Part shown: in pieces, positions 1 to 64,000 of the stretch | Layout: every line of letters begins with the position of its first letter | Numbering within the stretch: the first letter of the stretch is position 1 | Sequence record: NC_048195.1 | DNA from: Escherichia phage vB_EcoM_WFC | Direction: 5' to 3' (one strand) | Length of the DNA stretch: 64,000 nucleotides | The notes under the pieces: model-generated | The model's input: only the letters and a program-made list of their open reading frames with translations | What the model was told of the DNA's origin: nothing | Database searches by the model: none | Translations under genes and position numbers: made by a program

Positions 1-34
1 GCTAGACGTTTCAACTTCCAACTGCACCATCGAT

Positions 35-286
35 TCACAGTTCATCTCCAGATTGCAAAATAAGACCCGCATAGAGGATTGCCAAAGCCAAAGGTGCACC
101 ACCACCAGCCTCTCTATTCTCTTTGATTTGAAGAGTATCCTTAAGGAATTGCAACTGAACGTTGAATTCATTTTCAATTCCAAGAACTCCAGCCAATTCT
201 TTTACAGAATCTGCATATGCCTTGTCTAGCAATTCTTTTGGTACTGTTAAAGTCAATTCATTTGCCATTTTCTTTCCACTCCACAA
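35..286 (-). CDS. hypothetical protein (83 aa)
   Basis: Minus-strand ORF at window start, co-directional with two neighbours; no recognisable motif. Confidence 0.3.
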   Translation of the reverse strand: MWSGKKMANELTLTVPKELLDKAYADSVKELAGVLGIENEFNVQLQFLKDTLQIKENREAGGGAPLALAILYAGLILQSGDEL

Positions 287-479
287 ATGTGCTGCCGCTT
301 GTTTCTCTATTTAGCAGGTATCTGCCGCGCATTCCATGAAGGCTGAATTCAACCGTCGATGGATTAGATTTTGAAAGCCATATAGGTTGTCCGTCGAATG
401 GACCGCCTATGCATGTGTATTTAGCTTTTGGCTCACTCCTTTTGGGCCGTTTTGCCCGCTCTTTGATTGATAGTCTCAT
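258..479 (-). CDS. hypothetical protein (73 aa)
   Basis: Minus-strand ORF; its stop region overlaps the next ORF by 29 nt, so the true start may be internal. Confidence 0.3.
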   Translation of the reverse strand: MRLSIKERAKRPKRSEPKAKYTCIGGPFDGQPIWLSKSNPSTVEFSLHGMRGRYLLNRETSGSTFVEWKENGK

Positions 480-694
480 CAGTCTTCACCTTGAGATTCC
501 AGACAAGTAAGGACAAGCCACGTCATCGGAAGAATCAAAACCAGAGAAATGAGGGACCAGATAGACCAGCACAAGATGACAGACTTGAATGTGTGAACGT
601 CGCCAAACGCAGCAGTAAAACAGAATCCCATCACAAATGCAATAGCGGTGGAATGGTTGTCTATGGCTTTTATGGCACGGTCGATGAGTTTCAT
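479..694 (-). CDS. small membrane protein, two predicted TM helices (holin-like topology)
   Basis: 71 aa with two hydrophobic stretches (AIAFVMGFCFTAAFG and ILCWSIWSLISLVLILPMTWLVL). Confidence 0.4.
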   Translation of the reverse strand: MKLIDRAIKAIDNHSTAIAFVMGFCFTAAFGDVHTFKSVILCWSIWSLISLVLILPMTWLVLTCLESQGED

Positions 695-768
695 ATTACC
701 TCCGGTTTTGAGTTAATATGATTATAACGCAGAGTCTCAGAAAGGCAAACTTTTTGTGAATTTTAATC

Positions 769-795
769 AAAAAAATGGCCAGAAAAAATCTGGCC
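769..795 (-). terminator. putative intrinsic terminator on the minus strand
   Basis: Inverted repeat GGCCAG/CTGGCC (777-782 / 790-795) with a 7-nt loop; the A-run at 769-775 is a U-run on the minus-strand transcript. Confidence 0.35.
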
Positions 796-841
796 GAAAG
801 ATCACCCTTTATCCACTACTAAGCTGGAATCATAATTTTAC

Positions 842-871
842 TTGATATAGCTTGTACAAGCAAACTATAAT
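842..871 (+). promoter_or_regulatory. sigma70-like promoter candidate upstream of the large terminase gene
   Basis: TTGATA (842-847), 18-nt spacer, TATAAT (866-871); the -10 abuts the ATG at 872, implying a leaderless start or a downstream start codon. Confidence 0.3.
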
Positions 872-2332
872 ATGAATAAAATATTAACACATAATTGGAA
901 ATTCATGTACCAGTTGAATCCTGCTTTAAAAGAAGTCTGGAAGACAAAAGCGCGATACAAAGTAATATACGGCGGTCGTGCATCTTCCAAATCGCATGAT
1001 GCCGCTGGTTTTGCTATTTATTTGGCGGCAAACTTCAAATTAAAATTCCTTTGCGTTCGACAATTCCAGAACAAGATTTCTGAATCTGTATATACTCTAT
1101 TAAAAGATAAAATAGAGATTTCTGATTTTAAAGATGAGTTCAATTTATTAAAGAACTCTATCGAGCATAAAAGAACTAAATCTGAATTTCTATTTTACGG
1201 TATCGCACGTAACGTTGATGAAATTAAATCAACGGAAGGTGTTGATGTTCTTTGGCTGGAAGAAGCGCACGCACTTACTGAAGAACAGTGGGACATTATT
1301 GAGCCGACAATCCGTAAAGAAGGGTCAGAAATATGGATCATCTTTAACCCTGATGAAGAGGCCGATTTCGTCTACCAAAACTTTGTTATGCGACCGCCGA
1401 AGAATGCCATAGTTAAAAAGATAAACTGGCAAGACAACCCATTCTTGTCGCAAACAATGCTGGATGTTATCGCAGGCATGTACGAGCGCGACCCGAAAAA
1501 GGCAGAGCACGTTTATGGCGGCGTGCCGAAGACTGGCGGCGATAAATCTGTAATCAACCGTGCATTCGTTAAGGCCGCTCTTAATCTCCACAAACACCCT
1601 ACGCTGGGCTGGAGTTTGTCAGGGTCTAACCGTATAGGCTTTGACGTAGCGGACGATGGCGACGACCTTAACGCCACTGCATTCGTCACAGGAAACGTAT
1701 TGCGCGGCATCAAGACGTGGGAAGGTCTGGAAGATGAATTGTTGAAATCGGCAAGCGGAGTTTGGAAAGATGCGCTTACATTTGGCGCTTCTATAACTTA
1801 TGACGCCATCGGTGTCGGCGCTTTTGCTGGTTCAAAATTTGATGAACTAAACGAGTATGCAATACATGAAAATCCATCATTTCCAAGAATCGAATTTAAT
1901 GCGTTCAACGCGCAAGGGTCTGTTGATGATCCTGATGACGTTTTTCTTGAGCTACCACACGTTGAAATACTCAATAAAGACCATTTCGCAAACATAAAAG
2001 CGCAAAAGTGGACTGAAATTGCAGAGAGATTCAGAAAGACATACGAATATGCAACTGGGCAAGCCGTATATCCGACTGATGAATTGATTTCAATCGACAC
2101 CGATGGTATACCGGAACTTGGGATTCCAGCTTGGACTACTGAAGAGATTGAGACGTTTCTTTTTGAGATGTCAGCGCCGCGCAAAGATACGTCTGTTCTT
2201 GGCAAGTTCAAAGTTGAATCTAAAAAGGATATGGCAAAGCGTGGAGTCAAATCACCTAACAAAGCGGACGCAGCAATCATGGCATTGATGAAACCAATCG
2301 TTGCAGCATCCGGCTTCTTCTCTAACCTTTAA
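872..2332 (+). CDS. terminase large subunit
   Basis: 486 aa; N-terminal Walker A-like GGRASSKS about 35 residues in, followed by a nuclease-like C-terminal half; first gene of the structural block. Start could instead be the ATG at 905. Confidence 0.9.
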   Translation: MNKILTHNWKFMYQLNPALKEVWKTKARYKVIYGGRASSKSHDAAGFAIYLAANFKLKFLCVRQFQNKISESVYTLLKDKIEISDFKDEFNLLKNSIEHKRTKSEFLFYGIARNVDEIKSTEGVDVLWLEEAHALTEEQWDIIEPTIRKEGSEIWIIFNPDEEADFVYQNFVMRPPKNAIVKKINWQDNPFLSQTMLDVIAGMYERDPKKAEHVYGGVPKTGGDKSVINRAFVKAALNLHKHPTLGWSLSGSNRIGFDVADDGDDLNATAFVTGNVLRGIKTWEGLEDELLKSASGVWKDALTFGASITYDAIGVGAFAGSKFDELNEYAIHENPSFPRIEFNAFNAQGSVDDPDDVFLELPHVEILNKDHFANIKAQKWTEIAERFRKTYEYATGQAVYPTDELISIDTDGIPELGIPAWTTEEIETFLFEMSAPRKDTSVLGKFKVESKKDMAKRGVKSPNKADAAIMALMKPIVAASGFFSNL

Positions 2333-2335
2333 CAA

Positions 2336-2575
2336 TTAAAGCATTCCGTGCTGAAGGTCTAGTTTTCTTGCAGCAAATGACCTGGCACGGAATCGCTTAC
2401 CCGCTCTTACTGCCTGCCGAATCTTCTTTTGCATACACTTACGGTCAAAATCGTTGCGGTCAACGGCTTCGAGCAAATCCCGACGCAAAGCACCTAGTGT
2501 CGCCTTTTCGGATAATTCTACGCCCAGCGCGGCTGCAACGTCTTTCAAAACATCGAGTTCGGTTAACGTTCTCAT
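2336..2575 (-). CDS. small basic protein with N-terminal helix-extension-helix (Rho_N/SAP-like) motif
   Basis: 79 aa; LTELDVLKDVAAALGVEL pattern then Arg/Lys-rich tail; second gene of a two-gene minus-strand unit inside the + strand structural block. Confidence 0.4.
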   Translation of the reverse strand: MRTLTELDVLKDVAAALGVELSEKATLGALRRDLLEAVDRNDFDRKCMQKKIRQAVRAGKRFRARSFAARKLDLQHGML

Positions 2576-2988
2576 TTGATGATCCCCTTGATGTCTGATT
2601 CTGCCATAAAGATTGGAGTGCCGCCGCCAGGAACAATCGAGCGCGTTACTTTGTCGAACATATCGTTCTCTTCAACTTGAATACGATAAAATTTATTTTT
2701 GGATGAAGATGGGCACAATCCAATAAATTTACCAATGCCGCGAACGCATTCATCTTCAAAGTATACTGTTTCACCTTGAATGGATTCGATGTTTTCAACC
2801 GGATACACCTTGCGACCTAAAAGCCATTCATCCATGGTCGCCTGCAACACGTTTCGCGCATCCAAAATCCAAGGGTCAACTGTGGCACCTTCATATCGCG
2901 CAGCAGTGGCTTTTGCCAGCTCTTCATATTCGCATACGTTTACTACTTCGCCTTGATGAAGGACGACAAATACAATTGTTGTGCTCAT
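2572..2988 (-). CDS. hypothetical protein (138 aa)
   Basis: Overlaps the downstream ORF by 4 nt (operon-like); AT-rich promoter-like region at 2989-3117. Confidence 0.4.
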   Translation of the reverse strand: MSTTIVFVVLHQGEVVNVCEYEELAKATAARYEGATVDPWILDARNVLQATMDEWLLGRKVYPVENIESIQGETVYFEDECVRGIGKFIGLCPSSSKNKFYRIQVEENDMFDKVTRSIVPGGGTPIFMAESDIKGIIK

Positions 2989-3150
2989 TTCAATCTCCTT
3001 TCGTTTGGTTAACTAAAATATAACTCAAAATGATACAAAAGCAAAATATTTTATGAACTATTTATGATTACTATACATATCATTTGCTTACAAACACATG
3101 AATATTTATAATATAGATTGATTCCCTTTCACTGTCAGGTGGCGTTAACA

Positions 3151-5526
3151 ATGAAAATTCTTGGCATAAAACTCTGGGAGAAGACGCAACCAGAAGCCGA
3201 ACCAGCGGAGATGCCGCCAGGCGACCCATTGGCACCGTTTGAACGCCTGGAAAGGCGCGGCAGCGGTCAACGCTGGGATAAGACCGAAAGCAACCGCCCG
3301 ACCTTTAAAACCGTTGATGACTTTCCTTTATATGAGCCTGATATCAACGGGGACGGTGTTGCAATCATCAAAGGTCGCTCAGTAGATTCAGCAACCGTAT
3401 CCAAAAAAGTTATGGATAATGCTTTGAAGAACATCAGTTCAGAAGGGCAGGTTAATCCATACACAGTACCTATTCAGTTGCAAAACTGGTACTTATCGCA
3501 ATCATTTATCGGATATCAAGCTTGCGCCATCATCGCGCAGCACTGGCTGGTGAACAAGGCTTGTTCCATGGTAGGCCGCGATGCGGTCCGTAAAGGCTGG
3601 GAAGTCAAATCCAGTTCTGAGTCCGAATTATCAGTGCAGGCCAGCGAACGCCTAAAGCAAATTGATAAAGAATTTAATATCAAAGAGCACTTAGTTGAAG
3701 CCGAACGATTCAAAAATATTTTTGGTATCCGCGTCATCATATTTGATGTGCGTAGCGATGACCCAGAATACTACAGTAAACCTTTTAACATTGATGGTGT
3801 GACAAAGGGGTCTTATAAGGGGATCATTCAGGTTGACCCTTATTGGATGATGCCATTTCTGACGTCTGAAAACACCGCCGACCCTGCTTCACAGCACTTT
3901 TATGATCCAGAATACTGGGTGATCAGCGGACAACGTTATCATCGCAGCCACCTCATCATATTGCGCAACGATGAGCCAGCTGATATTCTTAAGCCGACTT
4001 ACATCTACGGCGGCATTCCTCTAACTCAGCAGATTTATGAACGCATCTATGCCGCTGAACGTACCGCTAACGAAGCACCATTGTTGGCGATGTCTAAACG
4101 TACAACGACACTACGGACCGACGTTGACAAGGCGATTGCCAATGAGCGGTCTTTTGCCGAACGCCTGATGATGTGGATTAAGTACCGCGACAACTATGCT
4201 GTTAAGGTACTTGGCCAAAAAGAAGAAATGGACCAGTTCGACATCAACTTGTCAGACTTCGACAGCATCATCATGAACCAGTACCAGCTGGTGGCCGCAA
4301 TCGCAAAAGTTCCGTCGACCAAACTGCTTGGGACTTCGCCAAAAGGCTTTAACGCCACTGGTGAATTTGAGATGGTCAGCTATCACGAAGAGTTGGAAAC
4401 GTGCCAGCAGCATGACCTGACAAAAATTCTCGACCGCCATTACAAAATCCTTCTCAAATCAGAAGGGGTGGAAGTCGACGTTAAGGTTGCATGGGAACCA
4501 GTTGGCTCACTTACTGCTACTCAACTTGCAGAAATCAACGACAAGCGAGCTAACACTGGCAAAACTCTCATTGATGCTGGCGTCATTTCTCCTGATGAAG
4601 AGCGCGACCGCATCAAAGACGACAAAAACAGCGGTTACAACCGTCTGCCGGAAGATGCAGCAGAAGAAACCCCAGGGATGTCTCCAGAGAATATGGCATT
4701 GCTTGGCAAGTCTGCTGGTGAAGTCCTGCAAGGTAAGGCTGATATTGAACAGGCAAAAGCTGATGTCGTTAAGATGGGCGGCCAGTTCTATAGCGAGACT
4801 GGTATTATGCCAGAAGGTGCCGCGCGTGGTGAGTTGGCGGAAAACCCTGACAGAGCACCTGTCGAAATTAACATGGACGATACCGATGATGAATCAAACC
4901 ATCAGGTTGATGTCCTAACGCAGTTGAAAGAAGGTCTGGAGGGTATTGCGGATTACTACCTGAAAGAAGGTCAGGATGTGGATTTTGACCCTCAAAAAGA
5001 TTCACGGTCGGTGCAGCCGTCTACCCTTCCAAGCGTCAAAGGTAATGTCGTAAACTTACGACACAACGTTGGCGAGATGGACGCAGCATCATTACCTAAG
5101 ATGAAGTTGCACGGAATGATTCTTGGGATTGAGAATCCTCGCAACAGCATCCGTAGAGGAAATAGCCTTGACGGTGAATGGGCAGTCAAGATGCCGCACC
5201 ACTACGGATTCATCAAAGGCACCAAGGGCGCGGACGGCGATGAAGTCGACTGCTTTGTTGGCACAAATCTGAAGTCGCCGAAGGTCTTTATCGTGAACCA
5301 AAACGATAACTACTCTGGCGAGTTCGATGAACACAAGTGCATGCTTGGATTCGATTCAGCAGAAGAAGCAAAAGAAGCTTATCAGGCATCATTTGGTAAC
5401 GGTTGGAACGGATTCGACTCAATCCACGAATTAGATGTGAACTCATTCAAAGAGTGGTTGAAGGGTGATTGCTCTCAAGCATACGGAGCACTCAATAATC
5501 CTACTAATTCACCGAAGCAAGGTTGA
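3151..5526 (+). CDS. portal protein with C-terminal inorganic-pyrophosphatase-like domain
   Basis: About 790 aa immediately after the terminase gene; ATG at 3151 is preceded by AGGTGG (the ORF track starts at TTG 3118). The final ~120 aa contain HYGFIKGTKGADGDEVDCFVG, which fits the family I pyrophosphatase signature D-[SGDN]-D-[PE]-[LIVMF]-D-[LIVMGAC]. Confidence 0.65.
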   Translation: MKILGIKLWEKTQPEAEPAEMPPGDPLAPFERLERRGSGQRWDKTESNRPTFKTVDDFPLYEPDINGDGVAIIKGRSVDSATVSKKVMDNALKNISSEGQVNPYTVPIQLQNWYLSQSFIGYQACAIIAQHWLVNKACSMVGRDAVRKGWEVKSSSESELSVQASERLKQIDKEFNIKEHLVEAERFKNIFGIRVIIFDVRSDDPEYYSKPFNIDGVTKGSYKGIIQVDPYWMMPFLTSENTADPASQHFYDPEYWVISGQRYHRSHLIILRNDEPADILKPTYIYGGIPLTQQIYERIYAAERTANEAPLLAMSKRTTTLRTDVDKAIANERSFAERLMMWIKYRDNYAVKVLGQKEEMDQFDINLSDFDSIIMNQYQLVAAIAKVPSTKLLGTSPKGFNATGEFEMVSYHEELETCQQHDLTKILDRHYKILLKSEGVEVDVKVAWEPVGSLTATQLAEINDKRANTGKTLIDAGVISPDEERDRIKDDKNSGYNRLPEDAAEETPGMSPENMALLGKSAGEVLQGKADIEQAKADVVKMGGQFYSETGIMPEGAARGELAENPDRAPVEINMDDTDDESNHQVDVLTQLKEGLEGIADYYLKEGQDVDFDPQKDSRSVQPSTLPSVKGNVVNLRHNVGEMDAASLPKMKLHGMILGIENPRNSIRRGNSLDGEWAVKMPHHYGFIKGTKGADGDEVDCFVGTNLKSPKVFIVNQNDNYSGEFDEHKCMLGFDSAEEAKEAYQASFGNGWNGFDSIHELDVNSFKEWLKGDCSQAYGALNNPTNSPKQG

Positions 5527-5527
5527 T

Positions 5528-6379
5528 ATGGCTTTTAAAGCTTCGAAAAAACGTGAACGCCGCTCACCCGATAGAATCGGGCGCGGCAGTCCGATAATCC
5601 CATCAAACGCTATTGCGATGGCCTACCGTCGTGAGATGAAAGGTCTTTGCTATGCGATGATTGATGACTATCAGGCAGGCATTTCAGAATGGCTTGACAA
5701 GAAGCAGGTGCAGAAGTTTTTTGCGCAAGACTCTGCTGATTCGACATTCCAGACCCTTATGAAACGGCTGCAACTGAAATGGGCAAAGGCGTTTGCACGT
5801 GTTGGGTCGAAGATTGCCGCTGATTTTATCAAATCGGTCGAAAAGGGTGCCACTTCTGCTACATTCGCAAGCCTTAAGTCCGCAGGCATAGAAGCGCCAA
5901 AGGCCACATATAACAAATTCGTTGAGAACACTCTTAGAACAAGCGAGAAGTTTAACACGACTCTAGTGACTAAGGTCGGCGAGGATATTCACAACAGAGT
6001 GTACGAAGCAGTCATGCTTTCGCTGACTTCTCCCGACCCAGCCCAGCAAGGCACGTCAGGCATTCAGGCGGCATTGCGAAACGTAAAACACTTCTCTGCA
6101 AAGAGAGTCGACTTGATCGCTAAAGACCAGACAAGCAAATTGTATTGCGTTCTAAGCGATGAAAGGATGCGCCAGAATGGAGTCGAAGAATTTGAGTGGG
6201 CGCACTCAGGAGCAGGAAAGGAGCCGCGAATCTCTCATGAACACGTCGACGGAATGAGATTCAAACTTGATGACAAGCGCCTATGGGAAGTTGGCGGCGA
6301 ATTGAAGTTCAAAAAGGGTGACATCGGTCCTCCTGGATGGGCAATACACTGCAAGTGCAGAAAAATACCAATCATTTGA
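5528..6379 (+). CDS. head morphogenesis protein (Mu F / SPP1 gp7-like)
   Basis: 284 aa directly after the portal gene (ATG 5528 adjacent to the portal stop); sequence pattern remembered for minor head proteins of this family. Confidence 0.7.
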   Translation: MAFKASKKRERRSPDRIGRGSPIIPSNAIAMAYRREMKGLCYAMIDDYQAGISEWLDKKQVQKFFAQDSADSTFQTLMKRLQLKWAKAFARVGSKIAADFIKSVEKGATSATFASLKSAGIEAPKATYNKFVENTLRTSEKFNTTLVTKVGEDIHNRVYEAVMLSLTSPDPAQQGTSGIQAALRNVKHFSAKRVDLIAKDQTSKLYCVLSDERMRQNGVEEFEWAHSGAGKEPRISHEHVDGMRFKLDDKRLWEVGGELKFKKGDIGPPGWAIHCKCRKIPII

Positions 6380-6386
6380 GGTCATT

Positions 6387-7307
6387 ATGACGATACCAAT
6401 CAGCACGTTTCCTCTATCTGGACAAACGCCAGTATTGCCTGCTGTATATGCTAACGGTTTGGCGATTGTTTCAGAATTTACATCCGATAAAAACCTGATT
6501 GTTCCATTGAGTCCGCCATTGGCGTCTGGATACAATTCAGTTGGTCAATTCTTTATGATCGGTAATGATGGCGATTCTACCAGCAAGCCGAATCTGACAC
6601 TTTCAGTTCCCAAAATGAACATAACAGACGTGCAGACTGGTTTAACTGCATCTACAATCACCATCGCTTTTGGAGAAGCAGTGATTATAGGAATGGAGTC
6701 TGGAGGGTCAAAGAATGCTGTCGCCGTTAAAGTGGTCAAATCAAGCGGCAACCAATACACGTTACCAGCGGCAACGGCTTCTGTTCTCGGCGGCGTCAAA
6801 ATAGGAAGCGGAATAAGCGTCGCAGGTGACGGTACAATTAGCGTTACTCAATACTCATTGCCGATTGCGTCAGCATCTACTTTAGGCGGCGTAAAGGTCG
6901 GTACAACTCTATCAATTGATGGTTCCGGTGTGCTTAACGCAGCGGAAAGCACCGTCCAGAATGCCACGAACAGTGTTAGCAATCCTCCAACCACTTTGGT
7001 TAATCTGGCGACCTTAAACCTTCCTGCAGGAAAGTGGCTTGTGACGGCAAGTCAGTTGACTGTCGCGACAGCAGGAATTCAAGCGAATACCGGAATTACA
7101 GCCAAATTGTCAACAAGCGATTCAGATATTACGGATGATGCATTTACGATGTCAGCTGGCATTCGGGCTGCAGGTCGTTTCGGCGGCAATATTCCAACAA
7201 AGATAATCACTCTTGCCGCGCCTGGCAACGTGTATCTAAACTATCAATGCACAGAGGCGTTGACATCTACCGTTTACGGACAGATCACCGCAATCAAGCT
7301 GAACTAA
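6387..7307 (+). CDS. structural protein with tandem fibre-like repeats
   Basis: RBS GAGGT before ATG 6387; internal repeats TLPAATASVLGGVKIG / SLPIASASTLGGVKVG typical of phage fibre or decoration proteins. Confidence 0.55.
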   Translation: MTIPISTFPLSGQTPVLPAVYANGLAIVSEFTSDKNLIVPLSPPLASGYNSVGQFFMIGNDGDSTSKPNLTLSVPKMNITDVQTGLTASTITIAFGEAVIIGMESGGSKNAVAVKVVKSSGNQYTLPAATASVLGGVKIGSGISVAGDGTISVTQYSLPIASASTLGGVKVGTTLSIDGSGVLNAAESTVQNATNSVSNPPTTLVNLATLNLPAGKWLVTASQLTVATAGIQANTGITAKLSTSDSDITDDAFTMSAGIRAAGRFGGNIPTKIITLAAPGNVYLNYQCTEALTSTVYGQITAIKLN

Positions 7308-7317
7308 AGAGGAAGTT

Positions 7318-7455
7318 ATGCAAAAGATTATTCAGTCACGTTATGTTAAAGTGCGAAATATTAATTGCAACTCTTTGCTTTCTTGGAAATGGGCTGTTTA
7401 TGACTCAATGCTGATTGGCGTTTTAGTTGCAGGAGTGCTATTTAATATCCACTGA
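7318..7455 (+). CDS. small hydrophobic protein (45 aa)
   Basis: ATG 7318 preceded by AGAGGAAG RBS; C-terminal hydrophobic segment MLIGVLVAGVLF; not in the ORF track (below its size cutoff). Confidence 0.35.
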   Translation: MQKIIQSRYVKVRNINCNSLLSWKWAVYDSMLIGVLVAGVLFNIH

Positions 7456-7496
7456 ATTCATCGGCAAAGGATTGCCGCGAGTTTTATACGTATAAT

Positions 7497-7760
7497 GACG
7501 TATCATACGTATCAAGTAAGTTATTGTTTTCAAAAGAATCTTACGGATGATACGGATGATACGCGTTGCCGCCGTACTATATAGGAATTCAAATAAATTA
7601 ATTTAAAATTATATATCTAATTTAATTTTATTTTTTTATAAACTCTTATATATGAAAAGTATCCGTATCATCCGTATCATCCGTAGCACACCAGTGATAG
7701 CGCGGCTTATACACCGATACGGATAAAAATACGCCTCATTTTATCCGTATCATCCGTATC
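7497..7760. repeat. iteron-like CCGTATCAT repeats in both orientations flanking an AT-rich core (region A)
   Basis: ACGTATCATACGTATCA (7497-7516), CTTACGGATGATACGGATGATACG (7540-7563), ATCCGTATCATCCGTATCATCCGTA (7661-7685), TATCCGTATCATCCGTATC (7742-7760); AT-rich core about 7575-7650. Homologous to region B at 60018-60347. Confidence 0.6.
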
Positions 7761-7818
7761 ACACTAATAAAGGCGCGGCTATATCGGTTGTTATACATAT
7801 TCAAACCATAATTATTGT

Positions 7819-7847
7819 TTGCCTAAGTTTTTTTCATTAGATATAAT
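7819..7847 (+). promoter_or_regulatory. sigma70-like promoter upstream of the scaffold/capsid genes
   Basis: TTGCCT (7819-7824), 17-nt spacer, TATAAT (7842-7847), then GAGGGTGG RBS and ATG 7871. Confidence 0.45.
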
Positions 7848-7870
7848 ACACAATACTTATTTGAGGGTGG

Positions 7871-9289
7871 ATGCGAATGCAAACGGCACGCGAAATTGAC
7901 AAAAATGGATTCTTGACGATTATGGGTTGTCCAATTTCGTCATTTGGCATTTTTGATTATTCTGCTGGTCAAGTTGGTCTTGATGGTGATCCGAATCGCA
8001 TCGTAAAAGTCTATCGCCCTGAGTCAGCGGTGAAAGACCCCGAAGCGATAGATTCATTCAAAAATATCCCTTTCATCGACAATCACGAAATGCTTTCTGG
8101 ATTTGAAGGTGATGAGGATAACACAGCACCCGAAGAGTATGGAGTTGATGGCGTTCTGACTGGCAATGTTTATTATGACAAGCCATGGATGCGCGGCGAC
8201 CTTAAAGTGTTTAGCCGTCGTCTGAAGAAGGCCATTGATTCTGGAAAGGTTGACTTGTCTTTGGGCTATGACTGTGAATTCATCATACAGTCTGGAGAGT
8301 TTGACGGGCAGCCGTATGAAGTGGTGCAGACAACTCTTCGCGGCAACCACATTGCTCTCGTGGACGTTGGTCGAGTACCAGGTGCACGGGTGCTGGATGG
8401 TCGTTGCTTTGACCATCTTTGTTTGACGACTGTAACACCATCCAACGAGGATTTAGACATGCCAAAACCGTTAAAAGGTAAAGCGCGTGATAATGCTGTT
8501 GAACAGCTGAAATCACTGATCCCTGCGCTCGAACAATTTCTGAACGAAGAGAGTACTGAAGCTGCTCATCAGGATGAAGTTGAAGTGAAAGCAGAAGAGA
8601 AGGACTCAACCGAAAATCGTGAAGAAGTAATGGTTGATCCAGAAGTCAAGGCAGAAGCAGAAGAAACCCCAGAAGGTGAAGAGAAGTTTGAAGTTGAAAC
8701 TGAATCTCACGCTGGCGGCGAACTTCCGCAATTGATCAGCCAAATCGAAGCACTTATTGCAAAACTGAAAGGTGGCGCGGTAGGTGATGAAGAAGAAGTT
8801 GAAGCCGAAGTCAAAGACGAAGAAGTTGAAGTCAAGGCTGAAGATGTATCACCTTGCGACAAAGCTGAAGATGTGGTTAGCGGCCTGCAAAACAGCAACG
8901 TAAAGGGGGCTTCGGTCGAAAAAGATGACAAACCGACAAAAGCGGCGAAAGCGTCGCCAGGTCCAGCAAAAGGGGAACACTCAATGGCATCTGATTCAGC
9001 AGTTGCTGCTTTCTACGCTGATTCTGCTCGTAAGAATAGCCTCTACCAGCGCCTGTCTAAAGTTGTTGGTGCCTTTGATCATGCAACTATGGACTCCAAG
9101 TCCGTAGCGAAATATGGCGCTAAAAAGTTAGGCTTGAAGTGCGTTGATGGTGCTGAGTTTGACGTGGTGGATAATTATCTGCGCGGCGTTGAGCACGGTC
9201 AGAAACAGCGTGTAGTCGCAAAACAAAAGGCCGCTGCGGATTCTGCAGCAACTGACGAAGCATTTGAAGCTTGGTTGAAAGGGGAATAA
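7871..9289 (+). CDS. scaffolding-like protein (N-terminal domain plus acidic Glu/Lys-rich region)
   Basis: 472 aa; conserved-looking N-terminal 190 aa followed by long EVKAEE-type acidic low-complexity segment; sits between head morphogenesis and capsid genes. Confidence 0.55.
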   Translation: MRMQTAREIDKNGFLTIMGCPISSFGIFDYSAGQVGLDGDPNRIVKVYRPESAVKDPEAIDSFKNIPFIDNHEMLSGFEGDEDNTAPEEYGVDGVLTGNVYYDKPWMRGDLKVFSRRLKKAIDSGKVDLSLGYDCEFIIQSGEFDGQPYEVVQTTLRGNHIALVDVGRVPGARVLDGRCFDHLCLTTVTPSNEDLDMPKPLKGKARDNAVEQLKSLIPALEQFLNEESTEAAHQDEVEVKAEEKDSTENREEVMVDPEVKAEAEETPEGEEKFEVETESHAGGELPQLISQIEALIAKLKGGAVGDEEEVEAEVKDEEVEVKAEDVSPCDKAEDVVSGLQNSNVKGASVEKDDKPTKAAKASPGPAKGEHSMASDSAVAAFYADSARKNSLYQRLSKVVGAFDHATMDSKSVAKYGAKKLGLKCVDGAEFDVVDNYLRGVEHGQKQRVVAKQKAAADSAATDEAFEAWLKGE

Positions 9290-9291
9290 AC

Positions 9292-9909
9292 ATGACTTTC
9301 CAAACTAGTGTAGGCCGTCAATATACAACTGGCTTTCCTGGCGACATCGTTCGCGACGGCCCACAGCGTGGGAAGCCAGGCCGAATCGTTAGCGCCAACG
9401 ACGGTGCAAACGTAAACGCCATCAGCCGTGTGTTTGGTTTTAAAGCCGACGTATCATTAATGGGTACTGGCCAAACCAAAACCTTGGGCGCGCAGGACTT
9501 TGAAGTTGAACTGGGCGGCACCAATTACTATGGCATCCTTGGCAACAGCAAGCGTTACGCTCTGTATGGCAACTCTACTGGTCCTTTGGGTGCCAGCATG
9601 GTTCTGCCTCAATATAGCGAAGGCGAGTTCTATGATATGTGCACGGGCCTCGTAGTTGAAGTATTCAACCCAAGCACCAGTCCGCAGACGCTGAACTACG
9701 GCGACCTGCTCGCTTATGTACCTAAAGGCATTTCCAGCGGTAACAACCCGAACAACTTGCCTATCGGTGCAATTATCGCCTATACTGGCTCACTGCCAAC
9801 TGGCATGGTTGCCATTCCAGGCGGTATCGTGATTGACCCGACTGCTATTGCCCTTTCCGGCCCAAGCGTCCAGTCTTCCACTTATACCATTGTACAATTG
9901 ACTCGTTAA
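9292..9909 (+). CDS. structural protein (205 aa)
   Basis: ATG 9292 right after the scaffold stop; Gly/Pro-rich; lies between scaffold and capsid candidates. Confidence 0.5.
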   Translation: MTFQTSVGRQYTTGFPGDIVRDGPQRGKPGRIVSANDGANVNAISRVFGFKADVSLMGTGQTKTLGAQDFEVELGGTNYYGILGNSKRYALYGNSTGPLGASMVLPQYSEGEFYDMCTGLVVEVFNPSTSPQTLNYGDLLAYVPKGISSGNNPNNLPIGAIIAYTGSLPTGMVAIPGGIVIDPTAIALSGPSVQSSTYTIVQLTR

Positions 9910-9923
9910 TAGGCAGGTGAATA

Positions 9924-11063
9924 ATGACTCGCATTAGCCAAACACACTCTCGCCTCCCAGCGAGCAAGGTGCGCCCTTTTGATATGCAATCCGTTACTGA
10001 CGCGGCTGTTTCCCAGCTTGCTCGTATCGGTATTGTGTTTGATTCCGCGATTGTGCGTGATCAGATTGAGCACTTAAACCGTGCAGGCGCTTTCCGCGTA
10101 GGTGACGCCGCGTTTACTGCGCCGCAGACTACTCCGTCAATCCCGACCCCGTTGCAGTTCCTGCAGCAGTGGTTGCCTGGCTTCGTCAAAATCATGACCG
10201 CTGCTCGTAAAATCGACGAGCTGGTTGGTATTGATACCGTTGGTCAGTGGGAAGATGCAGAAATCGTTCAGGGCATCGTTGAACCAGCTGGCACCGCAGT
10301 TGAATATGGTGATTTCACCTCTATTCCTCTGGCAAGCTGGAACGTAAACTTTGAACGTCGTTCTATCGTTCGTGGCGAAATGGGCATGGCAGTTGGTATG
10401 CTGGAAGAAGGCCGCGCATCCGCTATGCGTCTGAACTCCGCAGAAACCAAGCGCCAGCAGGCTGCTGTATCTCTGGAAATCATGCGTAACGCAATCGGCT
10501 TCTATGGTTGGTACAACGGGAACAACCGCACATTCGGCTTCCTGAATGATCCAAACCTGCCAGCAGCGATGACTTCCAACACCACTTCCGGCTGGGCTAC
10601 TGCGACTTTCCAACAGGTAACTGCAGACATCCGTTTGATGGTTCGTCAAATTCGTGTGAACTCTCAGGACCAGATTGATCCAGAGAAAGTTGACATGACT
10701 CTGGCGCTGCCGACTAACTCTATCGATTGGCTGTCCAACACCACTGACTTCGGTATTTCTGTACGTGACTGGATCACCCAGACTTATCCGAAGATGAAGA
10801 TCAAATCTGCACCGGAACTCAACGGCGCACTTGGCAGTGACCCGACTTTCTTGAACGTGGCATACCTGTACGCCGATCACATCGATTCCTCAATCGATGG
10901 TTCAAGCGATGATGGTTCCGTATTCAGTCAGCTGGTTCAAACCAAGTTCATGACTCTGGGCGTTGAAAAGCGTGCTAAGAGCTACGTTGAAGACTACGCA
11001 AACGCAACAGCAGGCGTTCTGCTCAAGCGTCCGTTCGCAGTCGTCCGTATGACTGGTATTTAA
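9924..11063 (+). CDS. putative major capsid protein
   Basis: 379 aa; strong RBS AGGCAGGTGA; position after scaffold; followed by a stable hairpin. Family assignment is by gene order and memory, not a search. Confidence 0.6.
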
Positions 11064-11088
11064 TTGCTGTGATTACACAGTAAAACAC

Positions 11089-11118
11089 ATGGGGCGTGGT
11101 CGAAAGGCTTCGCCCCAT
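11089..11118 (+). terminator. GC-rich hairpin after the capsid gene
   Basis: ATGGGGCG ... CGCCCCAT 8-bp stem with 14-nt loop; no clean U-run, so it may be a processing or attenuation hairpin rather than a strong terminator. Confidence 0.35.
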
Positions 11119-11178
11119 ATCAATAGACCTCAAGGGCTGTAGGGGCTTATCTGAGGCTTATATAAATAGGACTACAAA

Positions 11179-11643
11179 ATGTCAAAATACATCGTTTCAA
11201 CTATGTCTATGTCAGTTAACTACACTTTCTATACGGAAGTGAAAGAAAACCCGAATGCAAAAGCTGGTTCAGGCGCTCTTCCAAATATTCGCAAACAGAT
11301 TCTAATCAAGGGCGGCGCTGGTCTTACTTCAGCAACTTCCGGCTTTGGTGAAATGGCAAAAGGCGCTGACGGTGCACCTTTGTGGACTCCTGAAGGAATC
11401 GTCACCGTTGTAAGCGATGCAGATTTTGAGCATCTGAAAGATCATCACGTGTTTAAGCAGCATCTTGAAAAAGGTTTGGTGAAAGTCGTAAATCACGACA
11501 TTGTTGGCAACCACAAAGCCGTCGCTAAAGAAGTTCGCGGCATGTCAGACGACCCGTTTGCGCCTATGACGCGTGAAACTGCTGACAAGCGCATCAAGGT
11601 AAAATTGAGCGGCGACCAAGACGATGATTTATTCCGCGTTTAA
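11179..11643 (+). CDS. hypothetical structural protein (154 aa)
   Basis: ORF in the co-directional late array. Confidence 0.5.
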   Translation: MSKYIVSTMSMSVNYTFYTEVKENPNAKAGSGALPNIRKQILIKGGAGLTSATSGFGEMAKGADGAPLWTPEGIVTVVSDADFEHLKDHHVFKQHLEKGLVKVVNHDIVGNHKAVAKEVRGMSDDPFAPMTRETADKRIKVKLSGDQDDDLFRV

Positions 11644-11657
11644 ATAAGGTGAATGCC

Positions 11658-12113
11658 ATGTCATTAGATTACGAAAAGTTCAGAATTAAATTTCCACAGT
11701 TTGCTGATCAGGTTAAATTTCCTGACACAACACTTCAAGTATTCTATGACATGGCATGTGAATTTATTGAATCACAAGACAGTCCTTGTCGTGTTTTAAA
11801 TGGCAGTAAATTGGAGCTGGCATTGGAATATATGACGGCTCATCTTTTATGCATAGCCGCAGACCAGCAAGTGTCTGTGTCTTCTGGTGACGGAGTTGAA
11901 CAAGGCGGCTTCGTGACTGGCGCAACAATTGGTGACATCACAGTGAACAAAGTTGCGCCGCCTGCGAGTGATGGCTGGGAATACTGGCTGTCAAGCACTC
12001 CTTATGGCATGGCGTTGTGGGCGCTTCTTCAAGCACTGGCCGTTGGCGGCTTGTCATTCGGTGGGCTTCCAGAGCGCGAAGGATTTCGTAAAATTGGTGG
12101 GGTATTCTGGTGA
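11658..12113 (+). CDS. hypothetical head-tail joining protein (151 aa)
   Basis: ATG 11658 preceded by AAGGTGA; position between capsid and tail genes. Confidence 0.5.
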   Translation: MSLDYEKFRIKFPQFADQVKFPDTTLQVFYDMACEFIESQDSPCRVLNGSKLELALEYMTAHLLCIAADQQVSVSSGDGVEQGGFVTGATIGDITVNKVAPPASDGWEYWLSSTPYGMALWALLQALAVGGLSFGGLPEREGFRKIGGVFW

Positions 12114-12496
12114 GGATTCCTGGCGTAAACTTATATCGAGTTGCGACAAAGGTCATCGGTCGCCAACCGATTCAATATTACATGTACAAGGGGCGCACCC
12201 TTGATAAGATGCGCAACTATGTAACTACATATGAAGAACCAATCACCTTACTTGCTTCGGTGCAGGCTGTACTTCGAAACCAATACGTTGAGCTTGGTTT
12301 AGAGCTTCAAAAGAACTATGTCAAAATCTGGGTGGACAAAGACATTGTTGACCTTGACCGCGACGCTTCCGGCGACTATTTTGTGTTTGGTGGCAAAACG
12401 TACAAGATGGAAGATGAAACGACATGGTTTGACCAAGATGGTTGGACGTCTTGCCTTGCCGTGGAAGTAAAACAAAGCTTTCCAGTGTCTACTTGA
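12110..12496 (+). CDS. hypothetical protein (128 aa)
   Basis: 4-nt overlap with the upstream gene; late array. Confidence 0.5.
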   Translation: MRIPGVNLYRVATKVIGRQPIQYYMYKGRTLDKMRNYVTTYEEPITLLASVQAVLRNQYVELGLELQKNYVKIWVDKDIVDLDRDASGDYFVFGGKTYKMEDETTWFDQDGWTSCLAVEVKQSFPVST

Positions 12497-12503
12497 GGTG
12501 TAT

Positions 12504-13079
12504 ATGACAGATGTCGACCTGATTGACATGCTGGCAACGCGAATTGAAGAAGGTCTGGCGGCGTATAGTCGTGCAGACCTTTCTGCTGTTCCGGTCCAGA
12601 AAAAATACCAACCGACTCAACAGGGCATTCCGACTGGTGATCAGATTTGGTTTAACCTTTTATTCTCAGTCCCATTCGGTTGGTCAATGAGAAAGAATGA
12701 ATTTGTCAATGATGAATCTCAATTCGTTAATGGCAAATTTAAAGATATTGAAGATCAGATATACGCAACACGTTTTCAAATTAGCGGCTTATTTCCAGAA
12801 GTTCCTGGCAATCCAGAAAAGCCTACGGCTAATGACGTTTTGACTTATTTAGCAAGATTCATAACCCACAAGGCTAATTTGAGGGATTGGTTTAAAAGGC
12901 ATCAAGCTTCAGTATATAGAGTCGACATGAACAACAATGAAAAGTTCTATGACGACATGTCTCAGTTTGAATCGTTTCCTTCTTTTGATTTGGTAATCCT
13001 TCACAGAAACGCAATTTCAATTTACACGCCTGCTGTTGCAAGAGCTGTTAATAACGATTTAGGCGATATTCCGGTGTGA
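12504..13079 (+). CDS. hypothetical protein (191 aa)
   Basis: ATG 12504 preceded by GAGGTG; late array. Confidence 0.5.
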   Translation: MTDVDLIDMLATRIEEGLAAYSRADLSAVPVQKKYQPTQQGIPTGDQIWFNLLFSVPFGWSMRKNEFVNDESQFVNGKFKDIEDQIYATRFQISGLFPEVPGNPEKPTANDVLTYLARFITHKANLRDWFKRHQASVYRVDMNNNEKFYDDMSQFESFPSFDLVILHRNAISIYTPAVARAVNNDLGDIPV

Positions 13080-13080
13080 T

Positions 13081-13566
13081 ATGACAAAATCAAAAATGAT
13101 AGAAAAACAGATAAAGGCGCTTCAATCGATGAAGGGTCTTACTGTTGAAGCAGGATGGTTTGATTCTACCAGATACCCTTCAGAAACTGGTGGGGAAGGC
13201 ATGTTGGTGTCAGAAGTCGCGCGGCTTAATGAATTTGGTCACATAGCCGTTTTGAACTTTGGGCAAGGGCCAGTCAGGGTAGAAGTGCCACCCAGACCAT
13301 TCATGAGATATGCCTATGAATTATTCGTTAGTGAGCGCAGTGAAATAGAGAATAAAATTGCTAAAAAGATTTTTTCCGGTAAAATAGACGCTAGACAGGC
13401 ATTAGGTCAGATTGGGCTTGCGATGGAAGCAAAGATTGTCGAATCAATTAAAAACGGACCTTGGCAAAGAAACGCCAGATATACCGTGCGTGTGAAAGGA
13501 TTCGACAAACCTTTAATTCACAGCAGCCTTATGTGGCAATCTGTCAACAGCCAAGTCATTAAATAA
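13081..13566 (+). CDS. hypothetical protein (161 aa), possible neck or tail-completion protein
   Basis: Position immediately upstream of the sheath gene. Confidence 0.5.
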   Translation: MTKSKMIEKQIKALQSMKGLTVEAGWFDSTRYPSETGGEGMLVSEVARLNEFGHIAVLNFGQGPVRVEVPPRPFMRYAYELFVSERSEIENKIAKKIFSGKIDARQALGQIGLAMEAKIVESIKNGPWQRNARYTVRVKGFDKPLIHSSLMWQSVNSQVIK

Positions 13567-13578
13567 GAGGACACCGAC

Positions 13579-15117
13579 GTGATCAGTCAATCTCGTTATA
13601 TTAAAATTGTATCAGGGGTCGGAGCAGGCGCGGCTGTTGCAGTTCGCAAACTGTCGCTTCGCATCATGACTTCCAATACAGTTCTGCCGCCAGGCATTGT
13701 AGCAGAATTTTCAACTGCTGATGCCGTTGGATCATATTTCGGTTTTTCTTCCGAAGAATACAAGCGTGCAGCACTGTATTTCGGATTCATCAGCAAGCAA
13801 ATCAACTCGCCTGATTCAATCAGCTTTTCTCGCGTTGTATCCACGGCGATTCCTGCAATGGTTATCGGCGACACTGAGCCTAAAACGCTTGCTACTTTCC
13901 AGGCATTCACTGGCGCTATCTTAAGCATCACTTATGACGGCACAGACTACCTGACTGACGCCATCAACCTTTCAGCGGCAACAAGTCTTGCCAACGTAGC
14001 GGAACTTTTGGAAACGGCAATCAACACCAAGTTTGCAGCAGAAGGTGGCACGTCGGTGCCTGCACTTGCTGATGCGGAAGTGTATTGGAATGCCAACACC
14101 CAGCAGTTCACTTTGGAAGCCGCTCCGTCGACCGCTGGTGCTGGAAACCTTTCGATTAACGTCACAGGTCAACCGACAGACCCATCTCAGGCGCTTGGTT
14201 GGACGACTACTGGCACCGTTACGGTTGCTGGACAGGGTGTAGCAAGTCCGGTAGAAGCCATCGCGGCATCTGTGGAGATTTCCAACAACTTTGGCTCATT
14301 CCTTTTCGCTGGAGCAGACCGAACGCTGGAAGAAATCACAGCCGTTGCAGCTTGGACTCACTCGCAGAACAACATGTACATGTATCTGTTCTCGACTGCA
14401 TTCGCCAACATCGGCTCATACTATACCGCGTTGAAAGGTTACTCAGGCGTTGGTATGATGATCCGTGCAACTAACCTCGCGAATGATTACATCGACCAGG
14501 CACCTGCTGAAATTCTTGCGGCGACAAACTATAACACTGTAAATGCAACTCAAAACTATATGTATTATCAGTTTGAAACGCGAAATGTAACCGTATCGAC
14601 TGATTCACGCGCAGATACTGCTGATCAAAACCGTGCAAACTATATCGGTGCGACTCAGCAAGCTGGTCAAACTCTCGCGTTCTTCCAGCGTGGTGTTCTG
14701 ATGGGCGGGTCTACCGCAGCAGTTGACATGAACACTTATGCCAACGAGATGTGGCTTAAATCTGCTATCACTTCTCAGCTGTTCAGCATGTTCTTGAATC
14801 TTGGTCGCGTGCCTGCAAACGAAGAAGGCAAAGCGACTGTCCAAGCCATGATTCAAGTTGCTGTTGACAATGCGAAGGTTAACGGCACCATCTCTGTCGG
14901 TAAGGCGCTGACGGAAATTCAGAAACAGTACATCACGCAAACCTCCGGTGACAACACTGCTTGGCGCCAGGTTGAGACTATCGGTTATTGGTTGACTGTC
15001 GATTTTGACACTGAAACCACTTCCGATAACCGCACCGAATACTATGCAACATACACGCTAATCTACTCTAAAGATGATGCTGTGCGTCGCGTTGAAGGTC
15101 GTGACGTTCTTATTTAA
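13579..15117 (+). CDS. tail sheath-like protein
   Basis: 512 aa, GTG start with AAGAGG RBS; immediately upstream of the tube gene; size and order typical of contractile-tail sheath. Confidence 0.6.
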   Translation: MISQSRYIKIVSGVGAGAAVAVRKLSLRIMTSNTVLPPGIVAEFSTADAVGSYFGFSSEEYKRAALYFGFISKQINSPDSISFSRVVSTAIPAMVIGDTEPKTLATFQAFTGAILSITYDGTDYLTDAINLSAATSLANVAELLETAINTKFAAEGGTSVPALADAEVYWNANTQQFTLEAAPSTAGAGNLSINVTGQPTDPSQALGWTTTGTVTVAGQGVASPVEAIAASVEISNNFGSFLFAGADRTLEEITAVAAWTHSQNNMYMYLFSTAFANIGSYYTALKGYSGVGMMIRATNLANDYIDQAPAEILAATNYNTVNATQNYMYYQFETRNVTVSTDSRADTADQNRANYIGATQQAGQTLAFFQRGVLMGGSTAAVDMNTYANEMWLKSAITSQLFSMFLNLGRVPANEEGKATVQAMIQVAVDNAKVNGTISVGKALTEIQKQYITQTSGDNTAWRQVETIGYWLTVDFDTETTSDNRTEYYATYTLIYSKDDAVRRVEGRDVLI

Positions 15118-15164
15118 ATAATTGCCGCCGTAAATGGCGGCCATCTCTCTGAGAGGAATCTGTA

Positions 15165-15632
15165 ATGATTAACGTTTCCGGTTTTGGCGCTTCGATTCGT
15201 TTGGTAGCATCAAACACTTTTCCGAATGGTGTGACTCTTTCTGATTTTGCAGATGATGCTGATCCGATTGACGCGCCGGACCTGCAAATTTCTGAGGCTG
15301 CAATGGGCCTTAACGGTGACTTAGTAGTATGGAACCGTGCAAACCCGCTTGAAGTAGGTGTGAACATCATCCCTACTTCTGAAAGTGATGTCAACTTGGA
15401 CGTTCTTGCAGCTGCAAACCGCGTAGGCAAGCGTAAGAACTCTGCAAAAGACGTGATCACACTTGTGCTGACTTATCCTTCTGGAATGGTTATCACGCTA
15501 AACAAAGGCACCTTGACAACTGGTTCAGTAATTCCTGGCATCCAGTCTCAAGGTCGTGTGAAAACACGTCAATATCGCTTCAAGTTTGAGAACGTAGTCA
15601 AAACTGGCGTGAGCAACCAAGAGATTTTATAA
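15165..15632 (+). CDS. tail tube protein (paralog 1)
   Basis: 155 aa; N-terminus MINVSGFGASIRLVA and overall pattern shared with the ORF at 16583. Confidence 0.6.
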   Translation: MINVSGFGASIRLVASNTFPNGVTLSDFADDADPIDAPDLQISEAAMGLNGDLVVWNRANPLEVGVNIIPTSESDVNLDVLAAANRVGKRKNSAKDVITLVLTYPSGMVITLNKGTLTTGSVIPGIQSQGRVKTRQYRFKFENVVKTGVSNQEIL

Positions 15633-15961
15633 TGTATCAAATACCACTTGACAGCGTACCTAACCAGAATATCAGCTTTAACGTTGACGGTGCATATTGG
15701 CAGTTGCACATTTTTGCCGCTATCGAGCACATGTGCGCCGACGTATACCGCAACGGTGAACTTTTGATTCAAGGGGTGCGCTGTTTTGGTGGTATCCCAA
15801 TGGTGCCTTATAAGTATCTCATGATTGGGTACGGTAATTTCATTTTCGACAGCGTACCTGATTATGAAAGTTTTAACTCTGGCGGCTGTAATCTATATTA
15901 CATGTCAGAATCTGAGTTGGCTGAATTCCAGGCCACTGCTGAAGCGGAGTTTGCAATTTGA
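15632..15961 (+). CDS. hypothetical protein (109 aa)
   Basis: Tightly packed in the tail gene array. Confidence 0.45.
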   Translation: MYQIPLDSVPNQNISFNVDGAYWQLHIFAAIEHMCADVYRNGELLIQGVRCFGGIPMVPYKYLMIGYGNFIFDSVPDYESFNSGGCNLYYMSESELAEFQATAEAEFAI

Positions 15962-16314
15962 CAACTCTAACCATTGAAGTGAACGAAAATAATGACCTTT
16001 TTCTACCTGATGGAAGAAACTTAAATATTCTTTCAGGAGAAAAAGCGATGGTGCAAGTAATCAAGGCCGCGCACCAGATGCGACTTGGCGAGGACTTGTA
16101 CGATATAGAAAACGGTGTCGATTATTTGGGGACCGTTTTCAAGTCGCCCGTTGACGAAGACGGTGCGCGAAAGTCGATTGCAGATGCTATTCTGAAGAAA
16201 GCAGACGTTGCCGGAATCGACTCATTGACTGTCACCATCCAAAACGGTATCCTTGGATTCACTGCAGAAGTGGTGACTATTTATGGCGAACGTATAAAGG
16301 TGAGTAATCAATAA
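15958..16314 (+). CDS. hypothetical protein (118 aa)
   Basis: TTG start in the ORF track; an internal ATG exists, so the start is uncertain. Confidence 0.4.
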   Translation: MTTLTIEVNENNDLFLPDGRNLNILSGEKAMVQVIKAAHQMRLGEDLYDIENGVDYLGTVFKSPVDEDGARKSIADAILKKADVAGIDSLTVTIQNGILGFTAEVVTIYGERIKVSNQ

Positions 16315-16580
16315 TGGCACAAGTAATTCATTTTGCAAATGGCGTCATGAAATTTGGCGAAAAATTTGAAGACGCATCAGAGCTGTTTAATAAGAAGGTT
16401 GAGCCTGTTGCAGAAATCAAAGAGCAGGTCGAAGAAAAATCCGTTGAACAAAAACTAGATTTTGATTCCATGAGCGTTTCAGAATTGAAGTCTTATGCTA
16501 AAGAAAATGGCATTGACATCAAGGGTCTTTCTTATAAGGATGAAATTCTTGCTGCAGTTAAATCTGCATCTGCGGAGTAA
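16314..16580 (+). CDS. small protein with C-terminal helix-extension-helix (Rho_N/SAP-like) motif
   Basis: 88 aa; MSVSELKSYAKENGIDIKGLSYKDEILAAVK. Confidence 0.45.
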   Translation: MAQVIHFANGVMKFGEKFEDASELFNKKVEPVAEIKEQVEEKSVEQKLDFDSMSVSELKSYAKENGIDIKGLSYKDEILAAVKSASAE

Positions 16581-16582
16581 AC

Positions 16583-17080
16583 ATGGTCAATATTAGTGGA
16601 TTTGGCACAAGCATTAGAATTGTCGCTCTTCAATCTTTTCCTGTTGGGCTGAATATCAGTTCTTTGTCTGATGACCAGGATTCGCTAATTATTGAGGAAG
16701 TTGAATCAGTAGGTTATCAACTTACTTACGACGGCGGCATTTGCATATACGACAAAGCCGCCGTCGTTCGCGTATCCATTGCGGTCATTCCAAACACTGA
16801 AGACGACATAAATCTTAAGCTTTTATTATCTGCCCGTAAAGGTGGATTCAAGTGGTTGCCAATTCAGGATGTGACATCGATGCTCATTACATATCCTGAC
16901 GGTGGAAGGGTGGCATTCTCTAACGGAACGATAATCAGCGGTCCGCTTGGCGACTCCATAGAGCAATCAGGCCGTCGCAAGACAAACCGATACACATTTG
17001 TGTTTGCCAGCTACGGTGGCGCACAGAGCACGTCTCAAATTGCCAAGGGCGTGGTGCAGAGCATATTGGGGTCCATTTAA
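16583..17080 (+). CDS. tail tube protein (paralog 2)
   Basis: 165 aa; MVNISGFGTSIRIVA and the ITYPDGG / GRRKTNRYTF segments align with the 15165 protein. Confidence 0.6.
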   Translation: MVNISGFGTSIRIVALQSFPVGLNISSLSDDQDSLIIEEVESVGYQLTYDGGICIYDKAAVVRVSIAVIPNTEDDINLKLLLSARKGGFKWLPIQDVTSMLITYPDGGRVAFSNGTIISGPLGDSIEQSGRRKTNRYTFVFASYGGAQSTSQIAKGVVQSILGSI

Positions 17081-17613
17081 TGGCTATCGATTTACTGTCA
17101 TATAGTCTATCAAACAGAAGCTTCACGATAAAGAGCTTCAACCTTGGAGAAGTATCCACGCTTGGATGGGCCATAGTCAACGTCAAAATAAGACTCCAAG
17201 CGAAGATATTCAAAAACCAAAGGGAAGACGGCAGCTATATTGTCGATGGCAGAGTAAAGATGCCGCGAATACTCACTGTCACCGTGATAGCTCAGACGAA
17301 AAGCGCATCAGATGCAATAGCTAAGATGTTGCAAAACAGGTCGACTATATACACAATTAATTCCCGTGGTCTAATATTCGAACGTATGGTGCTGCAAAAT
17401 AACAACTTCAGCCAGGACGCTGACAATATAACGTCTCAGCCCATACAATTGGTCTTCCATGAGATATTAACACAGCAGGATGTGTCTATTCAAACAGCGC
17501 AGGCAGGCGACTCAACAGTAATAGAGCGCGGCATTGCATACATAAAAGAAACTTCTGCCAGCGTCACTGGCGTCGCTACAAAGGTGATGAATGGTATCAA
17601 GGGGATGTTCTGA
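17080..17613 (+). CDS. hypothetical tail protein (177 aa)
   Basis: Start overlaps the upstream stop; tail array. Confidence 0.45.
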   Translation: MAIDLLSYSLSNRSFTIKSFNLGEVSTLGWAIVNVKIRLQAKIFKNQREDGSYIVDGRVKMPRILTVTVIAQTKSASDAIAKMLQNRSTIYTINSRGLIFERMVLQNNNFSQDADNITSQPIQLVFHEILTQQDVSIQTAQAGDSTVIERGIAYIKETSASVTGVATKVMNGIKGMF

Positions 17614-18173
17614 TGGACTTCGTTTCGATTCTGCTTTCTGGTCAATCTTTGGCCATAACGAATGAGTCAACAGGTCTTCCTGTCTGGACAAGGCTTTCAC
17701 CTGTTTCTGCAGAAATAACATCCCCAGCAGAAACAACTCAATTCCCTCTTGCTGGTACAGCCATGCAGGTTGTCGAAGTATCAAGCACGTCATCAGTAAG
17801 CAATTTACAGGCGGCAAAGGTTGTAATGCCAGCCCATATGGCGTTAAACGTAATTTGCAATGACCAGTCTACAATTGAAAATATCATAAATTCATTTGAT
17901 GATGACGAAGTCACATTTTCAATAACTTCTCGAAGCATCATTGCCAGTAAAATGTCGATGTCCGACGTTGAAATAACCCAGTCAGAAGAAAACTTGAATG
18001 GAGTCTCAATAGTAATAACTTTCGAGCAAACGTCATTTAGCATTCAAGGAAGCTTCGACCCTAAACAATCTGCAGACGAATCATCAAATGGTGTTGCCAT
18101 TAAAGAACCAGTCAGTTTGACTACAACTGTGAGTTCGTTATATAATAAAATAAAATCAACAGTAGGAATATAA
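17613..18173 (+). CDS. hypothetical tail protein (186 aa)
   Basis: Start overlaps the upstream stop; tail array. Confidence 0.45.
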   Translation: MDFVSILLSGQSLAITNESTGLPVWTRLSPVSAEITSPAETTQFPLAGTAMQVVEVSSTSSVSNLQAAKVVMPAHMALNVICNDQSTIENIINSFDDDEVTFSITSRSIIASKMSMSDVEITQSEENLNGVSIVITFEQTSFSIQGSFDPKQSADESSNGVAIKEPVSLTTTVSSLYNKIKSTVGI

Positions 18174-18174
18174 A

Positions 18175-18591
18175 ATGAAGATCACCAACAAACAAACTGG
18201 TCGTACAGTAGAAATTAAAATCAGCAAAATGACTGCGATGGAAGGCTGGAATATTCAGCGTCGATTCGTAGAATTTGCAATGTCGAAAGACCCTGCTTTT
18301 CGTTCAGAGTATACGATGGAAGTGTTGAGCTTTGCAAAAGTCGAGCTTGACGTGGGACAAGAAATCCCATTAAGCACTGGTGCACTAATTGACAACCATC
18401 TTGGTGACTGGGAAAACCTTAAAGAAGTATTTGAAGCAGTTCTCATGGAGAACGGTATAAACCCAGACACCCACGCCGAGCGTGAAGGCTACTGGGAACA
18501 AGCTGGCGGCGAAATGGCTGCAGCATTCATCGGCGAATCGATGCGATTAATCGCGCCATTCCTCAGCGGCGAGACTCCAAACAAGGGGTAA
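18175..18591 (+). CDS. putative tail assembly chaperone (138 aa)
   Basis: Position immediately upstream of the tape measure gene; no motif evidence. Confidence 0.4.
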   Translation: MKITNKQTGRTVEIKISKMTAMEGWNIQRRFVEFAMSKDPAFRSEYTMEVLSFAKVELDVGQEIPLSTGALIDNHLGDWENLKEVFEAVLMENGINPDTHAEREGYWEQAGGEMAAAFIGESMRLIAPFLSGETPNKG

Positions 18592-18594
18592 ACT

Positions 18595-20775
18595 GTGTCT
18601 GACTCATTAGAAAAATTTGTGCTTCAATATACGGTGGACTTGAAAGAGTCCATCAATCGTCTTGAGCAATTGCAAGATAAGGTTGATCAGACAAACAAAA
18701 AGGCAAAATCCGCTGGCAAAGATTTCTCTGGAGCATTCAAAGATGTTTTTGGCGAGCTAAAGCCGCTTACTGGTGAGCTAGGGTCAATTGACGGAATACT
18801 TGCGCGACTGACATATCGTTTTGCCGCGCTCGTTCCTGTTGTCGCAGGATTGGCCGTCGTCGTCAAATCCATCGTTGATGTTCGAAAAGAATACGAAGCG
18901 CAAAGAAAGCTTGGTTTTGAAGCCGGACTCTCTCCAATGGGTGTCGAGCAACTACAACGACAGTTGAATGAAAGTTCAGGCGGCATCCTTGGCGCACAGG
19001 GGTCGCGAGATTTAATCAGCAAAGCTTCTAATCTGGCATTCAATGCATACACCAACCCCGATGTGATGAACAAGGACAACTTGTTGTTGAACAAGATGGG
19101 GACAAGTCCTTTCAACAGTAACGGCGGCATCAAAGACACGAATCAGCTGCTTGATGAAATTGGAACAAAGCTGAGAAGTGTTAATGAGCAAACCGCTCGT
19201 GCCATTGGTGCTCTGGCAGGTTTTACCGCCGATGAAGTCCGCGCCCTTCGCGAGCGCAACCAGTCTGTGAAAGAAAGCACACGCATAAGCGATGAGGAAA
19301 CGGCAAAGCTGCAGCGCCAACAAGCTGCTCTTGAGACTATACGAAATAGTATGGGGCAAATTCAAGAAGATTGGCGACGTATTGAATTGGTCATCGGTGA
19401 AAACGTTATGCCTGCATTCTCGACGCTTGTCAGCAAAACCGCCGATACAGTCGAAGGATTCCAGATGATGTTCCAAAGAATGTCTGACGGATGGAGCGAA
19501 TTTGTCGACAATTTCATTGCTGACTTGAAACACCCGTTTGATAAACAGGCGGCTGTTAACGAGCGTCACGAGCGTGCCGTTGATAGATGGATCACGCAGA
19601 TGGCCGAAGGCGATGTGAAACGCCAGAGGAACCAGGAGCAAAACGCAGCTGAACAACGTTCTGCGCAAGCACTTTTCACTCGCGATATAAACCTGTTTTC
19701 AAGCGCCGTTTCAACATTTGCTGGCGTCATTGATGAGCGACAAGCATGGGCTGCATGGGCTGGTGAAATAGGACGAAGCGCAGGTCAATCTGCCATGCCT
19801 GGAACACCAGCACTAAGTACTGGCGCGACCGTAGGCAACAACTTGGGATCAGGCAATCCGACCGCTTACGACTCAATATATGAGGAAGCATCCAAGCGTT
19901 ATGGAATCCCTGTTGCGATGATGAAGGCCGTAACAGAAGTCGAATCTGGATTCAACCCCAATGCCGTAAGCGGAGCAGGTGCGACCGGACTGATGCAAAT
20001 CATGCCTTCCAACTTCAAGGGTCTTGGTATCACAGACGGCAACGACCCTAGACAAAACATTATGGGCGGTGCTCAACTGTTGAAAGAGTATTTAAACGCT
20101 GCCAACGGCGATTGGAATCTTGCGCTGACGATGTATCACGGCGGCTACGACCGCAGCGGCTGGGGCAAGAATACACGCGCTTATCCTGGAAAGGTCATGG
20201 CCGCTCTCGACCGACAATCCAATGGTGAGTATGCCACGGCAGCGCCGCAAGGTGCACCAGTTGCTCCAGTACTTAGCGGTAGCGGAGCGGAAGCACCAAA
20301 GGGCAGCTATGCACCAGTACAAGGCCAATCGCGCCAAACGGTGCAATACAGGCAATTGCAAGAAGCCATTGCAGGATACCTGAACGTACCAGTTGAGCAG
20401 TTGATGCAGGGACAAGTAAACAAAGGTGATATTGACTTTGCTCAAACTTACCTTAAGCTTGGAACGCAAAGGGATTATATTAAAAATATGCAGCTGGCTT
20501 CAACTCCAGGTGTAAGACCGAACATTCAAGCCGAAGCGATGAAAAACGCTCGTCTTGCTGCATTCCAACTTGAAGCATTCCAGAAATATGGCGGCGACCT
20601 TTCCGCGAATAGTCGACCTGGTGGGCGTGATATTACTATGGGTCAGAAAAACGTTGTCATCAACGTCAACGGCGCTCAAGACCCACGCAGCACGGCGTTC
20701 GAAACGAAACGGGTGCTTGAACAAGATGATATCAACGACATAAACAACCTTACTGCTACACCTTTGAAGTGGTGA
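18595..20775 (+). CDS. tape measure protein with soluble lytic transglycosylase (SLT) domain
   Basis: 726 aa, GTG start; coiled-coil N-terminal part, hydrophobic segment, and an SLT-like block (EVESGFNPNAVSGAGATGLMQIMPSNF ... YHGG). Confidence 0.7.
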   Translation: MSDSLEKFVLQYTVDLKESINRLEQLQDKVDQTNKKAKSAGKDFSGAFKDVFGELKPLTGELGSIDGILARLTYRFAALVPVVAGLAVVVKSIVDVRKEYEAQRKLGFEAGLSPMGVEQLQRQLNESSGGILGAQGSRDLISKASNLAFNAYTNPDVMNKDNLLLNKMGTSPFNSNGGIKDTNQLLDEIGTKLRSVNEQTARAIGALAGFTADEVRALRERNQSVKESTRISDEETAKLQRQQAALETIRNSMGQIQEDWRRIELVIGENVMPAFSTLVSKTADTVEGFQMMFQRMSDGWSEFVDNFIADLKHPFDKQAAVNERHERAVDRWITQMAEGDVKRQRNQEQNAAEQRSAQALFTRDINLFSSAVSTFAGVIDERQAWAAWAGEIGRSAGQSAMPGTPALSTGATVGNNLGSGNPTAYDSIYEEASKRYGIPVAMMKAVTEVESGFNPNAVSGAGATGLMQIMPSNFKGLGITDGNDPRQNIMGGAQLLKEYLNAANGDWNLALTMYHGGYDRSGWGKNTRAYPGKVMAALDRQSNGEYATAAPQGAPVAPVLSGSGAEAPKGSYAPVQGQSRQTVQYRQLQEAIAGYLNVPVEQLMQGQVNKGDIDFAQTYLKLGTQRDYIKNMQLASTPGVRPNIQAEAMKNARLAAFQLEAFQKYGGDLSANSRPGGRDITMGQKNVVINVNGAQDPRSTAFETKRVLEQDDINDINNLTATPLKW

Positions 20776-20779
20776 TAAT

Positions 20780-21652
20780 TTGAAAAAGAGAATCCTTAAA
20801 GTCACCTTATCTATGCCGGATGGCACAAGCCAAGTGCTTGATGAAGGATTGATGCTTAGATGCCGAATCAAAAAGGCAGCACTTTCCGTGCAAAATAAGG
20901 CCACAATCGAAGTCGCAGGATTGACAGGGTACTTGAGAGAGTACCTGCTTTCCAACTTCACCGCATTCAACAAACGTCTGCGTGATCAAGGCCAATTGGC
21001 GGCGAATCACGTCAACGTAACAATTGAAGCTGGATATAGAGAAGGCAACGTTGTTAGCAGCAACTTAGTCTACAAGGGGCAAGTCACAACGGTCGAGATA
21101 ACAGCGCCGCCGCCGAACATCGTCATACGCATCACTTGCTACACCAACCAGATAAACAGGACTAAGTTCATCACTCAAGCTGCACCGTCAAACCCAACAT
21201 TCAAAGAGTTTGTGGAGTGGTCGGCAAAGCAAATGGATATTGATACTGTTATATGCGATACTTCGATTAACAATCAGCGTCTTGTTAACCCAGGCCGCAC
21301 AACATATGTTGCAGCCGCCTTGCTGCTTGAGATTCAGAACTATCAAAGGAACTCTATTGCGGCATATATCGATGATGATACGCTCATCGTCAAGGATAAA
21401 GACAAAATTCTGAATCCAGAACAGATAACGGTGATTGAGGAATTTGTCGGAATACCGATGTGGAACGAGTGGGGTGCTGACTTCACTTGCATGTATAACG
21501 CGGATTTGAAGCTTGCCCAAGGTGTGAAATTCAAATCAGTCTTAAACCCAAGCTTGAACGACACCACATTCGTCATCATGCAACTTGAATATGATTTAGC
21601 AAGTCGTGATGACATATTTACGGTGACGGGCGGCGTTGCACCATCGGCCTAA
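20780..21652 (+). CDS. hypothetical baseplate/tail protein (290 aa)
   Basis: Follows the tape measure gene; TTG start in the ORF track, first ATG at 20813. Confidence 0.45.
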   Translation: MKKRILKVTLSMPDGTSQVLDEGLMLRCRIKKAALSVQNKATIEVAGLTGYLREYLLSNFTAFNKRLRDQGQLAANHVNVTIEAGYREGNVVSSNLVYKGQVTTVEITAPPPNIVIRITCYTNQINRTKFITQAAPSNPTFKEFVEWSAKQMDIDTVICDTSINNQRLVNPGRTTYVAAALLLEIQNYQRNSIAAYIDDDTLIVKDKDKILNPEQITVIEEFVGIPMWNEWGADFTCMYNADLKLAQGVKFKSVLNPSLNDTTFVIMQLEYDLASRDDIFTVTGGVAPSA

Positions 21653-21654
21653 AT

Positions 21655-22176
21655 ATGAGAAAGAATAAAGTAATTGAGTTGTTTGGAGTTACTTATGAAA
21701 TACATCAATTCAGCGCAATAGATGCGTTTGAAATGGTTGATGCGATAAGCATATTAACTCCACTTGAATTATTAAGTGAATGTCATGTTATTAAATATGA
21801 CGGAACTAAAGTCAGGCTGAATTCTGAGAAGGCCATCAGTGAAGAAGTGAAAAGTGTGCCAAATCACTTGCCGCCCAACCTTGTATTGAAAGTTCTAATG
21901 GAAGCGGTAAAGAAGCACAATTTTGGATTCCTCAGTGATTGGAAAGGCACTAAGATTCCAAATAGATTCTTGGCTGACGTTCCGACCGTGGAGCCTAATT
22001 ATCTTGAGCCGATGGTTGCAAGCCTAATAAACAATGGTCTTGCTTCGTTAAAAGAATTGGAAGAATATTATTCATTGCGTGATGCATTCGCCATGTTTGA
22101 TGGACTAATAGCAAAATCACTTAATGAAGCCTACTCAAACGAAGCTGCCATTAAAGAATCAAAGTCAAATCGCTAA
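21655..22176 (+). CDS. hypothetical protein (173 aa)
   Basis: Baseplate region of the late array. Confidence 0.45.
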   Translation: MRKNKVIELFGVTYEIHQFSAIDAFEMVDAISILTPLELLSECHVIKYDGTKVRLNSEKAISEEVKSVPNHLPPNLVLKVLMEAVKKHNFGFLSDWKGTKIPNRFLADVPTVEPNYLEPMVASLINNGLASLKELEEYYSLRDAFAMFDGLIAKSLNEAYSNEAAIKESKSNR

Positions 22177-22233
22177 AATATTGCTTATAGACTCCTTATA
22201 GATTATAATTTGTTGATCAGATATAAGGAGTCT

Positions 22234-22962
22234 ATGATGGCAGAAAAGTTAACCCAACTTACAAGCCCCAACCAAACTGACAAATCAAGTATGTTTGCCG
22301 CGCTGCAGGGAATGCTGGACCGTGGCAAGTATACCACTGACGGCATGATTCCTGCACAAGTAATATCTTATGACCGCAAACAGAATTTAGCAGTCATAAA
22401 GCCTGTTATTCATTTCGTAAGTCTTGATGATAGACCAGTGGAGCGTCAACCACTGGTGTCAATTCCTGTATTGGCAATCGGCGGCGGCGGCTTCGTAATC
22501 AACTTTCCTCTGAAAGAGGGTGATTTGGGCTGGATATTCGCTGGCGACCGCGAGTTGTCGACATTCCTTGAAGAATTGAAGCCGACCGCGCCTACCAATG
22601 GCCGCGCGAAAACTTTCGCTGATGGACTGTTCATACCGGATGTATTTAGAAAATACACCATAAGCGGAGAGGATGCAGGCTCAATGGTAATCCAGTCACT
22701 CAGCGGCGCTGTCCGCATTGCATTAAGTGATGACTCGATAAACATAACTGCATCGGCTGGAGTAAATGTGAAAACACCAATAACCACTATCGACCAACAA
22801 TTGATAGTTAATGGAAAGGCAACGTTCAATGGTGGTATAGAAGGGAAAGAAGGAACGACGGCAACGCTTCCGACTGGCACAACAATCGGCGGCACAAATG
22901 TATCCACTCACGGTCACATAGGTAACGGACCTGGAAACAGAACTGGGGATATGATAGAATGA
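22234..22962 (+). CDS. putative baseplate central spike-like protein
   Basis: AAGGAG RBS before ATG 22234; Gly-rich C-terminal end with HGH motif (STHGHIGNGPGN); position before the baseplate J-like gene. Confidence 0.4.
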   Translation: MMAEKLTQLTSPNQTDKSSMFAALQGMLDRGKYTTDGMIPAQVISYDRKQNLAVIKPVIHFVSLDDRPVERQPLVSIPVLAIGGGGFVINFPLKEGDLGWIFAGDRELSTFLEELKPTAPTNGRAKTFADGLFIPDVFRKYTISGEDAGSMVIQSLSGAVRIALSDDSINITASAGVNVKTPITTIDQQLIVNGKATFNGGIEGKEGTTATLPTGTTIGGTNVSTHGHIGNGPGNRTGDMIE

Positions 22963-24230
22963 GTGCACAATATTCTTACATAGTAAGCACTGGTGTAATA
23001 ACCATCGACACAGCCGATTTGCTGGCTGACGTTCAAAGTGAATGGATTGAGTCATTAGGGGTCGGGCTTGACGTTGATGCCTCGACACCGCAAGGCACCC
23101 TAATCGCGACAGAGACTTTGGCAAGAACTTCAGTCATGAAGAACAATGCCGAGCTGGGAAGTCTCATCAACCCTAATTATTCATATGGCGTATACCTTGA
23201 TGCCATCGCGGCGTTGCTTGGTATTGAGCGAACGAAAAACATCAGCACGATGTTGAAAGGAATTACCGCAGAAGGAACGCCGCTGTTGGAAATTCCTGCT
23301 GGAAGTTTGCTGACGGATTCAAACGGTACATACTGGTATGTTCTTGAAGACGTTCAAATCACTTCGACTGGCAAGACAGGCAATATGACTCTTGCATCAA
23401 AAGAGTATGGCTCATTTACTGTTGCGCCTGATGAAGAGTTTACCGTGGTGCAAGGATATGACGTCATCGGATGGTCAAGAACGTATTCAACATCAGCAAC
23501 GACGACCGTACCAGGTACGCAATACATGGGCGACGGAGCGTTAAAGGCCGCTCGCGTTAAGCGCCTTTACCAGCAGGGAATTGCATCGCTTGGTGCTATT
23601 CGCGCTCGCGCCATGTCGGTCGACGGCGTGGAATCGGTGATGGTCGTGGAGAACGACACGGGATTGCCTGGAACGGTGCGCGGCATCACCTTTTCAACGC
23701 CTAACGGTGTCTGGGTGTGCGCAAGCGGAACGTTCGATAAGCAAGTTTTTGCTGAGACTATTTTCAAGGCAAAGATGGGTGGCCAGCCGTGGGACTTTGG
23801 TGCTACCAACCAGGGTGATCCAGTCAACTCGCCTGATGGAATAGAAGTTGTCGACGAAGAATCGCAACTGTCTTATTTCGTAAAGTTCAACACTGCTGTC
23901 ATATATGACTTGTATGTCGACATTACTGTTGTAAGAGGCACCGCAACCGCCGATGCCGAATCTATTATTGCCGCTGTGTTGAATTACGGTAATGGAAATT
24001 TTAACGGCGAGCAAGGATATGCAGTGGGCCAATCTCAATCTTCTTTTGAGATTGCTTCAGCAGTGTCTTGCGAGTATCCAGGTCTGTACATTAAAGATTG
24101 CAAAATTGCAGCAGTAAAAAGCGGACAGGCAGCGCCAAATTATCCATCCGATTACGGCAGCGAGTGGATTGCCAATCCTTGGGATAAGGCTAATACTATG
24201 CGCGGCTTCATCAACGTTAAATTTGTGTGA
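22959..24230 (+). CDS. baseplate J-like protein
   Basis: 423 aa; size and position typical of baseplate wedge proteins; assignment from memory. Confidence 0.5.
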   Translation: MSAQYSYIVSTGVITIDTADLLADVQSEWIESLGVGLDVDASTPQGTLIATETLARTSVMKNNAELGSLINPNYSYGVYLDAIAALLGIERTKNISTMLKGITAEGTPLLEIPAGSLLTDSNGTYWYVLEDVQITSTGKTGNMTLASKEYGSFTVAPDEEFTVVQGYDVIGWSRTYSTSATTTVPGTQYMGDGALKAARVKRLYQQGIASLGAIRARAMSVDGVESVMVVENDTGLPGTVRGITFSTPNGVWVCASGTFDKQVFAETIFKAKMGGQPWDFGATNQGDPVNSPDGIEVVDEESQLSYFVKFNTAVIYDLYVDITVVRGTATADAESIIAAVLNYGNGNFNGEQGYAVGQSQSSFEIASAVSCEYPGLYIKDCKIAAVKSGQAAPNYPSDYGSEWIANPWDKANTMRGFINVKFV

Positions 24231-24236
24231 GGAACT

Positions 24237-24509
24237 ATGCAAAAGTTTGACACAAACCTGTTGCAAAACCTTAAGTGGATGCAGAACAATGCGCCAAACA
24301 TCACATCTTTGGTGCAAAAGAAAAGTGACTGGTATGAAAGATACCAAGATCAGTTTTGGACTGACTGGTACAATAACATTTTTAACATTGACACTTGTGA
24401 TGCAATGGGCATTTATATTTGGTGCGACATTCTTTGCATACCAAGAGACTTTGTGGACTTAAGCAATTATGAGCACAACTGGGCGTTTGGACCGACGCGA
24501 CAACTTTGA
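24237..24509 (+). CDS. hypothetical protein / possible N-terminal fragment of a frame-shifted fibre or wedge gene
   Basis: 90 aa ORF followed by two further ORFs in the other two frames within 400 nt. Confidence 0.35.
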   Translation: MQKFDTNLLQNLKWMQNNAPNITSLVQKKSDWYERYQDQFWTDWYNNIFNIDTCDAMGIYIWCDILCIPRDFVDLSNYEHNWAFGPTRQL

Positions 24510-24616
24510 AGGTGCGGACAACATCGGCGGCAACTTCTTTGGTGCTGGCGGGAAGGTTGTAAAGAATATCGAAGAAGCACGCATACTTCTTAAGCTTCGT
24601 TATCTGACGCTCACAA

Positions 24617-26974
24617 GTGATGGCCGCATCGAAAGTATCAACCGCATGCTTAAGTGGATTTTCAACCGTGGAGAGGCTTGGGATTACTCTTCATCACGCT
24701 ACGCATACGTGGACCGACAACACTCAAGGCGCAGTATCTTCATCTGAATCAACAAATGGATCATTCCTTCTATACGACTGGCAGGGGTCAACTGAGATTC
24801 AGCACGATTATAAGCAGATACTTTTAAGCCATGGCAACAACGCCGGACTGACTATCAGCGGAGTGTCAGGCACCGTGTCACGGATGGCGCATCCAGATTG
24901 GTACTCATGGGGGAATGGTTCCGGCACAGGTCTTGTCGGCGGCGACACAAGACAGTATGGCGGCCCTGATTACTATGGGCAGTTGTGTGGCGATTACCCA
25001 GGTGAGGCAATAGAGAATTTTGCCAACGCAGTAAGGGTCGTCAAGACGGCTTCAAGCGGTGAGCCTGTGTATTCTTTGGCCAATAATCCAAGCGCACAGT
25101 CAATTGCCCTTCCTTCGCAGGCTGGCGTTAACGTTTGCTATAGCTTCTACATAAAGGTGCTTTCTGAAAACGTCGCTTCTGTTTCTGTTACAGAGAATAG
25201 TGATGCATCGAGTAATGGAAAGCTGTTTGACCCCGTCACTGGCCAGTTCAACTTGGACCCGTCATTGAGCTATTTCATCAAAGGTAAATTCGATGGAGTA
25301 AGAAGGGAATCAAACCGTGGTGGCATAAAAGCAATTGGCGGCGATTGGTATCGAATCTGGATTGTAGAGCAGACGGCAACCGCTGCTTCTGGAGTAAGTA
25401 CCAGCTTTTCAATAGAGTTGAAGGCGACTGCCGCTGGATCAACTCAAACTCGTGAATTGCCTGAAGGGTCTGATGCTCTTTTGTTTGGATACTCGATTTG
25501 CGTCTGCGACCCTGTTCAGAATCCAAATGGACCTGAGCCTTATTTTTATGGAACGCAAAACCCTCCTTCTGACGGAACAGCAATCCTGTCTGTAACGGCG
25601 GGAACGCTCAATAACATCTCCTGTGCAAACGGACCGCTGACGACAAGAAACGGTGTAGTTGGCGAGTCATTCATGCAACCTGGCTCATCACTTGCATACT
25701 CTGGCTCAATCGGTGGCTACCCGTACCCAGGGAACGCCACGCTGATTGCAGAGACTGATGGAATCAGACGCTCATGGAACGTTAGCAGGCTGGATGGAGT
25801 ACCGCCGCCGCCGACCGCCGACTATTACATGGAATACGTCATCGGACCTTATTTCGCCAACAACCTGTCTGACAACTTTAAGACGCTAGTTGGCGACAGG
25901 AATGAAGGATTCTTGCCAGCAAATGCCGGAATACGCTGGCAGCTTTACCAAGAAGTCGCAGACTTATCTGATATCGATTTGACTGTCAACGACATAACAG
26001 ACACGCGCGTAGGATTTGAAACGGAAGGTGTTGCGTGGATTAACACTGACGGTATCATTAGAGTTGGCGGCATCAACGAGTGGCCGCTGAACAACTTCAA
26101 CGGTGTGATACGCCAGCTTGAATCTTTGAAAGGTGTAAACCAGGTCGTCGACGGCGCACTTGTCAACGACTATTCAATCTCAAAAGCATCAAGAGATGAC
26201 TTTGGTCGTGAAATACCACGCGCGGCAATCACTAACTATTGGCGCTACACACAGCCAAACGACGGTACATCTTTTGGCAATATCATTGAGGATGGCGCAA
26301 ACACTGTCACAGCTACGCCAATCAGCGGTGTGCCCAACCAGTTCCCATCATTCAAGCTTTCCGCTACAATAGGGACTGTGCCAGCGTCCGGTTATGCACG
26401 CGCTGTACTTGCTACTAAATACACTGGCACCCTGACTGGCCCTTTGTCATTTATCGCAATAGTCAAAAACAACACGGTTAACGGTCAAAAACTTTTTGTA
26501 ACTGTACCGGATGGGATGGGTGGCTATATCCCTAAATTCTACAACATAGGCGCAGGTGATTTGCAACGTATCGAAATTGACCTTGCCGCTGAGATTGTTG
26601 AAGGCGCTACCTGGGATGGATCAACAGGCGGCATCAGCATCGGTTTGATATCAGGGAAAGACTTGCCGACCGAAGTTGGTACGACTCTTGAACTTGATAT
26701 TTTAAGCTTGATGCTTGTGTCTGGTAGTACGATGAATGCGCTTGCAATTTCAACAAGCGAAGATTTCGCAAAGAAAACTGCGACTTCTATATACATCAAA
26801 AACCCAGGATCACTTGCCACTGGAGTTCAACTGATTGCTTCTAATGGTGATGTTGTAGCAACAGTAAACTTTCCGAGAAGTGCTGCTGGTGGTTATGTTT
26901 CAAGCATGAACATAACTGACTTAACTGGTGATTGGGCAACAACCCTTTTGTCAAAAATTAAATACATCGTGTAG
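24617..26974 (+). CDS. tail fibre protein
   Basis: 785 aa, Gly/Ser/Thr-rich, downstream of baseplate genes. Start is uncertain because an upstream reading frame continues into this gene. Confidence 0.55.
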   Translation: MMAASKVSTACLSGFSTVERLGITLHHATHTWTDNTQGAVSSSESTNGSFLLYDWQGSTEIQHDYKQILLSHGNNAGLTISGVSGTVSRMAHPDWYSWGNGSGTGLVGGDTRQYGGPDYYGQLCGDYPGEAIENFANAVRVVKTASSGEPVYSLANNPSAQSIALPSQAGVNVCYSFYIKVLSENVASVSVTENSDASSNGKLFDPVTGQFNLDPSLSYFIKGKFDGVRRESNRGGIKAIGGDWYRIWIVEQTATAASGVSTSFSIELKATAAGSTQTRELPEGSDALLFGYSICVCDPVQNPNGPEPYFYGTQNPPSDGTAILSVTAGTLNNISCANGPLTTRNGVVGESFMQPGSSLAYSGSIGGYPYPGNATLIAETDGIRRSWNVSRLDGVPPPPTADYYMEYVIGPYFANNLSDNFKTLVGDRNEGFLPANAGIRWQLYQEVADLSDIDLTVNDITDTRVGFETEGVAWINTDGIIRVGGINEWPLNNFNGVIRQLESLKGVNQVVDGALVNDYSISKASRDDFGREIPRAAITNYWRYTQPNDGTSFGNIIEDGANTVTATPISGVPNQFPSFKLSATIGTVPASGYARAVLATKYTGTLTGPLSFIAIVKNNTVNGQKLFVTVPDGMGGYIPKFYNIGAGDLQRIEIDLAAEIVEGATWDGSTGGISIGLISGKDLPTEVGTTLELDILSLMLVSGSTMNALAISTSEDFAKKTATSIYIKNPGSLATGVQLIASNGDVVATVNFPRSAAGGYVSSMNITDLTGDWATTLLSKIKYIV

Positions 26975-26984
26975 AGGAACGGCA

Positions 26985-28769
26985 ATGCCAACACTTATTA
27001 ACAGACCTTTCGCGCAAAGCGGTGATGTATCCGTGGTGCCGGATGCAAGTCCAAGCGGTTATGTGAACTTCCAGCGCGGCTACACCCCTGACTATGCACT
27101 TGCGCTGGAAGCCGGAAACGTCGCCGCGAAAGCAGTTGAACGTGAGTCGATGAACTGGTTGCTGAATCTGATCACCGACAACCTTATGTTCATCCAGGAC
27201 CACGGCGCTCAACAGTATTTCTCGTCTGACTTGAAGCCAGATGGATACCCGAAAAATGCCATCGTTGTCAGCAACTCCGGCACCCCTTCAGCGCCTGAAT
27301 GGCGCATTTTCCAGAGTGTGGTAGACGGCAACACCAGCGCAGTCCCAGCTAACGGCGAAACGGAATCTTGGCAGGAATTGACGCTGCCTAGCGAAGCGCG
27401 AAAATATATTCCTATGCCTGCTGGCGGCGATGCGCAAAACCCGTATTTTGTTCGCGGACTGATTTCAAACTTTGTGGACTTTGATAATATCACGACTTCC
27501 ACAACTATTGTTATTCAATCTGACGCAGTCGCCGCTCTCTGCTCTAACATCCCGAACGCGGTTGGTGCGACGAAGGTTGCAGGTCGTCTCCAGGTTTGCG
27601 CTTGGCAGGTTAATGCGCAGACTTTCGCCCTGCAACAATACACGTCAATGAACGGATATGTTTTCACCCGCTCTTATACTTCTGGTGCCTGGAGTGCCTG
27701 GATTCAAAATGCTACTGTTCAAGACGTGCAAATTGGAACGCCGAATCTTGCATCAGGTAAAGGCGCACAAGATATAATCCTTACCGTTCCAGCAGGTTAT
27801 TCATGGCCTCCGTCAGCAGGTAGTCGCCTGACCATCATTAATGATGTCACGACCACCGGACCTGTCACCGTGACCATTGGTGCAAACAAAGTTGCAGTCC
27901 TTGGATTCGACGGCGGCGAGCTGCCAGCAGGGTCCATCGTCGGGCTTCTTCCTTTTACTATTATTTATGACGGCACCGTTTGGCGTCTTCTTCAAGCATT
28001 CGGCGCGGCGCAAATCGGTGTCGATGCTAGTGAGCCGCAACAGTTTGTTACAAAGCGCCAACTCGATGCTTTGGCCGCGAAGTTGATCACTATGGGTGAT
28101 GTGTTCGAAGTCGGTGAGACTCGATTCTTGACTAATGGCACCAACCCAAATACTAAACTGGGCGCTTACGGTCAGGTATGGACCAGGTTGCCTGATAACA
28201 TGGTCATCAGGACGTCTGGCACGGCAAGAAACGGTCTTGACACTGGAGGTGCAGACTCTGTTACTCTTACCGCCGCCATGCTTCCTCTCCACAATCACAG
28301 CGTGGACATCACTACGCGACAAAGTGGTCCATGGTCCAATACCACTGGAGACGCAGGCAACCATAACCACACAGGCGATACTAGTCAGAACGGTGCTCAC
28401 GTGCACGGAATGGATGCCGCTGGTAATCATTATCACGACAGTGGCTGGGGTGAGGCTTATGCAGACCAGGCTAGATACGGGGTATATGATGGCACGCACA
28501 ATAACCTTGGAAGTGCAAGATCTGATTATGACAACTATAAATACAACACCTCAACTAACGGCAACCACGTTCACAATATTCAATCTTCTGGGTCACACAC
28601 TCATGGGTTGAATATAAATTACGCTGGCAATCACAGCCATGGATATACCCTCCCCGCTCACACTCACGATGTGGTCGGTAACACTGGCGATGCAGGGCAG
28701 TCCGTCCCAACGGCTGTTTCAACTCTGCCGCGATATGTCGTCTTGAACGGCTGGTACAGAAGCGCATAA
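26985..28769 (+). CDS. tail fibre protein with C-terminal HxH metal-binding repeats (receptor-binding tip)
   Basis: GAGGAAC RBS before ATG 26985; eight His-x-His motifs in the last ~130 aa (HNH, HNH, HVH, HYH, HVH, HTH, HSH, HTH). Confidence 0.65.
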   Translation: MPTLINRPFAQSGDVSVVPDASPSGYVNFQRGYTPDYALALEAGNVAAKAVERESMNWLLNLITDNLMFIQDHGAQQYFSSDLKPDGYPKNAIVVSNSGTPSAPEWRIFQSVVDGNTSAVPANGETESWQELTLPSEARKYIPMPAGGDAQNPYFVRGLISNFVDFDNITTSTTIVIQSDAVAALCSNIPNAVGATKVAGRLQVCAWQVNAQTFALQQYTSMNGYVFTRSYTSGAWSAWIQNATVQDVQIGTPNLASGKGAQDIILTVPAGYSWPPSAGSRLTIINDVTTTGPVTVTIGANKVAVLGFDGGELPAGSIVGLLPFTIIYDGTVWRLLQAFGAAQIGVDASEPQQFVTKRQLDALAAKLITMGDVFEVGETRFLTNGTNPNTKLGAYGQVWTRLPDNMVIRTSGTARNGLDTGGADSVTLTAAMLPLHNHSVDITTRQSGPWSNTTGDAGNHNHTGDTSQNGAHVHGMDAAGNHYHDSGWGEAYADQARYGVYDGTHNNLGSARSDYDNYKYNTSTNGNHVHNIQSSGSHTHGLNINYAGNHSHGYTLPAHTHDVVGNTGDAGQSVPTAVSTLPRYVVLNGWYRSA

Positions 28770-28777
28770 GGTGATTT

Positions 28778-29422
28778 ATGATTAATGCAAACGTAATATC
28801 TAAAGGGACCGGATGCAGCATGGATGTTGCTGAAAAATGGGTCGACCCCTTCAAGCAGGCTTGTGAGCACTACGGAATCAAAAGCAAGAATGCCATCGCG
28901 GCGCTGCTTGCAAACGTAGGAGTGGAAACAGGCAGCCTGAAGACCTTTGTGGAAAACCTGAATTATTCCGCTCAAGGTCTTGCTAATACGTGGCCTAGCC
29001 GTTACAGCGCCAGCGGTCGTTTCGGTGGCGCACCAAACTCCTTGGCATTGTCGATTGCCCGTAAACCAATGGAAATCGCCAATAATACATATGCAAACCG
29101 AATGGGAAATGGTTCGGTAGCATCTGGCGACGGTTGGAAGTACCGTGGCCGTGGTGCCATTCAGCTGACTGGAAAGGCTAACTATGCAGAGTATTCAAAG
29201 CAATCAGGGTATGACGCATTGAATAACCCTGACATTTTGACTGAGCCGAAATACATCGCTGACAGCGCGGCGTGGTTCTTCAAGAACAGCGGTTGCATTC
29301 CACTTGCCGATGCGGGTGCATTTGATTCGACCGTGAAGCGGATTAACGGGGCCGCGCCGAATACGGCTAACCATGGGGATTTGCGACGGAAGCGTTACAA
29401 GGATGTACTAGCAGTCATGTAA
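28778..29422 (+). CDS. endolysin, glycoside hydrolase family 19 (chitinase-like)
   Basis: 214 aa; AAGGTGA RBS; GDGWKYRGRGAIQLTGKANY block typical of GH19 lysozymes; no signal peptide or TM segment. Confidence 0.8.
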   Translation: MINANVISKGTGCSMDVAEKWVDPFKQACEHYGIKSKNAIAALLANVGVETGSLKTFVENLNYSAQGLANTWPSRYSASGRFGGAPNSLALSIARKPMEIANNTYANRMGNGSVASGDGWKYRGRGAIQLTGKANYAEYSKQSGYDALNNPDILTEPKYIADSAAWFFKNSGCIPLADAGAFDSTVKRINGAAPNTANHGDLRRKRYKDVLAVM

Positions 29423-29423
29423 G

Positions 29424-29454
29424 AAAAAGGCCCATATGGGCCTTTGTTTATTTT
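29424..29454. terminator. bidirectional intrinsic terminator between convergent genes
   Basis: AAAGGCCC ATAT GGGCCTTT hairpin flanked by A-run upstream and T-run downstream. Confidence 0.65.
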
Positions 29455-29678
29455 ACGGCTTCAACCTGGACAGGCGGCGCGGAACTTGTATCAATGTCTG
29501 GCAAGTCGAAGTAATACCCCGCCATGCCAATCACGCCAACAATCGCGGCCCGTGCCACCTTGTTGCTAATTGACTCCCCAATAAGCTTTACCAACAGGGA
29601 CAAGATTTGAGACGTCAAAGCCTTTTTCAGCCTTTTGTTTTCTTCCAAATCTTTCTGCATAACTACCACCCATGTCAA
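29448..29678 (-). CDS. small membrane protein (one TM helix), possible holin or antiholin
   Basis: 76 aa with hydrophobic segment VARAAIVGVIGMAGYYF; convergent with the endolysin gene. Confidence 0.4.
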   Translation of the reverse strand: MTWVVVMQKDLEENKRLKKALTSQILSLLVKLIGESISNKVARAAIVGVIGMAGYYFDLPDIDTSSAPPVQVEAVK

Positions 29679-30217
29679 CGCACATCCTGTGTCTTAACAT
29701 TACCTGAAGCATCTCTTAAGGGCAGTGGATAGTAGGCCATTTGGTAGTCTGATACGCCTTCAACATGATAAAACACGATTACGTCTTTGCTGTTGATGAG
29801 CATGTTAACGACATCTGATTTATCTTCTGGAGTGAGTATGAGTGCGCCGCCTGTCCTGCTGTCTACTGCAACAGGGTATGTCTTGTCGACAAGGCCGCTG
29901 TCCAATGTATTATACCTGACAACGATTTCAGCGGCATCAACTTTTGCAATTGACATTCCGAACACAAACGAAACGACTTGGCGACCGCGATCATTCATTA
30001 CGCACATCTTTTCCTTATCAAACCTTTTCTTTATCACATCATATTTGTTCCAGCAAAATTCGAACGATTGGCCGTTGTTAAAATATCTCGTTAACACTTT
30101 GGCATTACTATTTGGCGGCGTAAACATACTTTCAGCCGCTGCACTTTTGGTGAAGAACAAGACTGTCAGCATAGCCATGATGGTGATCAAAACAATCTTT
30201 AAAGTTTTCGATTTCAT
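29675..30217 (-). CDS. secreted protein with N-terminal signal peptide
   Basis: 180 aa; MKSKTLKIVLITIMAMLTVLFFTKSAAA then polar mature part. Confidence 0.45.
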   Translation of the reverse strand: MKSKTLKIVLITIMAMLTVLFFTKSAAAESMFTPPNSNAKVLTRYFNNGQSFEFCWNKYDVIKKRFDKEKMCVMNDRGRQVVSFVFGMSIAKVDAAEIVVRYNTLDSGLVDKTYPVAVDSRTGGALILTPEDKSDVVNMLINSKDVIVFYHVEGVSDYQMAYYPLPLRDASGNVKTQDVR

Positions 30218-30393
30218 TATAATTCACCTTTTGATTACGAATATTAATAGTATAGGCCGAAGGTTTTGAAAGTAAATAAGGCGAAAGGTAAATAAAAGAA
30301 AAGCCGGAGATTTCCGGCTTTATGTATACACTGTATATTAAATTCTATAAAACGACGCGATAGATTATCCGCACCAATTATTTATCTAGTGTC

Positions 30394-31356
30394 TTAAAAA
30401 TACTCCATATCGGTAATATCACGGAAGCATTTATACAAAGCAGAGCGCGGCACGTCGACGATGCCAAAGTTAAAGAATTTATACGTTAGGTATTTATCGC
30501 GATAGTTCTCGCGATTCTCCCAAAGCATTTTACGCTCTGCCATAGGCATTGAACCAGCGGAGACGCGGAAAGGAATCATTTCACCTTTCTCATCCACATA
30601 TTTTGGATTGACGACTACGAATGAGCCAAGGTATCCTTTCGCAACTAAACCTTCAGCCTCTTTTGAACGCTTGGTGCGACCCAATTCGTCAATGAATGCT
30701 TCGTTGTTATTCTCCATCATCTCAACGAAGTCTATGATCAACCCTTCTTCATCGGTCCACGGCTTGTCCTTCCACACATCACGTGACTTCGGCGTCGCGC
30801 GCCCATGCTTATATTTGCCCGTCCAAGACTTGCCATACAAGCCTTCATATCCAAGCTGGTCTGCTTCGATTTGCATCGCCGCGTACTGTTCCATATTTTC
30901 GATGTTTCGATATTCGAGAGCGCGAAGGAATGGGCGTCGACCATGGTTGATGAGATGTTGATTAACTTCAGCAACTCTAGCTCGATAGTTTGCATAACGC
31001 TTTTCAAAAGGCAGATCAGGGTCGCTGAAGTCATCAAACACCCACCATGTAAAGTTAGTGATTGCATCAGTATTCATGCATGCAGTATAGGCCTGTTGCA
31101 TGACGTTCTTATCATTTGGATTGCCGTCGATTAGCTCTCCATCAAGTCCGTGAATTAGTTCACCCAAAAAGAGGAACTCTTTTTTGATTTGAACGTTGCG
31201 CAACGGCATGCCGGAAGTGCCCATTGGCAAGTTGTCATACGCCATTGCACGTATGCCATCGACCTTGAATGACAGTCCGCAAGGCAGCGGCACGTCCTCG
31301 CCGCGCTCGATAATCTGCTTACGTTGGCAACCCTTCATTGGTTTTAATGCTGTCAT
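30394..31356 (-). CDS. ATP-dependent DNA ligase
   Basis: 320 aa; nucleotidyltransferase motif I FKVDGIRAM (KxDG) and motif IV-like EGLVAKG. Confidence 0.8.
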   Translation of the reverse strand: MTALKPMKGCQRKQIIERGEDVPLPCGLSFKVDGIRAMAYDNLPMGTSGMPLRNVQIKKEFLFLGELIHGLDGELIDGNPNDKNVMQQAYTACMNTDAITNFTWWVFDDFSDPDLPFEKRYANYRARVAEVNQHLINHGRRPFLRALEYRNIENMEQYAAMQIEADQLGYEGLYGKSWTGKYKHGRATPKSRDVWKDKPWTDEEGLIIDFVEMMENNNEAFIDELGRTKRSKEAEGLVAKGYLGSFVVVNPKYVDEKGEMIPFRVSAGSMPMAERKMLWENRENYRDKYLTYKFFNFGIVDVPRSALYKCFRDITDMEYF

Positions 31357-31358
31357 AA

Positions 31359-31982
31359 TTATTGTCCTGTAACTTCTCTGATCACACGGTCTTCAAGTTC
31401 CAGCTTCTTTACCATTTTGCAGGAGTGCTCATAAGCGGGATCAGTAGATTTGATGAACGTTCCGTTGTACATGACACCTTTGCGGTCCTTGATGTCTTCG
31501 TAGGCCGCTTGCGCACAGTCGGATAAGCGAAGGCCATAATCATGAGCTACGCCGGAAAGGTAATCGACTGCGGCCATGATGGTGACGTCAATATCCATGG
31601 TCTGATTCTTAGCAATAGCATCACCAAGCCGTCCAAGGGTCTTTGCCAGGCGAAGGATGAATGAATGAGGGTGAGCGCCTTTATCAGCGCAACCGCCGCC
31701 ATTAATGTTTTCGATTTCAGTACCGTTTTGCGCCGCCAGGATGGTCAACACAACAAGACAATCGCCAATGTCGTCCTTGATTGCAGCTTGCAAGTCACAG
31801 ATGGCCTGCTCTGTATATCCAATTTCAGGGTCGAAGAACACAAGGTCATGGAGTTGATCAACGTGGTCGGTTAACTCCCCAAACTCGCTGATAAGCTTCG
31901 GGTATTGGTCCTTAAGGTCGCAACCTTGGATGATGTTACGGTCAGAAGCCCACTGGCGAATGTTTGCATAAATCTGTTTCAT
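31359..31982 (-). CDS. MazG-like nucleotide pyrophosphohydrolase (putative)
   Basis: 207 aa; all-alpha pattern with EFGELTDH and DIGDCLVVL acidic motifs resembling MazG/HisE-type NTP pyrophosphatases. Confidence 0.5.
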   Translation of the reverse strand: MKQIYANIRQWASDRNIIQGCDLKDQYPKLISEFGELTDHVDQLHDLVFFDPEIGYTEQAICDLQAAIKDDIGDCLVVLTILAAQNGTEIENINGGGCADKGAHPHSFILRLAKTLGRLGDAIAKNQTMDIDVTIMAAVDYLSGVAHDYGLRLSDCAQAAYEDIKDRKGVMYNGTFIKSTDPAYEHSCKMVKKLELEDRVIREVTGQ

Positions 31983-32498
31983 CTATTTTTCCTTTGATGC
32001 ATTGAATTGATCGATTTTTATTTTAGCCTGATTATAAGTATCAATCAAGCTATTAACTTTCTCTTTTAATCGATTTGTTTCTGCGGCGAACTGAACAAGA
32101 AATCTGACATCCTCTTCTGATAGTCCACAGTTTCCTTCTGGGATAGAGAGGCGTCCAGTGGTCGCAGAGTCGGGCACACTCCTGAGTAACTCACGGGAGC
32201 AGCTGAGTTGCTCGCGCAACTTGACATTCCCAGACTTGTAACGAGCAATAGTGTCATCAGCAACCAGTTGCGCTTCCTGGCGACCCTTCTCATATGCCGA
32301 TGCCGATTCAACCTGTAAAGTTGCAATTTGCTCTTCGAGTGCATTTATCTTGTCCTTACGCTCATTAAGCGATGTCAGATATTGATTATCCTTGGCCAGT
32401 GATGCGTTGGTTTGCTGCAGGTCTTCAACGTATGATCCAGCGGCAAACGCGCCAACAAGGGCCAGAATCTTCAGGAGCGGTACAATTCTTTCTATCAT
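31983..32498 (-). CDS. i-spanin (Rz-like)
   Basis: 171 aa; N-terminal TM segment (IVPLLKILALVGAFAAGSYV), long coiled-coil periplasmic part, and an embedded lipoprotein ORF in another frame. Confidence 0.5.
   Translation of the reverse strand: MIERIVPLLKILALVGAFAAGSYVEDLQQTNASLAKDNQYLTSLNERKDKINALEEQIATLQVESASAYEKGRQEAQLVADDTIARYKSGNVKLREQLSCSRELLRSVPDSATTGRLSIPEGNCGLSEEDVRFLVQFAAETNRLKEKVNSLIDTYNQAKIKIDQFNASKEK
32066..32293 (-). CDS. o-spanin (Rz1-like) embedded in the i-spanin gene
   Basis: Out-of-frame ORF wholly inside 31983-32498; MRRVARKRNWLLMTLLLVTSLGMSSC lipoprotein-like signal with Cys, followed by a short Pro-containing mature peptide. Confidence 0.45.
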   Translation of the reverse strand: MRRVARKRNWLLMTLLLVTSLGMSSCASNSAAPVSYSGVCPTLRPLDASLSQKETVDYQKRMSDFLFSSPQKQID

Positions 32499-32555
32499 GA
32501 TGCACCAGATAAATAAAAGGCCGCCAAACGGCAGCCTTGTTGATTTGATTGTCGA

Positions 32556-33416
32556 TTAAAACTCTTCTGCGTCGGTCGGAGTTTCATTGACAGGACCAGC
32601 GGCACCGCTTGCTTCTTCCTGCTTGCTGCGGTCGATGTTAACGTTACCGCCAACTACGTCGTTGTGGAATGCCTTGGCGACTTCGTACAGGCCTTTGTCC
32701 TGCACCAGACCTTCCAGCTCAAACTTCAGAACAGACCAGGTGTTGCCGTCTTTGGACTGGGATGCAGTACCCATGCGAACGATGTTCATAAAGGTCGGCG
32801 GCGTTTTCAGACCCTGCGGAGTCTGAACTTTCTTCTGCTGCAGAGCGGTCATCAGCATGCGAGACGGCTTGATCATGGAAGAAGTCAGAGACAGCATTGC
32901 GCTACCAAATTCACCAGTTTCTTCGTTCAACAGAATTACGAAGTGGTTGCGTGTATCTGCGTAGTAAGGAGATTTCTTCTCGTGCACCTTGCCGTTTTCG
33001 TCCGGCACGAATACCTTACCGTTGATCTCAACAGCGCGGCCTGCCGCGACTTCTGCATCAACGTGCTCTTTGGTGAATTCACCTTTAAAGCCTTTATCGT
33101 CGGACTCGCGACCGCCCCAAAGAATGAAGGTGCGTTTGAATGCGCAAGGGATGATTTGCACGCCTTTCTTGCCGTCATACAACTCACCAGTAACGGTGTT
33201 GTAAAGCATGCCAGCTTTTGCGCCAGGAACGTGTTTTGGATCATCTTCGTCGACCATAGGAGACATCTTCTGCAGTACGACGATAAAAGGAATGGCATAC
33301 GCATCGGCATCGGCACCTTCAAAACCAGCGCCAAAATCGGTCATGTCGACAAAATCAGCCATAGCGGACATCTGGGTGTTTTTCACTGCAACTTCGGTGG
33401 TTTCTTTCTTAGACAT
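32556..33416 (-). CDS. putative ssDNA-binding or annealing protein
   Basis: 286 aa; acidic C-terminal tail ending in Phe (TDAEEF), as in T7 gp2.5-type SSBs; position within the replication module. Confidence 0.4.
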   Translation of the reverse strand: MSKKETTEVAVKNTQMSAMADFVDMTDFGAGFEGADADAYAIPFIVVLQKMSPMVDEDDPKHVPGAKAGMLYNTVTGELYDGKKGVQIIPCAFKRTFILWGGRESDDKGFKGEFTKEHVDAEVAAGRAVEINGKVFVPDENGKVHEKKSPYYADTRNHFVILLNEETGEFGSAMLSLTSSMIKPSRMLMTALQQKKVQTPQGLKTPPTFMNIVRMGTASQSKDGNTWSVLKFELEGLVQDKGLYEVAKAFHNDVVGGNVNIDRSKQEEASGAAGPVNETPTDAEEF

Positions 33417-33475
33417 TTGATATTTTCCTATAGTATCAAGTTTCGTGGCAACCTGATTTCAAGATAAAGGTTAAA

Positions 33476-34033
33476 TTACTTTTTGCTTTTAGGCAAGGTT
33501 ATTTTAGCTTCTTTGTATTCAAAAACGCTAATATCTTCACTAACTGGATTGCCCGCTTCCAGCTGTTCTTTTACAAACGACTTCAGTGTAGCAGAATGAA
33601 CGCCTTGTTTCAACGTGGCTTCAACACCATCTTCACGCAGCGCAGCAACAATCTCTTGCGCCTGTTCGATTTCTTCGCGACCGAACTCAGCCGTGACGCT
33701 GGACTTGATCAAGCCGCCGTAACCGTTGTTGACAAGCCAATCGAAAACTTTTAATTCGTTTTCTTTCTTGATTGAAGCGTTCACCCTGGACTCGACCTTG
33801 ATTTTGGTCTTGTCCTCAAGCTTGATTTCGGACACGCCAAGCTCATCCATAACGCCAGGAAGCAGAACAGTTTTGATTTCACTGATGCGCTGCTTTTGCA
33901 TATCAGCTTCATCTTCAAGCTCTGTCAAAGCTTCTTGTCGTTCTGCCAGTTCAGACACTAAGCGCGCAAGGCGCTCTTGAATGCTCTCAGGAGCAACCTG
34001 CGGCAAATCATCTTCCCAATTAATATTGCTCAT
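33476..34033 (-). CDS. hypothetical protein (185 aa), acidic coiled-coil N-terminus
   Basis: Replication-module ORF; no recognisable motif. Confidence 0.45.
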   Translation of the reverse strand: MSNINWEDDLPQVAPESIQERLARLVSELAERQEALTELEDEADMQKQRISEIKTVLLPGVMDELGVSEIKLEDKTKIKVESRVNASIKKENELKVFDWLVNNGYGGLIKSSVTAEFGREEIEQAQEIVAALREDGVEATLKQGVHSATLKSFVKEQLEAGNPVSEDISVFEYKEAKITLPKSKK

Positions 34034-34293
34034 ATTTTACCTTCTTGCATTAGCCCTTCAACACGGGTCATTTGATAACGTTCAGGTTTCCAAGCCGCCA
34101 AAGCCTTCTCAGCGCCTTTCAAGGTTTTATATGCCTTGATGCCAGGCATAATAACGGTATTCACCCCAGCACCGTTGCCATAATCAAACTCTTTAACAAC
34201 GCGGAACATCCCGTCAATTTCTTTGACCAAAAGACGTTTGAAAGCGATTGCGCCAGTAGCTTCATTTTTGTAACGTTCAAGGATGCGTACCAT
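34030..34293 (-). CDS. hypothetical protein (87 aa)
   Basis: 4-nt overlap with the downstream gene. Confidence 0.4.
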   Translation of the reverse strand: MVRILERYKNEATGAIAFKRLLVKEIDGMFRVVKEFDYGNGAGVNTVIMPGIKAYKTLKGAEKALAAWKPERYQMTRVEGLMQEGKI

Positions 34294-34367
34294 TTTGTGT
34301 TCCTCTGTTTCGTTTCGATGAAGTAATTATGACTCATCTTCCATGACAAGTCAAATTATTTTTGATA

Positions 34368-35891
34368 TTAATTCATCTTTTTGCCGTCGAGGATGTGATC
34401 AGCAAGCATAGATTTCATGCTCAGTGAACGCTGAATTTCTTCGTCGATGGTATCAACGCCAATAAAATCAACATACAACACGCTTGATTTGGTGCCGATG
34501 CGGTGATTTCGGTCTTCGGATTGCTTGCGCAACTCGTTGTCATAGTTGCAAGAATAATAGATTGCCAAGTCGGCGGCTGTAAGCGTGATTCCGATGCCTG
34601 CCGCTGCAGCGTGGCAAACCAAGACTTGTGTTCCACCGTTCTCGACTGTGTTTTTCTGGAAGTCATCAATCAAGAACTCTCGCTGCTCTTTTGACGTTTC
34701 ACCGTTGTATACACCAGTGACCACGCCTTCAGACTCAAGCCAATCCTTAATCTGGTTCATCTCTTCCTTGAAGATGGCCCAAACAATGAATTTGCGCCCT
34801 GGGTCGTCTTCCAGCACCCCTTCCACATAATCCTTAAAGGCCGTGAATCGTGGGTTGTCTTCCATGTAGACCATCTCATCATACACCTTAACAAAGCCTG
34901 ATGTCACCTGCTTCATCTTAGTGCGAGATGCGATCATCTCAAACTTAACGTTTTCTTCTTCGCCTTTGTACTCCATCAGATAGTTGTACTCATTCTTGAG
35001 TTCATCGTAGACATCGCGCTGCTTAGGCGACAACTCGAAGTCGATAAACTTGTACACCTTCTCTGGAAGGTCCGGCAAGTATTCCGCTTTTGTCGCGCGG
35101 AAATAGTGCGGCTCCATCAGCCGGATAAGCTTGTCAAGGTTTTTGTACATCGGTCGACCAAACTGGTCTTTGCGCGGCACTTGCGGAATGCCATAACCGT
35201 TGCCGCCGATTTTCTTGAGAATGGCCTGCATCTCTGGGTCGTGCGCTTCAAGTAGCACTGTGAATTCAGAGTTGAATGCACGGAACGATTTGGTGCCGAG
35301 CAATCCTGCTTCAAGGAAGTGGTATTGCATGTAAATATCCGCAGGGGAGCGCGGCAACGGCGTGCCAGAAAGGATTCGACGGGCCTTGGCCAGCCGTCCC
35401 AATTCCACAACCTTGATGGAGCGTTTGGCTGTGTTATTCTTGATGCGCGTTGATTCGTCGATGATCATCAGGCAGCGGTACTTCTTCAAGACCGACTCGA
35501 TGTGTTGATAACCTACTGGTGTGTTGACGGTATCGATGTTGAATGAGAAGATGCGCGCAGGCACTTCACCTTCAGGGTAGTGATCAGCAAACATCTTCTC
35601 CCAAAGCGCCTTGCCCTTTTTAGTTTTCATCTTATCGTTGCCGCGCCAGTAGTGCCCAATCCACTTGATGGAAAGGTGCTCTGGTGCTTCACGACGAATC
35701 CAGTTTGAGTGGACCCCGTTTGGAGCGATAACGACCATGGCGTCGAACGCGCCAGCGGTGAAGTGCTTTTCAAACTCTGCCAAAGCGGTCCAAGTTTTAC
35801 CAAGACCCTGTTCCATGAAATAGGCAAAGTATTTTCTGCGGCCTGCTTTATCAAGCGCCAGAAGCTGGTGGCGCATCCCTTGTGTTTTCAT
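34368..35891 (-). CDS. SNF2-family (DEAD/DEAH-box) helicase
   Basis: 507 aa; Walker A GLGKT, DEST(R) box, LSGTPL motif. Confidence 0.8.
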   Translation of the reverse strand: MKTQGMRHQLLALDKAGRRKYFAYFMEQGLGKTWTALAEFEKHFTAGAFDAMVVIAPNGVHSNWIRREAPEHLSIKWIGHYWRGNDKMKTKKGKALWEKMFADHYPEGEVPARIFSFNIDTVNTPVGYQHIESVLKKYRCLMIIDESTRIKNNTAKRSIKVVELGRLAKARRILSGTPLPRSPADIYMQYHFLEAGLLGTKSFRAFNSEFTVLLEAHDPEMQAILKKIGGNGYGIPQVPRKDQFGRPMYKNLDKLIRLMEPHYFRATKAEYLPDLPEKVYKFIDFELSPKQRDVYDELKNEYNYLMEYKGEEENVKFEMIASRTKMKQVTSGFVKVYDEMVYMEDNPRFTAFKDYVEGVLEDDPGRKFIVWAIFKEEMNQIKDWLESEGVVTGVYNGETSKEQREFLIDDFQKNTVENGGTQVLVCHAAAAGIGITLTAADLAIYYSCNYDNELRKQSEDRNHRIGTKSSVLYVDFIGVDTIDEEIQRSLSMKSMLADHILDGKKMN

Positions 35892-36310
35892 GACAATTCC
35901 TCTAAATACTTGATGATGTGGTGAATAGTTCCCTTCACGATTATCTCACGTTGAACGTCTGCAATATTATAACGCTTTAATTCAATCGAAGGGTGGACTA
36001 AATAAAACATCTTCTCAGAATCGACTTTAAGCAAAACAAATGATGGGTATTTCCAATCATTCCACGAAGAAAGAAAGCTGCACTGGCCTTTCTCAAATGC
36101 ATTTCTGAAAGGTGCAGTGGTGGCCCTTGCAGGCCACGATTCAAAGAACTTCATTTCAAGCCAAAAGCCGCGACCTTTCCGGTTGGTGCCGATTACGTCC
36201 GGCACACCATCACCCGTCATGGATTCGATTCTTTGAAGCTTCAATACTGATTCTGAATGCTTCTTCAGAGGCACAAAAATGTATTTTTGTTCACGGTTGT
36301 TTGTTGCCAT
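35888..36310 (-). CDS. VRR-NUC domain nuclease
   Basis: GVPDVIG ... WLEMKF fits a PD-(D/E)xK core; start set at the internal ATG 36310 because the ORF-track start would overlap the polymerase gene by 70 nt. Confidence 0.6.
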   Translation of the reverse strand: MATNNREQKYIFVPLKKHSESVLKLQRIESMTGDGVPDVIGTNRKGRGFWLEMKFFESWPARATTAPFRNAFEKGQCSFLSSWNDWKYPSFVLLKVDSEKMFYLVHPSIELKRYNIADVQREIIVKGTIHHIIKYLEELS

Positions 36311-39194
36311 CTGGATACACCTGTTTGATAACGTCGACGATGAACATATCAATGCCTTCAAGCTTGCGGCCTTTCATCAGGAAGAATGCACCGTTCCCGA
36401 CGTTCTCTGCGATGTACTTCCCGTATTTCTGGAACTTCTCTGGGCGAATCCTGAAGCGCATTGGCGAGTCGGTTGAGTCATCCTTGCACATAAGGTCGAT
36501 GAACTGAGTCTCAAGCTTGTTTCCATACTGGTCAAACTCTGCGTAGCGACCATCAGCTTGAAGACCCTTTTTAAGTTTGCCGTGCTTTGTGTAAATGCCG
36601 CGCTCAAGACGTTTACGGATGCGTGTTGCTTCGTTCTCGTCTGCCAGCACTTTCTTGGTCAGTTTGCCGATTACTATTGCACGCTCATCATCGCCTACTT
36701 CCTTCATCTGGCGTATTGAAGCGCCGGAAGTGACGCCAATAAGATATGGGTCATTATATGCCCAGCCGAACTTGGTGTGCATCTCTGTAAGGTCGCCGTA
36801 TTTGACTTCAGCATTGGCCAATGCATCCTTCTGCTTTTGCGTTAAGGTTCCGGCTTCACGTGCTTCGATGTACTTCATCGCCTTCACCATTCCGTACCCT
36901 TTAGCGTTCATGATGCCGCCGATTAGCTTTCCGTTAGCGATGGTCCAGTTCATTGAAGAGTGATCAGGGTCGATTGGCACATAATCCACGCCTTCCTTCG
37001 CAAGTTCACGTAATATCGCAATCGTCTGGTCTTCGTCCTTAGCAGCGCGTAAGCAAGCAGCGGCAAATTCCAACGGGTAGTGTCGTTTAAGCCACAAGGT
37101 CCAGTAGGTCACGACCGCGTATGACACGGAGTGTGACTTGTTAAAGCCCCATGACCCGAACGTCGCCATCGCCTGCCAAAGCTTTCTTGCATCCGCTTCC
37201 GGTACGCCATTATTTATTGCGCCTGCAACGAAGTCTTCGCCAAGCTTGTTAAAGTATTCCTCACCCTTACGGCCTGACATCGCCTTACGTACAGCGGATG
37301 TTTTCGCCCAGTCAAATGAACCAATCTCTTTAACCACGGCCATGATTTGCTCTTGGTAAAGAAACACGCCGTAAGTCTCTTTTAAGTACGGCTCAAGCTG
37401 CGGCACATCATACTCAATCGGTGCACGCCCTGCCGCGCGTTCGATGTATTTCTGGGCCATACCGGATGACAACGGGCCAGGTCGACCAAGTGCTGTCAGG
37501 TTATCGATTTTGTTAAAGTTATCAACGTGCACAAAGTTGGTTACTGAGCGTACAGCGTCACCTTCAAACTGGAAGATGCCTGACATTTTGTTTTCGTTAA
37601 GGATGTCAAGGACGCTTTGATCATCAAGCTTGATTCCGTACAGCGTTTCAGCATCTATCACGCCAGTATCAGAAATGATGCCGAGGGTACGAAGGCCCAA
37701 CGCATCAAGCTTCAAAAGGTTAAGGTATTCGCTGTCAGGCTTATCAATTTGCGCAATCCCTTCTGCAGTTACAGTACAGTAATCAGAGATTGGGTCATTA
37801 CACACAATGATTCCCGCTGCGTGAACACCTGTGTGAGACGGGTGAATCTCAAGGTCACCCATGCAACGCGCGGCGTCAGGATATTTCGCCACGAACTCTT
37901 GACCCGTGGTCGTTGTTGCAAAGGTATCCTCCAGGCCGTGACCATAACGGGCGTCACCGGATGAGTATTCAAGCAGTGCGTTTTTAATGTTGGCCGTTTC
38001 GTGGTATCCAATGTTGAACTTCTTACCAACCTGCGCCATTACTGAGTTGGCCTTAAGCGTGTTGATGTTGCCAAGCTTTGCAACGTTCATTTCGCCGTAT
38101 TTCTCTTTAAGATAATCAAACACCATATAGCGTTTGGTATCTTCAAAGTCGATGTCGATGTCAGGAAGGTCGGCGCGGCTTACGTCGATGAATCGGGCAA
38201 ACAGCAGCTTATACGGTATTGGGTCCACTTCCGTGATGCCGAGGCAATAGCAAACAAGTGAACCAGCCGATGAGCCGCGTGCAGGACCGACAAGCATTTT
38301 TGTTTTTGCGAATCGTACAAGGTCGGCTACTACCAGAAAGTATGAGTCGAAATCTTTCAGCTGAATCTGGTGAATTTCTTCGTTGAAGCGGTCCTCATAT
38401 TCCTGAGTCCATTCTTTGATGTGACCTGCTTTTAGACGGTACTCCATCCCCTCGCGAGCAAGCTTTACCATGTCACCAGCAAGGTGAATAATCGGTGCCT
38501 TACGCAATTTCAAGTCAAGTCCGACTATGCCGTTTGCTATGTCAACAGCATTGGCCGTTGCCTGATTGAGCTCATCTTCAGTCAAGATGCCTTTAAGCTG
38601 TTTGCGCAAGTCTTCCACGTCAACGATGCAATGCGGCTTCACAGTGTCGCGAACTTCCCAAGCATAAGCGAAGTCAACGTGCTCAGGAGAAGGCATGTGA
38701 TTGTATCCGGTTAAAACCAGCGGCCTTCCACCGCTACGATGAGCCAATGCCTGGCGCTTTGCCAAAAGGAACGATGATGGGTTGACGTCTATATAGTCGT
38801 AGTCCTCTGGCCGCAGCAGCTCCACGGCACCGCCACAGAATTTAACGACGCCATCGAGCGCCCCGAACTCTGCACGGGTAAGTCCACCGCGCTGCGTTGC
38901 AAGTGTTGTAGCGTTGTAAAAAGATTTTAAGTCAAGGGCCAATATCCAAGCCTTCGGTTTGAATCCCTTTTTCGGGTCCGCATCAGGGTCGATGATTGGA
39001 ATCTCCATCCCAAACATAGGCTTAATATCATTTTTCTGGCATTCCTTTTCCCAGCGAACGTGACCCCATGTATTGTTATCAACTAATGCCGCGACTTCGC
39101 AGCCCAACTCTTTGAGCCGTGCTATAATTTCAGGATGCCGTCCATAAACTTCTTTGAACGTGTAACCGCTGCGAACTCTCAATTGTGGAAACAT
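36291..39194 (-). CDS. DNA polymerase III alpha-like (DnaE-type) replicative polymerase
   Basis: 967 aa; N-terminal PHP-like domain (LRVRSGYTFKEVYG ... IKPMFGMEI) followed by polymerase core. Confidence 0.85.
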   Translation of the reverse strand: MFPQLRVRSGYTFKEVYGRHPEIIARLKELGCEVAALVDNNTWGHVRWEKECQKNDIKPMFGMEIPIIDPDADPKKGFKPKAWILALDLKSFYNATTLATQRGGLTRAEFGALDGVVKFCGGAVELLRPEDYDYIDVNPSSFLLAKRQALAHRSGGRPLVLTGYNHMPSPEHVDFAYAWEVRDTVKPHCIVDVEDLRKQLKGILTEDELNQATANAVDIANGIVGLDLKLRKAPIIHLAGDMVKLAREGMEYRLKAGHIKEWTQEYEDRFNEEIHQIQLKDFDSYFLVVADLVRFAKTKMLVGPARGSSAGSLVCYCLGITEVDPIPYKLLFARFIDVSRADLPDIDIDFEDTKRYMVFDYLKEKYGEMNVAKLGNINTLKANSVMAQVGKKFNIGYHETANIKNALLEYSSGDARYGHGLEDTFATTTTGQEFVAKYPDAARCMGDLEIHPSHTGVHAAGIIVCNDPISDYCTVTAEGIAQIDKPDSEYLNLLKLDALGLRTLGIISDTGVIDAETLYGIKLDDQSVLDILNENKMSGIFQFEGDAVRSVTNFVHVDNFNKIDNLTALGRPGPLSSGMAQKYIERAAGRAPIEYDVPQLEPYLKETYGVFLYQEQIMAVVKEIGSFDWAKTSAVRKAMSGRKGEEYFNKLGEDFVAGAINNGVPEADARKLWQAMATFGSWGFNKSHSVSYAVVTYWTLWLKRHYPLEFAAACLRAAKDEDQTIAILRELAKEGVDYVPIDPDHSSMNWTIANGKLIGGIMNAKGYGMVKAMKYIEAREAGTLTQKQKDALANAEVKYGDLTEMHTKFGWAYNDPYLIGVTSGASIRQMKEVGDDERAIVIGKLTKKVLADENEATRIRKRLERGIYTKHGKLKKGLQADGRYAEFDQYGNKLETQFIDLMCKDDSTDSPMRFRIRPEKFQKYGKYIAENVGNGAFFLMKGRKLEGIDMFIVDVIKQVYPDGNKQP

Positions 39195-39736
39195 TATTTA
39201 CTCCAGATGTCATATACGCCAATTTGTTGGCAGACTTTGTGCAGTAATATTACGTCGTCTAATGCACGGTGCTTCTGTTCATATTTTCCGAAATATAATT
39301 CATACAGCTCTTGAAGCTTAACTCTTCGGCCAAAAATAGGCAAGGTTTGCTCAACTGTACATATGTTTATTTCTGGAAAATTAACATCATCAAGCGTAAG
39401 TCCTTCGCGCTGTAGTGCATAATCAAGAATGTTTTTATCGAACGCATGGTTGTGCGCGATAGTTGCATCAGTCTTCTTGAAGATTTCTTTTAGCTGCGGG
39501 ACGAAATTGATGAACGGTGGATTGCACTCAAGATCTTCATTTGTTAATCCGGTAATCTTTGTGATAATTTCTTCAATCACGATTTCAGGATTAATTATGA
39601 ATTCAAACGTTTCAAGAATCTCTTTGCCGTCTGTCAGCAAGCCTGCAAATTCAATAGGGCGCGGCTGCATCCCAAGCGGCGCTTTCGGGTGCACGGTCAA
39701 TCCGGTTGTTTCGAAGTCATAAGGGAGAAATAACAC
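39194..39736 (-). CDS. DnaQ-like 3'-5' exonuclease (proofreading subunit)
   Basis: 180 aa; Exo I YDFETTGL, Exo II HNHAFD, Exo III HRALDD. Confidence 0.85.
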   Translation of the reverse strand: MLFLPYDFETTGLTVHPKAPLGMQPRPIEFAGLLTDGKEILETFEFIINPEIVIEEIITKITGLTNEDLECNPPFINFVPQLKEIFKKTDATIAHNHAFDKNILDYALQREGLTLDDVNFPEINICTVEQTLPIFGRRVKLQELYELYFGKYEQKHRALDDVILLHKVCQQIGVYDIWSK

Positions 39737-39790
39737 ATTAGCCTCCTACAAAAAGGCCGCCCATTAGGACGGCCACAGATTCACGATTCG

Positions 39791-40342
39791 TTATACAGTG
39801 TACGGAGTACCGTCTTGATTCAAGCGCACGATAAACTTCAAATCAACGCCGATGATTTCACGCGTATCAAAGATCACATAGTTGTAACGACGTTGACCAG
39901 CAATGTTTGGGTTGGTGTGAGAGTCGGTCACAACTTCCTGCGCAACCTGAATGCCTTCTTCTTTAAAGAACTTGCGCCATTCAGCAAGTTCAGCGGCAGT
40001 CACGTGCATACCAAGATGGCTAACCTGATTGTCGTGCGCATCGATGTATTCGATGTTTTCGTGAATCCAGTTGCAACCTTTTGTATAGTCAAGAATTTCA
40101 AGCTCAAGAGGCTTACCAGCGCCGCCATCGGTGCCGTTGCCAGCCTGATAGTTGAAGCGCAAGTCAGCTTCGTTGGTGCAATCGCCGCGCTGACCCTTAA
40201 AGACATCAGCTTCAAATACGCGACCAGTAGCAACAACGTGATCATGGAACCATTCTGTCAGGCCGATTTTAGCCAGGAAATTCTGTGCGCGCTGAGCACC
40301 TGGAATTGACAGGGCGATTTGTTCAATTTTAAAATGTGGCAT
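39791..40342 (-). CDS. hypothetical protein (183 aa), possibly glyoxalase/VOC-like fold
   Basis: Weak His/Glu pattern only; low-confidence fold guess. Confidence 0.4.
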   Translation of the reverse strand: MPHFKIEQIALSIPGAQRAQNFLAKIGLTEWFHDHVVATGRVFEADVFKGQRGDCTNEADLRFNYQAGNGTDGGAGKPLELEILDYTKGCNWIHENIEYIDAHDNQVSHLGMHVTAAELAEWRKFFKEEGIQVAQEVVTDSHTNPNIAGQRRYNYVIFDTREIIGVDLKFIVRLNQDGTPYTV

Positions 40343-40438
40343 TTTGTTTCCTTAATTAAATATTATTGATTAATTACTGTGTTGTCTTCGTCCTGTTTCT
40401 TTTCAGGAGCGGGTGTGACAACTTCAAATGTTCGTGAT

Positions 40439-41122
40439 TTATTTACCAAATGGAATATCAGTGCCAGACATAAAGCGCCATGCGCCCGTAATTAAGATAT
40501 GGCGAATGAAGTCAGCAATTACTTGCGGCTCAGTCTCCAATCCATTCATCAATGCCTTTTTCTGGTATTCAGCGGCGTATTCAGGAGTCCAGCCGCGAGT
40601 CGCGCAAACGGCATCTTCAATCTGTTTAGACATGCCAGTGCCGCGCAACTTGTTAGGACTAATAGAGAATACCGTGATGCCGTACTTAGGCGTAAGTTCG
40701 TGAGCCATCTGCTTGCTGATCATAAGCGCAGCAGCCTTGGATGCATTATAACATAAGCTGGACGTCATAGGAATATGCGCAGCGTTGGAAACGATGTTGA
40801 TCACAAAGCCTTTGTTGTCGATAAGACTTTTCAGCGCAGCCTGAGTCGTGTTAACGAAAGAGAATGCGTTGGTGTGCATAACGCGGTTAAACTCTTCATA
40901 GTTTACATCTTCAAACCAATTGTTAGAGTTGACACCAGCACAGTTGATCAAGCCTTCAACATCATATGGGCTTAAAATTTCTTTCATCTGTTTAGCATCG
41001 CGGACGTCATATCCGTATGCTGAATCGATGCCAAGCACGTTATGACCGTAAGCGCCAAGGGTGTCAAAAATAGATTTACCAAGACCGGAATTGGAACCTG
41101 TTACAACAATTACTTTTTTCAT
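40439..41122 (-). CDS. short-chain dehydrogenase/reductase (SDR) family oxidoreductase
   Basis: 227 aa; TGSNSGLG cofactor-binding motif and YNASK catalytic YxxxK. Confidence 0.8.
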   Translation of the reverse strand: MKKVIVVTGSNSGLGKSIFDTLGAYGHNVLGIDSAYGYDVRDAKQMKEILSPYDVEGLINCAGVNSNNWFEDVNYEEFNRVMHTNAFSFVNTTQAALKSLIDNKGFVINIVSNAAHIPMTSSLCYNASKAAALMISKQMAHELTPKYGITVFSISPNKLRGTGMSKQIEDAVCATRGWTPEYAAEYQKKALMNGLETEPQVIADFIRHILITGAWRFMSGTDIPFGK

Positions 41123-41188
41123 TTATTTATCCTTTTTTGGACTTCGTTTCGATGAGGTAAATATAACTCATCGAAACGCACAAGTAAA

Positions 41189-42064
41189 CTATTTATTGAA
41201 ATTAATATTATGGGTGTTGACAAGACGTTCACACATGGCGCTATAAACACCATCATCGTGTATCGAGTCTTCATGCTTCAGGCCGCTGATTGCGAAGCGT
41301 GTAAGCTTGACAATCTTAAGCTCGAACAGGTGCCACATGTGGTAGTCTTCCGGTGTCTTCAACGTTACGCCATTAGGGAACAACACCTGCATAACCTGAC
41401 CTACCATCACAGCGTTATCGCCATAAACGGCATTGCGCTCACGGAAGGTCGCGGCCATCGCATCAAGAATATCAGCAGCGGTTGCTGGGGCTTGTTGTTC
41501 AACTTCAACAAGTTTAGTCTCTTCTTTCCCTGTTGCACTTGGATCAACTGCTAATTGTTGCACCACTTCACCTGCCTTGCAAAGATTAAATGTAAAGGCG
41601 ATTTTATTTTGCGCCATGGAATTATAATGCAAAGCTTCTTCTTGCATCCGCGCGAGTACGTCTTGTCTATCTTCAAATACGTTGATTATTCGATAATCGC
41701 CGTGTCGCAATACATACGATAACCATGCAGATTTCATAACAGTTGATGGACGCTTGTCGCCATGTTCTCTCATCTTGATTGTGAATTCATCAAAAGGGAA
41801 AACGTTGTCCAGACGTTCAAAAGTGACTTGTCTGTATTTTTCTGGTCTTGCAGTCCAATATTCAACCGCCTCACCGCGAAGTGATGCCGTCTCTACTGCT
41901 GACGCAATGTTAGGATAGAACTGATCATAACCAATGCCGCTGTGGTAATCATCATAGTCGGACAACGGGCCTGCCACCCTGATACGGTCTAAGCGCCAAC
42001 GGTCATCAAACAGAGTTCCGTCAAGGTCGAATACGTTTAAGATTTGGTTATTTTTGATACTCAT
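41189..42064 (-). CDS. HAD-superfamily phosphatase fused to an unknown C-terminal domain
   Basis: 291 aa; N-terminal FDLDGTLFDD (DxDxT) motif; C-terminal ~130 aa unassigned. Confidence 0.65.
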   Translation of the reverse strand: MSIKNNQILNVFDLDGTLFDDRWRLDRIRVAGPLSDYDDYHSGIGYDQFYPNIASAVETASLRGEAVEYWTARPEKYRQVTFERLDNVFPFDEFTIKMREHGDKRPSTVMKSAWLSYVLRHGDYRIINVFEDRQDVLARMQEEALHYNSMAQNKIAFTFNLCKAGEVVQQLAVDPSATGKEETKLVEVEQQAPATAADILDAMAATFRERNAVYGDNAVMVGQVMQVLFPNGVTLKTPEDYHMWHLFELKIVKLTRFAISGLKHEDSIHDDGVYSAMCERLVNTHNINFNK

Positions 42065-42864
42065 CCTTTTGATACTCCATCTTTGGCAACTGGATTATTG
42101 GTGATTGGCATCGCATCCCAAAACTGGATGCGCAACTCTTCTTGCTGTGCAGTGGTATCCATCCAATCACGATACCATGGGCAATGGGCCTTACCGTGAC
42201 GAGGAAATGCGCACTTACCCATACCGATGCACTGCGGCTGTAGTAAAGGATTGGCCCACGGGTGCACCTTAAGGACTTCCGCAACCATTGCACGGAATAC
42301 TTCTTGATACTCGCCTTGAGTACGCGTGCACAAGCGGTTAGAGGCCATTTGTTGTAGAGTGCGCAAGTTGAACTTTGCCATGATATGCGTTTGCATATTA
42401 GAAGGCAACACGGCACGTGCATCTTGAATCTCTGCGCCAGCCGCGCGAAGTTCTTGGTATAGGGCGTCAATGGTTGCCATTGCATCATCCCATTTCTCTG
42501 CCAGTTCAGCAGCCTTCTCGTCATGACGAGTCCATCCCTTTGGATCATCCTCTGGGTAAGTAAATTTGGCAGGACGAATCGCATCAAACGCTGATGACTC
42601 TTGAGCGCGGCTTGTGCGTTCTTGATATGCACCTGTTCGTGTGCGCACCATCTGATGAGTCATATTCTTTGATACATCAGTGATGTCAAAGATATAGTCA
42701 ACAAAGTCGAAAGGTGACTTGATGGTGTCAAGCATGTAGCGCCAGTGCTCTTGCTTCTCTGATTCTGTCATCTCAGAGACGGGCTTGCCAGTCATGCGCG
42801 TGTTCTTTGTTTCCAGCAAAAGGTCAAGTGCATCTTGGGTGTATCGAATTAATTCAACTTTCAT
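42061..42864 (-). CDS. flavin-dependent thymidylate synthase (ThyX)-like protein with divergent signature motif
   Basis: 267 aa; SPFDFVDYIFDI ... VRTRTGAYQERTSR parallels the ThyX region around the RHRxxxxxxxS motif, but His is replaced (RTR) and the distal residues differ. Confidence 0.6.
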   Translation of the reverse strand: MKVELIRYTQDALDLLLETKNTRMTGKPVSEMTESEKQEHWRYMLDTIKSPFDFVDYIFDITDVSKNMTHQMVRTRTGAYQERTSRAQESSAFDAIRPAKFTYPEDDPKGWTRHDEKAAELAEKWDDAMATIDALYQELRAAGAEIQDARAVLPSNMQTHIMAKFNLRTLQQMASNRLCTRTQGEYQEVFRAMVAEVLKVHPWANPLLQPQCIGMGKCAFPRHGKAHCPWYRDWMDTTAQQEELRIQFWDAMPITNNPVAKDGVSKG

Positions 42865-42877
42865 TTTAATTATCCTA

Positions 42878-43324
42878 TTAACGGTAGTTAACTAGTTGCT
42901 GATCACCAGAGAAGGTGCAATGATAAACGAATTGTGCGTTATAAAGCAACTGAAAACTTTTCTTTGGTTCATTATTAGAACTCATTGATGTAAAGATTTC
43001 TGCACCAGAACGGTTTTCACCAATAAGGTTGATAAAGCCGCCAGTTGAACGAGGTTGGACGAAAGTGAAACGTTGCATCCACGGAGTGCGGTTGGCACCT
43101 TTCCCTGTGAATCCCTGAATCTGAATATTCAGACCTTCTTGCTCGTTCACACCGATGTAAGTGGTAATTGTTGCGCCAGTCGTCGCTGCAGTCTTGCCGT
43201 CCATCGCTTCGCAATCGTAAACAGCGATTGAATCGGAAGTACGGACAGCGGCTTCAGTCGCTTCCATATACATGGTTCCGAGAATAGCAGTTGCGGCAAG
43301 CGCGATTCCAGTGATGCGTTTCAT
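42878..43324 (-). CDS. secreted protein with N-terminal signal peptide
   Basis: 148 aa; MKRITGIALAATAILGTMYMEA then polar mature part. Confidence 0.45.
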   Translation of the reverse strand: MKRITGIALAATAILGTMYMEATEAAVRTSDSIAVYDCEAMDGKTAATTGATITTYIGVNEQEGLNIQIQGFTGKGANRTPWMQRFTFVQPRSTGGFINLIGENRSGAEIFTSMSSNNEPKKSFQLLYNAQFVYHCTFSGDQQLVNYR

Positions 43325-43389
43325 TTTCGTTTCCTCTATGAGTTCTGCTTCAATGATTAAAGTATACGCCCATTGAAGCAGAAAGCAAA

Positions 43390-44385
43390 TTATTTATTAG
43401 CAATATAAGCAAATTTTTGATAGTTATTTGCTTTGATGAGTTTTTCAACTTCAGCAAGGTCATGGGCGACGTCATCAAGCAAAATGTTTCGCCAAGTAGC
43501 GAATCGACCGACACTAAATACGTTCAAATCCATGGTCAGTTGCAGGAGTAGGGCGTGTCGTAAGTCTTTCGGAATGTCGACAATCTTGCCATACTTCTGG
43601 TCAACCTTTTCAACTTCTTCAAGAGCGATGTCACTCCATGAGAGGCCAAAAGCCGTCAATACTTCGTCAACTTCTGCACGCAACTTAATGTCACGGTAAC
43701 GAGTAATGCCGCCAGCGGCTTCAACTGCGGCTTCACTTACGCTAACCAAAGGAATTGTTTCAATGATCAGCGTGTCACCAGTGATTGATGCGCGGTAAGT
43801 TCTGACGGAGTAGTCAGGAAAGTAAATGGTTTGATACAGTTCACACTTGCGTTTAATCTTAAAGCGGTAAACACGAATGTTTGCCTTATCGAATGAGAAA
43901 TCAATCTTTTGATCAATCCCAGCAAGCTTCATCATGACTGGCAGCGGCGATGTGTTGATGATTGGCGTCTCGCTATAGCCGCAAAGCGTGTCGACCGGAG
44001 TATTAAAGAATATACGGTCACCCAGTTTATCGACAAGCTGATCATAAAAGTCATCAGGCGCAATATAACGCGTTGCAGTTTTAAGCTTCATGATTGAACG
44101 GCTGCCAAACTGATTGGTGACCTTCATGGAATACATATTGGCAAGGTTGATTGGGCAATGGTCGTGATAGTAGTTACCGCGAAAATACACAGCCTTGTCA
44201 ACTGTCACGGCCTTAAAAGGGATTCCGGTAATACGGCTTACTTCTTCGCCGCGAAAGCGTAGCAGTGCCTTGTGCTGTGGCGCTCGCTCCCCTGCTTCGT
44301 ACACAATAGAGTTCGGGAAGTGACACGCGGTAATAAGTCCTGCCAAACCGCCGCCGATAATCATTACAGGTTGTTTCATGTTCAT
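43390..44385 (-). CDS. FAD/NAD(P)-binding oxidoreductase
   Basis: 331 aa; N-terminal dinucleotide-binding motif VMIIGGGLAGL. Confidence 0.7.
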   Translation of the reverse strand: MNMKQPVMIIGGGLAGLITACHFPNSIVYEAGERAPQHKALLRFRGEEVSRITGIPFKAVTVDKAVYFRGNYYHDHCPINLANMYSMKVTNQFGSRSIMKLKTATRYIAPDDFYDQLVDKLGDRIFFNTPVDTLCGYSETPIINTSPLPVMMKLAGIDQKIDFSFDKANIRVYRFKIKRKCELYQTIYFPDYSVRTYRASITGDTLIIETIPLVSVSEAAVEAAGGITRYRDIKLRAEVDEVLTAFGLSWSDIALEEVEKVDQKYGKIVDIPKDLRHALLLQLTMDLNVFSVGRFATWRNILLDDVAHDLAEVEKLIKANNYQKFAYIANK

Positions 44386-44519
44386 TTGTCCTTTGTGGGT
44401 GATATGAGAAGTATAATAGCTAAATTATTTTACAGCAACAAGTCATTTCTATTTAGTACAGACGAAAAAAGACCCACAACAAGTGTGGGTCAATTACCGC
44501 TATATAACCGTCCTACAGG

Positions 44520-45365
44520 TTATTCCGCTTGATCACCGTCTTCAGCATCGTCGTTGGATTCAACATCGACAAACTCGATGTGGCCCATCTCTTCCAGCTT
44601 GCTCAGGTAGGAGCGAACGGAAGCGCCAAACAGTTGATCTTTAACTTTTTCGCCCAGCTCATCGATAGACTGTGCCACACCAACTTCGCCTTCTTTGATC
44701 GCCGCCAGAACGCGTCCACGGGTGGAATGCTCTTGCGGCTGGCTCAGGCCATTGCCAGTGTAGATGAAGTGAGTGGCTTTTGCACGACGCTGACCGTTTG
44801 CCTTTTTAGCAGCCTTACGTTCTGCGATGGCTTTGCGACGTTCTTCAGCTTCTTTCTTACGCTGTTCTTTCTGCTGTTCTGCAGCTTCTTTCGCCGCAAT
44901 CTTAGCAGCTTCACGCTCTGCCTTGCGTTTCGCTTTAGCTTCTTCTTTGGCCTTCTCTTTTTCGGCCTTCGCTGCAGCACGGGCTTGATCACGCTCTGCT
45001 TTCTTGGCCGCAGCCTGCTCAGCTTTCAGGCGCTTGGCTTCTTCTTTAGCCTTTGCCTTTTCGATTTCTTTTGCTGCTTTAGCGGCTTCACGCTCTGCTT
45101 TCTTAGCAGCAGCCTTTTCTGCACGCTCTTTAGCTTTCTTAGCTGCTTCTTCAGCACGCTTCTGAGCCTTCTCATCAGCAGCCTGCTTGCGTTTCAGCGC
45201 AGCTTCTTCACGCTTGGCTTGTTTTTCCTGCTCACGCTTCTGGCGTTTTTCTTCGGCTTCTTTCTTTTTAGCCAGGCGTTTTTCTTCAGCCACGCGACGA
45301 CGTTCTGCTGCGGCTGCTTGTTTTTCTTCTTTAGATAATACTTTGATTGCTTCGGCCATATTCAC
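44520..45365 (-). CDS. highly charged Lys/Glu/Ala-rich protein (predicted long single alpha-helix) with small C-terminal domain
   Basis: 281 aa; about 200 residues of KAEKEAAKKA-type low complexity, then an ~80 aa globular tail and acidic end. Confidence 0.55.
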   Translation of the reverse strand: MNMAEAIKVLSKEEKQAAAAERRRVAEEKRLAKKKEAEEKRQKREQEKQAKREEAALKRKQAADEKAQKRAEEAAKKAKERAEKAAAKKAEREAAKAAKEIEKAKAKEEAKRLKAEQAAAKKAERDQARAAAKAEKEKAKEEAKAKRKAEREAAKIAAKEAAEQQKEQRKKEAEERRKAIAERKAAKKANGQRRAKATHFIYTGNGLSQPQEHSTRGRVLAAIKEGEVGVAQSIDELGEKVKDQLFGASVRSYLSKLEEMGHIEFVDVESNDDAEDGDQAE

Positions 45366-45518
45366 AGTCCTTAAATAAATTAGTTTATTTTATATTCCCC
45401 GTTTGGGATAACTTAATTATGCCTTCAGTCGCCGCCAGTAGCAACTAAAAACTATGGCGGCAATGCCACTTTAATTAAACTGATTTTCAGTTTTATTTTT
45501 CGTAAATTTACGTCAACA

Positions 45519-46703
45519 TTAACGCGCTTTCAAATCACGGTACACGGTCAGATTCTTCTTAGCGCGGGTGATTGCGGTGTACATCATCTTGGAGTACGGG
45601 ACGCCGCGCAAGATTTCTTCCAGCACGCACACATTATCCCACTCGCTGCCTTGCGATTTGTGCACCGTGATTACATAGCCATAGTCCATCCCGCCAACAG
45701 CGCGTTGCGCTTCTTTGCGCACTTCCTGATCAGTAGAGAAGGAAAGAGGATTGATCTTCACCTTTATATCTTTACCATCAGTTAATGAACGCAAGTTGAC
45801 ATACATTATTTCATTCGACTCGTCTTCATCCCTTTCAAAGTCCGGCACTGGTTCATAGCTAATAACAATCCCTTGCTCGCCATTACAGAATCCTGGCCCG
45901 TGCTGGTTGAAGGTGCAAATAACTTTCTCGCCGATTCCTGGCATTGGCGTTATACGTCCGCTCACTTGCCGTAATAATGAATTCCATTTATCTTTGGTGC
46001 TATTATAGGAGCAAATAATTTGATCATCTTCGCCCATGAATTTCTTCAATGCAGTAACGCGCGGCGATTCTGCCAATACTTTGACGTCATCGTATTCACG
46101 CGGAGGAAGGCGGTTGCCTTGGCGCACGAAGAAGGAGGCGCGGATTATATTGGACTCTTTCCCTTGCCGCATGATTTCGGTTAACAGCACGTCAACGGCA
46201 TCTTCAGTAAAGTAGGCGGCGGCTTTTACCGGAGGGACTTGTCCAATGTCGCCTAATGCCAGGACAGGGATGCGGTGATCAAGAAGGCGCTCTGTGTCCC
46301 ACTCGCCAACCATCGACGCTTCATCGAGTACAACAAGGTGCGGCCTTTCATCCAGCTTTGACTTTCTCGAAAAGATTGGCTCATTGTCGTCATTTACGCC
46401 GCGCACGTTATAGATGAACTGGTGAAGGGTCTTAGCGCCACGACAGCCTTTTTGCTTTAATCGGCTTGCAGCCTTTCCGGTCGGCGCAATATAGATAGCG
46501 CCGTACTCACCGACACAGCGGCGCACAATCTCACGAGCAATAGAGGTTTTACCAGTCCCTGCATAGCCAGCAATGAAAAACACACGCTTCGTCGTTTTAC
46601 CGTCCTGCAATCGCTTGTACCATGCAACGGCCTTCTCGATGGCATCGATTTGTTGCGCGTTAAACTGAATAACTGGCTCATCATTAAATTCTGGAATGTT
46701 CAT
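45519..46703 (-). CDS. SF1 DNA helicase (Dda/RecD-like)
   Basis: 394 aa; Walker A GYAGTGKTS, Walker B VVLDEASM, C-terminal VHKSQGSEWD motif. Confidence 0.8.
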   Translation of the reverse strand: MNIPEFNDEPVIQFNAQQIDAIEKAVAWYKRLQDGKTTKRVFFIAGYAGTGKTSIAREIVRRCVGEYGAIYIAPTGKAASRLKQKGCRGAKTLHQFIYNVRGVNDDNEPIFSRKSKLDERPHLVVLDEASMVGEWDTERLLDHRIPVLALGDIGQVPPVKAAAYFTEDAVDVLLTEIMRQGKESNIIRASFFVRQGNRLPPREYDDVKVLAESPRVTALKKFMGEDDQIICSYNSTKDKWNSLLRQVSGRITPMPGIGEKVICTFNQHGPGFCNGEQGIVISYEPVPDFERDEDESNEIMYVNLRSLTDGKDIKVKINPLSFSTDQEVRKEAQRAVGGMDYGYVITVHKSQGSEWDNVCVLEEILRGVPYSKMMYTAITRAKKNLTVYRDLKAR

Positions 46704-47029
46704 TATAACTCCACTACGCTGTCAAGGTCCAGATATACTGGAATAAAATGGCAATCTTCTTTTCGTTCAAACATCTCACCATCAACATGGCTGAAGAAAA
46801 CAGTTGTGTTTGGTATCTTCCATCCTTTCTCGTCGCGCACTAAGTACGCCATGGATTCAACAGGGATGTACAGCGATACCGGATTTGCGGCAAAAATAAA
46901 TTTGATTCTGTCTGGTTGACCCAGGAATCGCATGATTGTTAGGCTTGAATTCAATCTTGTATTAAGGAAGGACTCAACGATTCCGACGTGTGTTGCACGT
47001 TCGCGTTGCTTCGTCTCTTTTTCGTTCAT
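46703..47029 (-). CDS. hypothetical protein (108 aa)
   Basis: First gene of the minus-strand module; start overlaps the helicase gene end. Confidence 0.45.
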   Translation of the reverse strand: MNEKETKQRERATHVGIVESFLNTRLNSSLTIMRFLGQPDRIKFIFAANPVSLYIPVESMAYLVRDEKGWKIPNTTVFFSHVDGEMFERKEDCHFIPVYLDLDSVVEL

Positions 47030-47132
47030 TTCAGGCGACCTTTGTTAGTGCGGAAATATTTTTTGATAGTATAATTGCAGATATAGTATAAAGCAAAGTA
47101 AATCGAAATTGTGAACTAAATGGTAAATATTG

Positions 47133-47160
47133 TTGACTTTGTATCACTCAATATTATACT
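47133..47160 (+). promoter_or_regulatory. sigma70-like promoter for the + strand early/replication operon
   Basis: TTGACT (47133-47138), 16-nt spacer, TATACT (47155-47160), in the divergent intergenic region 47030-47189. Confidence 0.5.
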
Positions 47161-47189
47161 GCAGGTATTGATCACCGAAGGAAAGAAAG

Positions 47190-48272
47190 ATGGCTAGTTT
47201 AAGAGAAGAAGCAAAAATAATTGAAGAGTTTTTAACAGAACTCCAAAGAGGCATTCCAGAAGATGAGCGCGTCATGACGGTGTTTGCTCCTGAAGCAACG
47301 GTACAGACCGACGAGCGCGGCAAGAAGATTAACAGCAGCTTCTGGCCTAAGCCTTGGAAGTTGGGCAAGCCGCTCATGCAGCACCAAAACGGCTATGCTT
47401 GCATCAGTTCAATGCGTAAGTCTCCCAACCCAAAGACGGGTGAGATGCGATACTGGCGTACAGAGTCTGCCTTTGGTCACGGCATGGCGATGATGGTTGA
47501 TGACATCGGTCACGGTAAAGGGTCCAAAGGTGATTTAGATTTGGAATTCTTTTTCGAGCGACTGAAGCCGACTGTCATCGTCGAGACTTCACCGAACAAC
47601 CACCAGCTTTGGTACTTCTTTAAAGAACCGATTGACCATCTTATTCAGTTCAAAGCGTTCCTTGGGTCTTTCGTTAACATGGTACTCAAGAAGGGCGGCG
47701 ACAACACGATTAAAGACGTAACGCGCGTGGGTCGTGTTCCTGGGTGCATCAATAACAAGCGTGTGACTCACGACGGCCCCTATAAATATGTCGATGAGAA
47801 CGGCGACCCGTTCCGCTGCCGACTTGTCCATGCAGACTACTCCTTGCGCTACACCATCGAAGACATTTGTCAGGCATTTGGCTTTCACGTCGTCATGCCG
47901 CAAAAGCGTGAGATTCAAATTGACGTCGATGAATACAAGTATGATGCTGTTTGGTATAAAATAGCCCAGCAGATTCTAGCGCGCAACAAGATGGGTGAAG
48001 GGTCTGATGGCGACGTCATCGAGAATATGTCAGGCAAGTGTCGCATAATCTGTCCTTGGGGTGAAGAGCACACCAACGGCGACCCGTATGGCGCTTACTT
48101 TCGCGGCCCTATCCCTGGTGCAGAACATGAATTTGTGTTCGGTTGCGCCCACGACTGCCACCGGAAAGGGGAAGGCAAGAAAGGTTGGACTGCTTTTGTT
48201 GAAGCAATCGTCATGCCTTATATTGAGAATCAACTTGACATGATAAATCGTCGTGCAGGTGGCATAAAATAG
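47190..48272 (+). CDS. DNA primase-like protein (archaeo-eukaryotic primase / Prim-Pol-like) with C-terminal Cys/His cluster
   Basis: 360 aa; acidic MMVDDIGHG and ETSPNNHQLWYFF resemble AEP motifs; C-terminal CPWGEEH ... CAHDCH zinc-binding-like cluster. Confidence 0.55.
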   Translation: MASLREEAKIIEEFLTELQRGIPEDERVMTVFAPEATVQTDERGKKINSSFWPKPWKLGKPLMQHQNGYACISSMRKSPNPKTGEMRYWRTESAFGHGMAMMVDDIGHGKGSKGDLDLEFFFERLKPTVIVETSPNNHQLWYFFKEPIDHLIQFKAFLGSFVNMVLKKGGDNTIKDVTRVGRVPGCINNKRVTHDGPYKYVDENGDPFRCRLVHADYSLRYTIEDICQAFGFHVVMPQKREIQIDVDEYKYDAVWYKIAQQILARNKMGEGSDGDVIENMSGKCRIICPWGEEHTNGDPYGAYFRGPIPGAEHEFVFGCAHDCHRKGEGKKGWTAFVEAIVMPYIENQLDMINRRAGGIK

Positions 48273-48273
48273 T

Positions 48274-48301
48274 TTGCTTTTATTTTCATAGCAACTATAA
48301 T
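48274..48301 (+). promoter_or_regulatory. sigma70-like promoter candidate
   Basis: TTGCTT (48274-48279), 16-nt spacer, TATAAT (48296-48301). Confidence 0.4.
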
Positions 48302-48330
48302 CATTTTATGAACTGAAGCAGAGGTGATTC

Positions 48331-48477
48331 ATGCAAAGCGAAGAATTGAACATCGAGGTTGAATGTCTGTTAAAGTCGTTAGAACCTAAACCAGCAGAGC
48401 TTCCGACCCTTCAAGGAGTCATGGCTCACCATCAAGCGGCTGCGGCCAAACACTACTCTGAATTTGTTAAGGAATAA
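48331..48477 (+). CDS. small hypothetical protein (48 aa)
   Basis: GAGGTG RBS before ATG 48331; below the ORF-track size cutoff. Confidence 0.35.
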   Translation: MQSEELNIEVECLLKSLEPKPAELPTLQGVMAHHQAAAAKHYSEFVKE

Positions 48478-48479
48478 AA

Positions 48480-48770
48480 ATGAACGAACCAAAAATGATG
48501 ACCGTTGAAGAAGCACAAAAGCTTCGTGTTGAAAACGAGCTTAAGCTTGTCAACCAGATTCTCCCCTTGTTTGCAGGCTACGCAGTGGAGGAAGTTGTTG
48601 GGGCAATCCTTAACGTATCCACGCATGTCGCTATGAATCTTCAGGCAGAGCGATTCAACACGCTGCTGACTATTAAAGACCTTACAGTCAGTGCAACGTT
48701 CACCGTTGAGCCAGTCAATTTTGACGAAGCTTCAGCCGCGATTCAACAGCAAAGAGATCAAGAGGTGTAG
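48480..48770 (+). CDS. hypothetical protein (96 aa)
   Basis: Co-directional early array. Confidence 0.45.
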   Translation: MNEPKMMTVEEAQKLRVENELKLVNQILPLFAGYAVEEVVGAILNVSTHVAMNLQAERFNTLLTIKDLTVSATFTVEPVNFDEASAAIQQQRDQEV

Positions 48771-48771
48771 C

Positions 48772-49035
48772 ATGGGCGCTTTCCGTAACGAGTTCACCTG
48801 GAACGTTACCAGCAATCTCTCGACTTGTCCTAACTGTGCAAGCGATGTTATCAAGGTGCGGCAGCATCGCAACGCGGAGGAAGGTGCCTGGGAAGATGGC
48901 GACCTTGTAGAGTGCCAGTGCTGTTCTCATGAAGGTGTTGTTGAGCTTCAAGCTGGCGAAGGTTGTCCACCAGCAGAACGTACAGCACGCGTTGAATGGG
49001 ATGCAACAGACTCCATTGGTGATCCTCAACAGTAA
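48772..49035 (+). CDS. small zinc-ribbon protein (87 aa)
   Basis: CPNC ... CQCC Cys pairs; ATG 48772 just after the upstream stop. Confidence 0.45.
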   Translation: MGAFRNEFTWNVTSNLSTCPNCASDVIKVRQHRNAEEGAWEDGDLVECQCCSHEGVVELQAGEGCPPAERTARVEWDATDSIGDPQQ

Positions 49036-49053
49036 ATTTAGGTATAGATACTT

Positions 49054-49158
49054 ATGAAAGCCGTAAAGAAATACACATTAATCATTTCCCTTGTCATCAT
49101 CCTGGGGCTATTATATGTATTGGATATGGCATATTATTTGGCAGGGGTGAGTGGATGA
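49054..49158 (+). CDS. small hydrophobic peptide (34 aa)
   Basis: MKAVKKYTLIISLVIILGLLYVLDMAYYLAGVSG; its stop overlaps the next start (ATGA coupling). Confidence 0.35.
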   Translation: MKAVKKYTLIISLVIILGLLYVLDMAYYLAGVSG

Positions 49159-49445
49159 ATATTGTAATTCTTTATGGTGAAAATATCAGCGATGACGACA
49201 TCGAAGTTGCCGTTGATGTTTACGGTATCGATGAGGTGAAACGTGTTGAAGAAATTAGTGGCGCAAATCTCAATGAGATTGTCAAAGAAGCTGGCTGCCC
49301 TTCGGAAGAGATTCTGGTGGTTACTAACGATGACCTGTCTTCTATGGATCATTTGCGCCGCATCTTCACCGATTGCCAATACCTTCATGCTGTTCAATCA
49401 GTAAACAAATTGAGAAAGGCATACGCCAACCAATTTCCTTGCTGA
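49155..49445 (+). CDS. hypothetical protein (96 aa)
   Basis: Co-directional early array. Confidence 0.45.
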   Translation: MNIVILYGENISDDDIEVAVDVYGIDEVKRVEEISGANLNEIVKEAGCPSEEILVVTNDDLSSMDHLRRIFTDCQYLHAVQSVNKLRKAYANQFPC

Positions 49446-49495
49446 TAGTTCACCAGTTATATTGCTTTAAATTGAGTTTTACTATATTAATATAC

Positions 49496-49520
49496 AACGC
49501 CAGATTTCTGGCGTTTATTT
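49496..49520 (+). terminator. intrinsic terminator or attenuator
   Basis: AACGCCAG ATTT CTGGCGTT hairpin followed by TTTATTT. Confidence 0.55.
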
Positions 49521-49581
49521 ACCGCACCCTGAAAGGATATATCCATGCAACAATATAACAAAGCCGTATCAGGAGGATTAA

Positions 49582-51252
49582 ATGTCAATTAATAATGACA
49601 ATCTTCCAGAGGATACAGGTGATGAATTTGGTGCAATCTTTGACGAAATTCAAGATGCAGGCGTTTCGGAAGAAATGCAGGCAGCAGAGCAGCAAGGCAC
49701 CAGAGCTAAAATCAGCCTTCAACATAAAGCTGTTGAAAAAGATTCAGAGCGCATGGAATGCTACGGTGAAGAAGACTTGGTTGAAAGAGCACGCTTGCTC
49801 GCCTCACTTCAGGTAATCAAGTTCCCTCACTACAAGCCTACCAAAGATGACTTCGTTCTACAGGCAGACCGGACGAGTGACATGAACCGTTATGCGGTTT
49901 TCGACGCGTTGTTTGATAAGGGAAGTGGCGTTGTTCCATTCCCTCACAAAGATACTTTTCGTGGGCGCTTAGTCGACCATCGCGGCGAAACATTCACTGA
50001 CCGTACCTTGGAAGTCACAGAGATAGTTGCCGCTGTCGACGCAGCAGGGTTGTCCAACCCAAACTCACGTCAGGTCGCTCAATCCTATAAGGAATGGGCC
50101 ATGCGTTATCAGCGCGACGACCTGATGGACTTCTTCTACAAGAAGCTGCCTGAATGGGACGGTACTGCGCGCATCGAGAAATACCTTATCGAGCTATTCC
50201 GACCGTTCGATACAGAGTTAAACCGACAAATCGGTGTGTATTTTTGGCTATCGCTCTACAACCGCCTGACCAACCCTGGCTGTCAAGCGCCAATCTCCAT
50301 CGCGCTCATCGGCGGCCAGAACGCAGGGAAGAGTTATTTTAGCAAGCTGCTTTGCGAAGCTATTATGAACGACCGCCACGCAACACCGATTCCGTTGAAC
50401 TTAGCCGCGCAAAACTTCAACCCGTTCTTGCGAGCTATCACGGGTCGCTCGATTATCGCGAACGTCGGCGAGATGACAGGCTTTAAAAAGGCCGACATCG
50501 AAAACATGAAAGCATTCCTGACTAAGACGGAAGATGACCTGGACTTCAAATTTGAAGATACGCAGGTTAAACCACGCCAGTGGATTGCTATCATGGACGG
50601 CAACGAATACGCAGGCATGCAGCGTGATGACACGGGCAACCGTCGTGTGTATCCTATCTTTGTTGGCCAACTCGCTGACAAGGACGGGCAACCGAACTGG
50701 TCGAAAGACTTCCAAGCTGACCTTTCCACTTTGAAAGAAGACGTTTGGCAGCTTATGGCTGAGTGCGCTGCGTGGATGGAGAAGCACGGCGAAGCAGGCT
50801 ATAACGCGTTTGTTGGTGAAACATCTCGCATGCTTACTGAGTTCAGTAAAAACGAAATGGAACGCGCTCGCGGCGTTATCCGTGATGAGATGGTTGATAA
50901 CGACCTTGTTGAAGTCGTCATCACCGCGCCTTATGACCGACATCACAGCGGACGCTGGCACATCACCAGTGGTGCTATTGCTATGGGATTCAGAGCGAAG
51001 TGCGGCAAGTCGCCTTTCTCTCGTACCCTTGCGCCACACATGTCGAAGCTTGGTTTTGAGCCTGCGACCTATCGCAACCAGCGCGGTTACTTTACGCCGC
51101 TGATTAAGAATGAAGCAGGGGAATACATTTCTGATTTGATGACCATCTTAGCGTATCTTATCCGCGATGAGTCTGACCCTGAAGATATTGAATTCTTGAA
51201 GAAGGTTATTGAGCGTAAACGTTCTTTGGGAAGAGATAAGGATGAATTCTGA
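49582..51252 (+). CDS. VirE-family P-loop NTPase (primase-associated helicase-like)
   Basis: 556 aa; Walker A IGGQNAGKS; AGGAGG RBS; position next to the primase gene. Confidence 0.7.
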   Translation: MSINNDNLPEDTGDEFGAIFDEIQDAGVSEEMQAAEQQGTRAKISLQHKAVEKDSERMECYGEEDLVERARLLASLQVIKFPHYKPTKDDFVLQADRTSDMNRYAVFDALFDKGSGVVPFPHKDTFRGRLVDHRGETFTDRTLEVTEIVAAVDAAGLSNPNSRQVAQSYKEWAMRYQRDDLMDFFYKKLPEWDGTARIEKYLIELFRPFDTELNRQIGVYFWLSLYNRLTNPGCQAPISIALIGGQNAGKSYFSKLLCEAIMNDRHATPIPLNLAAQNFNPFLRAITGRSIIANVGEMTGFKKADIENMKAFLTKTEDDLDFKFEDTQVKPRQWIAIMDGNEYAGMQRDDTGNRRVYPIFVGQLADKDGQPNWSKDFQADLSTLKEDVWQLMAECAAWMEKHGEAGYNAFVGETSRMLTEFSKNEMERARGVIRDEMVDNDLVEVVITAPYDRHHSGRWHITSGAIAMGFRAKCGKSPFSRTLAPHMSKLGFEPATYRNQRGYFTPLIKNEAGEYISDLMTILAYLIRDESDPEDIEFLKKVIERKRSLGRDKDEF

Positions 51253-51899
51253 TGAATAAAGCAATCAACATCGCTAAATTCTTTCAACATCTTGGTGAAC
51301 TGAACAAAGAGAGTGACGTTCACGGAGAAGAAATGAACCGGATGATTTCAACCGTGTTGCGTGGCTTTGGTTATGATAAGGACTCCATCACTTGCAAGCG
51401 CACAAAGCTTGTCGATGAGTCTTATCTTTACTACGTAGAGCTGCGCATTGGTAAAGATGTAATGATCATTGACCCTAAACTGGAAGGTGCGCACTGTTTT
51501 GGCGCTCATCCTCGTGCGAGTGAATTCAAGGGTCGCGGTCGCAACCGAATCCAGAAACTTGATGACGCAGGCGACTTGAACATTGCCATGTTCCTTAAAG
51601 AGTTCCTTGCGCTACCGAAGGTTGCATCATCCACTGGTCGTGATGACCCTTGCAAGATTGGATTCCGAACTAAAGATTTGCGCAATGCGCTACGCAAGAA
51701 GGGATTTGTGCCTTCTTATGACAATGTCGCCGCGCTGATGGCTTCAATGGAGGAAGCTGAAGCGATGGACAAGGTGCGCGGCTATTTCCTGAATACAGGC
51801 TTCACCATGTATGAATGGCACACGAAGGGATTGACTGTCGCCGACTTCATCTATTCATTAGAGCAGAAGTATGTACGCAATATGCAGGCCACAGGATAA
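51252..51899 (+). CDS. hypothetical protein (215 aa)
   Basis: Start overlaps the upstream stop. Confidence 0.45.
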   Translation: MNKAINIAKFFQHLGELNKESDVHGEEMNRMISTVLRGFGYDKDSITCKRTKLVDESYLYYVELRIGKDVMIIDPKLEGAHCFGAHPRASEFKGRGRNRIQKLDDAGDLNIAMFLKEFLALPKVASSTGRDDPCKIGFRTKDLRNALRKKGFVPSYDNVAALMASMEEAEAMDKVRGYFLNTGFTMYEWHTKGLTVADFIYSLEQKYVRNMQATG

Positions 51900-51938
51900 T
51901 TATCATCAAAATATTTGCTTTTCTGACGAGGTGATATT

Positions 51939-52163
51939 ATGATTAATTTAGACAGGATTGAGTTAGCACTTAGTACCTTAATCAAATATTACCAGTTTGC
52001 GTTTAAGGCTAGTTTGTTTGGCTTGTTCAATCCTCATCAAGCAGCAAAGGCGAGAAGCAATGCCAACCGCCTGCGCTGTACTGGTATAGTTATCCATGAC
52101 CGGATATTGACAGAGGGTAGATTCAGCCATGAATACACAGGGGAGAATAACAAATCAACGTAG
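51939..52163 (+). CDS. hypothetical protein (74 aa)
   Basis: GAGGTG RBS; early array. Confidence 0.4.
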   Translation: MINLDRIELALSTLIKYYQFAFKASLFGLFNPHQAAKARSNANRLRCTGIVIHDRILTEGRFSHEYTGENNKST

Positions 52164-52338
52164 GGCTTTACAAGTCCTCATCCACTACCTGTCACGCCTT
52201 TATCCAACGGCGCACGAGCAGAATCCAGCAACTGGTCATCTGTTTAAGCGCCGTAACCTTTCGCTAAAAACATTCGCTTTAATCCAATATGACCGCTACC
52301 TGGACGGGCGCTACTGCGGCCCGAAGGATTCTCTATGA
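52129..52338 (+). CDS. hypothetical protein (69 aa)
   Basis: Early array; overlaps upstream ORF by 35 nt, so the start is uncertain. Confidence 0.35.
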   Translation: MNTQGRITNQRRALQVLIHYLSRLYPTAHEQNPATGHLFKRRNLSLKTFALIQYDRYLDGRYCGPKDSL

Positions 52339-52613
52339 TTAATACATACAAAGTATTCTTTGTCAAGTGCACATCATCTATTGATGACCAATTTACTGCT
52401 GGCAAGAATTATCCCGTGATTTCTGAGTCAAGGCTAGATATAATCTTGAATGATCATGAAATCTATGAGCCGATGCCAGCGACTGCGTTTGATGTTATCG
52501 GTCACGTTCGGATTAAGACTAATGTTGATACGATGCATGATCCGTTGTTCAAGAAGCAAATCAAGAATGCCATGCAAGACTTTTGCGCGGCTATGTTTAA
52601 ATATTATAAGTGA
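52335..52613 (+). CDS. hypothetical protein (92 aa)
   Basis: ATGA start/stop coupling with the upstream ORF. Confidence 0.45.
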   Translation: MINTYKVFFVKCTSSIDDQFTAGKNYPVISESRLDIILNDHEIYEPMPATAFDVIGHVRIKTNVDTMHDPLFKKQIKNAMQDFCAAMFKYYK

Positions 52614-52620
52614 GTTGAAG

Positions 52621-52842
52621 ATGAGCAAGAAAACCCTTAAGGCTGGCGACCGTATCCGTTGGATGTCAGGACAGAATATGCGCGCAGGCACCATCCTTGA
52701 GCTGGATGAATACCTTACCGATTCGCGCGGTCGCAATCATTACCGTGTCAGAATCGATACAGTAAAAGAAGATGACAAGTCACTTGTTGGTGAAGTGGTC
52801 ATCGTTACTCCACGTCAAATCAAGGCGGCTTGTGAAGCATGA
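52621..52842 (+). CDS. hypothetical protein (73 aa)
   Basis: Internal ATG 52621 chosen because the ORF-track start would lie inside the previous gene. Confidence 0.4.
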   Translation: MSKKTLKAGDRIRWMSGQNMRAGTILELDEYLTDSRGRNHYRVRIDTVKEDDKSLVGEVVIVTPRQIKAACEA

Positions 52843-52994
52843 ATAAATTTCAGTTCAACGATAACAAGATCAGTAAAGCAGACGCAATCAAGCAGCTTCG
52901 TCGCGTACTTGAAGCCAGTGGCCATACGAAAGAGCGTGCACGCGTCTTGGCCAAAGAACATTATAAACGTTTTGTGTCACAAATCAGAGGTTAA
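52839..52994 (+). CDS. small hypothetical protein (51 aa)
   Basis: ATGA coupling with the upstream stop; below the ORF-track cutoff. Confidence 0.35.
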   Translation: MNKFQFNDNKISKADAIKQLRRVLEASGHTKERARVLAKEHYKRFVSQIRG

Positions 52995-52996
52995 TT

Positions 52997-53491
52997 ATGA
53001 TCATCCATCGCCCTTTAATGTTAAAGAAAGAAGAGTGTGAAGAAATCTTACACGCATTGAGACGTGCAGAAGCAGATGTTAACCTTCGAATAAAGGTAAG
53101 AGACTTCATTATGAAGCAGTTCGAAAATGATGATGTTGACTATGCCATTGATGAATTGCTGAATCGCAACGTCAAAGGCGCAACAAGACCCATTTGCCAT
53201 CAATCACGTTGCGCAAGAGTCCCTATTCAAAATTATGTTCATAAAAAGCCGCGCCTTAAACCTGTTCCGGCTGATAAAATAGAAGTCGGTGATGTTATCG
53301 TCTGCGTCTATTACGGCAGTCAGATTTTCAATGCCGTTGTGGTAAGGCGATACAGCATAAACGGTTGCCAATACATGGAAGTGACAAACGCAAAGAAAGA
53401 ACCTGGCAGCTTGAACGTGGCTTACGCATTAAGGGAATTCAGCAGTCCTTCTTGCATTCTTTATAAGGTACTCGACCATGGCTCATGTTAA
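52997..53491 (+). CDS. hypothetical protein (164 aa)
   Basis: Early array. Confidence 0.45.
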   Translation: MIIHRPLMLKKEECEEILHALRRAEADVNLRIKVRDFIMKQFENDDVDYAIDELLNRNVKGATRPICHQSRCARVPIQNYVHKKPRLKPVPADKIEVGDVIVCVYYGSQIFNAVVVRRYSINGCQYMEVTNAKKEPGSLNVAYALREFSSPSCILYKVLDHGSC

Positions 53492-53825
53492 AGACGAAGT
53501 GCTGTTTGGCGCAGAGATTAAGAAACGTGTCAGAGAAATGGCAGGAGAAGAAAGAATGAAGCCGTTGCGAAAAGGTTTTGATCACATCAATGGCGTATCC
53601 GGCACGAAGGAGATGGGCGTGTTGGTGAAAGACATCCGCGTTGGCGATGTCATGGTCATCGACCGACAAGCGCGAGTCGTTATCCAGGTGCAACCTAACG
53701 ATGATGAAGGATGTGTCCTATTGAAGCTGAAGAAGCTTTCATCCAGCCCAGCGAAAGCAGTCATCAAGAAGGTGTGGCCTGAAGGATTACGCAAACTCAT
53801 CCGTCGACCCGTGGAGAATGCATGA
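53478..53825 (+). CDS. hypothetical protein (115 aa)
   Basis: Early array. Confidence 0.45.
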   Translation: MAHVKDEVLFGAEIKKRVREMAGEERMKPLRKGFDHINGVSGTKEMGVLVKDIRVGDVMVIDRQARVVIQVQPNDDEGCVLLKLKKLSSSPAKAVIKKVWPEGLRKLIRRPVENA

Positions 53826-54061
53826 TGGAAGATTATATTAACGCGATGTATATGGCATTCTATGTCGTGCAACTTCCCAATGGCGCGGTATTTTATGGCG
53901 AGTATACCTTTGACGTTCAATACGACGTTTCAGAGCGTACAGTGTTGACAAGGGAGTTGATTGCGGACCTTAAGGACGACATCAAACGCGTCGCGCGGCA
54001 GCAGTTCAATTTGGATGACACAGTCATCGTTCGAATTACCGGAATAACAGAGGTGCAGTGA
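53822..54061 (+). CDS. hypothetical protein (79 aa)
   Basis: Start/stop overlap with neighbours. Confidence 0.45.
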   Translation: MMEDYINAMYMAFYVVQLPNGAVFYGEYTFDVQYDVSERTVLTRELIADLKDDIKRVARQQFNLDDTVIVRITGITEVQ

Positions 54062-54390
54062 TGACCCGTGATCAGATACTCGCCGCGCATGAGCGTGAGA
54101 AGGTGAAAGAGATTTGTAAAAGGCACAAATCATTTGCTGACTCTTATGTGTTCTTAAAGTCTTGCATCAAACAAAACGCAAGGATGGATAACACTGTATT
54201 GACATTCAACCTTTTGTCTAACGGAGCAAAGCTTGATGCGATATGCGGGTGCAGAATTGCCAGCATGACGTTTGAACGAGGTGCTCACAAAGACTCTTTC
54301 TTCTATCAATTCTCCCATCGGACGGGTGATACAAAGATAACAAGGACGCGGCACGAGATAGAGATTGACCTGCTCCACTATGTAAAATGA
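54058..54390 (+). CDS. hypothetical protein (110 aa)
   Basis: Start/stop overlap with neighbours. Confidence 0.45.
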   Translation: MMTRDQILAAHEREKVKEICKRHKSFADSYVFLKSCIKQNARMDNTVLTFNLLSNGAKLDAICGCRIASMTFERGAHKDSFFYQFSHRTGDTKITRTRHEIEIDLLHYVK

Positions 54391-54408
54391 ATATCAAAAA
54401 GGTGATTT

Positions 54409-54603
54409 ATGAGTGTTAAACTAGACATACAGAAAACCCTTGACAAAGCTGCTGCAATAAAGAACTTCATGGATTGTTACGCCAGTTGCACGCTTTATGG
54501 AAGCGTTCCAAACGGTGATGTGAGACCGGAAAGCATGCTTGAGTGGCTTGTTGAGCACCGTTACATAATCGACATAGTTGATGAATACATAAAGCAGAAA
54601 TGA
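54409..54603 (+). CDS. hypothetical protein (64 aa)
   Basis: AAGGTGA RBS before the ATG. Confidence 0.45.
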   Translation: MSVKLDIQKTLDKAAAIKNFMDCYASCTLYGSVPNGDVRPESMLEWLVEHRYIIDIVDEYIKQK

Positions 54604-54611
54604 ATATCAAA

Positions 54612-54656
54612 AAGGTGAGCTAAATGCTTGCCTTTTCTTTTATCAATACTTATACT
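54612..54656 (+). promoter_or_regulatory. hairpin-plus-promoter cassette (copy 1)
   Basis: Hairpin AAGGTGAGC/TAAAT/GCTTGCCTT (54612-54634) with T-run; TTGCCT (54628-54633), 17-nt spacer, TATACT (54651-54656). Confidence 0.45.
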
Positions 54657-54688
54657 CTTTTCATCAAGACGAACAAGTGAGGTGAATT

Positions 54689-55006
54689 ATGATTTACTTA
54701 GGAATGGACGAAGATGCGCACAAAGACCTTTCAAGGGTGCCAAACGTTAAGTTAGACACAGCTGTACACATCAAGCCTTGGCCAATCGCCCACCCTGACG
54801 TAGTTGTACCAGTCGCGCCTGGCACGCGTTACGTGGCCATTGATGACGACGGAGTAATTCACTGTTATTCGGAAAAACCAAAGTATATAAAGCAATATCA
54901 CGGTTGGTTTTTGGACGAGCGTGCAATGGCGCGTTACTGCGGCGAAGTCGGTCTGGAAGGTTGGAGCTTCAAGGCTAGTGAATCGTGTGTCGAGGTGCAA
55001 TTATGA
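54689..55006 (+). CDS. hypothetical protein (105 aa)
   Basis: GTGAGGTGA RBS; early array. Confidence 0.45.
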   Translation: MIYLGMDEDAHKDLSRVPNVKLDTAVHIKPWPIAHPDVVVPVAPGTRYVAIDDDGVIHCYSEKPKYIKQYHGWFLDERAMARYCGEVGLEGWSFKASESCVEVQL

Positions 55007-55221
55007 ATGCCGCGCTGGGTAAGTTGTCTTTCAATAAACGCAACGAGCTGCGCATGGTGTCGCGCTTTCAACAAACGTATTCATCACTAATAAAGATTAC
55101 AAATAAGGCCGACTCTAGAGCTTGCCCTAAAGAAGAATGGGAAGCATTGAACGAGCGTCGTAAACAATTACAACATGCTGCATTCAAGCTGCAGCAATAT
55201 GCTATGGAGTATGCAAAATGA
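55003..55221 (+). CDS. hypothetical protein (72 aa)
   Basis: ATG 55003 preceded by GAGGTG. Confidence 0.4.
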   Translation: MNAALGKLSFNKRNELRMVSRFQQTYSSLIKITNKADSRACPKEEWEALNERRKQLQHAAFKLQQYAMEYAK

Positions 55222-55502
55222 AGATGCAAAGATGTCCCCATTGCTTGTCCACGATGCGGCTTACTGCTGAAGAATATTTACATCACGTTAACGTTTGTGA
55301 GGCTAATCCTGAAAACTCGACGCGTTACTATTATCATTATCACGCAGAAGCGGAAGATGGATCAGGCGCAACAGGCATCGTCACCACTAAAGAAATGGTG
55401 ATAACTAAAAAGGCATATGAAAGCTTGCTGGAGACGATTAAAGAAGTTTCTGGCAAAGAAATCACCTGTATTAAATCTTTATCTTTCTTGCACGAGGTAT
55501 AA
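55218..55502 (+). CDS. small Cys/His zinc-finger-like protein (paralog a)
   Basis: 94 aa; N-terminus MKMQRCPHCLSTMRLTAEEYLHHVNVCEANPENS. Confidence 0.45.
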   Translation: MKMQRCPHCLSTMRLTAEEYLHHVNVCEANPENSTRYYYHYHAEAEDGSGATGIVTTKEMVITKKAYESLLETIKEVSGKEITCIKSLSFLHEV

Positions 55503-55503
55503 A

Positions 55504-55887
55504 ATGAGAATGAAGCGTTGCCCTTACTGCCACGATGTGGTGCACCTTCCACACGAAGAGTTTGTGCACCACATGACTAACTGTGATAAGAATCCTAATA
55601 GCGAAAGCCAACTTGAAGAAAGAATGTTCTTGGTGTCATTCAAAGCTTCTGCTTATGAAGTGCAACGTTCTTACGGCGCACCAAGTACGATTTACTGTCC
55701 AACAACATTGAGAAGCGACATCGACTCAATTCAGCTTGCGGCCTGGATTAACGTTAAGGAAGGAATCACGCCGCACTTTATTGCGCGCATCCAATCTCAG
55801 ATTCTACAAATCAAGCGCGAATACAACCGTGACATCACTGAAGTGAAGGTGTTGTCTATCACACCGATGAATAAGGAGTTGCCGTGA
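55504..55887 (+). CDS. small Cys/His zinc-finger-like protein (paralog b)
   Basis: 127 aa from ATG 55504; N-terminus MRMKRCPYCHDVVHLPHEEFVHHMTNCDKNPNSES matches the adjacent paralog. Confidence 0.45.
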   Translation: MRMKRCPYCHDVVHLPHEEFVHHMTNCDKNPNSESQLEERMFLVSFKASAYEVQRSYGAPSTIYCPTTLRSDIDSIQLAAWINVKEGITPHFIARIQSQILQIKREYNRDITEVKVLSITPMNKELP

Positions 55888-56144
55888 ACAAGGGTCCGAT
55901 GACTAAGTTAGCCGTTGCCGCGCGGAAGCTTCGACAAGCCGTTAATGGGTCGCGGCCCGTGGTGTTAACACTCGACGATGCAAAGGCACTGGTAGAGCTA
56001 CTCGACGAGCACAACCGACGCAAGAATCTGGAGAACACATTACGCTGGCGCGTTACTCCGAAAGGGCGGGAGAGCGAGAAGAAAGCTTACTTGCGACGCA
56101 AACTAAGGTCAGTCGGCCTCCACGAAGAGGCGAAGAATATTTAA
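55884..56144 (+). CDS. hypothetical protein (86 aa)
   Basis: GTG start preceded by AAGGAG. Confidence 0.4.
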   Translation: MNKGPMTKLAVAARKLRQAVNGSRPVVLTLDDAKALVELLDEHNRRKNLENTLRWRVTPKGRESEKKAYLRRKLRSVGLHEEAKNI

Positions 56145-56150
56145 TTCAAA

Positions 56151-56194
56151 AAGGTGAGCTAAATGCTTGCCTTTTTATTTGCCTGTATTATACT
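56151..56194 (+). promoter_or_regulatory. hairpin-plus-promoter cassette (copy 2)
   Basis: Same hairpin as copy 1 (56151-56173); TTGCCT (56167-56172), 16-nt spacer, TATACT (56189-56194). Confidence 0.45.
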
Positions 56195-56215
56195 TAGTTC
56201 ATCAAGCAAAGGAGA

Positions 56216-56524
56216 ATGATTATGAGTTACGACGAAAGGTTTGGCAGAAGCGGATTATTTCATGACGCTGTACACAAAGACAGCAAAGATGTTGTCTGCG
56301 CATTCAAGGTTGATTCTTACGGTACACTGAAACCTTTTAAGGTCGGCGAAACATACAAGCTGTTTCACGGCTGGTTGACGCGTCGCAACAACTTGCCTGA
56401 CATGGAAGTCTGGTGGATAGAATACAAGGGTCAGGCTCATCGTTGCAAGGTTGTAGAGGTGCGCGGCGTGGAATACTATCAATCTGTTATCAGCGGCTTT
56501 GTTTTTAAAGAGGGTGAGCTATGA
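56216..56524 (+). CDS. hypothetical protein (102 aa)
   Basis: AAGGAG RBS; early array. Confidence 0.45.
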   Translation: MIMSYDERFGRSGLFHDAVHKDSKDVVCAFKVDSYGTLKPFKVGETYKLFHGWLTRRNNLPDMEVWWIEYKGQAHRCKVVEVRGVEYYQSVISGFVFKEGEL

Positions 56525-56826
56525 GTACAGAAGCGATGAAGAAAAAGATTTTGAACGCTTTGCAAGAAGCCGTGAACTGTGGTGCAATTAAAACCTTTAC
56601 TGAAAGGCAAGTCGGTGAGGTGACGGTGCACGGATTCAATAATAACAAAAACGGAATTGCTGCCATAATGCTGTTGAAGAACAGCGATGACACATTCATC
56701 ATTTACGTCGGCGGATATGAGCTTATCGTTGATGATTTGTTCATCACTTGCGCTGACGGCCTTAACCCAATGTTAACGTTCGAGCGGCGCGGCATCCGTG
56801 TTGCAACGTTTGGAGGGAAGTTATGA
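56521..56826 (+). CDS. hypothetical protein (101 aa)
   Basis: AGGGTGAG RBS; N-terminal AVNCGAI segment shared with the 57004 protein. Confidence 0.45.
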   Translation: MSTEAMKKKILNALQEAVNCGAIKTFTERQVGEVTVHGFNNNKNGIAAIMLLKNSDDTFIIYVGGYELIVDDLFITCADGLNPMLTFERRGIRVATFGGKL

Positions 56827-56987
56827 CATCAAATCTTAAAGCCCGTTTATTATTCATCAAGCCGCATGTGCCGTATAAGATTAGTAAGCGCACCTGGCTT
56901 AACATTTACAACCGCAGCGGCGACCGTTGTTTGTACAAGGCAAAGCGGCGCAAGAAGGTATATTCTTACACAACATCAATCAAATAA
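56823..56987 (+). CDS. small basic protein (54 aa)
   Basis: ATGA coupling with the upstream stop; Lys/Arg-rich. Confidence 0.35.
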   Translation: MTSNLKARLLFIKPHVPYKISKRTWLNIYNRSGDRCLYKAKRRKKVYSYTTSIK

Positions 56988-57003
56988 ATAGGATAAGACA
57001 ACA

Positions 57004-57507
57004 ATGAAAATCGAACAACTCGAAGCAGTACTGGAAATGGCTGTAAAGGCTGGCGCAATCAGAAGCTATAGCCGCGAGAAGTCGGAAAACGATATGGTGT
57101 TTTGTCGCAACTTCTATATCGTCGGCAACCTTAACGACCACTACACCATCGAGTGGTATATTAACATGATGACGCTTAAGTCGCGCACCATGGAGCTTTG
57201 GTGCGATGACATTTGCTTATCCAACACCCATCCATCCTACGACGTTGCATTGGCATTCTATTACGGAAGCCGTCAACCTGTCGCCCACATCGGTGAGAAG
57301 CATGAGCATCTTAAGGCGCGACCAGAGGAATCAATGGAAGGCTGGATTGAATGGGCTGGAGGAAAGAATCCGGTGCCTGGTAAGAAGGTCATGTTGATGT
57401 GGAGGAATGAAGAAAAGTCGTCGTATTCGTCCAATTCAGAGGGATGGCTATGGCATCACAACGGAAGCGTTTATGACATCATAAAGTATCGCGTCGTGGA
57501 GGAATGA
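57004..57507 (+). CDS. hypothetical protein (167 aa) with C-terminal WxGGxNPVPGK module
   Basis: C-terminal EGWIEWAGGKNPVPGKKV ... YRVVEE shared with the 58791 protein. Confidence 0.45.
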   Translation: MKIEQLEAVLEMAVKAGAIRSYSREKSENDMVFCRNFYIVGNLNDHYTIEWYINMMTLKSRTMELWCDDICLSNTHPSYDVALAFYYGSRQPVAHIGEKHEHLKARPEESMEGWIEWAGGKNPVPGKKVMLMWRNEEKSSYSSNSEGWLWHHNGSVYDIIKYRVVEE

Positions 57508-57848
57508 TGGAAGAACAAGAAGGCCGTGAGCTGACATTCGATGAACAGATGGCCGAACTTCAGCGCACATCGCCGCTGCGCGGTAAGGTTGTTGACATTG
57601 AGGCGAGCGAATCCAATCTCACCAAGTGGCGGCTCAAGTGCACCAGCACAAGCAAGGATATGTTAAGCTTCAAAGTCGGTCAGACTTATTTGCTTTATGA
57701 GGCAAAAGGACTTATTATTGATGGAAGGCAAATTGTCTTCACGGTTGTCAACGGCATGCGTTGGTTCGTGAAGCGTGATGTCGAGGGACGTGACATGTTT
57801 GTCGCAGGCTTTCCAGAAGCAAGATTCCAATTGGAGAAGGTTAAATGA
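57504..57848 (+). CDS. hypothetical protein (114 aa)
   Basis: Start overlaps the upstream stop. Confidence 0.45.
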   Translation: MMEEQEGRELTFDEQMAELQRTSPLRGKVVDIEASESNLTKWRLKCTSTSKDMLSFKVGQTYLLYEAKGLIIDGRQIVFTVVNGMRWFVKRDVEGRDMFVAGFPEARFQLEKVK

Positions 57849-58171
57849 AATTGAAATGGTACGTGGACCCTGAGCCGACAGGCTCATACAGGTCATTCCA
57901 ACGTCGCGGCTGGCCGATTTGTTACAGCGGCAATCCCGATAAAGAAGACTGCGAGATGATCGCCGCGATAGTAAGTCTTAACCATGACGGCTATGAAGGC
58001 CACTACGCGAGAGCAACCAACCTTCGGCTCAAGGTGCGCATCCATTTCAAGGTCGCAGGCAAGGACCGCACCGGACTCTCCAAGGAAGAGTTCAGCAGCA
58101 TTGCCGAAGCAAAGGCATGGCTCAAGGCATTCTACAAGGCCAATCCTAAATTTTATCCAGTCAAGGAATAA
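57845..58171 (+). CDS. hypothetical protein (108 aa)
   Basis: Start overlaps the upstream stop. Confidence 0.45.
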   Translation: MKLKWYVDPEPTGSYRSFQRRGWPICYSGNPDKEDCEMIAAIVSLNHDGYEGHYARATNLRLKVRIHFKVAGKDRTGLSKEEFSSIAEAKAWLKAFYKANPKFYPVKE

Positions 58172-58174
58172 GTG

Positions 58175-58579
58175 ATGAATCAACATAAAGAACGTTTAGA
58201 AGAACTGGTGCGCGGCGAGCTTTACGGCGGCGATGACTCACTGTTCAAGTTAAGCGATGCGGTTGTCAACGAGTACGTGCACGGACTGGTCGACCCGCAA
58301 GGCCGTTTCCCTTATCCGCGAGATTACTGCAACGACATCACAGCAGCTTGGCCCGTGATGCTTGCCAATGATGTCAGCGTCGTGCGAAACTGCGGCAACA
58401 AAGAACCAAACCGTGACTACTCGGCTTACGTCGCGTTGGACGCCATGGACATTGCATCATTTAAATGCAGCGGCAGCCACGACAACCCGTTACGCGCCGC
58501 TATGCATGTAATCATTAAGTTGCACGTGAGCAAGGGCGAAGGTGCAGTGGCAACCGTTTATGAGAAGGTGAAATTATGA
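58175..58579 (+). CDS. hypothetical protein (134 aa)
   Basis: First ATG taken (ORF track starts at GTG 58172). Confidence 0.45.
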   Translation: MNQHKERLEELVRGELYGGDDSLFKLSDAVVNEYVHGLVDPQGRFPYPRDYCNDITAAWPVMLANDVSVVRNCGNKEPNRDYSAYVALDAMDIASFKCSGSHDNPLRAAMHVIIKLHVSKGEGAVATVYEKVKL

Positions 58580-58794
58580 CCGATAAACAATACGCAGTCG
58601 GGCAACGTGACATCGAGCAACTCGACGAGGGCGGCTATTATACTCGCCACATCTATGCAATGACGCATGAAGGACTCTACAGCAAGTCGGACATTGCCGC
58701 TGAACTGGCCCATCGTGACTTGCAAATTGACCTTCTCAAGATAGAAGTGCAAAACTTACGCAACACCCTGTTAAATACCTGGAGCTTAAAATGA
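58576..58794 (+). CDS. hypothetical protein (72 aa)
   Basis: GAAGGTG RBS. Confidence 0.45.
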   Translation: MTDKQYAVGQRDIEQLDEGGYYTRHIYAMTHEGLYSKSDIAAELAHRDLQIDLLKIEVQNLRNTLLNTWSLK

Positions 58795-59192
58795 TCAATC
58801 GATTTAACTGCATCGTCAACAAGGGGATGGCGGTCAATGAGGATGGTCCTTGGATTCACTATGAGGACTATGAATCACTGCTCAAGCTTAATGAGTCGCT
58901 AACAAAAGAGATTGAGCAATACCGCGAGCGCATCAAAGCCGCTGAAGATGTTATCAAGCTTTTTAGCGAGGCTGTTGAGAAATACAAGGAGCGCAACGTA
59001 CCGATTAAGGAGGAAGCGTGGACCGTGTGGTTTGGTGGTGAGAATCCGGTGCCTGGGAAGATGGTTGAGTTTGAATTACTCAACGGTTATAAATCAAAAG
59101 GTGCTGTTCCTTCGGATAGTTTGACATGGGATAAAGTCACAAGCCCGACTGGTGCAAAGATTGTTGCTTATCGGGTCGTTAAGGAGGGGTGA
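58791..59192 (+). CDS. hypothetical protein (133 aa) with C-terminal WxGGxNPVPGK module
   Basis: GGAG RBS; C-terminal WTVWFGGENPVPGKMV ... YRVVKEG. Confidence 0.45.
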   Translation: MINRFNCIVNKGMAVNEDGPWIHYEDYESLLKLNESLTKEIEQYRERIKAAEDVIKLFSEAVEKYKERNVPIKEEAWTVWFGGENPVPGKMVEFELLNGYKSKGAVPSDSLTWDKVTSPTGAKIVAYRVVKEG

Positions 59193-59725
59193 TGGGTAAC
59201 GATGCAGGATGGGGCAAGCCGCGATACTCAAAACTTGCCCACTACTTTGACAACGGCGAGCAAATCAGCTTGTGCGGTAAATTCAACAAAGGCAATACAG
59301 AGTTGACCGATGCTCAAGAAATGGAATCAAGTTTTACAATTGGTGATTGCTCTAAGTGCAGAAAGGCATTATATGAGTTATTAACTCTAAGGGGATTGAA
59401 AGCGGCAAAATCAAGGGATGAATGGGTCATCAACGTCTGTGAAGGGAATCCAGAATTAATGGATGAATTGCTGAAAACAGATGCCGTTAATGCCATTTTT
59501 AAAAGGCATTATAAAACTTGTATGCGTTACAAGATGAATGATAATATTATTTTTATGGTATTATCTTATTCAAGGAGCACAATGGACGTCAAAAAGCTTC
59601 GACAATATCGTCACAAGGTAATGTGTGAATTGCGCCGTTTAGGAGTGACTGTTGATAATAATGTCATTAAAACGGAGTTAAAGAAGCGTGATAAAAGGAA
59701 TGGTGACTGGAAGGTCAGCAGATAA
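59192..59725 (+). CDS. hypothetical protein (177 aa)
   Basis: AAGGAGG RBS; last gene of the early array. Confidence 0.45.
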   Translation: MGNDAGWGKPRYSKLAHYFDNGEQISLCGKFNKGNTELTDAQEMESSFTIGDCSKCRKALYELLTLRGLKAAKSRDEWVINVCEGNPELMDELLKTDAVNAIFKRHYKTCMRYKMNDNIIFMVLSYSRSTMDVKKLRQYRHKVMCELRRLGVTVDNNVIKTELKKRDKRNGDWKVSR

Positions 59726-60017
59726 AGAACGTTGATTTGTGTGTTTTGAAGAATGGAATGTGTGCAATGGGTCGCTTTATGCGGCCTTTTGTTGTTTGGG
59801 TCGTGTTTTGCGATGGAATAATTATGAGGTTGTGTTTTATTTATTAATTGTGCGGAAATATTTAGAAATATATATAAACAGGATTGTTAATATTTTAATA
59901 GTGTATGGCTATTGGTCCGTGGTGTTCGTTAGATTCTATCTATGGATTGGATTTTCTTGGGTCGTGAAACGTGGTTTTGAACACATTTGATACGCCTAAA
60001 ATACGGTTAAAAATTAA

Positions 60018-60347
60018 GCGTATCATGGCTGCAGGCCGCGCCGTTCCTGGATTCCTATTTTCAAAAGTGGTACACCCTTACGTCATGATACGTCATGGTT
60101 TTCTATCCGTAAGAGTGTACAGCCCTTGCCGCGCCTGGCTTGTACATTAATCTTACGGATGATACGGATAAAACTGAGCATCGTTATATATAGAATTCGA
60201 AAAATTAATTAACTCCATTTTAAAAACATTTATATTAATTTTTTTCATATCCTCATACTTATGTTAATTTATATATTTAACGTATTATCCGTAAGATATA
60301 AGTAAAAACAAAGACTTGCGGCAATACGGATGATACGTCATGATACG
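60018..60347. repeat. iteron-like TACGGATGATACG repeats flanking an AT-rich core (region B)
   Basis: CGTCATGATACGTCATG (about 60080-60097), CTTACGGATGATACGGATA (60152-60170), ATCCGTAAG copies near 60104 and 60287, AATACGGATGATACGTCATGATACG (60323-60347); AT-rich core 60180-60280. Confidence 0.6.
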
Positions 60348-60512
60348 CTTCGACCAGCCAGCAGCGGCTAAGTCATTGATTTGCATAACAAGCGGCAAAA
60401 GGGATGGATTTCTTTTATACGTATCAAACAGTACACCACGCACCACGGTCCGCAATCCACGCAGCATTATGATTTGTGTACTTTTATAGCCATAATGAAC
60501 ATCAATCTGCAC

Positions 60513-60541
60513 TTGAATATAATGTCCATCCATTGTATAAT
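60513..60541 (+). promoter_or_regulatory. sigma70-like promoter upstream of the TerS-like gene
   Basis: TTGAAT (60513-60518), 17-nt spacer, TATAAT (60536-60541). Confidence 0.45.
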
Positions 60542-60561
60542 TCACACTATTAATTTGCACT

Positions 60562-61050
60562 ATGGGATTTTGCACTATGAGTCAAGATTATGTAGCGATG
60601 CCTGAAGACTTTGAAGACCCGCGATTCGCAGAGCACAATCAGGCTTTATTCGATGAGTTCATTGACCTTGTTATTCAGGGCCATGACATGCGCGCAGCTT
60701 TTGCACTAGTATTTGGAATGGAAGTTGCAACGGATAACTACACTGGCCAGCGAATCCTTTGCACGCAACGCAATCCATACTACAAGATGCGCTTCAAAAA
60801 GCGTATGGAAGAGATGCCACTCAAGGATTTGTGGAGCGTAAAAGGTGCAATTCACAATTTGGTCAAGCTTGTGCGTGATCCAGAAGTCGCGGCGTCAGCC
60901 AAGCTTAATGCTATTCGTGAACTGAATATCATCTACGGCATCACGATGATTGATGAAAACGGCAATAGTAAAATGGGCCGTTCCATGGACGATTTCTACA
61001 AGGATTTCGGAGAGGCGGCCAAAGAAGGCGAGCAATTTTCCCGCCACTAG
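60562..61050 (+). CDS. putative terminase small subunit (HTH-type)
   Basis: 162 aa; GHDMRAAFALVFGME ... QRILCTQRNPYYKMRFKKRMEE and later KLNAIRELNIIYGI resemble small-terminase patterns from memory; alternative ATG at 60577. Confidence 0.45.
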   Translation: MGFCTMSQDYVAMPEDFEDPRFAEHNQALFDEFIDLVIQGHDMRAAFALVFGMEVATDNYTGQRILCTQRNPYYKMRFKKRMEEMPLKDLWSVKGAIHNLVKLVRDPEVAASAKLNAIRELNIIYGITMIDENGNSKMGRSMDDFYKDFGEAAKEGEQFSRH

Positions 61051-61052
61051 CC

Positions 61053-61448
61053 AATTTGCACTATAAAACGGCCCTAGAACACATTTTCTCCACTTCTAGG
61101 GCCATCGGTAATACGACGGGGAAGGTTGCAACCATAAACGCGTTAGAAAGTGTATTATTATAAGTCATCTTTTAGTCACTTTACGTAACAATTTACGACC
61201 TTCAACCGTCCAATCGAACGACTCCACCAGCAGATTCGCACTATAACCTAAGACGATGCGCCCTTTCTCGTTATCGACCCGCCAACAAGTCTCGAATAGC
61301 ATTCGATTTGCACTATTAACTATTGCCGCAACTCGCGTAGGATAAGCGCAATTTGCACTATGGTCGTAAAGGGATAAGGTGCGACCACTTCCGATGGACA
61401 ACGTAGCGATGAGAATAAGCGTATTCATAAGCCACCAATTTGCACTAT
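61053..61448 (+). repeat. array of same-orientation (A)ATTTGCACTAT motifs
   Basis: Copies at 61053-61064, 61233-61244 (TTCGCACTAT variant), 61305-61316, 61350-61361, 61437-61448; further copies at 60552-60563, 60569-60578, 61734-61745, 61748-61759, 62021-62032. Confidence 0.6.
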
Positions 61449-61478
61449 GAAAAGCGACCCCGAAGGGCCGCCATTCGA

Positions 61479-62105
61479 TTAGATAATCTGGAAGGTATAG
61501 GACTTGTTGCCGAACTCGAAGTTCAAGCGTCCAGCTTCTTTAAGCTTCATGCGGAAGCGAATGTGCTTGCTATCCGGTAAGCCCAGCGCGGCGAACGCTA
61601 CGCGGACCGATTTGAACTCGCCTACACCCTCGACCATAACGCCGTTACGGGTAAGACGCTTTTGCGCCACTTCCTTATTATCCCAACTTTTTGCAATGCC
61701 TTCGCTATTCGAACGGCGATGGGAAGGAGTTCCATTTTGCACTACGCAATTTGCACTATCGTTTAAACCGCTCTTAACGAAGGCTTCATACTCTTCGTCG
61801 GTCATCGCGTCGAGTTCTTCCTGCGTCGGCTCGGCCTTTTTAACGACCGCACGCGCCTTATGCGTTTTTACATCGCTGGACACTTCCTCGCGAGACTTCG
61901 CGTCGGGGATGGGCGATTCGTTGGACGGCTCATCGAGCGCGTTTAAGGACTCGATTAACGCTATTACGCGAGTCTCGGCGGTCCGGCGGTCCGCAAATTT
62001 TTTAATCGGCTTCGAACCGGAATTTGCATTATAAAATGCAACGAGGTCGGCGGTCTTAGTTGCGATAACGTCGCCGCTAGTCGAGAAACGATTTAAGCTA
62101 ACCAT
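61479..62105 (-). CDS. hypothetical protein (208 aa)
   Basis: Minus-strand ORF in the CpG-rich block; second gene of an operon driven from about 62570. Confidence 0.45.
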   Translation of the reverse strand: MVSLNRFSTSGDVIATKTADLVAFYNANSGSKPIKKFADRRTAETRVIALIESLNALDEPSNESPIPDAKSREEVSSDVKTHKARAVVKKAEPTQEELDAMTDEEYEAFVKSGLNDSANCVVQNGTPSHRRSNSEGIAKSWDNKEVAQKRLTRNGVMVEGVGEFKSVRVAFAALGLPDSKHIRFRMKLKEAGRLNFEFGNKSYTFQII

Positions 62106-62185
62106 AATGAACTCCTATTTGTTAGGGCGCTAGGCGCGAAAGAATTTTATTAAAGCGCCGCGCACGACGCTCTAAAAATCCTCTC

Positions 62186-62500
62186 TTACTCTTCGTCATC
62201 TTCGATTAATTCGAGGGCGAAGGCGTAAGCTTTGCTATCGTAATTAACTAAAACGGCGAGTTCGAACTCGTTAATAAACGCCGTTTTACCGCATAAATTT
62301 AATTCCGCATCGACTTCGAAGAATCCGTTTTCGTCGCGCTCTAAGCGAGAAGCAGCGAGTTGCTCGATTACCGTCGCGTCGTTAATTTCTTCGCCTAAGC
62401 GAACGCCGGAGAATTTCGCGAGAATTTCGCCGTAAGTAAGCGTAACGCCCTGGACTTCGGCGGTTGCGTTTTCGAGGGTAAAGCGGGTAACGATAGCCAT
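62186..62500 (-). CDS. hypothetical acidic protein (104 aa)
   Basis: AGGAG RBS upstream on the minus strand; CpG-rich codon usage. Confidence 0.45.
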   Translation of the reverse strand: MAIVTRFTLENATAEVQGVTLTYGEILAKFSGVRLGEEINDATVIEQLAASRLERDENGFFEVDAELNLCGKTAFINEFELAVLVNYDSKAYAFALELIEDDEE

Positions 62501-62568
62501 AATAAACTCCTAGTTGGGAGAGGCGTTAACGACCTATTCGTTAACTCATCCCGTCCCGATATGAGTAC

Positions 62569-62596
62569 ATTATAATATAGTGTAGAAAAAAGTAAA
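62569..62596 (-). promoter_or_regulatory. sigma70-like promoter (family copy 1, minus strand)
   Basis: On the minus strand: AAAAAGTGC TTTACT, 16-nt spacer containing TACACT, TATAAT. Confidence 0.5.
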
Positions 62597-62640
62597 GCAC
62601 TTTTTCGATAAAAATGCGATAAATTATTTTATCTTTTTTC

Positions 62641-62668
62641 TTTACTTCTTCGTACACTCGCGTATACT
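62641..62668 (+). promoter_or_regulatory. sigma70-like promoter (family copy 2)
   Basis: TTTACT (62641-62646), 16-nt spacer TCTTCGTACACTCGCG, TATACT (62663-62668). Confidence 0.5.
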
Positions 62669-62724
62669 TGTTTATATCGAGACGGGCGATGGCCCTTTCT
62701 TCTACTAGCATCGGGAGCTTTATT

Positions 62725-63027
62725 ATGACTACTTTAATCTCTTCCATCCTTACTTACGACGAAGACCGCTTAACCGTTCGCTCTCTTATCGCCGCCGTTA
62801 ACGCGGAACTAGAATCTAGCGCCATTAAGGTCCGCGCGGTCGCCTTCATCGGCCTTTCCTTCGACGATATGAAGTATGCCGAACGTAGCGCCATCCGCTT
62901 CGCGAAGACCGACGACGAAGCCGTTACCCTTATCGAGACGGTTACGCCGCGCGGCGAAGCGTTAATTATCGTCGAGTATATCGACGTAGAAGGCGATAAA
63001 TCTTATAAACATTTTATCGCAGAATAA
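62725..63027 (+). CDS. hypothetical protein (100 aa)
   Basis: ATG 62725 preceded by GGGAG; the ORF-track TTG start at 62668 lies inside the promoter; CpG-rich. Confidence 0.45.
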   Translation: MTTLISSILTYDEDRLTVRSLIAAVNAELESSAIKVRAVAFIGLSFDDMKYAERSAIRFAKTDDEAVTLIETVTPRGEALIIVEYIDVEGDKSYKHFIAE

Positions 63028-63039
63028 CGAAAAAAGTGC

Positions 63040-63068
63040 TTTACTTCTTCGTACACTAAGACTATAAT
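63040..63068 (+). promoter_or_regulatory. sigma70-like promoter (family copy 3)
   Basis: AAAAAGTGC TTTACT (63040-63045), 17-nt spacer TCTTCGTACACTAAGAC, TATAAT (63063-63068). Confidence 0.5.
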
Positions 63069-63135
63069 GTTTTATATCGAGAGGGGATGAGGTAGCGAAT
63101 AGGTCGCTACCCTCCCGACTAACTAGGAGAATATT

Positions 63136-63426
63136 ATGATTACTTTAGCCGCTATCCGTTCCGCTCGCGTCGAAACTTCCGAAAACTCTAACGTATTTGG
63201 CGAAAAACTTAAAAACGTTTATCTTTTTAACGTAGATGCGACTATCGAGGAGCTTCATAGTCCTATCGATTTTAGCGAATTTACGGAACTCGAAGAGGAA
63301 GATATTTCTACCTTCCGCGTTACTATCGAAGGCAAGGTTTATTTTGCTACGGAGTTCGGCGGCGAATATCTCGCGGTATCCGAAGGCGAAGGCCGTTACT
63401 CTTTCTTTAAAATCGTTTCCTTATAA
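63136..63426 (+). CDS. hypothetical acidic protein (96 aa)
   Basis: AGGAG RBS; CpG-rich; followed by a terminator. Confidence 0.45.
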   Translation: MITLAAIRSARVETSENSNVFGEKLKNVYLFNVDATIEELHSPIDFSEFTELEEEDISTFRVTIEGKVYFATEFGGEYLAVSEGEGRYSFFKIVSL

Positions 63427-63446
63427 TACCCATCCGTTACTAATAG

Positions 63447-63470
63447 GCCGCGCTTAGTCGCGGCTTTTCT
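63447..63470 (+). terminator. intrinsic terminator
   Basis: GCCGCG CTTAGT CGCGGC hairpin followed by TTTTCTT. Confidence 0.6.
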
Positions 63471-63592
63471 TCGTCCCTATCTCGATGCGCTTCTCCGCGA
63501 AAACTCCTTTATCCTTCCCTTCGTCGTCGCATAATCTTCGTCGAGATGCGCCTTAGTTCGCATAACAGGTATTACGTTAAATGGAGAACATC

Positions 63593-63668
63593 GCGTAAGT
63601 CGTTGTTTTATATAGACACCTATATCGGACCGTTAGCGAGGGTCGCGTAAGTCGTTGTTTTATAAAGG
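63593..63668. repeat. direct repeat ATCGCGTAAGTCGTTGTTTTATA (2 copies)
   Basis: Two copies about 53 nt apart in a ~550-nt stretch with no convincing ORF; further short direct repeats (AATCATTAGCYTTCGAAT) near 63789-63854. Confidence 0.4.
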
Positions 63669-64000
63669 CGCAAAACTTTCCCTTCGTTCCGAACTAAAAC
63701 GAGGAATATGCCGACCCTTCGCCCGAAAATAGTACGCATGCGATATTACCGACATCTAGAATAATCCCTCCCGATATTATTACGCGCTCAATCATTAGCT
63801 TTCGAATCATTATGCTGCATACTATTATGCGCCAAATCATTAGCCTTCGAATTGTAACGCTGGAAACTGTAACGTCGATTGATTATTGCGTTCGTGTGGT
63901 TTTTAGGACATGGGTCTTTTGGTGCGTTTTGCTACTTGATGGAATTTGCAGTACACTAATCAAAATACGACACATTTGGTCCACTAACTTTTCAAAGAAA

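Follow-up and report, generated by a model that had tools for sequence, protein, structure and literature searches.

The HxH tip of a conserved Wifcevirus fibre resembles the T4 gp37 tip, but the fibre probably does not play the main part in host range

Which fibre, and which part of it, decides the host of a phage is the question raised by a gene in the genome of Escherichia phage vB_EcoM_WFC (NC_048195.1), of which a stretch of 64,000 nucleotides, here called the window, was analysed. The gene, at 26985-28769 (+), encodes a fibre protein with a run of His-x-His (HxH) motifs near its C-terminal end, and a sequence-only reading had taken this run, at 28288-28675, for a metal-coordinating receptor-binding tip and for the likely host-range determinant. 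Wifcevirus phages, the genus to which the window phage belongs, have hosts that include O157:H7, and their replication has been reported as very fast. An HxH fibre tip has already been published for near-identical phages (Humolli et al., PMC11990801). Here, we describe the gene and the architecture of its product, and weigh what the tip may contribute to host recognition; the structure had been correctly recognised, while its role in host range was over-interpreted.

The translation of 26985-28769 (+) is a 594-aa protein followed by a stop codon. A Shine-Dalgarno sequence, GAGG at 26974-26977 (+), lies 7 nt 5' of the ATG and shares nucleotides with the stop codon of the gene before it, and the start at MPTLINRP is common to all annotated orthologues of the fibre. 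At the DNA level, the gene is 86-96% identical to those in 27 GenBank phage records, which are essentially all Wifcevirus and include SP13, F13, FEC19, vB_Eco4M-7, ECML-117, WFH and the BASEL phages Bas98-101; the window phage is thus a Wifcevirus E. coli myophage. The gene order, a baseplate spike, a baseplate wedge (Baseplate_J), a 912-aa protein, the fibre and a GH19 endolysin, is the same in Bas100 and Bas99, and the gene at 26985-28769 encodes the ‘second’ fibre, which is conserved in Wifcevirus phages and orthologous to Bas99_0031 and Bas100_0031. The baseplate gene upstream shows two apparent frameshifts within 24490-24715. The protein matches phrog_5717, a ‘tail protein’ (E 1e-175), and an annotation that stood as ‘tail protein’ or ‘hypothetical protein’ can now be replaced by that of a gp37-type fibre. 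In an initial database search, the tip matched 14 distant homologues only, with no Wifcevirus orthologue among them; the Wifcevirus orthologue sequences used below were drawn from GenBank phage records and IMG/VR.

Eight HxH motifs are found in the translation, all on the (+) strand, namely HNH at aa 436 (28290-28298), HNH at aa 460 (28362-28370), HVH at aa 472 (28398-28406), HYH at aa 482 (28428-28436), HVH at aa 528 (28566-28574), HTH at aa 538 (28596-28604), HSH at aa 550 (28632-28640) and HTH at aa 559 (28659-28667). They are exactly the eight motifs that had been listed, and all of them fall within 28288-28675. The context had been described as rich in Gly, Asn and Thr, which is correct, with Ser and His to be added (21 G, 18 N, 17 T, 17 H and 16 S in 170 residues). 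The motifs had also been placed in the C-terminal ~130 aa; they do occupy aa 436-561, which hold 17 of the 18 histidines of the protein, but a further 33 residues follow, in which the chain returns to the collar described below. Among all open reading frames of the window, this is the only one with more than two HxH motifs. When the whole protein was shuffled, a mean of 0.52 and a maximum of five HxH motifs were obtained, and eight were reached in none of 100,000 shuffles; with shuffling confined to the His-rich last 170 aa, the mean rose to 1.6 and eight motifs were reached in two of 100,000, and within the His-rich 131 aa in 14 of 100,000.

Conservation sets the motif histidines apart from their surroundings. 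In 13 orthologues, all 16 of them are invariant, whereas three of the eight middle (x) residues vary, as does H505, the only histidine of the region outside a motif. This pattern fits histidines that face the core and x residues that face outward. Motif 4 reads HYH in the window fibre and HHH in most orthologues, and D441 is found in the window fibre alone among the orthologues.

Homology to the receptor-binding tip of T4 gp37, which had been proposed from the motifs, is borne out for the C-terminal domain by three kinds of comparison. In BLASTP, the tip aligns with gp37 residues 801-1026 at 31% identity over 109 aa covering HxH 2-7 (E 7e-5); hhalign of the family profile against the same gp37 residues gives a probability of 98.6% (E 5.4e-16); and when all PDB sequences are searched with the family profile (hmmsearch), the gp37 tip, 2xgf, comes out on top (E 1.1e-9), with scores against gp37 that are strongly composition-biased (bias 53.8; best-stretch E 1.1e-6). 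A tblastn search with full-length gp37 against the whole window likewise finds its match solely in the fibre tip. The next PDB matches of the profile are entries of the T4 gp10 C-terminal domain (2fkk, 5hx2 and 2fl8, E 6e-7 to 1e-5), and the gp10 match covers the segment before the first HxH as well as the last 19 residues of the fibre. A collar domain of the gp10/gp11/gp12/gp37 D10 type is therefore present and is split by an inserted needle. The gp37 and gp10 matches in this PDB search were reached with a profile built from homologues: phmmer with the tip alone gave no match in the PDB, and the Pfam families Collar (PF07484), Phage_fiber (PF03335) and Gp10_C (PF21939) matched neither the full protein nor the tip, even at E<=10. 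Distant homologues of the tip (25-37% identity) do match Pfam Gp10_C and Phage_fiber. The comparison had been extended to T4 gp12 as a second protein with repeated iron sites, which does not hold, as gp12 has only one HxH site, occupied by zinc in the crystal (PMC6116203); a gp12-type domain was rejected, since the profile search of the PDB did not retrieve gp12 (E<=1), which has one motif against eight.

Two AlphaFold2 monomer models of the tip gave no confident needle. With 15 sequences, the mean pLDDT was 40, and 31-35 in the needle; with 62 sequences, the mean reached 60, and 42-55 in the needle. In the 62-sequence model, the first 40 residues have a pLDDT of 73-87, followed by 57-73 in the N-terminal part of the collar, and the C-terminal collar strand reaches 75-88, the last ~15 residues being acceptable.

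In the case of the needle, the course of the chain was tested from the sequence. The distances between successive motifs are 24, 12 and 10 residues, then 46, then 10, 12 and 9, and are thus mirror-symmetric about the segment in the middle, the head. The outermost two motifs are both of the form LPxHxH and the inner six of the form GxHxH, and the motifs of the two arms stand in register, four on each. The descending arm, with HxH 1-4 (PLHNH, GNHNH, GAHVH and GNHYH), is assigned to aa 436-484 (28290..28436, +) from the alignment with the gp37 needle, and the ascending arm, with HxH 5-8 (GNHVH, GSHTH, GNHSH and PAHTH), to aa 528-561 (28566..28667, +). Homologues that have lost or gained length have done so in pairs: the Xenorhabdus homologue (P0001) is shorter by exactly 22 aa, holding two HxH, in each arm, and three metagenomic homologues (P0003, P0009 and P0012) have matched insertions of ~30 aa in both arms. 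Of 164 family members examined, 152 carry at least four HxH motifs, and in 89% of these the arms differ by no more than one motif, whereas 29% is obtained when the motifs are split at random, and none of 5000 simulations exceeded 45%. Of 378 mirrored pairs of spacings, 82% differ by no more than 1 aa, compared with 50% after shuffling. This sequence evidence shows the down-and-back register of the needle, with four HxH per arm. The Xenorhabdus protein is the closest non-phage homologue; its gene stands as an orphan in a genomic island, a context that gives no clue to a receptor or chaperone.

The remainder of the protein can be divided along similar lines. Residues 1-372 (26985..28100, +) form a predicted anchor to the baseplate together with the proximal part of the shaft; they are homologous to the tail fibre gp47 of Pseudomonas phage Pa193 over gp47 residues 4-368 (PDB 9b45, matching fibre aa 2-372 with E 7.7e-32). 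In Pa193, I41 and L43 in loop 38-52 of gp47 mediate docking onto gp46, a baseplate protein (Pa193 paper), and L39 and L41 of the fibre align with these two residues; aa 1-133 of the fibre are invariant in 13 orthologues. Next comes the N-terminal part of the collar, of the T4 gp10 C-terminal or gp37 D10 type, at aa 373-435 (28101..28289, +; 2fkk profile match, E 5.7e-7). The two needle arms enclose a head (tip) insert of 43 aa at aa 485-527 (28437..28565, +), delimited by its variability and by analogy with T4 gp37 residues 932-959, and seven of its 43 residues are aromatic; by the same analogy, the head is the part predicted to contact the receptor. After the ascending arm, the chain returns to the collar at aa 562-594 (28668..28766, +; GNTG...WYRSA), the second stretch of the gp10 match and a C-terminal strand common to gp10 and gp37, in which GNTG and W-R-A are kept family-wide. 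By sequence, the fibre is chimeric, with an anchor and shaft of the Pbunavirus gp47 type (aa 1-372) joined to a receptor-binding tip of the T4 gp37 type (aa 373-594).

Taken together, we consider it likely that Wifcevirus phages carry a fibre with an anchor, a split collar, a metal-stapled HxH needle and an aromatic head, and leave the O-antigen to a second, T-shaped fibre. We infer the homotrimer geometry, the binding and identity of the metal and the receptor by analogy with T4 gp37, in which the stem is inserted in the collar (D10), a small tip subdomain is inserted at the distal end, and seven HxH motifs hold seven iron ions along the axis, each bound by a triplet of HxH from the three chains (PMC6957217). 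In the proposed model, the fibre would be a homotrimer in which six strands build a long beta needle, the collar (aa 373-435 and 562-594) would be interrupted by this needle, and the head would be inserted at its turn. At each of eight axial levels, one (G/P)xHxH from each of the three chains would contribute to an octahedral His6 site, and each site would hold one metal ion, presumably iron as in gp37; GxHxH is the iron-binding motif of gp37, pyocin fibres and spike proteins alike (PMC6957217, PMC6116203). The histidines would thus act as staples for folding and rigidity, stabilising the needle, and the cell surface would be contacted by the head and not by the histidines. In T4, the changes H929A and H931A in gp37 are lethal, and the ligands of the tip subdomain are LPS and OmpC (PMC6957217). 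The target of the Wifcevirus head would most likely be a conserved secondary receptor, for example the LPS core or an outer-membrane protein, with the O-antigen recognised by the separate and variable T-shaped fibre. A gp37-like tip with conserved HxH motifs has also been predicted by AlphaFold-Multimer for the Bas99 orthologue (PMC11990801), in a model with a homotrimeric needle of six strands whose histidines stack on the threefold axis; the reading proposed here draws on that prediction and on the cryo-EM fibres of Bas63 (PMC12609058) as well. A gp38-type chaperone gene was not found in the window (the best tblastn match of T4 gp38 has an E of 0.68, and the next gene encodes the GH19 endolysin), so that assembly would differ from that in T4.

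These assignments bear directly on the claim that 28288-28675 is the receptor-binding determinant. In T4, receptor contact is made by the inserted tip subdomain and the HxH stretch is a structural stem (PMC6957217). With the head placed between the two arms, at aa 485-527 (28437-28565), the interval 28288-28675 would pinpoint a scaffold rather than a determinant. The relation between the two fibres points the same way. The HxH fibre proteins of 26 Wifcevirus records are 95.1-98.1% identical; the isolation hosts of these phages were O157:H7, K-12 with O16, Shigella and ESBL strains. The T-shaped fibre (Bas99_0109), which has no HxH motifs, is 55-92% identical between the same phages and shows module swaps, the distal module being a different one in SP13 and F13. 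Its gene was searched for in the window and not found, and lies in the ~4.9 kb of the genome outside it. Bas98-101 are totally dependent on the O16 O-antigen (Humolli et al., PMC11990801); the variable receptor-binding domains, gp12-like and T5-like, are on the T-shaped fibre, which is the candidate for O-antigen recognition, and for the conserved HxH fibre ‘a more mechanical role’ has been suggested (PMC11990801). As the HxH fibre is conserved and the O-antigen role is assigned to the variable T-shaped fibre, ‘the host-range determinant’ is not the best reading of this gene, and the HxH fibre is probably not the main determinant of host range.

The head, however, departs from the conservation of the rest of the gene. 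In 13 orthologues, 35% of its columns are variable, compared with 0-6% in the anchor, shaft and collar. At the nucleotide level, a recombinant cassette can be recognised at ~aa 471-519 (28395..28541, +) by a drop in identity to Bas100 and FEC19, which is 65-82% within the cassette, 95-100% upstream and 100% downstream; the same genes are 97.8-98.4% identical over aa 1-372 and 100% over aa 528-594. Over the head itself, nucleotide identity is 77% within a gene that is otherwise 98-100% identical. The head has a dN of 0.11 and a dS of ~1.5 (dN/dS 0.07), with a dS of 0.3-0.4 in the flanks, and the heads of the window phage and of ECML-117 are the same protein encoded by DNA that is 84% identical. 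This pattern of divergence, recombination and purifying selection indicates at least 3-4 old head alleles, which have been exchanged and each of which has been conserved. On O157:H7, FEC19 has allele B and ECML-117 allele A; on K-12 O16, Bas99 has allele A' and Bas100 allele B.

A head that is a recombining cassette argues against a simple binder of an invariant secondary receptor. Diverged alleles that are exchanged and kept under purifying selection suggest, as a tentative possibility, that the secondary receptor recognised by the fibre is polymorphic, with LPS core types or an outer-membrane protein as examples; if true, host range would be set jointly by the HxH fibre and by the T-shaped fibre that is specific for the O-antigen. 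The sole new nuance of this analysis is the head-cassette mosaic, which qualifies the published suggestion of a mechanical role.

That suggestion, taken to its limit, would have the fibre purely mechanical, with no discriminating receptor specificity and serving mainly in positioning or in triggering of the baseplate. The very high conservation across the genus (see also S9B Fig, PMC11990801) and a dN/dS of 0.02-0.08 throughout the gene are in its favour, but the deeply diverged, recombined and individually conserved head alleles would be difficult to account for if the head had no ligand, aromatic residues are frequent in the head, and it is 60-70% conserved with the Xenorhabdus fibre, which suggests a specific and widely shared target; we therefore regard a purely mechanical fibre as unlikely.

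Somewhat less likely still is the opposite reading, in which the HxH tip determines the host range of the phage and swapping or mutating it would retarget the phage. The claim is supported in part only. In its favour, the head is by far the most variable segment of the fibre, with a dN ~10 times that of the shaft, is swapped by recombination between otherwise near-identical genes, exists as alleles that are each under purifying selection, and corresponds to the subdomain that sets receptor specificity in T4 (PMC6957217). Three observations speak against the claim as a whole: the protein is nearly the same in phages from O157:H7, K-12 (O16), Shigella and ESBL strains, the head alleles do not track the isolation host, and the dependence of Bas98-101 on the O16 O-antigen has its published candidate in the T-shaped fibre (PMC11990801), which varies far more between the same phages than the HxH fibre does. 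Finally, that the motifs merely reflect a low-complexity repeat rich in G/N/S/T/H and bind no metal is highly improbable and was rejected, as was a chance origin: the composition is indeed biased, and the profile scores highly so, but the shuffles rarely reach eight motifs even within the His-rich 131 aa, none of the 16 motif histidines varies although x residues and the histidine outside the motifs do, the balance of the arms and the mirrored spacing are seen throughout 152 homologues, and the same GxHxH binds iron in gp37, pyocin fibres and spike proteins.

We therefore retain the model of a probable metal-stapled needle that holds a head for a secondary receptor, next to a T-shaped fibre for the O-antigen. 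For the engineering of host range, it would follow that the HxH needle should be kept intact and that the 43-aa head and, above all, the T-shaped fibre should be targeted. HxH needles are very common, so that a new instance is unsurprising in itself: the family profile, which includes the collar and some N-terminal regions, matches 32,351 clusters (E<=1e-3) among 1.84 billion representatives.

Among known systems, T4 gp12 and the C-terminal domain of T4 gp10 share with the window tip the collar fold family, but neither has a long needle, gp12 having one HxH metal site and gp10 no run of HxH. In gp47 of the Pbunavirus Pa193 (9b45), the N-terminal 372 aa are homologous, including the loop that docks onto gp46, whereas the protein is longer, at 962 aa, and its distal part is unrelated and without an HxH needle; accordingly, Pbunaviruses match the fibre over aa 2-376 only. 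The T4 gp37 tip (2XGF) is alike in its needle-split collar, the head at the turn, GxHxH on both arms and the C-terminal GNTG...R.A, although identity is only 24-31%. It differs in having seven HxH motifs (3+4) rather than eight (4+4) and a head of 28 instead of 43 aa, the head sequences being unrelated, and its assembly uses a gp38-type chaperone, for which no gene was found in the window. In addition, the T4 tip ends a fibre of four proteins, whereas the window tip is part of a single 594-aa protein with a 372-aa anchor of the Pbunavirus type.

Outside the genus, the characterised proteins nearest to the tip are the fibres of Felixounavirus and Mooglevirus phages (Bas63 gp26 and gp27, Sf14 gp53 and Felix O1), with ~28-35% identity over the full 226 aa of the tip; among phage matches beyond Wifcevirus, Felixounavirus fibres come closest, at ~30% identity. 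A likeness to the Felix O1 fibre is already noted in the Mansfield record. These phages likewise have two fibres and do without a fibre chaperone: in cryo-EM, both fibres of the Felixounavirus Bas63 have a collar, an HxH needle and a head (PMC12609058), and the Felixounavirus-like Sf14 has a longer fibre with a gp37-like tip and no gp38-type chaperone. Their N-terminal anchors, shafts and head sequences differ from those of the window fibre, and they have six or seven motifs. Closest of all is the conserved fibre of other Wifcevirus phages (‘Gp32’ of ManiWeber/Bas99, and the fibres of FEC19, ECML-117, WFH and SP13), which has the same length, the same gene order and eight HxH motifs, and within this group the window fibre carries head allele ‘A’, like ECML-117 and SP13.

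In the head region of the fibre, where a 43-aa insert at the needle turn (aa 485-527) forms the predicted receptor-contacting part, DNA identity to Bas100 and FEC19, two Wifcevirus relatives, drops to 65-82% over window positions 28395-28541, whereas both flanks remain 95-100% identical. The head region is a recombination cassette, and its alleles in 13 orthologues fall into at least three or four types. The fourth HxH motif of the fibre (window 28428-28436, aa 482-484) reads HYH in the window, in the relative ECML-117 and in one IMG/VR contig, and HHH in the ten other orthologues examined. Among non-phage homologues of the tip, the closest, at 37% identity, is P0001 from Xenorhabdus bovienii, encoded at 6001-6933 of locus L016 (contig JBPFGP010000006.1); its head is ~65% identical to that of the window, but it has only 2+2 HxH motifs. 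P0001 is an isolated fibre gene inside a genomic island, with an AlpA-like gene, SrfB, a transposase and DndB as neighbours and further tail genes absent nearby.

The published candidate for the O-antigen receptor-binding protein of Wifcevirus phages is a second fibre, the highly variable T-shaped tail fibre (PMC11990801). In Bas99, its gene (Bas99_0109, 64575-66908) is located within 62575-67450, the counterpart of the ~4.9 kb of genome beyond the 64-kb window, and a tblastn search of the window with the Bas99 protein gave zero matches.

The baseplate gene 5' of the HxH fibre (window 24237-26974) is a single 912-aa CDS in Bas100, Bas99 and other relatives, whereas the window version is broken into three ORFs by two indels: relative to both Bas100 and Bas99, it lacks 2 bp in a CGCGCG run near 24495 and has one extra G at 24711. 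Outside these two indels the gene is 99% identical. A true pseudogene would be surprising for a baseplate gene that is apparently essential, and the two indels are most likely sequencing or assembly errors. Downstream, a GH19 endolysin gene (chitinase class I-like; 28778-29422, + strand) starts 8 nt past the fibre stop codon, and the interval between the fibre and this lysis gene holds no fibre chaperone or assembly gene. The baseplate spike ORF (22177-22962, + strand) carries a sole HxH motif near its C-terminus (STHGHIG, aa 245).

By position, the 912-aa gene corresponds to gp46 of the Pseudomonas phage Pa193, the baseplate protein onto which the fibre docks. The felixounavirus Bas63 has a similar additional histidine (HHxH) adjoining its head, comparable to the HHH of the ten fibre orthologues. 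Finally, the STHGHIG of the window spike resembles the apex that binds iron in the spikes P2 gpV, Mu gp45 and Sf14 gp47 and in that of Bas63.

Follow-up and report, generated by a model that had tools for sequence, protein, structure and literature searches.

A genomic stretch of 64,000 nucleotides (referred to here as the window) from a Wifcevirus, an E. coli myovirus with about 98% identity to Bas99/vB_Eco4M-7, contains two conserved accessory genes, ORF1 and ORF2, whose products begin with export-type N-termini. The leader of the ORF1 protein is clearly above chance and evolutionarily conserved, and its features make it very probable that ORF1 is exported by the Sec route and cleaved by signal peptidase I; the N-terminus of ORF2 suggests, with a fair degree of confidence, that this protein is exported as well. 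As an overall explanation, we tentatively suggest, at somewhat less than an even chance, that both proteins are directed to the envelope by Sec-type signals, that ORF1 may act as a modulator of lysis, and that ORF2 may be a second exported protein. Signal peptides on phage accessory proteins are by themselves no surprise; what is gained is that two "hypothetical proteins" become testable envelope-targeted candidates.

Two Genuine Genes under Purifying Selection

ORF1 (29675..30217, minus strand) encodes a 180-amino-acid precursor and corresponds to vBEco4M7_66, Bas99_0034 and CPT_Mansfield_054, which are annotated as "hypothetical" in these relatives; it is an orphan with a predicted periplasmic location. 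ORF2 (42878..43324, minus strand) encodes a protein of 148 amino acids, corresponds to vBEco4M7_81, and represents an orphan with an export-type N-terminus. Both reading frames are present at the positions given in a preliminary description of this DNA, to which the strand can now be added. Each is a genuine gene that starts with ATG behind a good Shine-Dalgarno sequence (AAAGGTGA for ORF1, GAGGA for ORF2). Homologs of ORF1 occur in every one of the 27 Wifcevirus genomes sequenced, as well as in Kylevirus, and ORF2 is found in the same 27 genomes and in no other place. Among the Wifcevirus genomes, strong purifying selection acts on both genes, with dN/dS values of 0.13 for ORF1 and of 0.08-0.09 for ORF2.

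The protein lists obtained by mass spectrometry from two Wifcevirus preparations contain neither ORF1 nor ORF2, nor do they contain LRP, the product of the gene downstream of ORF1. This absence, together with the export signal, rules out ORF1 as a virion protein. In the GenBank record of vB_Eco4M-7, the remark "signal peptide domain found" is attached to the i-spanin only, and not to gp66 or gp81.

The Leader Peptide of ORF1

The ORF1 precursor begins with MKSKTLK, followed by IVLITIMAMLTVLFF and then by TKSAAA↓ESMF. Its predicted signal peptide comprises codons 1-28 (MKSKTLKIVLITIMAMLTVLFFTKSAAA; 30134..30217, minus strand), with the predicted cleavage after A-A-A and a slightly higher score for the neighbouring SAA↓A. 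The n-region contains K2, K4 and K7 (net charge of +3) and no acidic residue ahead of the core; the hydrophobic core extends over 15-16 residues from I8 to F22/T23, is bounded on both sides by Lys, and peaks at a Kyte-Doolittle value of 3.0 over 10 residues. The cleavage region possesses Ala at positions -3 and -1 and no Pro at +1 (AAA↓E).

This architecture is preserved throughout the ORF1 family. The n-region is net positive in every homolog, and the aligned site reads ASA↓E, ARA↓A, AKA↓D, AVA↓Q, TFA↓A or AFS↓A. In the window, in the homologs P0001-P0004, P0008 and P0010, and in the phages Kyle and PA1, the A-x-A-type site lies just ahead of a conserved MF-x-PPN motif. The Kylevirus core is rich in Ala and Thr, as is typical for leaders, and the other cores are rich in Ile, Leu and Phe. 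Across six lineages, with identities falling to 33-40%, the succession of a basic and a hydrophobic segment has been retained together with the A-x-A site, even though the residues of the leader have freely diverged; the dN value of the leader (0.133) is about five times higher than that of the mature part (0.025).

A rough cleavage-site matrix, based on a set of 40 signal peptides of E. coli and found to mis-site T4 Spackle, gave leave-one-out scores of 12.8 ± 4.9 for the positives and of -6.5 ± 4.9 (maximum 7.1) for the other ORFs of the window. By this measure ORF1 scores 8.3 and ranks first among the 94 window ORFs, and its homologs score between 5.8 and 15.9 at the aligned site. A strongly hydrophobic N-terminus is found in just four of the roughly 94 gene-like ORFs of the window, namely ORF1, ORF2, the i-spanin Rz and a small ORF at 61165-61428. 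Neither ORF1 nor ORF2 contains a lipobox (L-[AS]-[GA]-C with the Cys at +1), their first Cys being residue 55 and residue 38, respectively, and neither N-terminus contains the RR of the twin-arginine motif (S/T-R-R-x-F-L-K). With these motifs absent, ORF1 is ruled out as a lipoprotein or a Tat substrate.

The predicted mature domain of ORF1 (29678..30133, minus strand) has 152 amino acids, a mass of 17.2 kDa and a pI of 6.9, and contains two invariant Cys residues (C55 and C72 in precursor numbering). It is mostly beta according to a weak AlphaFold model that is usable for secondary structure only (pLDDT 49).

ORF2 and Its Genomic Slot

The N-terminus of ORF2 consists of MKR, ITGIALAATAILGTMYM and EATEA↓AVR. 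Its export signal is assigned to codons 1-25 (MKRITGIALAATAILGTMYMEATEA; 43250..43324, minus strand), with an uncertain cleavage; it may be uncleaved or of the SAR type. K2 and R3 provide a net charge of +2, with no acidic residue ahead of the core, and the core itself (I4-M20, 17 residues) is rich in Gly, Ala and Thr, with a mean Kyte-Doolittle value of about 1.6 and a 10-residue maximum of 2.27. Like the core of ORF1, it has a length within the range of about 7-17 residues that is usual for an h-region and too short for a membrane-spanning helix. The best score in the rough matrix is 1.1. At the visually plausible site A25↓A26 the score is -4.5, although the sequence T-E-A↓A formally satisfies the -3/-1 rule. 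Codons 1-25 show no nonsynonymous change among the Wifcevirus genomes. A cut at A25 would leave a mature protein of about 123 amino acids with Cys residues at mature positions 13 and 111.

ORF2 resides in a variable slot among nucleotide-metabolism genes, the content of which differs between relatives. The same slot in Kylevirus is occupied by unrelated-looking, signal-bearing proteins with two cysteines. BLASTP and hhalign comparisons between ORF2 and these Kylevirus slot proteins were negative and, despite the common architecture, we do not claim homology.

The preliminary description had ascribed a basic n-region, a hydrophobic core and an Ala-rich cleavage region to both N-termini and had considered both proteins to be exported. 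The tripartite organization can be recognized in both. For ORF1 the leader is clear and conserved, and export is well supported by the conserved A-x-A site, the fast evolution of the leader and the two invariant Cys residues; for ORF2 the N-terminus is export-like, and moderate support comes from this segment, the two Cys residues and the analogous Kylevirus slot proteins, while the weak cleavage site speaks against it and leaves its processing uncertain.

The ORF1-LRP Transcription Unit and the Lysis Genes

ORF1 is followed after 14 nucleotides by a small gene (29448..29660, minus strand) that encodes a holin-like, membrane-associated lysis protein of 70 amino acids. This protein is the ortholog of PA1-LRP (tblastn: 48% identity, E=3e-14) and matches phrog_5165 (E=2e-8); it is therefore referred to as LRP. 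Its dN/dS value is about 0-0.04, and its hydrophobic stretch has only about 14 residues. PA1-LRP of the Pantoea phage PA1 is toxic and boosts killing by the endolysin (Tian et al. 2024, PMC11538084); the evidence consists of modest phenotypes seen with fusions, mostly to the endolysin, or on over-expression, and LRP is not a proven holin. The same report neither studied nor mentioned the ORF1 homolog of PA1 (PMC11538084), and the ortholog of PA1-LRP is the downstream neighbour of ORF1, not ORF1 itself.

The unit comprises, in this order, a terminator, the promoter TTTACT-16-TATACT, the Shine-Dalgarno sequence, ORF1, 14 nucleotides, LRP and a terminator. The sigma-70-type promoter upstream of ORF1 (30249..30276, minus strand) belongs to a pattern class that occurs four times in the window, against an expectation of 0.08, and that also provides the promoters of the presumptive early region. 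Its hexamers are invariant across Wifcevirus and are retained at the loci L108, L109 and L110 in spite of fully diverged spacers. An intrinsic terminator after the DNA ligase gene (30300..30321, minus strand), which is conserved and annotated in Mansfield, insulates the unit from the upstream operon. At the other end, a bidirectional terminator hairpin (29426..29445), annotated on both strands in Mansfield, is common to the ORF1-LRP unit and to the endolysin gene that converges on it. In six lineages, the gap between ORF1 and LRP measures 0-21 nucleotides.

That ORF1 lies next to lysis genes, as previously noted, is borne out on several sides: in addition to the holin-like gene 14 nucleotides downstream, a gene for a GH19 endolysin (28778..29422, plus strand; PF00182, phrog_181) converges with the unit, and the Rz-like i-spanin (31983..32498, minus strand; phrog_1327), with the o-spanin Rz1 and its Cys-containing leader embedded in it (32066-32344), is found two genes upstream of ORF1. 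Both spanins are annotated in Bas99 and Mansfield. The N-terminus of the endolysin is not hydrophobic and contains neither a signal nor a SAR sequence. No other holin candidate was detected within the window, where none of the candidate small ORFs matched a holin PHROG, and a homolog of the 3-TMD protein of Kylevirus and Pbunavirus is absent from it. HMM searches place LRP beside an endolysin in JG024 and E217 and at the loci L027-L029 and L108-L110, and this adjacency persists where the endolysin has been swapped for a GH108 or a phrog_90 lysozyme. Since the ORF1-LRP unit also adjoins these GH108 and phrog_90 lysozymes, ORF1 is ruled out as a specific inhibitor of the GH19 endolysin.

Distribution and Database Searches

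LRP is present in about 290 Pbunavirus genomes and is a core protein of the clade formed by Wifcevirus, Kylevirus and Pbunavirus. The distribution of ORF1 is narrower: it is limited to the branch infecting Enterobacterales, where PA1 (ORF14, 33-36% identity) and Kyle carry a homolog directly upstream of LRP, and it is missing from the Pseudomonas branch. In Pbunavirus, the ligase gene is followed by a gap and LRP, and the loci L028 and L029 likewise lack ORF1 between ligase and LRP. Because Pbunavirus has LRP but not ORF1, ORF1 is an accessory gene that is dispensable for the core LRP-endolysin arrangement. In the wider IMG/VR collection, single-protein or broad-alignment scans yielded only three Wifcevirus contigs; the endolysin proved too promiscuous an anchor for the collection of loci, and its loci were mined with HMMs.

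Scans of Pfam, PHROGs, NCBIfam and PADLOC gave no match for ORF1, ORF2 or the ORF1 family, and the two proteins show no similarity to each other. A word-indexed search retrieved five clusters for ORF1 and one for ORF2, while an exhaustive HMM search returned six matches for ORF1 among 1.84 billion representatives; one of the six, a 1250-amino-acid Ig-repeat protein with seven weak repeat matches, was judged spurious. Sequence and profile searches of the PDB found no match for either protein; a profile of ten ORF1 homologs run against all PDB chains, which include the structures of RI and of the RI-T complex, gave nothing below E=0.5. The AlphaFold models computed from shallow alignments were unusable (pLDDT 49 for ORF1, 46 for ORF2), and a Foldseek comparison of the ORF1 model with the PDB produced only noise, with TM values of about 0.2 and no match at E≤0.001. 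The PDB, Pfam, PHROG and PADLOC searches thus detected no similarity to T4 RI, Spackle, P1 Sim or any lysis regulator, and neither protein contains an enzymatic motif or resembles glycan-modifying or envelope proteins.

Possible Functions of ORF1 and ORF2

We suggest that the 180-amino-acid ORF1 precursor would be cut by signal peptidase I after A-x-A, with loss of a leader of 27-28 residues, and that a mainly beta and probably disulfide-bonded protein of about 17 kDa would be released into the periplasm. The ORF1-LRP unit, with ORF1 in the promoter-proximal position, could probably be transcribed by the host sigma-70 RNA polymerase without phage factors. In the periplasm, ORF1 may serve as a non-essential modulator of LRP-dependent lysis, similar in function but not homologous to RI, the secreted antiholin of T4, and might act on the acidic, proline-rich C-terminal tail of LRP, which is expected to face the periplasm. 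ORF2 would likewise be exported, and then either be secreted or stay tethered via its uncleaved signal, with competition against other phages or an interaction with the host envelope as its more likely task. The preliminary description had named superinfection exclusion, receptor masking and lysis regulation as candidate functions, and these ideas are plausible. A lysis link for ORF1 is favoured by its context more strongly than the preliminary description could know, because ORF1 is co-transcribed with the ortholog of the lysis-related PA1-LRP; even so, we consider the role of a lysis modulator to be possible and well short of an even chance. Several observations run counter to it: LRP works in Pbunavirus without ORF1; LRP exposes no more than a short tail, whereas the T4 holin T offers RI a globular periplasmic domain; and holin units rarely have an early sigma-70 promoter, an arrangement that suits exclusion genes at least as well.

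Indeed, since ORF1 is dispensable for the core LRP-endolysin arrangement, an exclusion function is equally possible. ORF1, ORF2 or both might be early periplasmic superinfection-exclusion or immunity proteins that stop genome delivery by secondary phages in the manner of Spackle or Sim, a reading that we regard as a real possibility, albeit a minority one. It agrees with the promoter class shared with the presumptive early region, with the lineage-restricted accessory distribution (ORF1 not in Pbunavirus, ORF2 in a single genus), with the rapid turnover of secreted proteins in the ORF2 slot that arms-race genes would show, and with the small size and predicted disulfide that recall Spackle. 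It is weakened by the lack of any match to Spackle, Sim or a PADLOC, Pfam or PHROG family and by the high conservation within the genus (dN/dS about 0.1), which bears no sign of diversifying selection, and it leaves the tight coupling of ORF1 to LRP in six lineages unexplained. The same coupling is not accounted for if the two proteins modify or mask the host envelope (O-antigen/LPS assembly, stress sensing) and thereby keep progeny from adsorbing to debris and infected cells, or leave the envelope permissive. Wifcevirus phages rely on the O-antigen as their receptor (PMC11990801), ORF1 is confined to the Enterobacterales-infecting branch and not found in the Pseudomonas branch, and the predicted location is periplasmic; this case is purely circumstantial, finds no counterpart in an enzymatic motif or in likeness to glycan-modifying or envelope proteins, and is in our view improbable.

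Two further explanations concern the N-termini themselves. They might remain uncleaved as type II signal-anchors or slow-release SAR segments. ORF1, with a large domain in the periplasm, would then be a T4-T-like holin or would partner LRP at the membrane, and ORF2 would be an RI-like SAR protein. The best matrix score of ORF2 is near that of the T4 RI SAR domain (2.7) and far under those of classical leaders, its core is Gly/Ala/Thr-rich, the core of ORF1 is very hydrophobic, and a canonical holin is missing from the window. The leader is the sole hydrophobic segment of ORF1 and is predicted to be removed; if it stayed in place, the topology would resemble that of a class III holin. We nevertheless deem this explanation unlikely, as the ORF1 core is only 15-16 residues long and Lys-bounded, the A-x-A site is kept in every homolog while the composition of the core changes, a pattern of cleaved leaders and not of functional transmembrane helices, and the cytoplasmic N-terminus would have only seven residues, compared with about 34 in T4 T. 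That the hydrophobic N-termini are incidental and both proteins cytoplasmic appears very improbable. In its favour, experiments have detected neither protein in any compartment, the cleavage region of ORF2 is poor, and no signal peptide was noted for the two by the GenBank annotators; yet the leader architecture is kept across ORF1 homologs of 33-99% identity while its sequence diverges, the paired cysteines are conserved, and one of the only four ORFs with such N-termini encodes the known membrane protein Rz.

Comparison with Known Phage Proteins

The envisioned lysis modulator ORF1 would share with the T4 antiholin RI a small size, an N-terminal export signal, a non-essential accessory status and a tie to the holin step, with periplasmic action predicted for ORF1; moreover, T4 rI is expressed from a promoter that is usable by the host polymerase, as the ORF1 promoter probably is. 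It differs from RI in being twice as large (152 amino acids in its mature form) and in lacking any sequence or profile similarity, in its predicted classical cleavable leader as opposed to the SAR domain of RI, and in its presumed partner LRP, which has a short exposed tail and no globular periplasmic domain. Furthermore, lysis inhibition is not a known phenotype of Wifcevirus. T4 Spackle (gp61.3) is a small secreted disulfide protein that inhibits the incoming tail lysozyme, and P1 Sim is a processed periplasmic protein that blocks DNA entry. With these, ORF1 and ORF2 would have in common that they are small, signal-peptide-bearing and Cys-containing periplasmic phage proteins of an accessory nature with early expression; unlike them, they show no similarity to either protein, and ORF1 is embedded in a lysis-gene unit.

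Morons and other accessory cassettes are a further point of reference. ORF1 is lineage-variable, is located at a module boundary with its own promoter between flanking terminators, and is absent from syntenic relatives, and the content of the ORF2 slot is variable as well. However, the ORF1 cassette also holds the core gene LRP, ORF1 is ancient (homologs down to 33% identity) and fixed in Wifcevirus, and the phages concerned are virulent and not prophages.

One might go further and view ORF1 and LRP as an undescribed lysis-control module, in which a non-canonical small holin-like protein, conserved across Pbunavirus, Kylevirus and Wifcevirus, is governed in the enterobacterial branch by its own secreted periplasmic partner, with an early host-type promoter for both, and ORF2 and the Kylevirus slot proteins as fast-evolving, "end-to-end disulfide-stapled" periplasmic effectors; we offer this as a speculative and rather unlikely extension. 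If such a module existed, early transcription could explain why the latent period of Wifcevirus is reported to be unusually short, with a cycle that is said to be complete in about 10 minutes. The members of the clade, among them the Pbunavirus phages that are in wide use for Pseudomonas therapy, lack a recognised holin and an accepted account of when they lyse. A partnership between ORF1 and LRP would provide a concrete and genetically tractable entry into this lysis system, and engineered E. coli K-12 now supports the growth of Bas98-101; in the host of Bas99, the O16 O-antigen has been restored and the cryptic prophages have been removed. Should either protein exclude other phages, it would be relevant to the design of phage cocktails.

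Finally, the spacer upstream of ORF2 contains a conserved hairpin with a stem of 11-14 bp (43345..43381, minus strand), which brackets the TATACT hexamer of a TTTGCT-17-TATACT element (43361-43389) and has a predicted RNA folding energy of -18.9 kcal/mol (z=-5.2). Four Wifcevirus genomes whose ORF2 sequences differ by 4-7% share this spacer with 100% identity.

Two conserved genes for predicted secreted proteins

Over a 3-kb stretch around ORF1, the window is 96-98% identical to Bas99 (ManiWeber), vB_Eco4M-7, FEC19 and other members of Wifcevirus, virulent myoviruses of about 68 kb that are distant kin of the Pseudomonas Pbunavirus (PMC11990801). ORF1 (29675-30217; 180 aa) and ORF2 (42878-43324; 148 aa), which the preliminary description had singled out for their cleavable-looking signal peptides, are both present on the minus strand, start with ATG behind a good Shine-Dalgarno sequence, and are annotated as 'hypothetical protein' in all deposited relatives. 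Both genes are carried by 27 of 27 Wifcevirus records. ORF1 additionally occurs in Kyle and PA1, Pantoea phages of Kylevirus, at 33-39% identity; ORF2 is confined to Wifcevirus. From their low dN/dS ratios (0.13 for ORF1; 0.08-0.09 for ORF2, against genomes about 91-95% identical) we infer that both are real, expressed and constrained proteins. P0005, an ORF1 homolog on a 32.7-kb metagenomic Wifcevirus-like contig, is frameshifted, being identical to about residue 122 and out of frame thereafter; the frameshift may stem from a sequencing error, or it may be a natural knockout, in which case it would show that ORF1 is dispensable.

Neither ORF1, ORF2 nor the ORF1 family has a match in Pfam, PHROGs, NCBIfam or PADLOC. 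A search of 5.8 billion proteins returned five clusters for ORF1 and one for ORF2, and when 1.84 billion representatives were searched exhaustively with an HMM, six proteins matched ORF1, one of which, an Ig-repeat protein, was judged spurious. Sequence and profile searches of the PDB gave no match, and ORF1 therefore has no detectable relative in T4 RI, holin T or Spackle. The AlphaFold models of ORF1 and ORF2 (pLDDT 49 and 46), built on shallow alignments, are of unusable quality; they suggest no more than an N-terminal helix followed by mostly beta structure, and a Foldseek search with the ORF1 model yielded noise.

Predicted export signals of ORF1 and ORF2

The N-terminus of ORF1, MKSKTLK-IVLITIMAMLTVLFF-TKSAAA↓E, has the basic n-region, hydrophobic core and Ala-rich cleavage region previously ascribed to it. 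A hydrophobicity scan of the N-termini of about 94 gene-like ORFs of the window flagged only ORF1, the i-spanin Rz, ORF 61165-61428 and the uncharged ORF 2572-2988. Residues 1-25 cannot be aligned among the homologs, yet they are basic and then hydrophobic in every one of them (n = 10, 33-91% identity); the leaders close with a small-x-small site (AAA↓E, ASA↓E, ARA↓A, AKA↓D, AVA↓Q, TFA↓A, AFS↓A), and MF-x-PPN, the first conserved motif of the mature part, lies a few residues further on. A leader that evolves faster than the mature part is the usual mark of a cleaved leader, and within Wifcevirus the dN of ORF1 is 0.133 in the leader versus 0.025 in the mature part.

Cleavage sites were scored with a rough, approximate matrix based on a set of 40 classical E. 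coli leaders; the matrix recovered 36 of the 40 sites on leave-one-out (mean score 12.8, sd 4.9). ORF1 scores 8.3, the highest value in the window, in which the other ORFs average -6.5 (sd 4.9; maximum 7.1); at the aligned site, scores for the ORF1 homologs span 5.8-15.9. The mature part (152 aa, 17.2 kDa, near-neutral) contains two invariant cysteines spaced 17 residues apart, which fits an oxidising compartment; neither a lipobox nor a twin-arginine motif is present in ORF1. On these sequence features, ORF1 is very probably exported and cleaved.

The N-terminus of ORF2, MKR-ITGIALAATAILGTMYM-EATEA↓A, also corresponds to its earlier description: the MKR n-region and the 17-residue core rich in Gly, Ala and Thr are both export-like. 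It falls just below the threshold of the hydrophobicity scan, its c-region includes E21 and E24, and the matrix gives -4.5 at the plausible A25↓A26 site and 1.1 at the best site anywhere. By comparison, the uncleaved SAR domain of T4 RI scores 2.7; for T4 Spackle the matrix picks the wrong site (score 5.6), an illustration of its limits. Among Wifcevirus genomes the first 25 codons of ORF2 differ by synonymous changes only, so this stretch is translated and constrained. The evidence for a signal is weaker than that for ORF1; export of ORF2 is predicted with some preference, and tethering by an uncleaved signal is possible. The GenBank record of vB_Eco4M-7 notes a signal peptide for the i-spanin only, and its silence on ORF1 and ORF2 is either mild counter-evidence or merely incomplete annotation.

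The ORF1-LRP transcription unit

A strong intrinsic terminator (30321-30300, minus strand) follows the DNA ligase gene; between it and ORF1 lies a putative sigma-70-type promoter, TTTACT-16-TATACT (30276-30249, minus strand), and ORF1 is preceded by the Shine-Dalgarno sequence AAAGGTGA. In accordance with the lysis-gene neighborhood noted earlier, ORF1 is followed after a 14-nt spacer by the 70-aa LRP gene (29448-29660, minus strand) and then by a convergent gene for a GH19 endolysin (28778-29422), which shares a bidirectional terminator (29426-29445) with the end of LRP. The promoter, the short spacer and the flanking terminators thus make ORF1 and LRP a self-contained bicistronic unit.

Four copies of the pattern TTTACT-N15-22-TATAMT are present in the window, where 0.08 would be expected, and none of 100 shuffles reached four; the three copies other than that of ORF1 lie in a divergent promoter region at 62.5-63.1 kb, among early-looking small genes. 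The 176 bp upstream of ORF1 are 95% identical among Wifcevirus whose ORF1 coding sequence is 91.5% identical. In three more distant lineages, L108, L109 and L110, the spacers have wholly diverged and the terminator, TTTACT, the 16-nt spacing, TATA(C/A)T and the Shine-Dalgarno sequence are kept; Kyle retains both hexamers at a spacing of 21 nt. The promoter thus looks functional, and we infer that the unmodified host polymerase would transcribe the unit, implying early or constitutive expression. Strong sigma-70-type promoters with the same hexamers (TTTACT ... TATAMT) were recorded at 62569-62596 (-), 62641-62668 (+), 63040-63068 (+) and 47133-47160 (+), and the divergent cluster at 62.5-63.1 kb is probably an early promoter region. 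Since the TTG-start ORF 62668-63027 (leader-matrix score 7.1) opens within one of these promoters, the start listed for it is probably incorrect.

ORF1 stands immediately upstream of LRP in every lineage that bears it (Wifcevirus, L108, L109, L110, Kyle and PA1), with a gap of 0-21 nt; in L108 the two genes overlap. Pbunavirus has the order ligase, a 279-bp gap without a credible ORF, and LRP, and ORF1 is also absent from L028 and L029. Its distribution and synteny therefore mark ORF1 as old, stably coupled to LRP, independent of endolysin type and not needed for the basic LRP-endolysin arrangement; by this comparison of genomes it is an accessory addition to the LRP unit.

LRP as a candidate holin

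The window's LRP is an ortholog of PA1-LRP (48% identity, E=3e-14). Expression of PA1-LRP by itself inhibits growth, its combination with the PA1 endolysin makes killing markedly stronger, and no holin could be found in phage PA1 (Tian et al. 2024, PMC11538084). The protein consists of a very basic N-terminus, an amphipathic helix, a Gly/Ala-rich hydrophobic stretch of about 14 residues and an acidic proline-rich tail, which would be periplasmic by the positive-inside rule. LRP is a core gene: it recurs at about 38% identity in about 290 Pbunavirus genomes, always convergent with the endolysin. It is retained where that enzyme is swapped for a GH108 enzyme (L110) or a phrog_90 lysozyme (L108), the behavior expected of a holin-type partner indifferent to the enzyme released. 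No canonical holin (a small protein with two or three TMDs, or a holin PHROG/Pfam match) was found in the 64 kb and none is assigned in the Wifcevirus annotations examined; besides LRP, itself a putative holin, no candidate was found in the window.

In otherwise syntenic relatives three unrelated endolysin families (GH19, GH108+PG_binding_3 and phrog_90 lysozyme) face LRP while ORF1 and LRP stay in place (L108:4803-5255, L109:4861-5505, L110:4849-5400, window 28778-29422). A second exchange concerns the Rz/Rz1 spanin pair just upstream of MazG in Wifcevirus, L108 and L109 (window 31983-32498, minus strand), a position occupied in Pbunavirus, Kylevirus and L110 by the unrelated 201-aa protein PA1-LVP (phrog_1544; L004:2609-3214, L003:2512-3117, L024:1563-2168, L110:1606-2211), which has a glycine-zipper N-terminus, a coiled coil and two C-terminal TMDs. 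No PA1-LVP homolog is present in the window, and this looks like non-orthologous replacement of one envelope-disruption gene by another.

Possible functions of the two proteins

Where ORF1 and ORF2 are predicted to reside can be said with confidence; what they do there cannot. Mass spectrometry of vB_Eco4M-7 and ECML-117 preparations identified 33 and 28 proteins, among them the endolysin and other non-structural proteins, and did not detect gp66 (ORF1), gp81 (ORF2) or gp65 (LRP); this negative evidence is consistent with all three being non-virion proteins. The paper with the vB_Eco4M-7 data also reports a complete cycle of about 10 minutes.

The best-supported model for ORF1, held at low confidence, draws on operon coupling, synteny and the PA1 data: ORF1 would be secreted into the periplasm and act there as an accessory modulator of lysis by LRP, an analogue in function of T4 RI without being related to it. 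The main rival, to which we give about the same weight, is that ORF1 is a Spackle- or Sim-like exclusion protein, with which its early-type promoter and accessory distribution agree. That ORF2 is an orphan in a variable slot points to a role in competition or at the host interface. A bolder reading, in which ORF1 and LRP would form a new two-component lysis-control module and ORF2 would belong to a fast-evolving family of periplasmic effectors, appears improbable. Phage accessory proteins with a signal peptide are already known as a kind, and ORF1 and ORF2 are fresh uncharacterised examples; the added value lies in the ORF1-LRP unit, in a clade without a recognised holin whose phages now grow on engineered K-12.

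The ORF2 slot and its surroundings

ORF2 is flanked by a phrog_4828 oxidoreductase-like gene and thyX, amid nucleotide-metabolism genes. Compared across 12 relatives with the oxidoreductase as anchor, its slot is variable: empty in L016, L020 and L022, occupied by non-secreted ORFs in L013 and L018, and by the signal-bearing KYLE_76, KYLE_77 and the PA1 ortholog of KYLE_76 in Kylevirus. These small proteins, two in Kyle (L005:8119-8535 and L005:8600-9046, both minus) and one in PA1 (L026:6934-7350, minus), are probably joined by a cysteine-free one in L015 (4475-4945, plus); for KYLE_77 the MKRF start, 23 codons downstream of the annotated one, is likely the true one. BLASTP and hhalign found no homology between ORF2 and the Kylevirus slot proteins. 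The mature parts of ORF2, KYLE_76, the PA1 ortholog of KYLE_76 and KYLE_77 contain two cysteines apiece and no more: the first sits 11-13 residues in from the mature N-terminus, the second 8-12 residues short of the C-terminus. Were two cysteines placed at random, this arrangement would arise with a probability of about 0.005-0.007 per protein, the positional windows having been set post hoc. The arrangement points either to a common disulfide-stapled fold that has diverged past recognition or to convergence; homology is not claimed.

In four Wifcevirus genomes the 65 nt that precede ORF2 are 100% identical. This spacer, which separates ORF2 from the oxidoreductase stop, holds a perfectly conserved hairpin (43345-43381, minus strand; -18.9 kcal/mol, z=-5.2; perfect arms of 11 bp, 14 bp when folded) that brackets a TATACT hexamer and is without a U-tract. 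The hairpin may serve as an operator, as a site of RNA processing or as an atypical terminator. Amid the replication genes lies a 281-aa Lys/Glu/Ala-rich low-complexity protein (44520-45365, minus strand), called 'TolA protein' in vB_Eco4M-7, whose product was seen by mass spectrometry in phage preparations of two Wifcevirus phages. ORF 61165-61428 (minus strand; 87 aa), which has no family match, starts with a hydrophobic stretch (MNTLILIATLSIGSG...) without a basic n-region, has a poor cleavage score (-2.5) and could be a small membrane protein encoded in the early region.

Follow-up and report, generated by a model that had tools for sequence, protein, structure and literature searches.

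A very probable embedded Rz/Rz1-type spanin pair in the replication operon of a Wifcevirus myophage

Among the replication genes of Escherichia phage vB_EcoM_WFC (NC_048195.1) lies a gene for a 171-aa protein that encloses a second, out-of-frame ORF. The question raised by this locus is whether the two ORFs make up a spanin pair placed apart from the endolysin gene, or whether the outer protein is a replication factor and the inner ORF is there by chance. The question was addressed computationally on 64,000 nucleotides of the phage sequence, in the following called the window. By nucleotide comparison the 2.2 kb round the locus are 99.5% identical to Escherichia phage vB_Eco4M-7 and 93-99% identical to 26 other Wifcevirus records (including ECML-117, FEC19, Mansfield, WFH and Bas98-101 of BASEL), and by its sequence the window is a Wifcevirus myophage genome from a phage of E. 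coli. Criteria for two-component spanins were taken from Summer 2007 and Kongari 2018, and the membrane helix and the signals were judged from hydrophobicity and pattern rules. The original prediction of an embedded spanin pair is supported by architecture, signals, dual-frame selection, homology and synteny, and we consider it very probable that the locus encodes a two-component embedded spanin of the Rz/Rz1 type. The features on which the argument draws are the following.

31983-32498, minus strand: predicted i-spanin gene (Rz-like), 171 aa, ATG start, match to phrog_1327
32066-32344, minus strand: predicted o-spanin gene (Rz1-like), embedded, +1 frame, 92 aa from M1
32430-32486, minus strand: predicted transmembrane anchor of the i-spanin (IVPLLKILALVGAFAAGSY), codons ~5-23, from hydrophobicity
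32216-32227, minus strand: lipobox M-S-S-C of the o-spanin, residues 40-43 of the long form
32353-32357, minus strand: AAGGA Shine-Dalgarno-like motif, 8 nt 5' of the o-spanin M1 ATG
32293, minus strand: internal ATG (M18) of the o-spanin, conserved, 75-aa precursor
32507-32538, minus strand: intrinsic terminator, from terminator scan and RNA fold
31359-31982: MazG-like gene, phrog_1992 (E 3e-62)
32556-33416: Pam3_Gp34-like gene (PF23977 and phrog_2402), 286-aa protein, 5' of the spanin genes
28778-29422, plus strand: GH19-type endolysin gene, phrog_181 (E 5e-69) and PF00182 (E 2e-7)
29448-29678, minus strand: small protein with one hydrophobic segment, phrog_5165 of unknown function, candidate only for a holin or lysis-accessory protein
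479-694: two-helix 71-aa ORF, holin candidate of the original prediction, no family match

The outer and inner products

The ORF listing and direct reading of the sequence agree that an out-of-frame ORF lies wholly inside the 171-aa gene, as had been claimed, and since its start falls 154 nt into the i-spanin ORF it is read in the +1 frame.

The outer protein carries a hydrophobic stretch, IVPLLKILALVGAFAAGSY, at residues ~5-23 (Kyte-Doolittle maximum over 17 residues 2.14), and a hydrophobic N-terminus is common to all i-spanin homologs in an eight-member alignment. An AlphaFold2 model based on a five-sequence alignment predicts a helix at residues 5-106, a loop at 107-127 and a second helix at 128-170 with a mean pLDDT of 78.8, and the N-terminal transmembrane helix of the original prediction falls within the first of these helices. 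The predicted layout, mainly alpha-helical with two helices and a linker, is the one described for Rz-type i-spanins. Two cysteines stand out: Cys100, near the end of the first predicted helix, is invariant across the eight-member alignment, and Cys124, in the predicted loop, is invariant in the five Wifcevirus-like sequences.

Profile searches place the outer protein with known i-spanins at some distance. It matches phrog_1327, 'Rz-like spanin', over nearly the whole profile (E 1.9e-26, residues 6-160 on profile positions 9-156 of 158), and also phrog_2466, while profile scans gave no match to Pfam (including PF03245) or NCBIfam and a PDB sequence search found nothing. By tblastn it is linked to the Rz-like spanins of PY54 (E 6e-13), LIET2 (E 6e-12) and Mica (E 9e-7), and also to that of Pantoea phage Nafs113. 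Half of the aligned family (4/8 members) match PF03245 (Rz) at E values up to 0.01, the best being 6e-17, and the i-spanin of LIET2 reaches 22.3 bits against a cut-off of 25.4. The i-spanin of the window is best described as a distant relative of PF03245, not as a scored member. Comparison with lambda Rz by hhalign was not significant with a narrow five-sequence profile (E 0.1) and borderline with an eight-sequence profile to which LIET2, PY54 and Mica had been added (E 1.7e-4, probability 49%). We conclude that the outer protein belongs, as a divergent member, to the Rz-like i-spanin superfamily and that the embedded o-spanin is its cognate partner.

The inner product reads MHSKSKLQLYRLNRHRH-MRRVARKRNWLLMTLLLVTSLGMSS, followed by CASNS…, and thereby presents a basic n-region, a hydrophobic core and a lipobox cysteine in succession. 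Counted from M1, the lipobox …LGMSS/C comprises M40-S41-S42-C43 (the stroke marks the start of the mature part). The original prediction of a lipoprotein-like signal ahead of a short Cys/Pro-containing peptide agrees with this reading, the mature part being 50 aa long with a further Cys at residue 57, in a G[VT]CP motif, and 4 Pro. The mature N-terminus is C-A-S-N, with Ala and not Asp at +2 and A or V there in all relatives; sorting to the outer membrane is expected because the +2 residue is Ala. A lipoprotein rule resembling PROSITE PS51257 was applied to the six frames of the 64-kb window. The rule is satisfied by the o-spanin read from M18, which puts the Cys at position 26, and in the whole scan the embedded ORF was the sole credible signal. 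The remaining matches were the N-terminus of a flavoprotein and ORFs lying out of frame within genes, and no credible second spanin or u-spanin came out of the scan.

Some traits of the inner product are less typical. The lipobox has Met, a less common residue, at -3; from the annotated M1 the lipobox Cys stands at position 43, past the usual range of 15-35; and the mature part, with prolines at 4/50 positions, is not proline-rich. Matches to o-spanin PHROGs were weak only (phrog_4306, E 0.004), and Pfam and NCBIfam scans gave no meaningful match. It has no C-terminal hydrophobic segment, and is therefore not of the unimolecular spanin type.

Selection on both frames and the start codon

A scan of IMG/VR gave only three near-identical relatives, and the deeper comparison consists of four Logan contigs (L005-L008) and Pantoea phage LIET2. 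The i-spanins of the four contigs are 52-65% identical to that of the window over the alignment. In all four of these divergent relatives (4/4) an uninterrupted +1 frame codes for a protein of the same family, and their lipoboxes are canonical (LAISGC, LAISSC or LATSSC) with the Cys invariant. LIET2 has an embedded +1 ORF, MKKPWLIIALVISGCANNS…, which aligns with the o-spanin of the window. Across the window, the four contigs and LIET2 (6/6 o-spanins) the lipobox Cys, the G[VT]CP motif and the motif ET[VA]DYQ..MS.FLF are invariant. The original prediction had been staked on a lipobox in the inner ORF and on a +1 frame conserved in homologs, and both were found.

Substitution patterns in the outer gene point the same way. 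In a codon alignment of the five divergent i-spanin genes, third positions diverge by 0.62 ahead of the overlap, by 0.28 within it and by 0.50 beyond it. Synonymous differences between pairs with identical residues amount to 0.56 in codons 1-51, 0.51 in codons 52-68, 0.26 in the overlap core of codons 69-144 and 0.41 in codons 146-171, and the core differs from the rest in a per-column Mann-Whitney test (p=1.4e-8). Because the +1 frame is conserved and synonymous divergence is suppressed in the overlap, both frames are under purifying selection. Among 5000 synonymous-codon resamplings of the outer gene, 1.7% contained a lipoprotein-like ORF in an alternative frame and 7.6% an ORF of 92 aa or more. 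As a null this errs on the conservative side, for the resampled genes still encode the same protein, whose sequence has itself co-evolved with the inner gene.

Where translation of the o-spanin starts is a question on which two kinds of evidence diverge. The o-spanin frame has two conserved ATGs, M1 at 32344, which is the annotated start, and M18 at 32293. The AAGGA motif, which falls within the i-spanin codons R-K-D, and the M1 ATG are kept in all five divergent lineages despite varying i-spanin residues (N/Y/H/D, then A/D/E). The selection footprint starts only around M18 and runs on to the stop, and the 17-residue extension from M1 is not conserved in sequence. A start at M18 yields a precursor of 75 aa whose signal peptide, at 25 residues, is canonical, and in LIET2 the o-spanin corresponds to this short form and has a Shine-Dalgarno sequence of its own. 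The Shine-Dalgarno motif and ATG favour M1, whereas the selection footprint favours M18. The M1 form would carry a 27-residue n-region, strongly basic and otherwise unconstrained.

Relation to known spanin systems

The same genes are found in the other Wifcevirus phages (ECML-117, Mansfield, Bas98-101 and vB_Eco4M-7), with i-spanins 96-100% identical and the same architecture, position and neighbours. As in lambda Rz/Rz1, the o-spanin is embedded and the i-spanin has an N-terminal membrane helix followed by a helix-loop-helix. Lambda Rz and the i-spanin of the window share a G-x-x-R-L…C motif before the loop, and lambda Rz1 and the o-spanin of the window are both short lipoproteins with one extra Cys. 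Unlike lambda, the window has an o-spanin with few prolines and a conserved C-terminal DYQ..MS.FLF motif, and no S-R-Rz cassette.

More distant i-spanins, PY54p62 of Yersinia phage PY54, gp32 of Burkholderia phage Mica (with gp31) and gp065 of LIET2, are 25-30% identical to that of the window overall and at most 46% in the C-terminal half. All three share the embedded architecture, and the embedded o-spanin of Mica is annotated. PY54p62 and Mica gp32 stand directly after holin and endolysin genes, unlike the pair in the window. The o-spanin of LIET2 has a short canonical signal peptide, MKKPWLIIALVISG/C, in which it differs from the long M1 form of the window.

The pseT.3/pseT.2 spanin genes of T4 lie away from the holin and endolysin genes (PMC6139136). 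PseT.3/PseT.2 is a two-component spanin of a virulent myophage and resembles the window pair in this placement, but the T4 genes are separated instead of embedded and the sequences are unrelated. In Pbunavirus, the nearest well-studied relatives of Wifcevirus, the same outer-membrane step is served by a u-spanin of the PB1 type, which unites an AWAC lipobox and a C-terminal membrane helix on one chain (PMC6139136). In JJ01 an AWAC u-spanin ORF was found at the position of gp40, close to the annotated holin and near the terminase, not in the replication operon. Between the Pam3_Gp34-like and MazG-like genes, where the window has its spanins, Pbunavirus EPa61 and JJ01, Serratia phage MTx and Burkholderia phage BcepF1 encode an unrelated 201-aa protein with hydrophobic segments at both ends, which belongs to phrog_1544 (Bbp1-like) and has a sub-threshold match to GTA_holin_3TM. 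No homolog of this Bbp1-like protein was found in the window, and likewise none of the annotated holin of JJ01. The spanins of BcepF1 are separated and nearer the endolysin. Three outer-membrane solutions, embedded, separated and unimolecular spanins, are in use among the supergroup members examined.

Placement, function and prior annotation

Coordinates and synteny agree with the placement originally described, within the replication operon, about 2.5 kb from the GH19 endolysin gene and on the opposite strand. The distance from the endolysin end to the spanin 3' end is 2561 nt. In the endolysin no N-terminal hydrophobic segment fit for a SAR or signal domain was seen by eye. Its gene closes the rightward structural operon, and this operon converges on the leftward one that bears the spanin genes. 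The latter encodes DNA polymerase III alpha, helicases, DUF7307, the Pam3_Gp34-like protein, the spanins, the MazG-like protein and ligase, with the MazG-like start directly after the i-spanin stop. The order helicase-DUF7307-Pam3_Gp34-spanin-MazG-like-ligase is kept in every relative examined, divergent ones included. Of the two neighbours named in the original prediction, the MazG-like gene stands by its phrog_1992 match, whereas the supposed SSB-like gene is the Pam3_Gp34-like one of unknown function; its 286-aa product had no sequence match in the PDB.

Between the Pam3_Gp34-like gene and the spanin-MazG-ligase genes lies a terminator with a 9-bp stem including 6 G-C pairs, a GTTT loop and a T-rich tail (fold -16.3 kcal/mol, z -2.7), which ends about 10 nt before the i-spanin ATG. 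An equivalent hairpin is present upstream of the gene in the spanin slot in the four divergent contigs, EPa61 and MTx, and in Mansfield a terminator is annotated there. A sigma-70 scan found no promoter between the terminator and the i-spanin start (9 sites against 7.5 in shuffles), and with no separate promoter detected, partial read-through of the terminator is the simplest explanation of spanin transcription. The pair would probably be transcribed with the leftward replication operon in this way. In the lambda paradigm the wall, as long as it is not degraded, keeps spanin complexes from acting. Expression ahead of the late genes would therefore be harmless, and the placement of the pair, with its precedent in T4 and its conserved order in relatives, is not anomalous. 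One may also speculate that the o-spanin is made from M1, with a 42-residue signal peptide, perhaps with M1 and M18 isoforms, and that together with operon read-through this could tune early accumulation of the complex; we regard this as improbable. If true, it might bear on the latent period of vB_Eco4M-7 and ECML-117, which is reportedly very short, about 10 min.

On the lambda paradigm a course of events may be sketched for the preferred reading. The i-spanin would be an inner-membrane protein of type II topology (N-in/C-out), anchored by its one N-terminal helix, with a helical domain spanning the periplasm, and the o-spanin, once exported, would receive a lipid on its lipobox Cys and be sorted to the outer membrane. 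Contact between the two would be made by their C-termini, and intermolecular disulfides probably form between conserved cysteines in the periplasm (C100 and C124 of the i-spanin, C57 of the o-spanin). Such complexes would do nothing as long as the peptidoglycan mesh is unbroken. After a holin has given the GH19 endolysin access to the wall and the wall is degraded, they would disrupt the outer membrane by fusing it with the inner one, as the last step of lysis.

The locus could be read quite differently: the outer protein might serve the replication module as a coiled-coil factor, either in the cytoplasm or in loose association with the membrane, and the inner ORF might be there by chance. The gene does stand among replication and nucleotide-metabolism genes and abuts the MazG-like gene, its product has no Pfam match, and the 7.6% of resamplings with an alternative-frame ORF of at least 92 aa show that ORFs of such length are not rare. 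A cytoplasmic replication factor is, however, at odds with the conserved N-terminal membrane helix, with the full-length match to an Rz-like spanin PHROG and with homologs inside the canonical lysis cassettes of PY54 and Mica. The inner frame and its invariant lipobox Cys are moreover conserved out to LIET2 and synonymous suppression is confined to the overlap, and this dual-frame constraint effectively refutes chance; we give this explanation hardly any credence. Decay of the o-spanin, leaving only the i-spanin functional, or its replacement by another disruptor such as a u-spanin or a disruptin-type peptide, appears no less far-fetched. The deviant lipobox with Met at -3 and the ambiguous start codon might be taken as marks of decay, and Pbunavirus relatives do use a u-spanin (PMC6139136), as the AWAC ORF in JJ01 illustrates. 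Selection on the inner frame is nevertheless strongly purifying and the Cys, CP and DYQ motifs are invariant, and with respect to replacement no ORF of the window combines a lipobox with a C-terminal membrane helix, and no homolog of the annotated JJ01 holin was found there.

An envelope-spanning complex with an early role, in superinfection exclusion or envelope remodelling instead of lysis, would keep both products functional. Phage lipoproteins such as Llp of T5 and Cor act in exclusion, and the leftward replication operon, in which no separate promoter was detected, suggests expression before the late genes. To our knowledge, however, a lipoprotein gene embedded in the +1 frame of a gene for a type-II membrane coiled-coil protein has been described only for spanins. 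Both products resemble spanin families, no other spanin candidate was found in the window, and the spanins of T4 are likewise encoded apart from the holin and endolysin genes (PMC6139136), all of which makes an early role very unlikely. The embedded two-component spanin remains the reading that we adopt.

The holin, the component that times lysis, is annotated in none of the Wifcevirus records examined. Both holin candidates of the original prediction were followed up. The protein at 29448-29678 has one hydrophobic segment, its gene converges on that of the endolysin, and it is probably 70 aa long from the ATG at 29660, as annotated in relatives. In Pbunavirus a homolog, EPa61 gp50, is encoded next to the endolysin. 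The small protein MTx gp058 resembles it and has the same position, but gave no significant tblastn match to this region of the window. By tblastn the protein at 29448-29678 has matches in 324 phage records, all labelled hypothetical. Pantoea phage PA1 encodes, beside a homologous endolysin, a small protein with a hydrophobic region at residues 40-60 that is reported to be toxic and to assist the endolysin (PMC11538084); it is only a putative homolog of the protein at 29448-29678. The latter is a candidate only for a holin or lysis-accessory role. For the two-helix 71-aa ORF at 479-694, profile scans gave no match to any family.

The spanin pair as such is ordinary, and it is already annotated and described in close relatives. 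In Mansfield, the Center for Phage Technology has labelled CPT_Mansfield_057/058 i-spanin and o-spanin, with notes citing the ECML-117 i-spanin I7ATQ8, and Bas99_0037/0038 and their counterparts in the BASEL siblings Bas98-101 are labelled 'Rz-like spanin' and 'o-spanin'. The catalogue of Kongari et al. 2018 includes ECML-117 under the embedded two-component spanins, each subunit forming a singleton family (PMC6139136). In several GenBank Wifcevirus records, including the closest, MN176217, the genes are given as 'hypothetical protein' and the o-spanin is not called. The locus has little import beyond correct annotation; it confirms that in this genome a standard pair of embedded spanin genes takes care of the outer membrane at lysis. 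Its practical value lies in the engineering of these fast-lysing, O157-targeting phages: because the o-spanin is embedded in the i-spanin gene, edits in 32066-32344 hit two genes at once. Engineering of this gene has been reported in vB_Eco4M-7, whose gp69, 171 aa, is identical to the i-spanin of the window and is listed as 'Lysis system i-spanin' in Table 1 of a 2024 synthetic-phage paper (PMC11074155). Tagging of the C-terminal region of gp69 gave 0 plaques (PMC11074155), a result compatible with an important gene, but confounded because the MazG-like start directly follows the i-spanin stop.

Transcription and translation signals of the spanin genes

The embedded spanin pair, an i-spanin gene with the o-spanin gene inside it in the +1 frame, is preceded by a strong intrinsic terminator.

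32507-32538, minus strand: strong intrinsic terminator, ending about 10 nt upstream of the i-spanin start codon

It separates the Pam3_Gp34-like gene from the spanin, MazG and ligase genes, and an equivalent hairpin occupies the same location not only in four divergent relatives but also in EPa61 (Pbunavirus) and the Serratia phage MTx. The position of the terminator together with these hairpins suggests that this site attenuates the replication operon's distal genes.

At the annotated o-spanin start (M1) both the Shine-Dalgarno sequence and the ATG are conserved, but the 17-codon stretch from M1 to the conserved second in-frame ATG, M18 (32293-32344, minus strand), displays no coding constraint. 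This combination points either to an unusually long basic n-region of the signal peptide or to dual starts.

Neighbouring genes and the 'U-spanin' label

Two further proteins are encoded on the same strand beyond the terminator, and the second has an annotated homolog in phage JJ01.

32556-33416, minus strand: 286-aa protein, PF23977 (Pam3_Gp34), phrog_2402
33476-34033, minus strand: 185-aa protein, homolog of JJ01 gp85 (tblastn E 1e-29)
L020:37925-38545: JJ01 gp85, annotated 'U-spanin'

The original prediction described the 286-aa protein as SSB-like, a description that was not confirmed. Both families it falls into carry no function label, and no match was found among PDB sequences. The protein ends in an acidic tail (…PTDAEEF) and has homologs in 508 phage records by tblastn. 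Its ortholog in phage vB_Eco4M-7 is, judging from size and gene order, probably vB_Eco4M-7_70. Mass spectrometry identified 12 peptides of this 31.2-kDa 'unknown protein' (PMC7048862).

Inspection of JJ01 gp85 by eye found neither a lipobox nor a hydrophobic segment. The true u-spanin ORF of JJ01, with an AWAC lipobox and a C-terminal hydrophobic stretch, lies at gp40 (L020 about 2184-2567, minus strand). Orthologs of the 185-aa protein in related contigs belong to DUF7307 (PF23984). The gp85 label is misleading and could be carried over to the DUF7307-family gene of the window.

Lysis candidates in other phages and features of the window

Where Wifcevirus has its spanins, the Pbunaviruses EPa61 and JJ01, Myosmarvirus MTx and BcepF1 carry an unrelated protein with no homolog in the window.

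L009:6792-7397, L010:6940-7545, L014:5940-6545 and L020:36275-36880: 201-aa Bbp1-like protein, phrog_1544

Its N-terminus is glycine-rich and hydrophobic, the central stretch appears helical by eye, and further hydrophobic segments lie C-terminally. The match to GTA_holin_3TM was weak and sub-threshold. This protein may be a lysis protein of these four phages.

Within the window, the following features were considered.

479-694, minus strand: 71-aa ORF, two hydrophobic segments, acidic C-terminus
29426-29445: palindromic hairpin (AAAGGCCCATATGGGCCTTT) between the convergent endolysin and small hydrophobic-protein genes
29448-29678, minus strand: small protein, one hydrophobic segment, phrog_5165; gene converges on the endolysin gene
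29675-30217, minus strand: 180-aa protein, N-terminal signal or anchor sequence (MKSKTLKIVLITIMAMLTVLFFTKSAAAE)

The 71-aa ORF, part of the leftward cluster upstream of terminase and without a match in Pfam, PHROGs or NCBIfam, is only a formal candidate for a class-II holin. The small hydrophobic protein, probably 70 aa starting at ATG 29660, has a homolog in the same position in EPa61 and tblastn matches in 324 phage records, every one labelled hypothetical. It may be the counterpart of PA1-LRP, a lysis-assisting protein of Pantoea phage PA1 (PMC11538084). The 180-aa protein, encoded between the ligase and small hydrophobic-protein genes, matched no family; gp059 of MTx, an exported protein in the same location, is weakly similar to it (tblastn E 0.009). 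The hairpin is likely a bidirectional terminator, and in the annotated Wifcevirus Mansfield both strands carry annotated terminators at the matching site.
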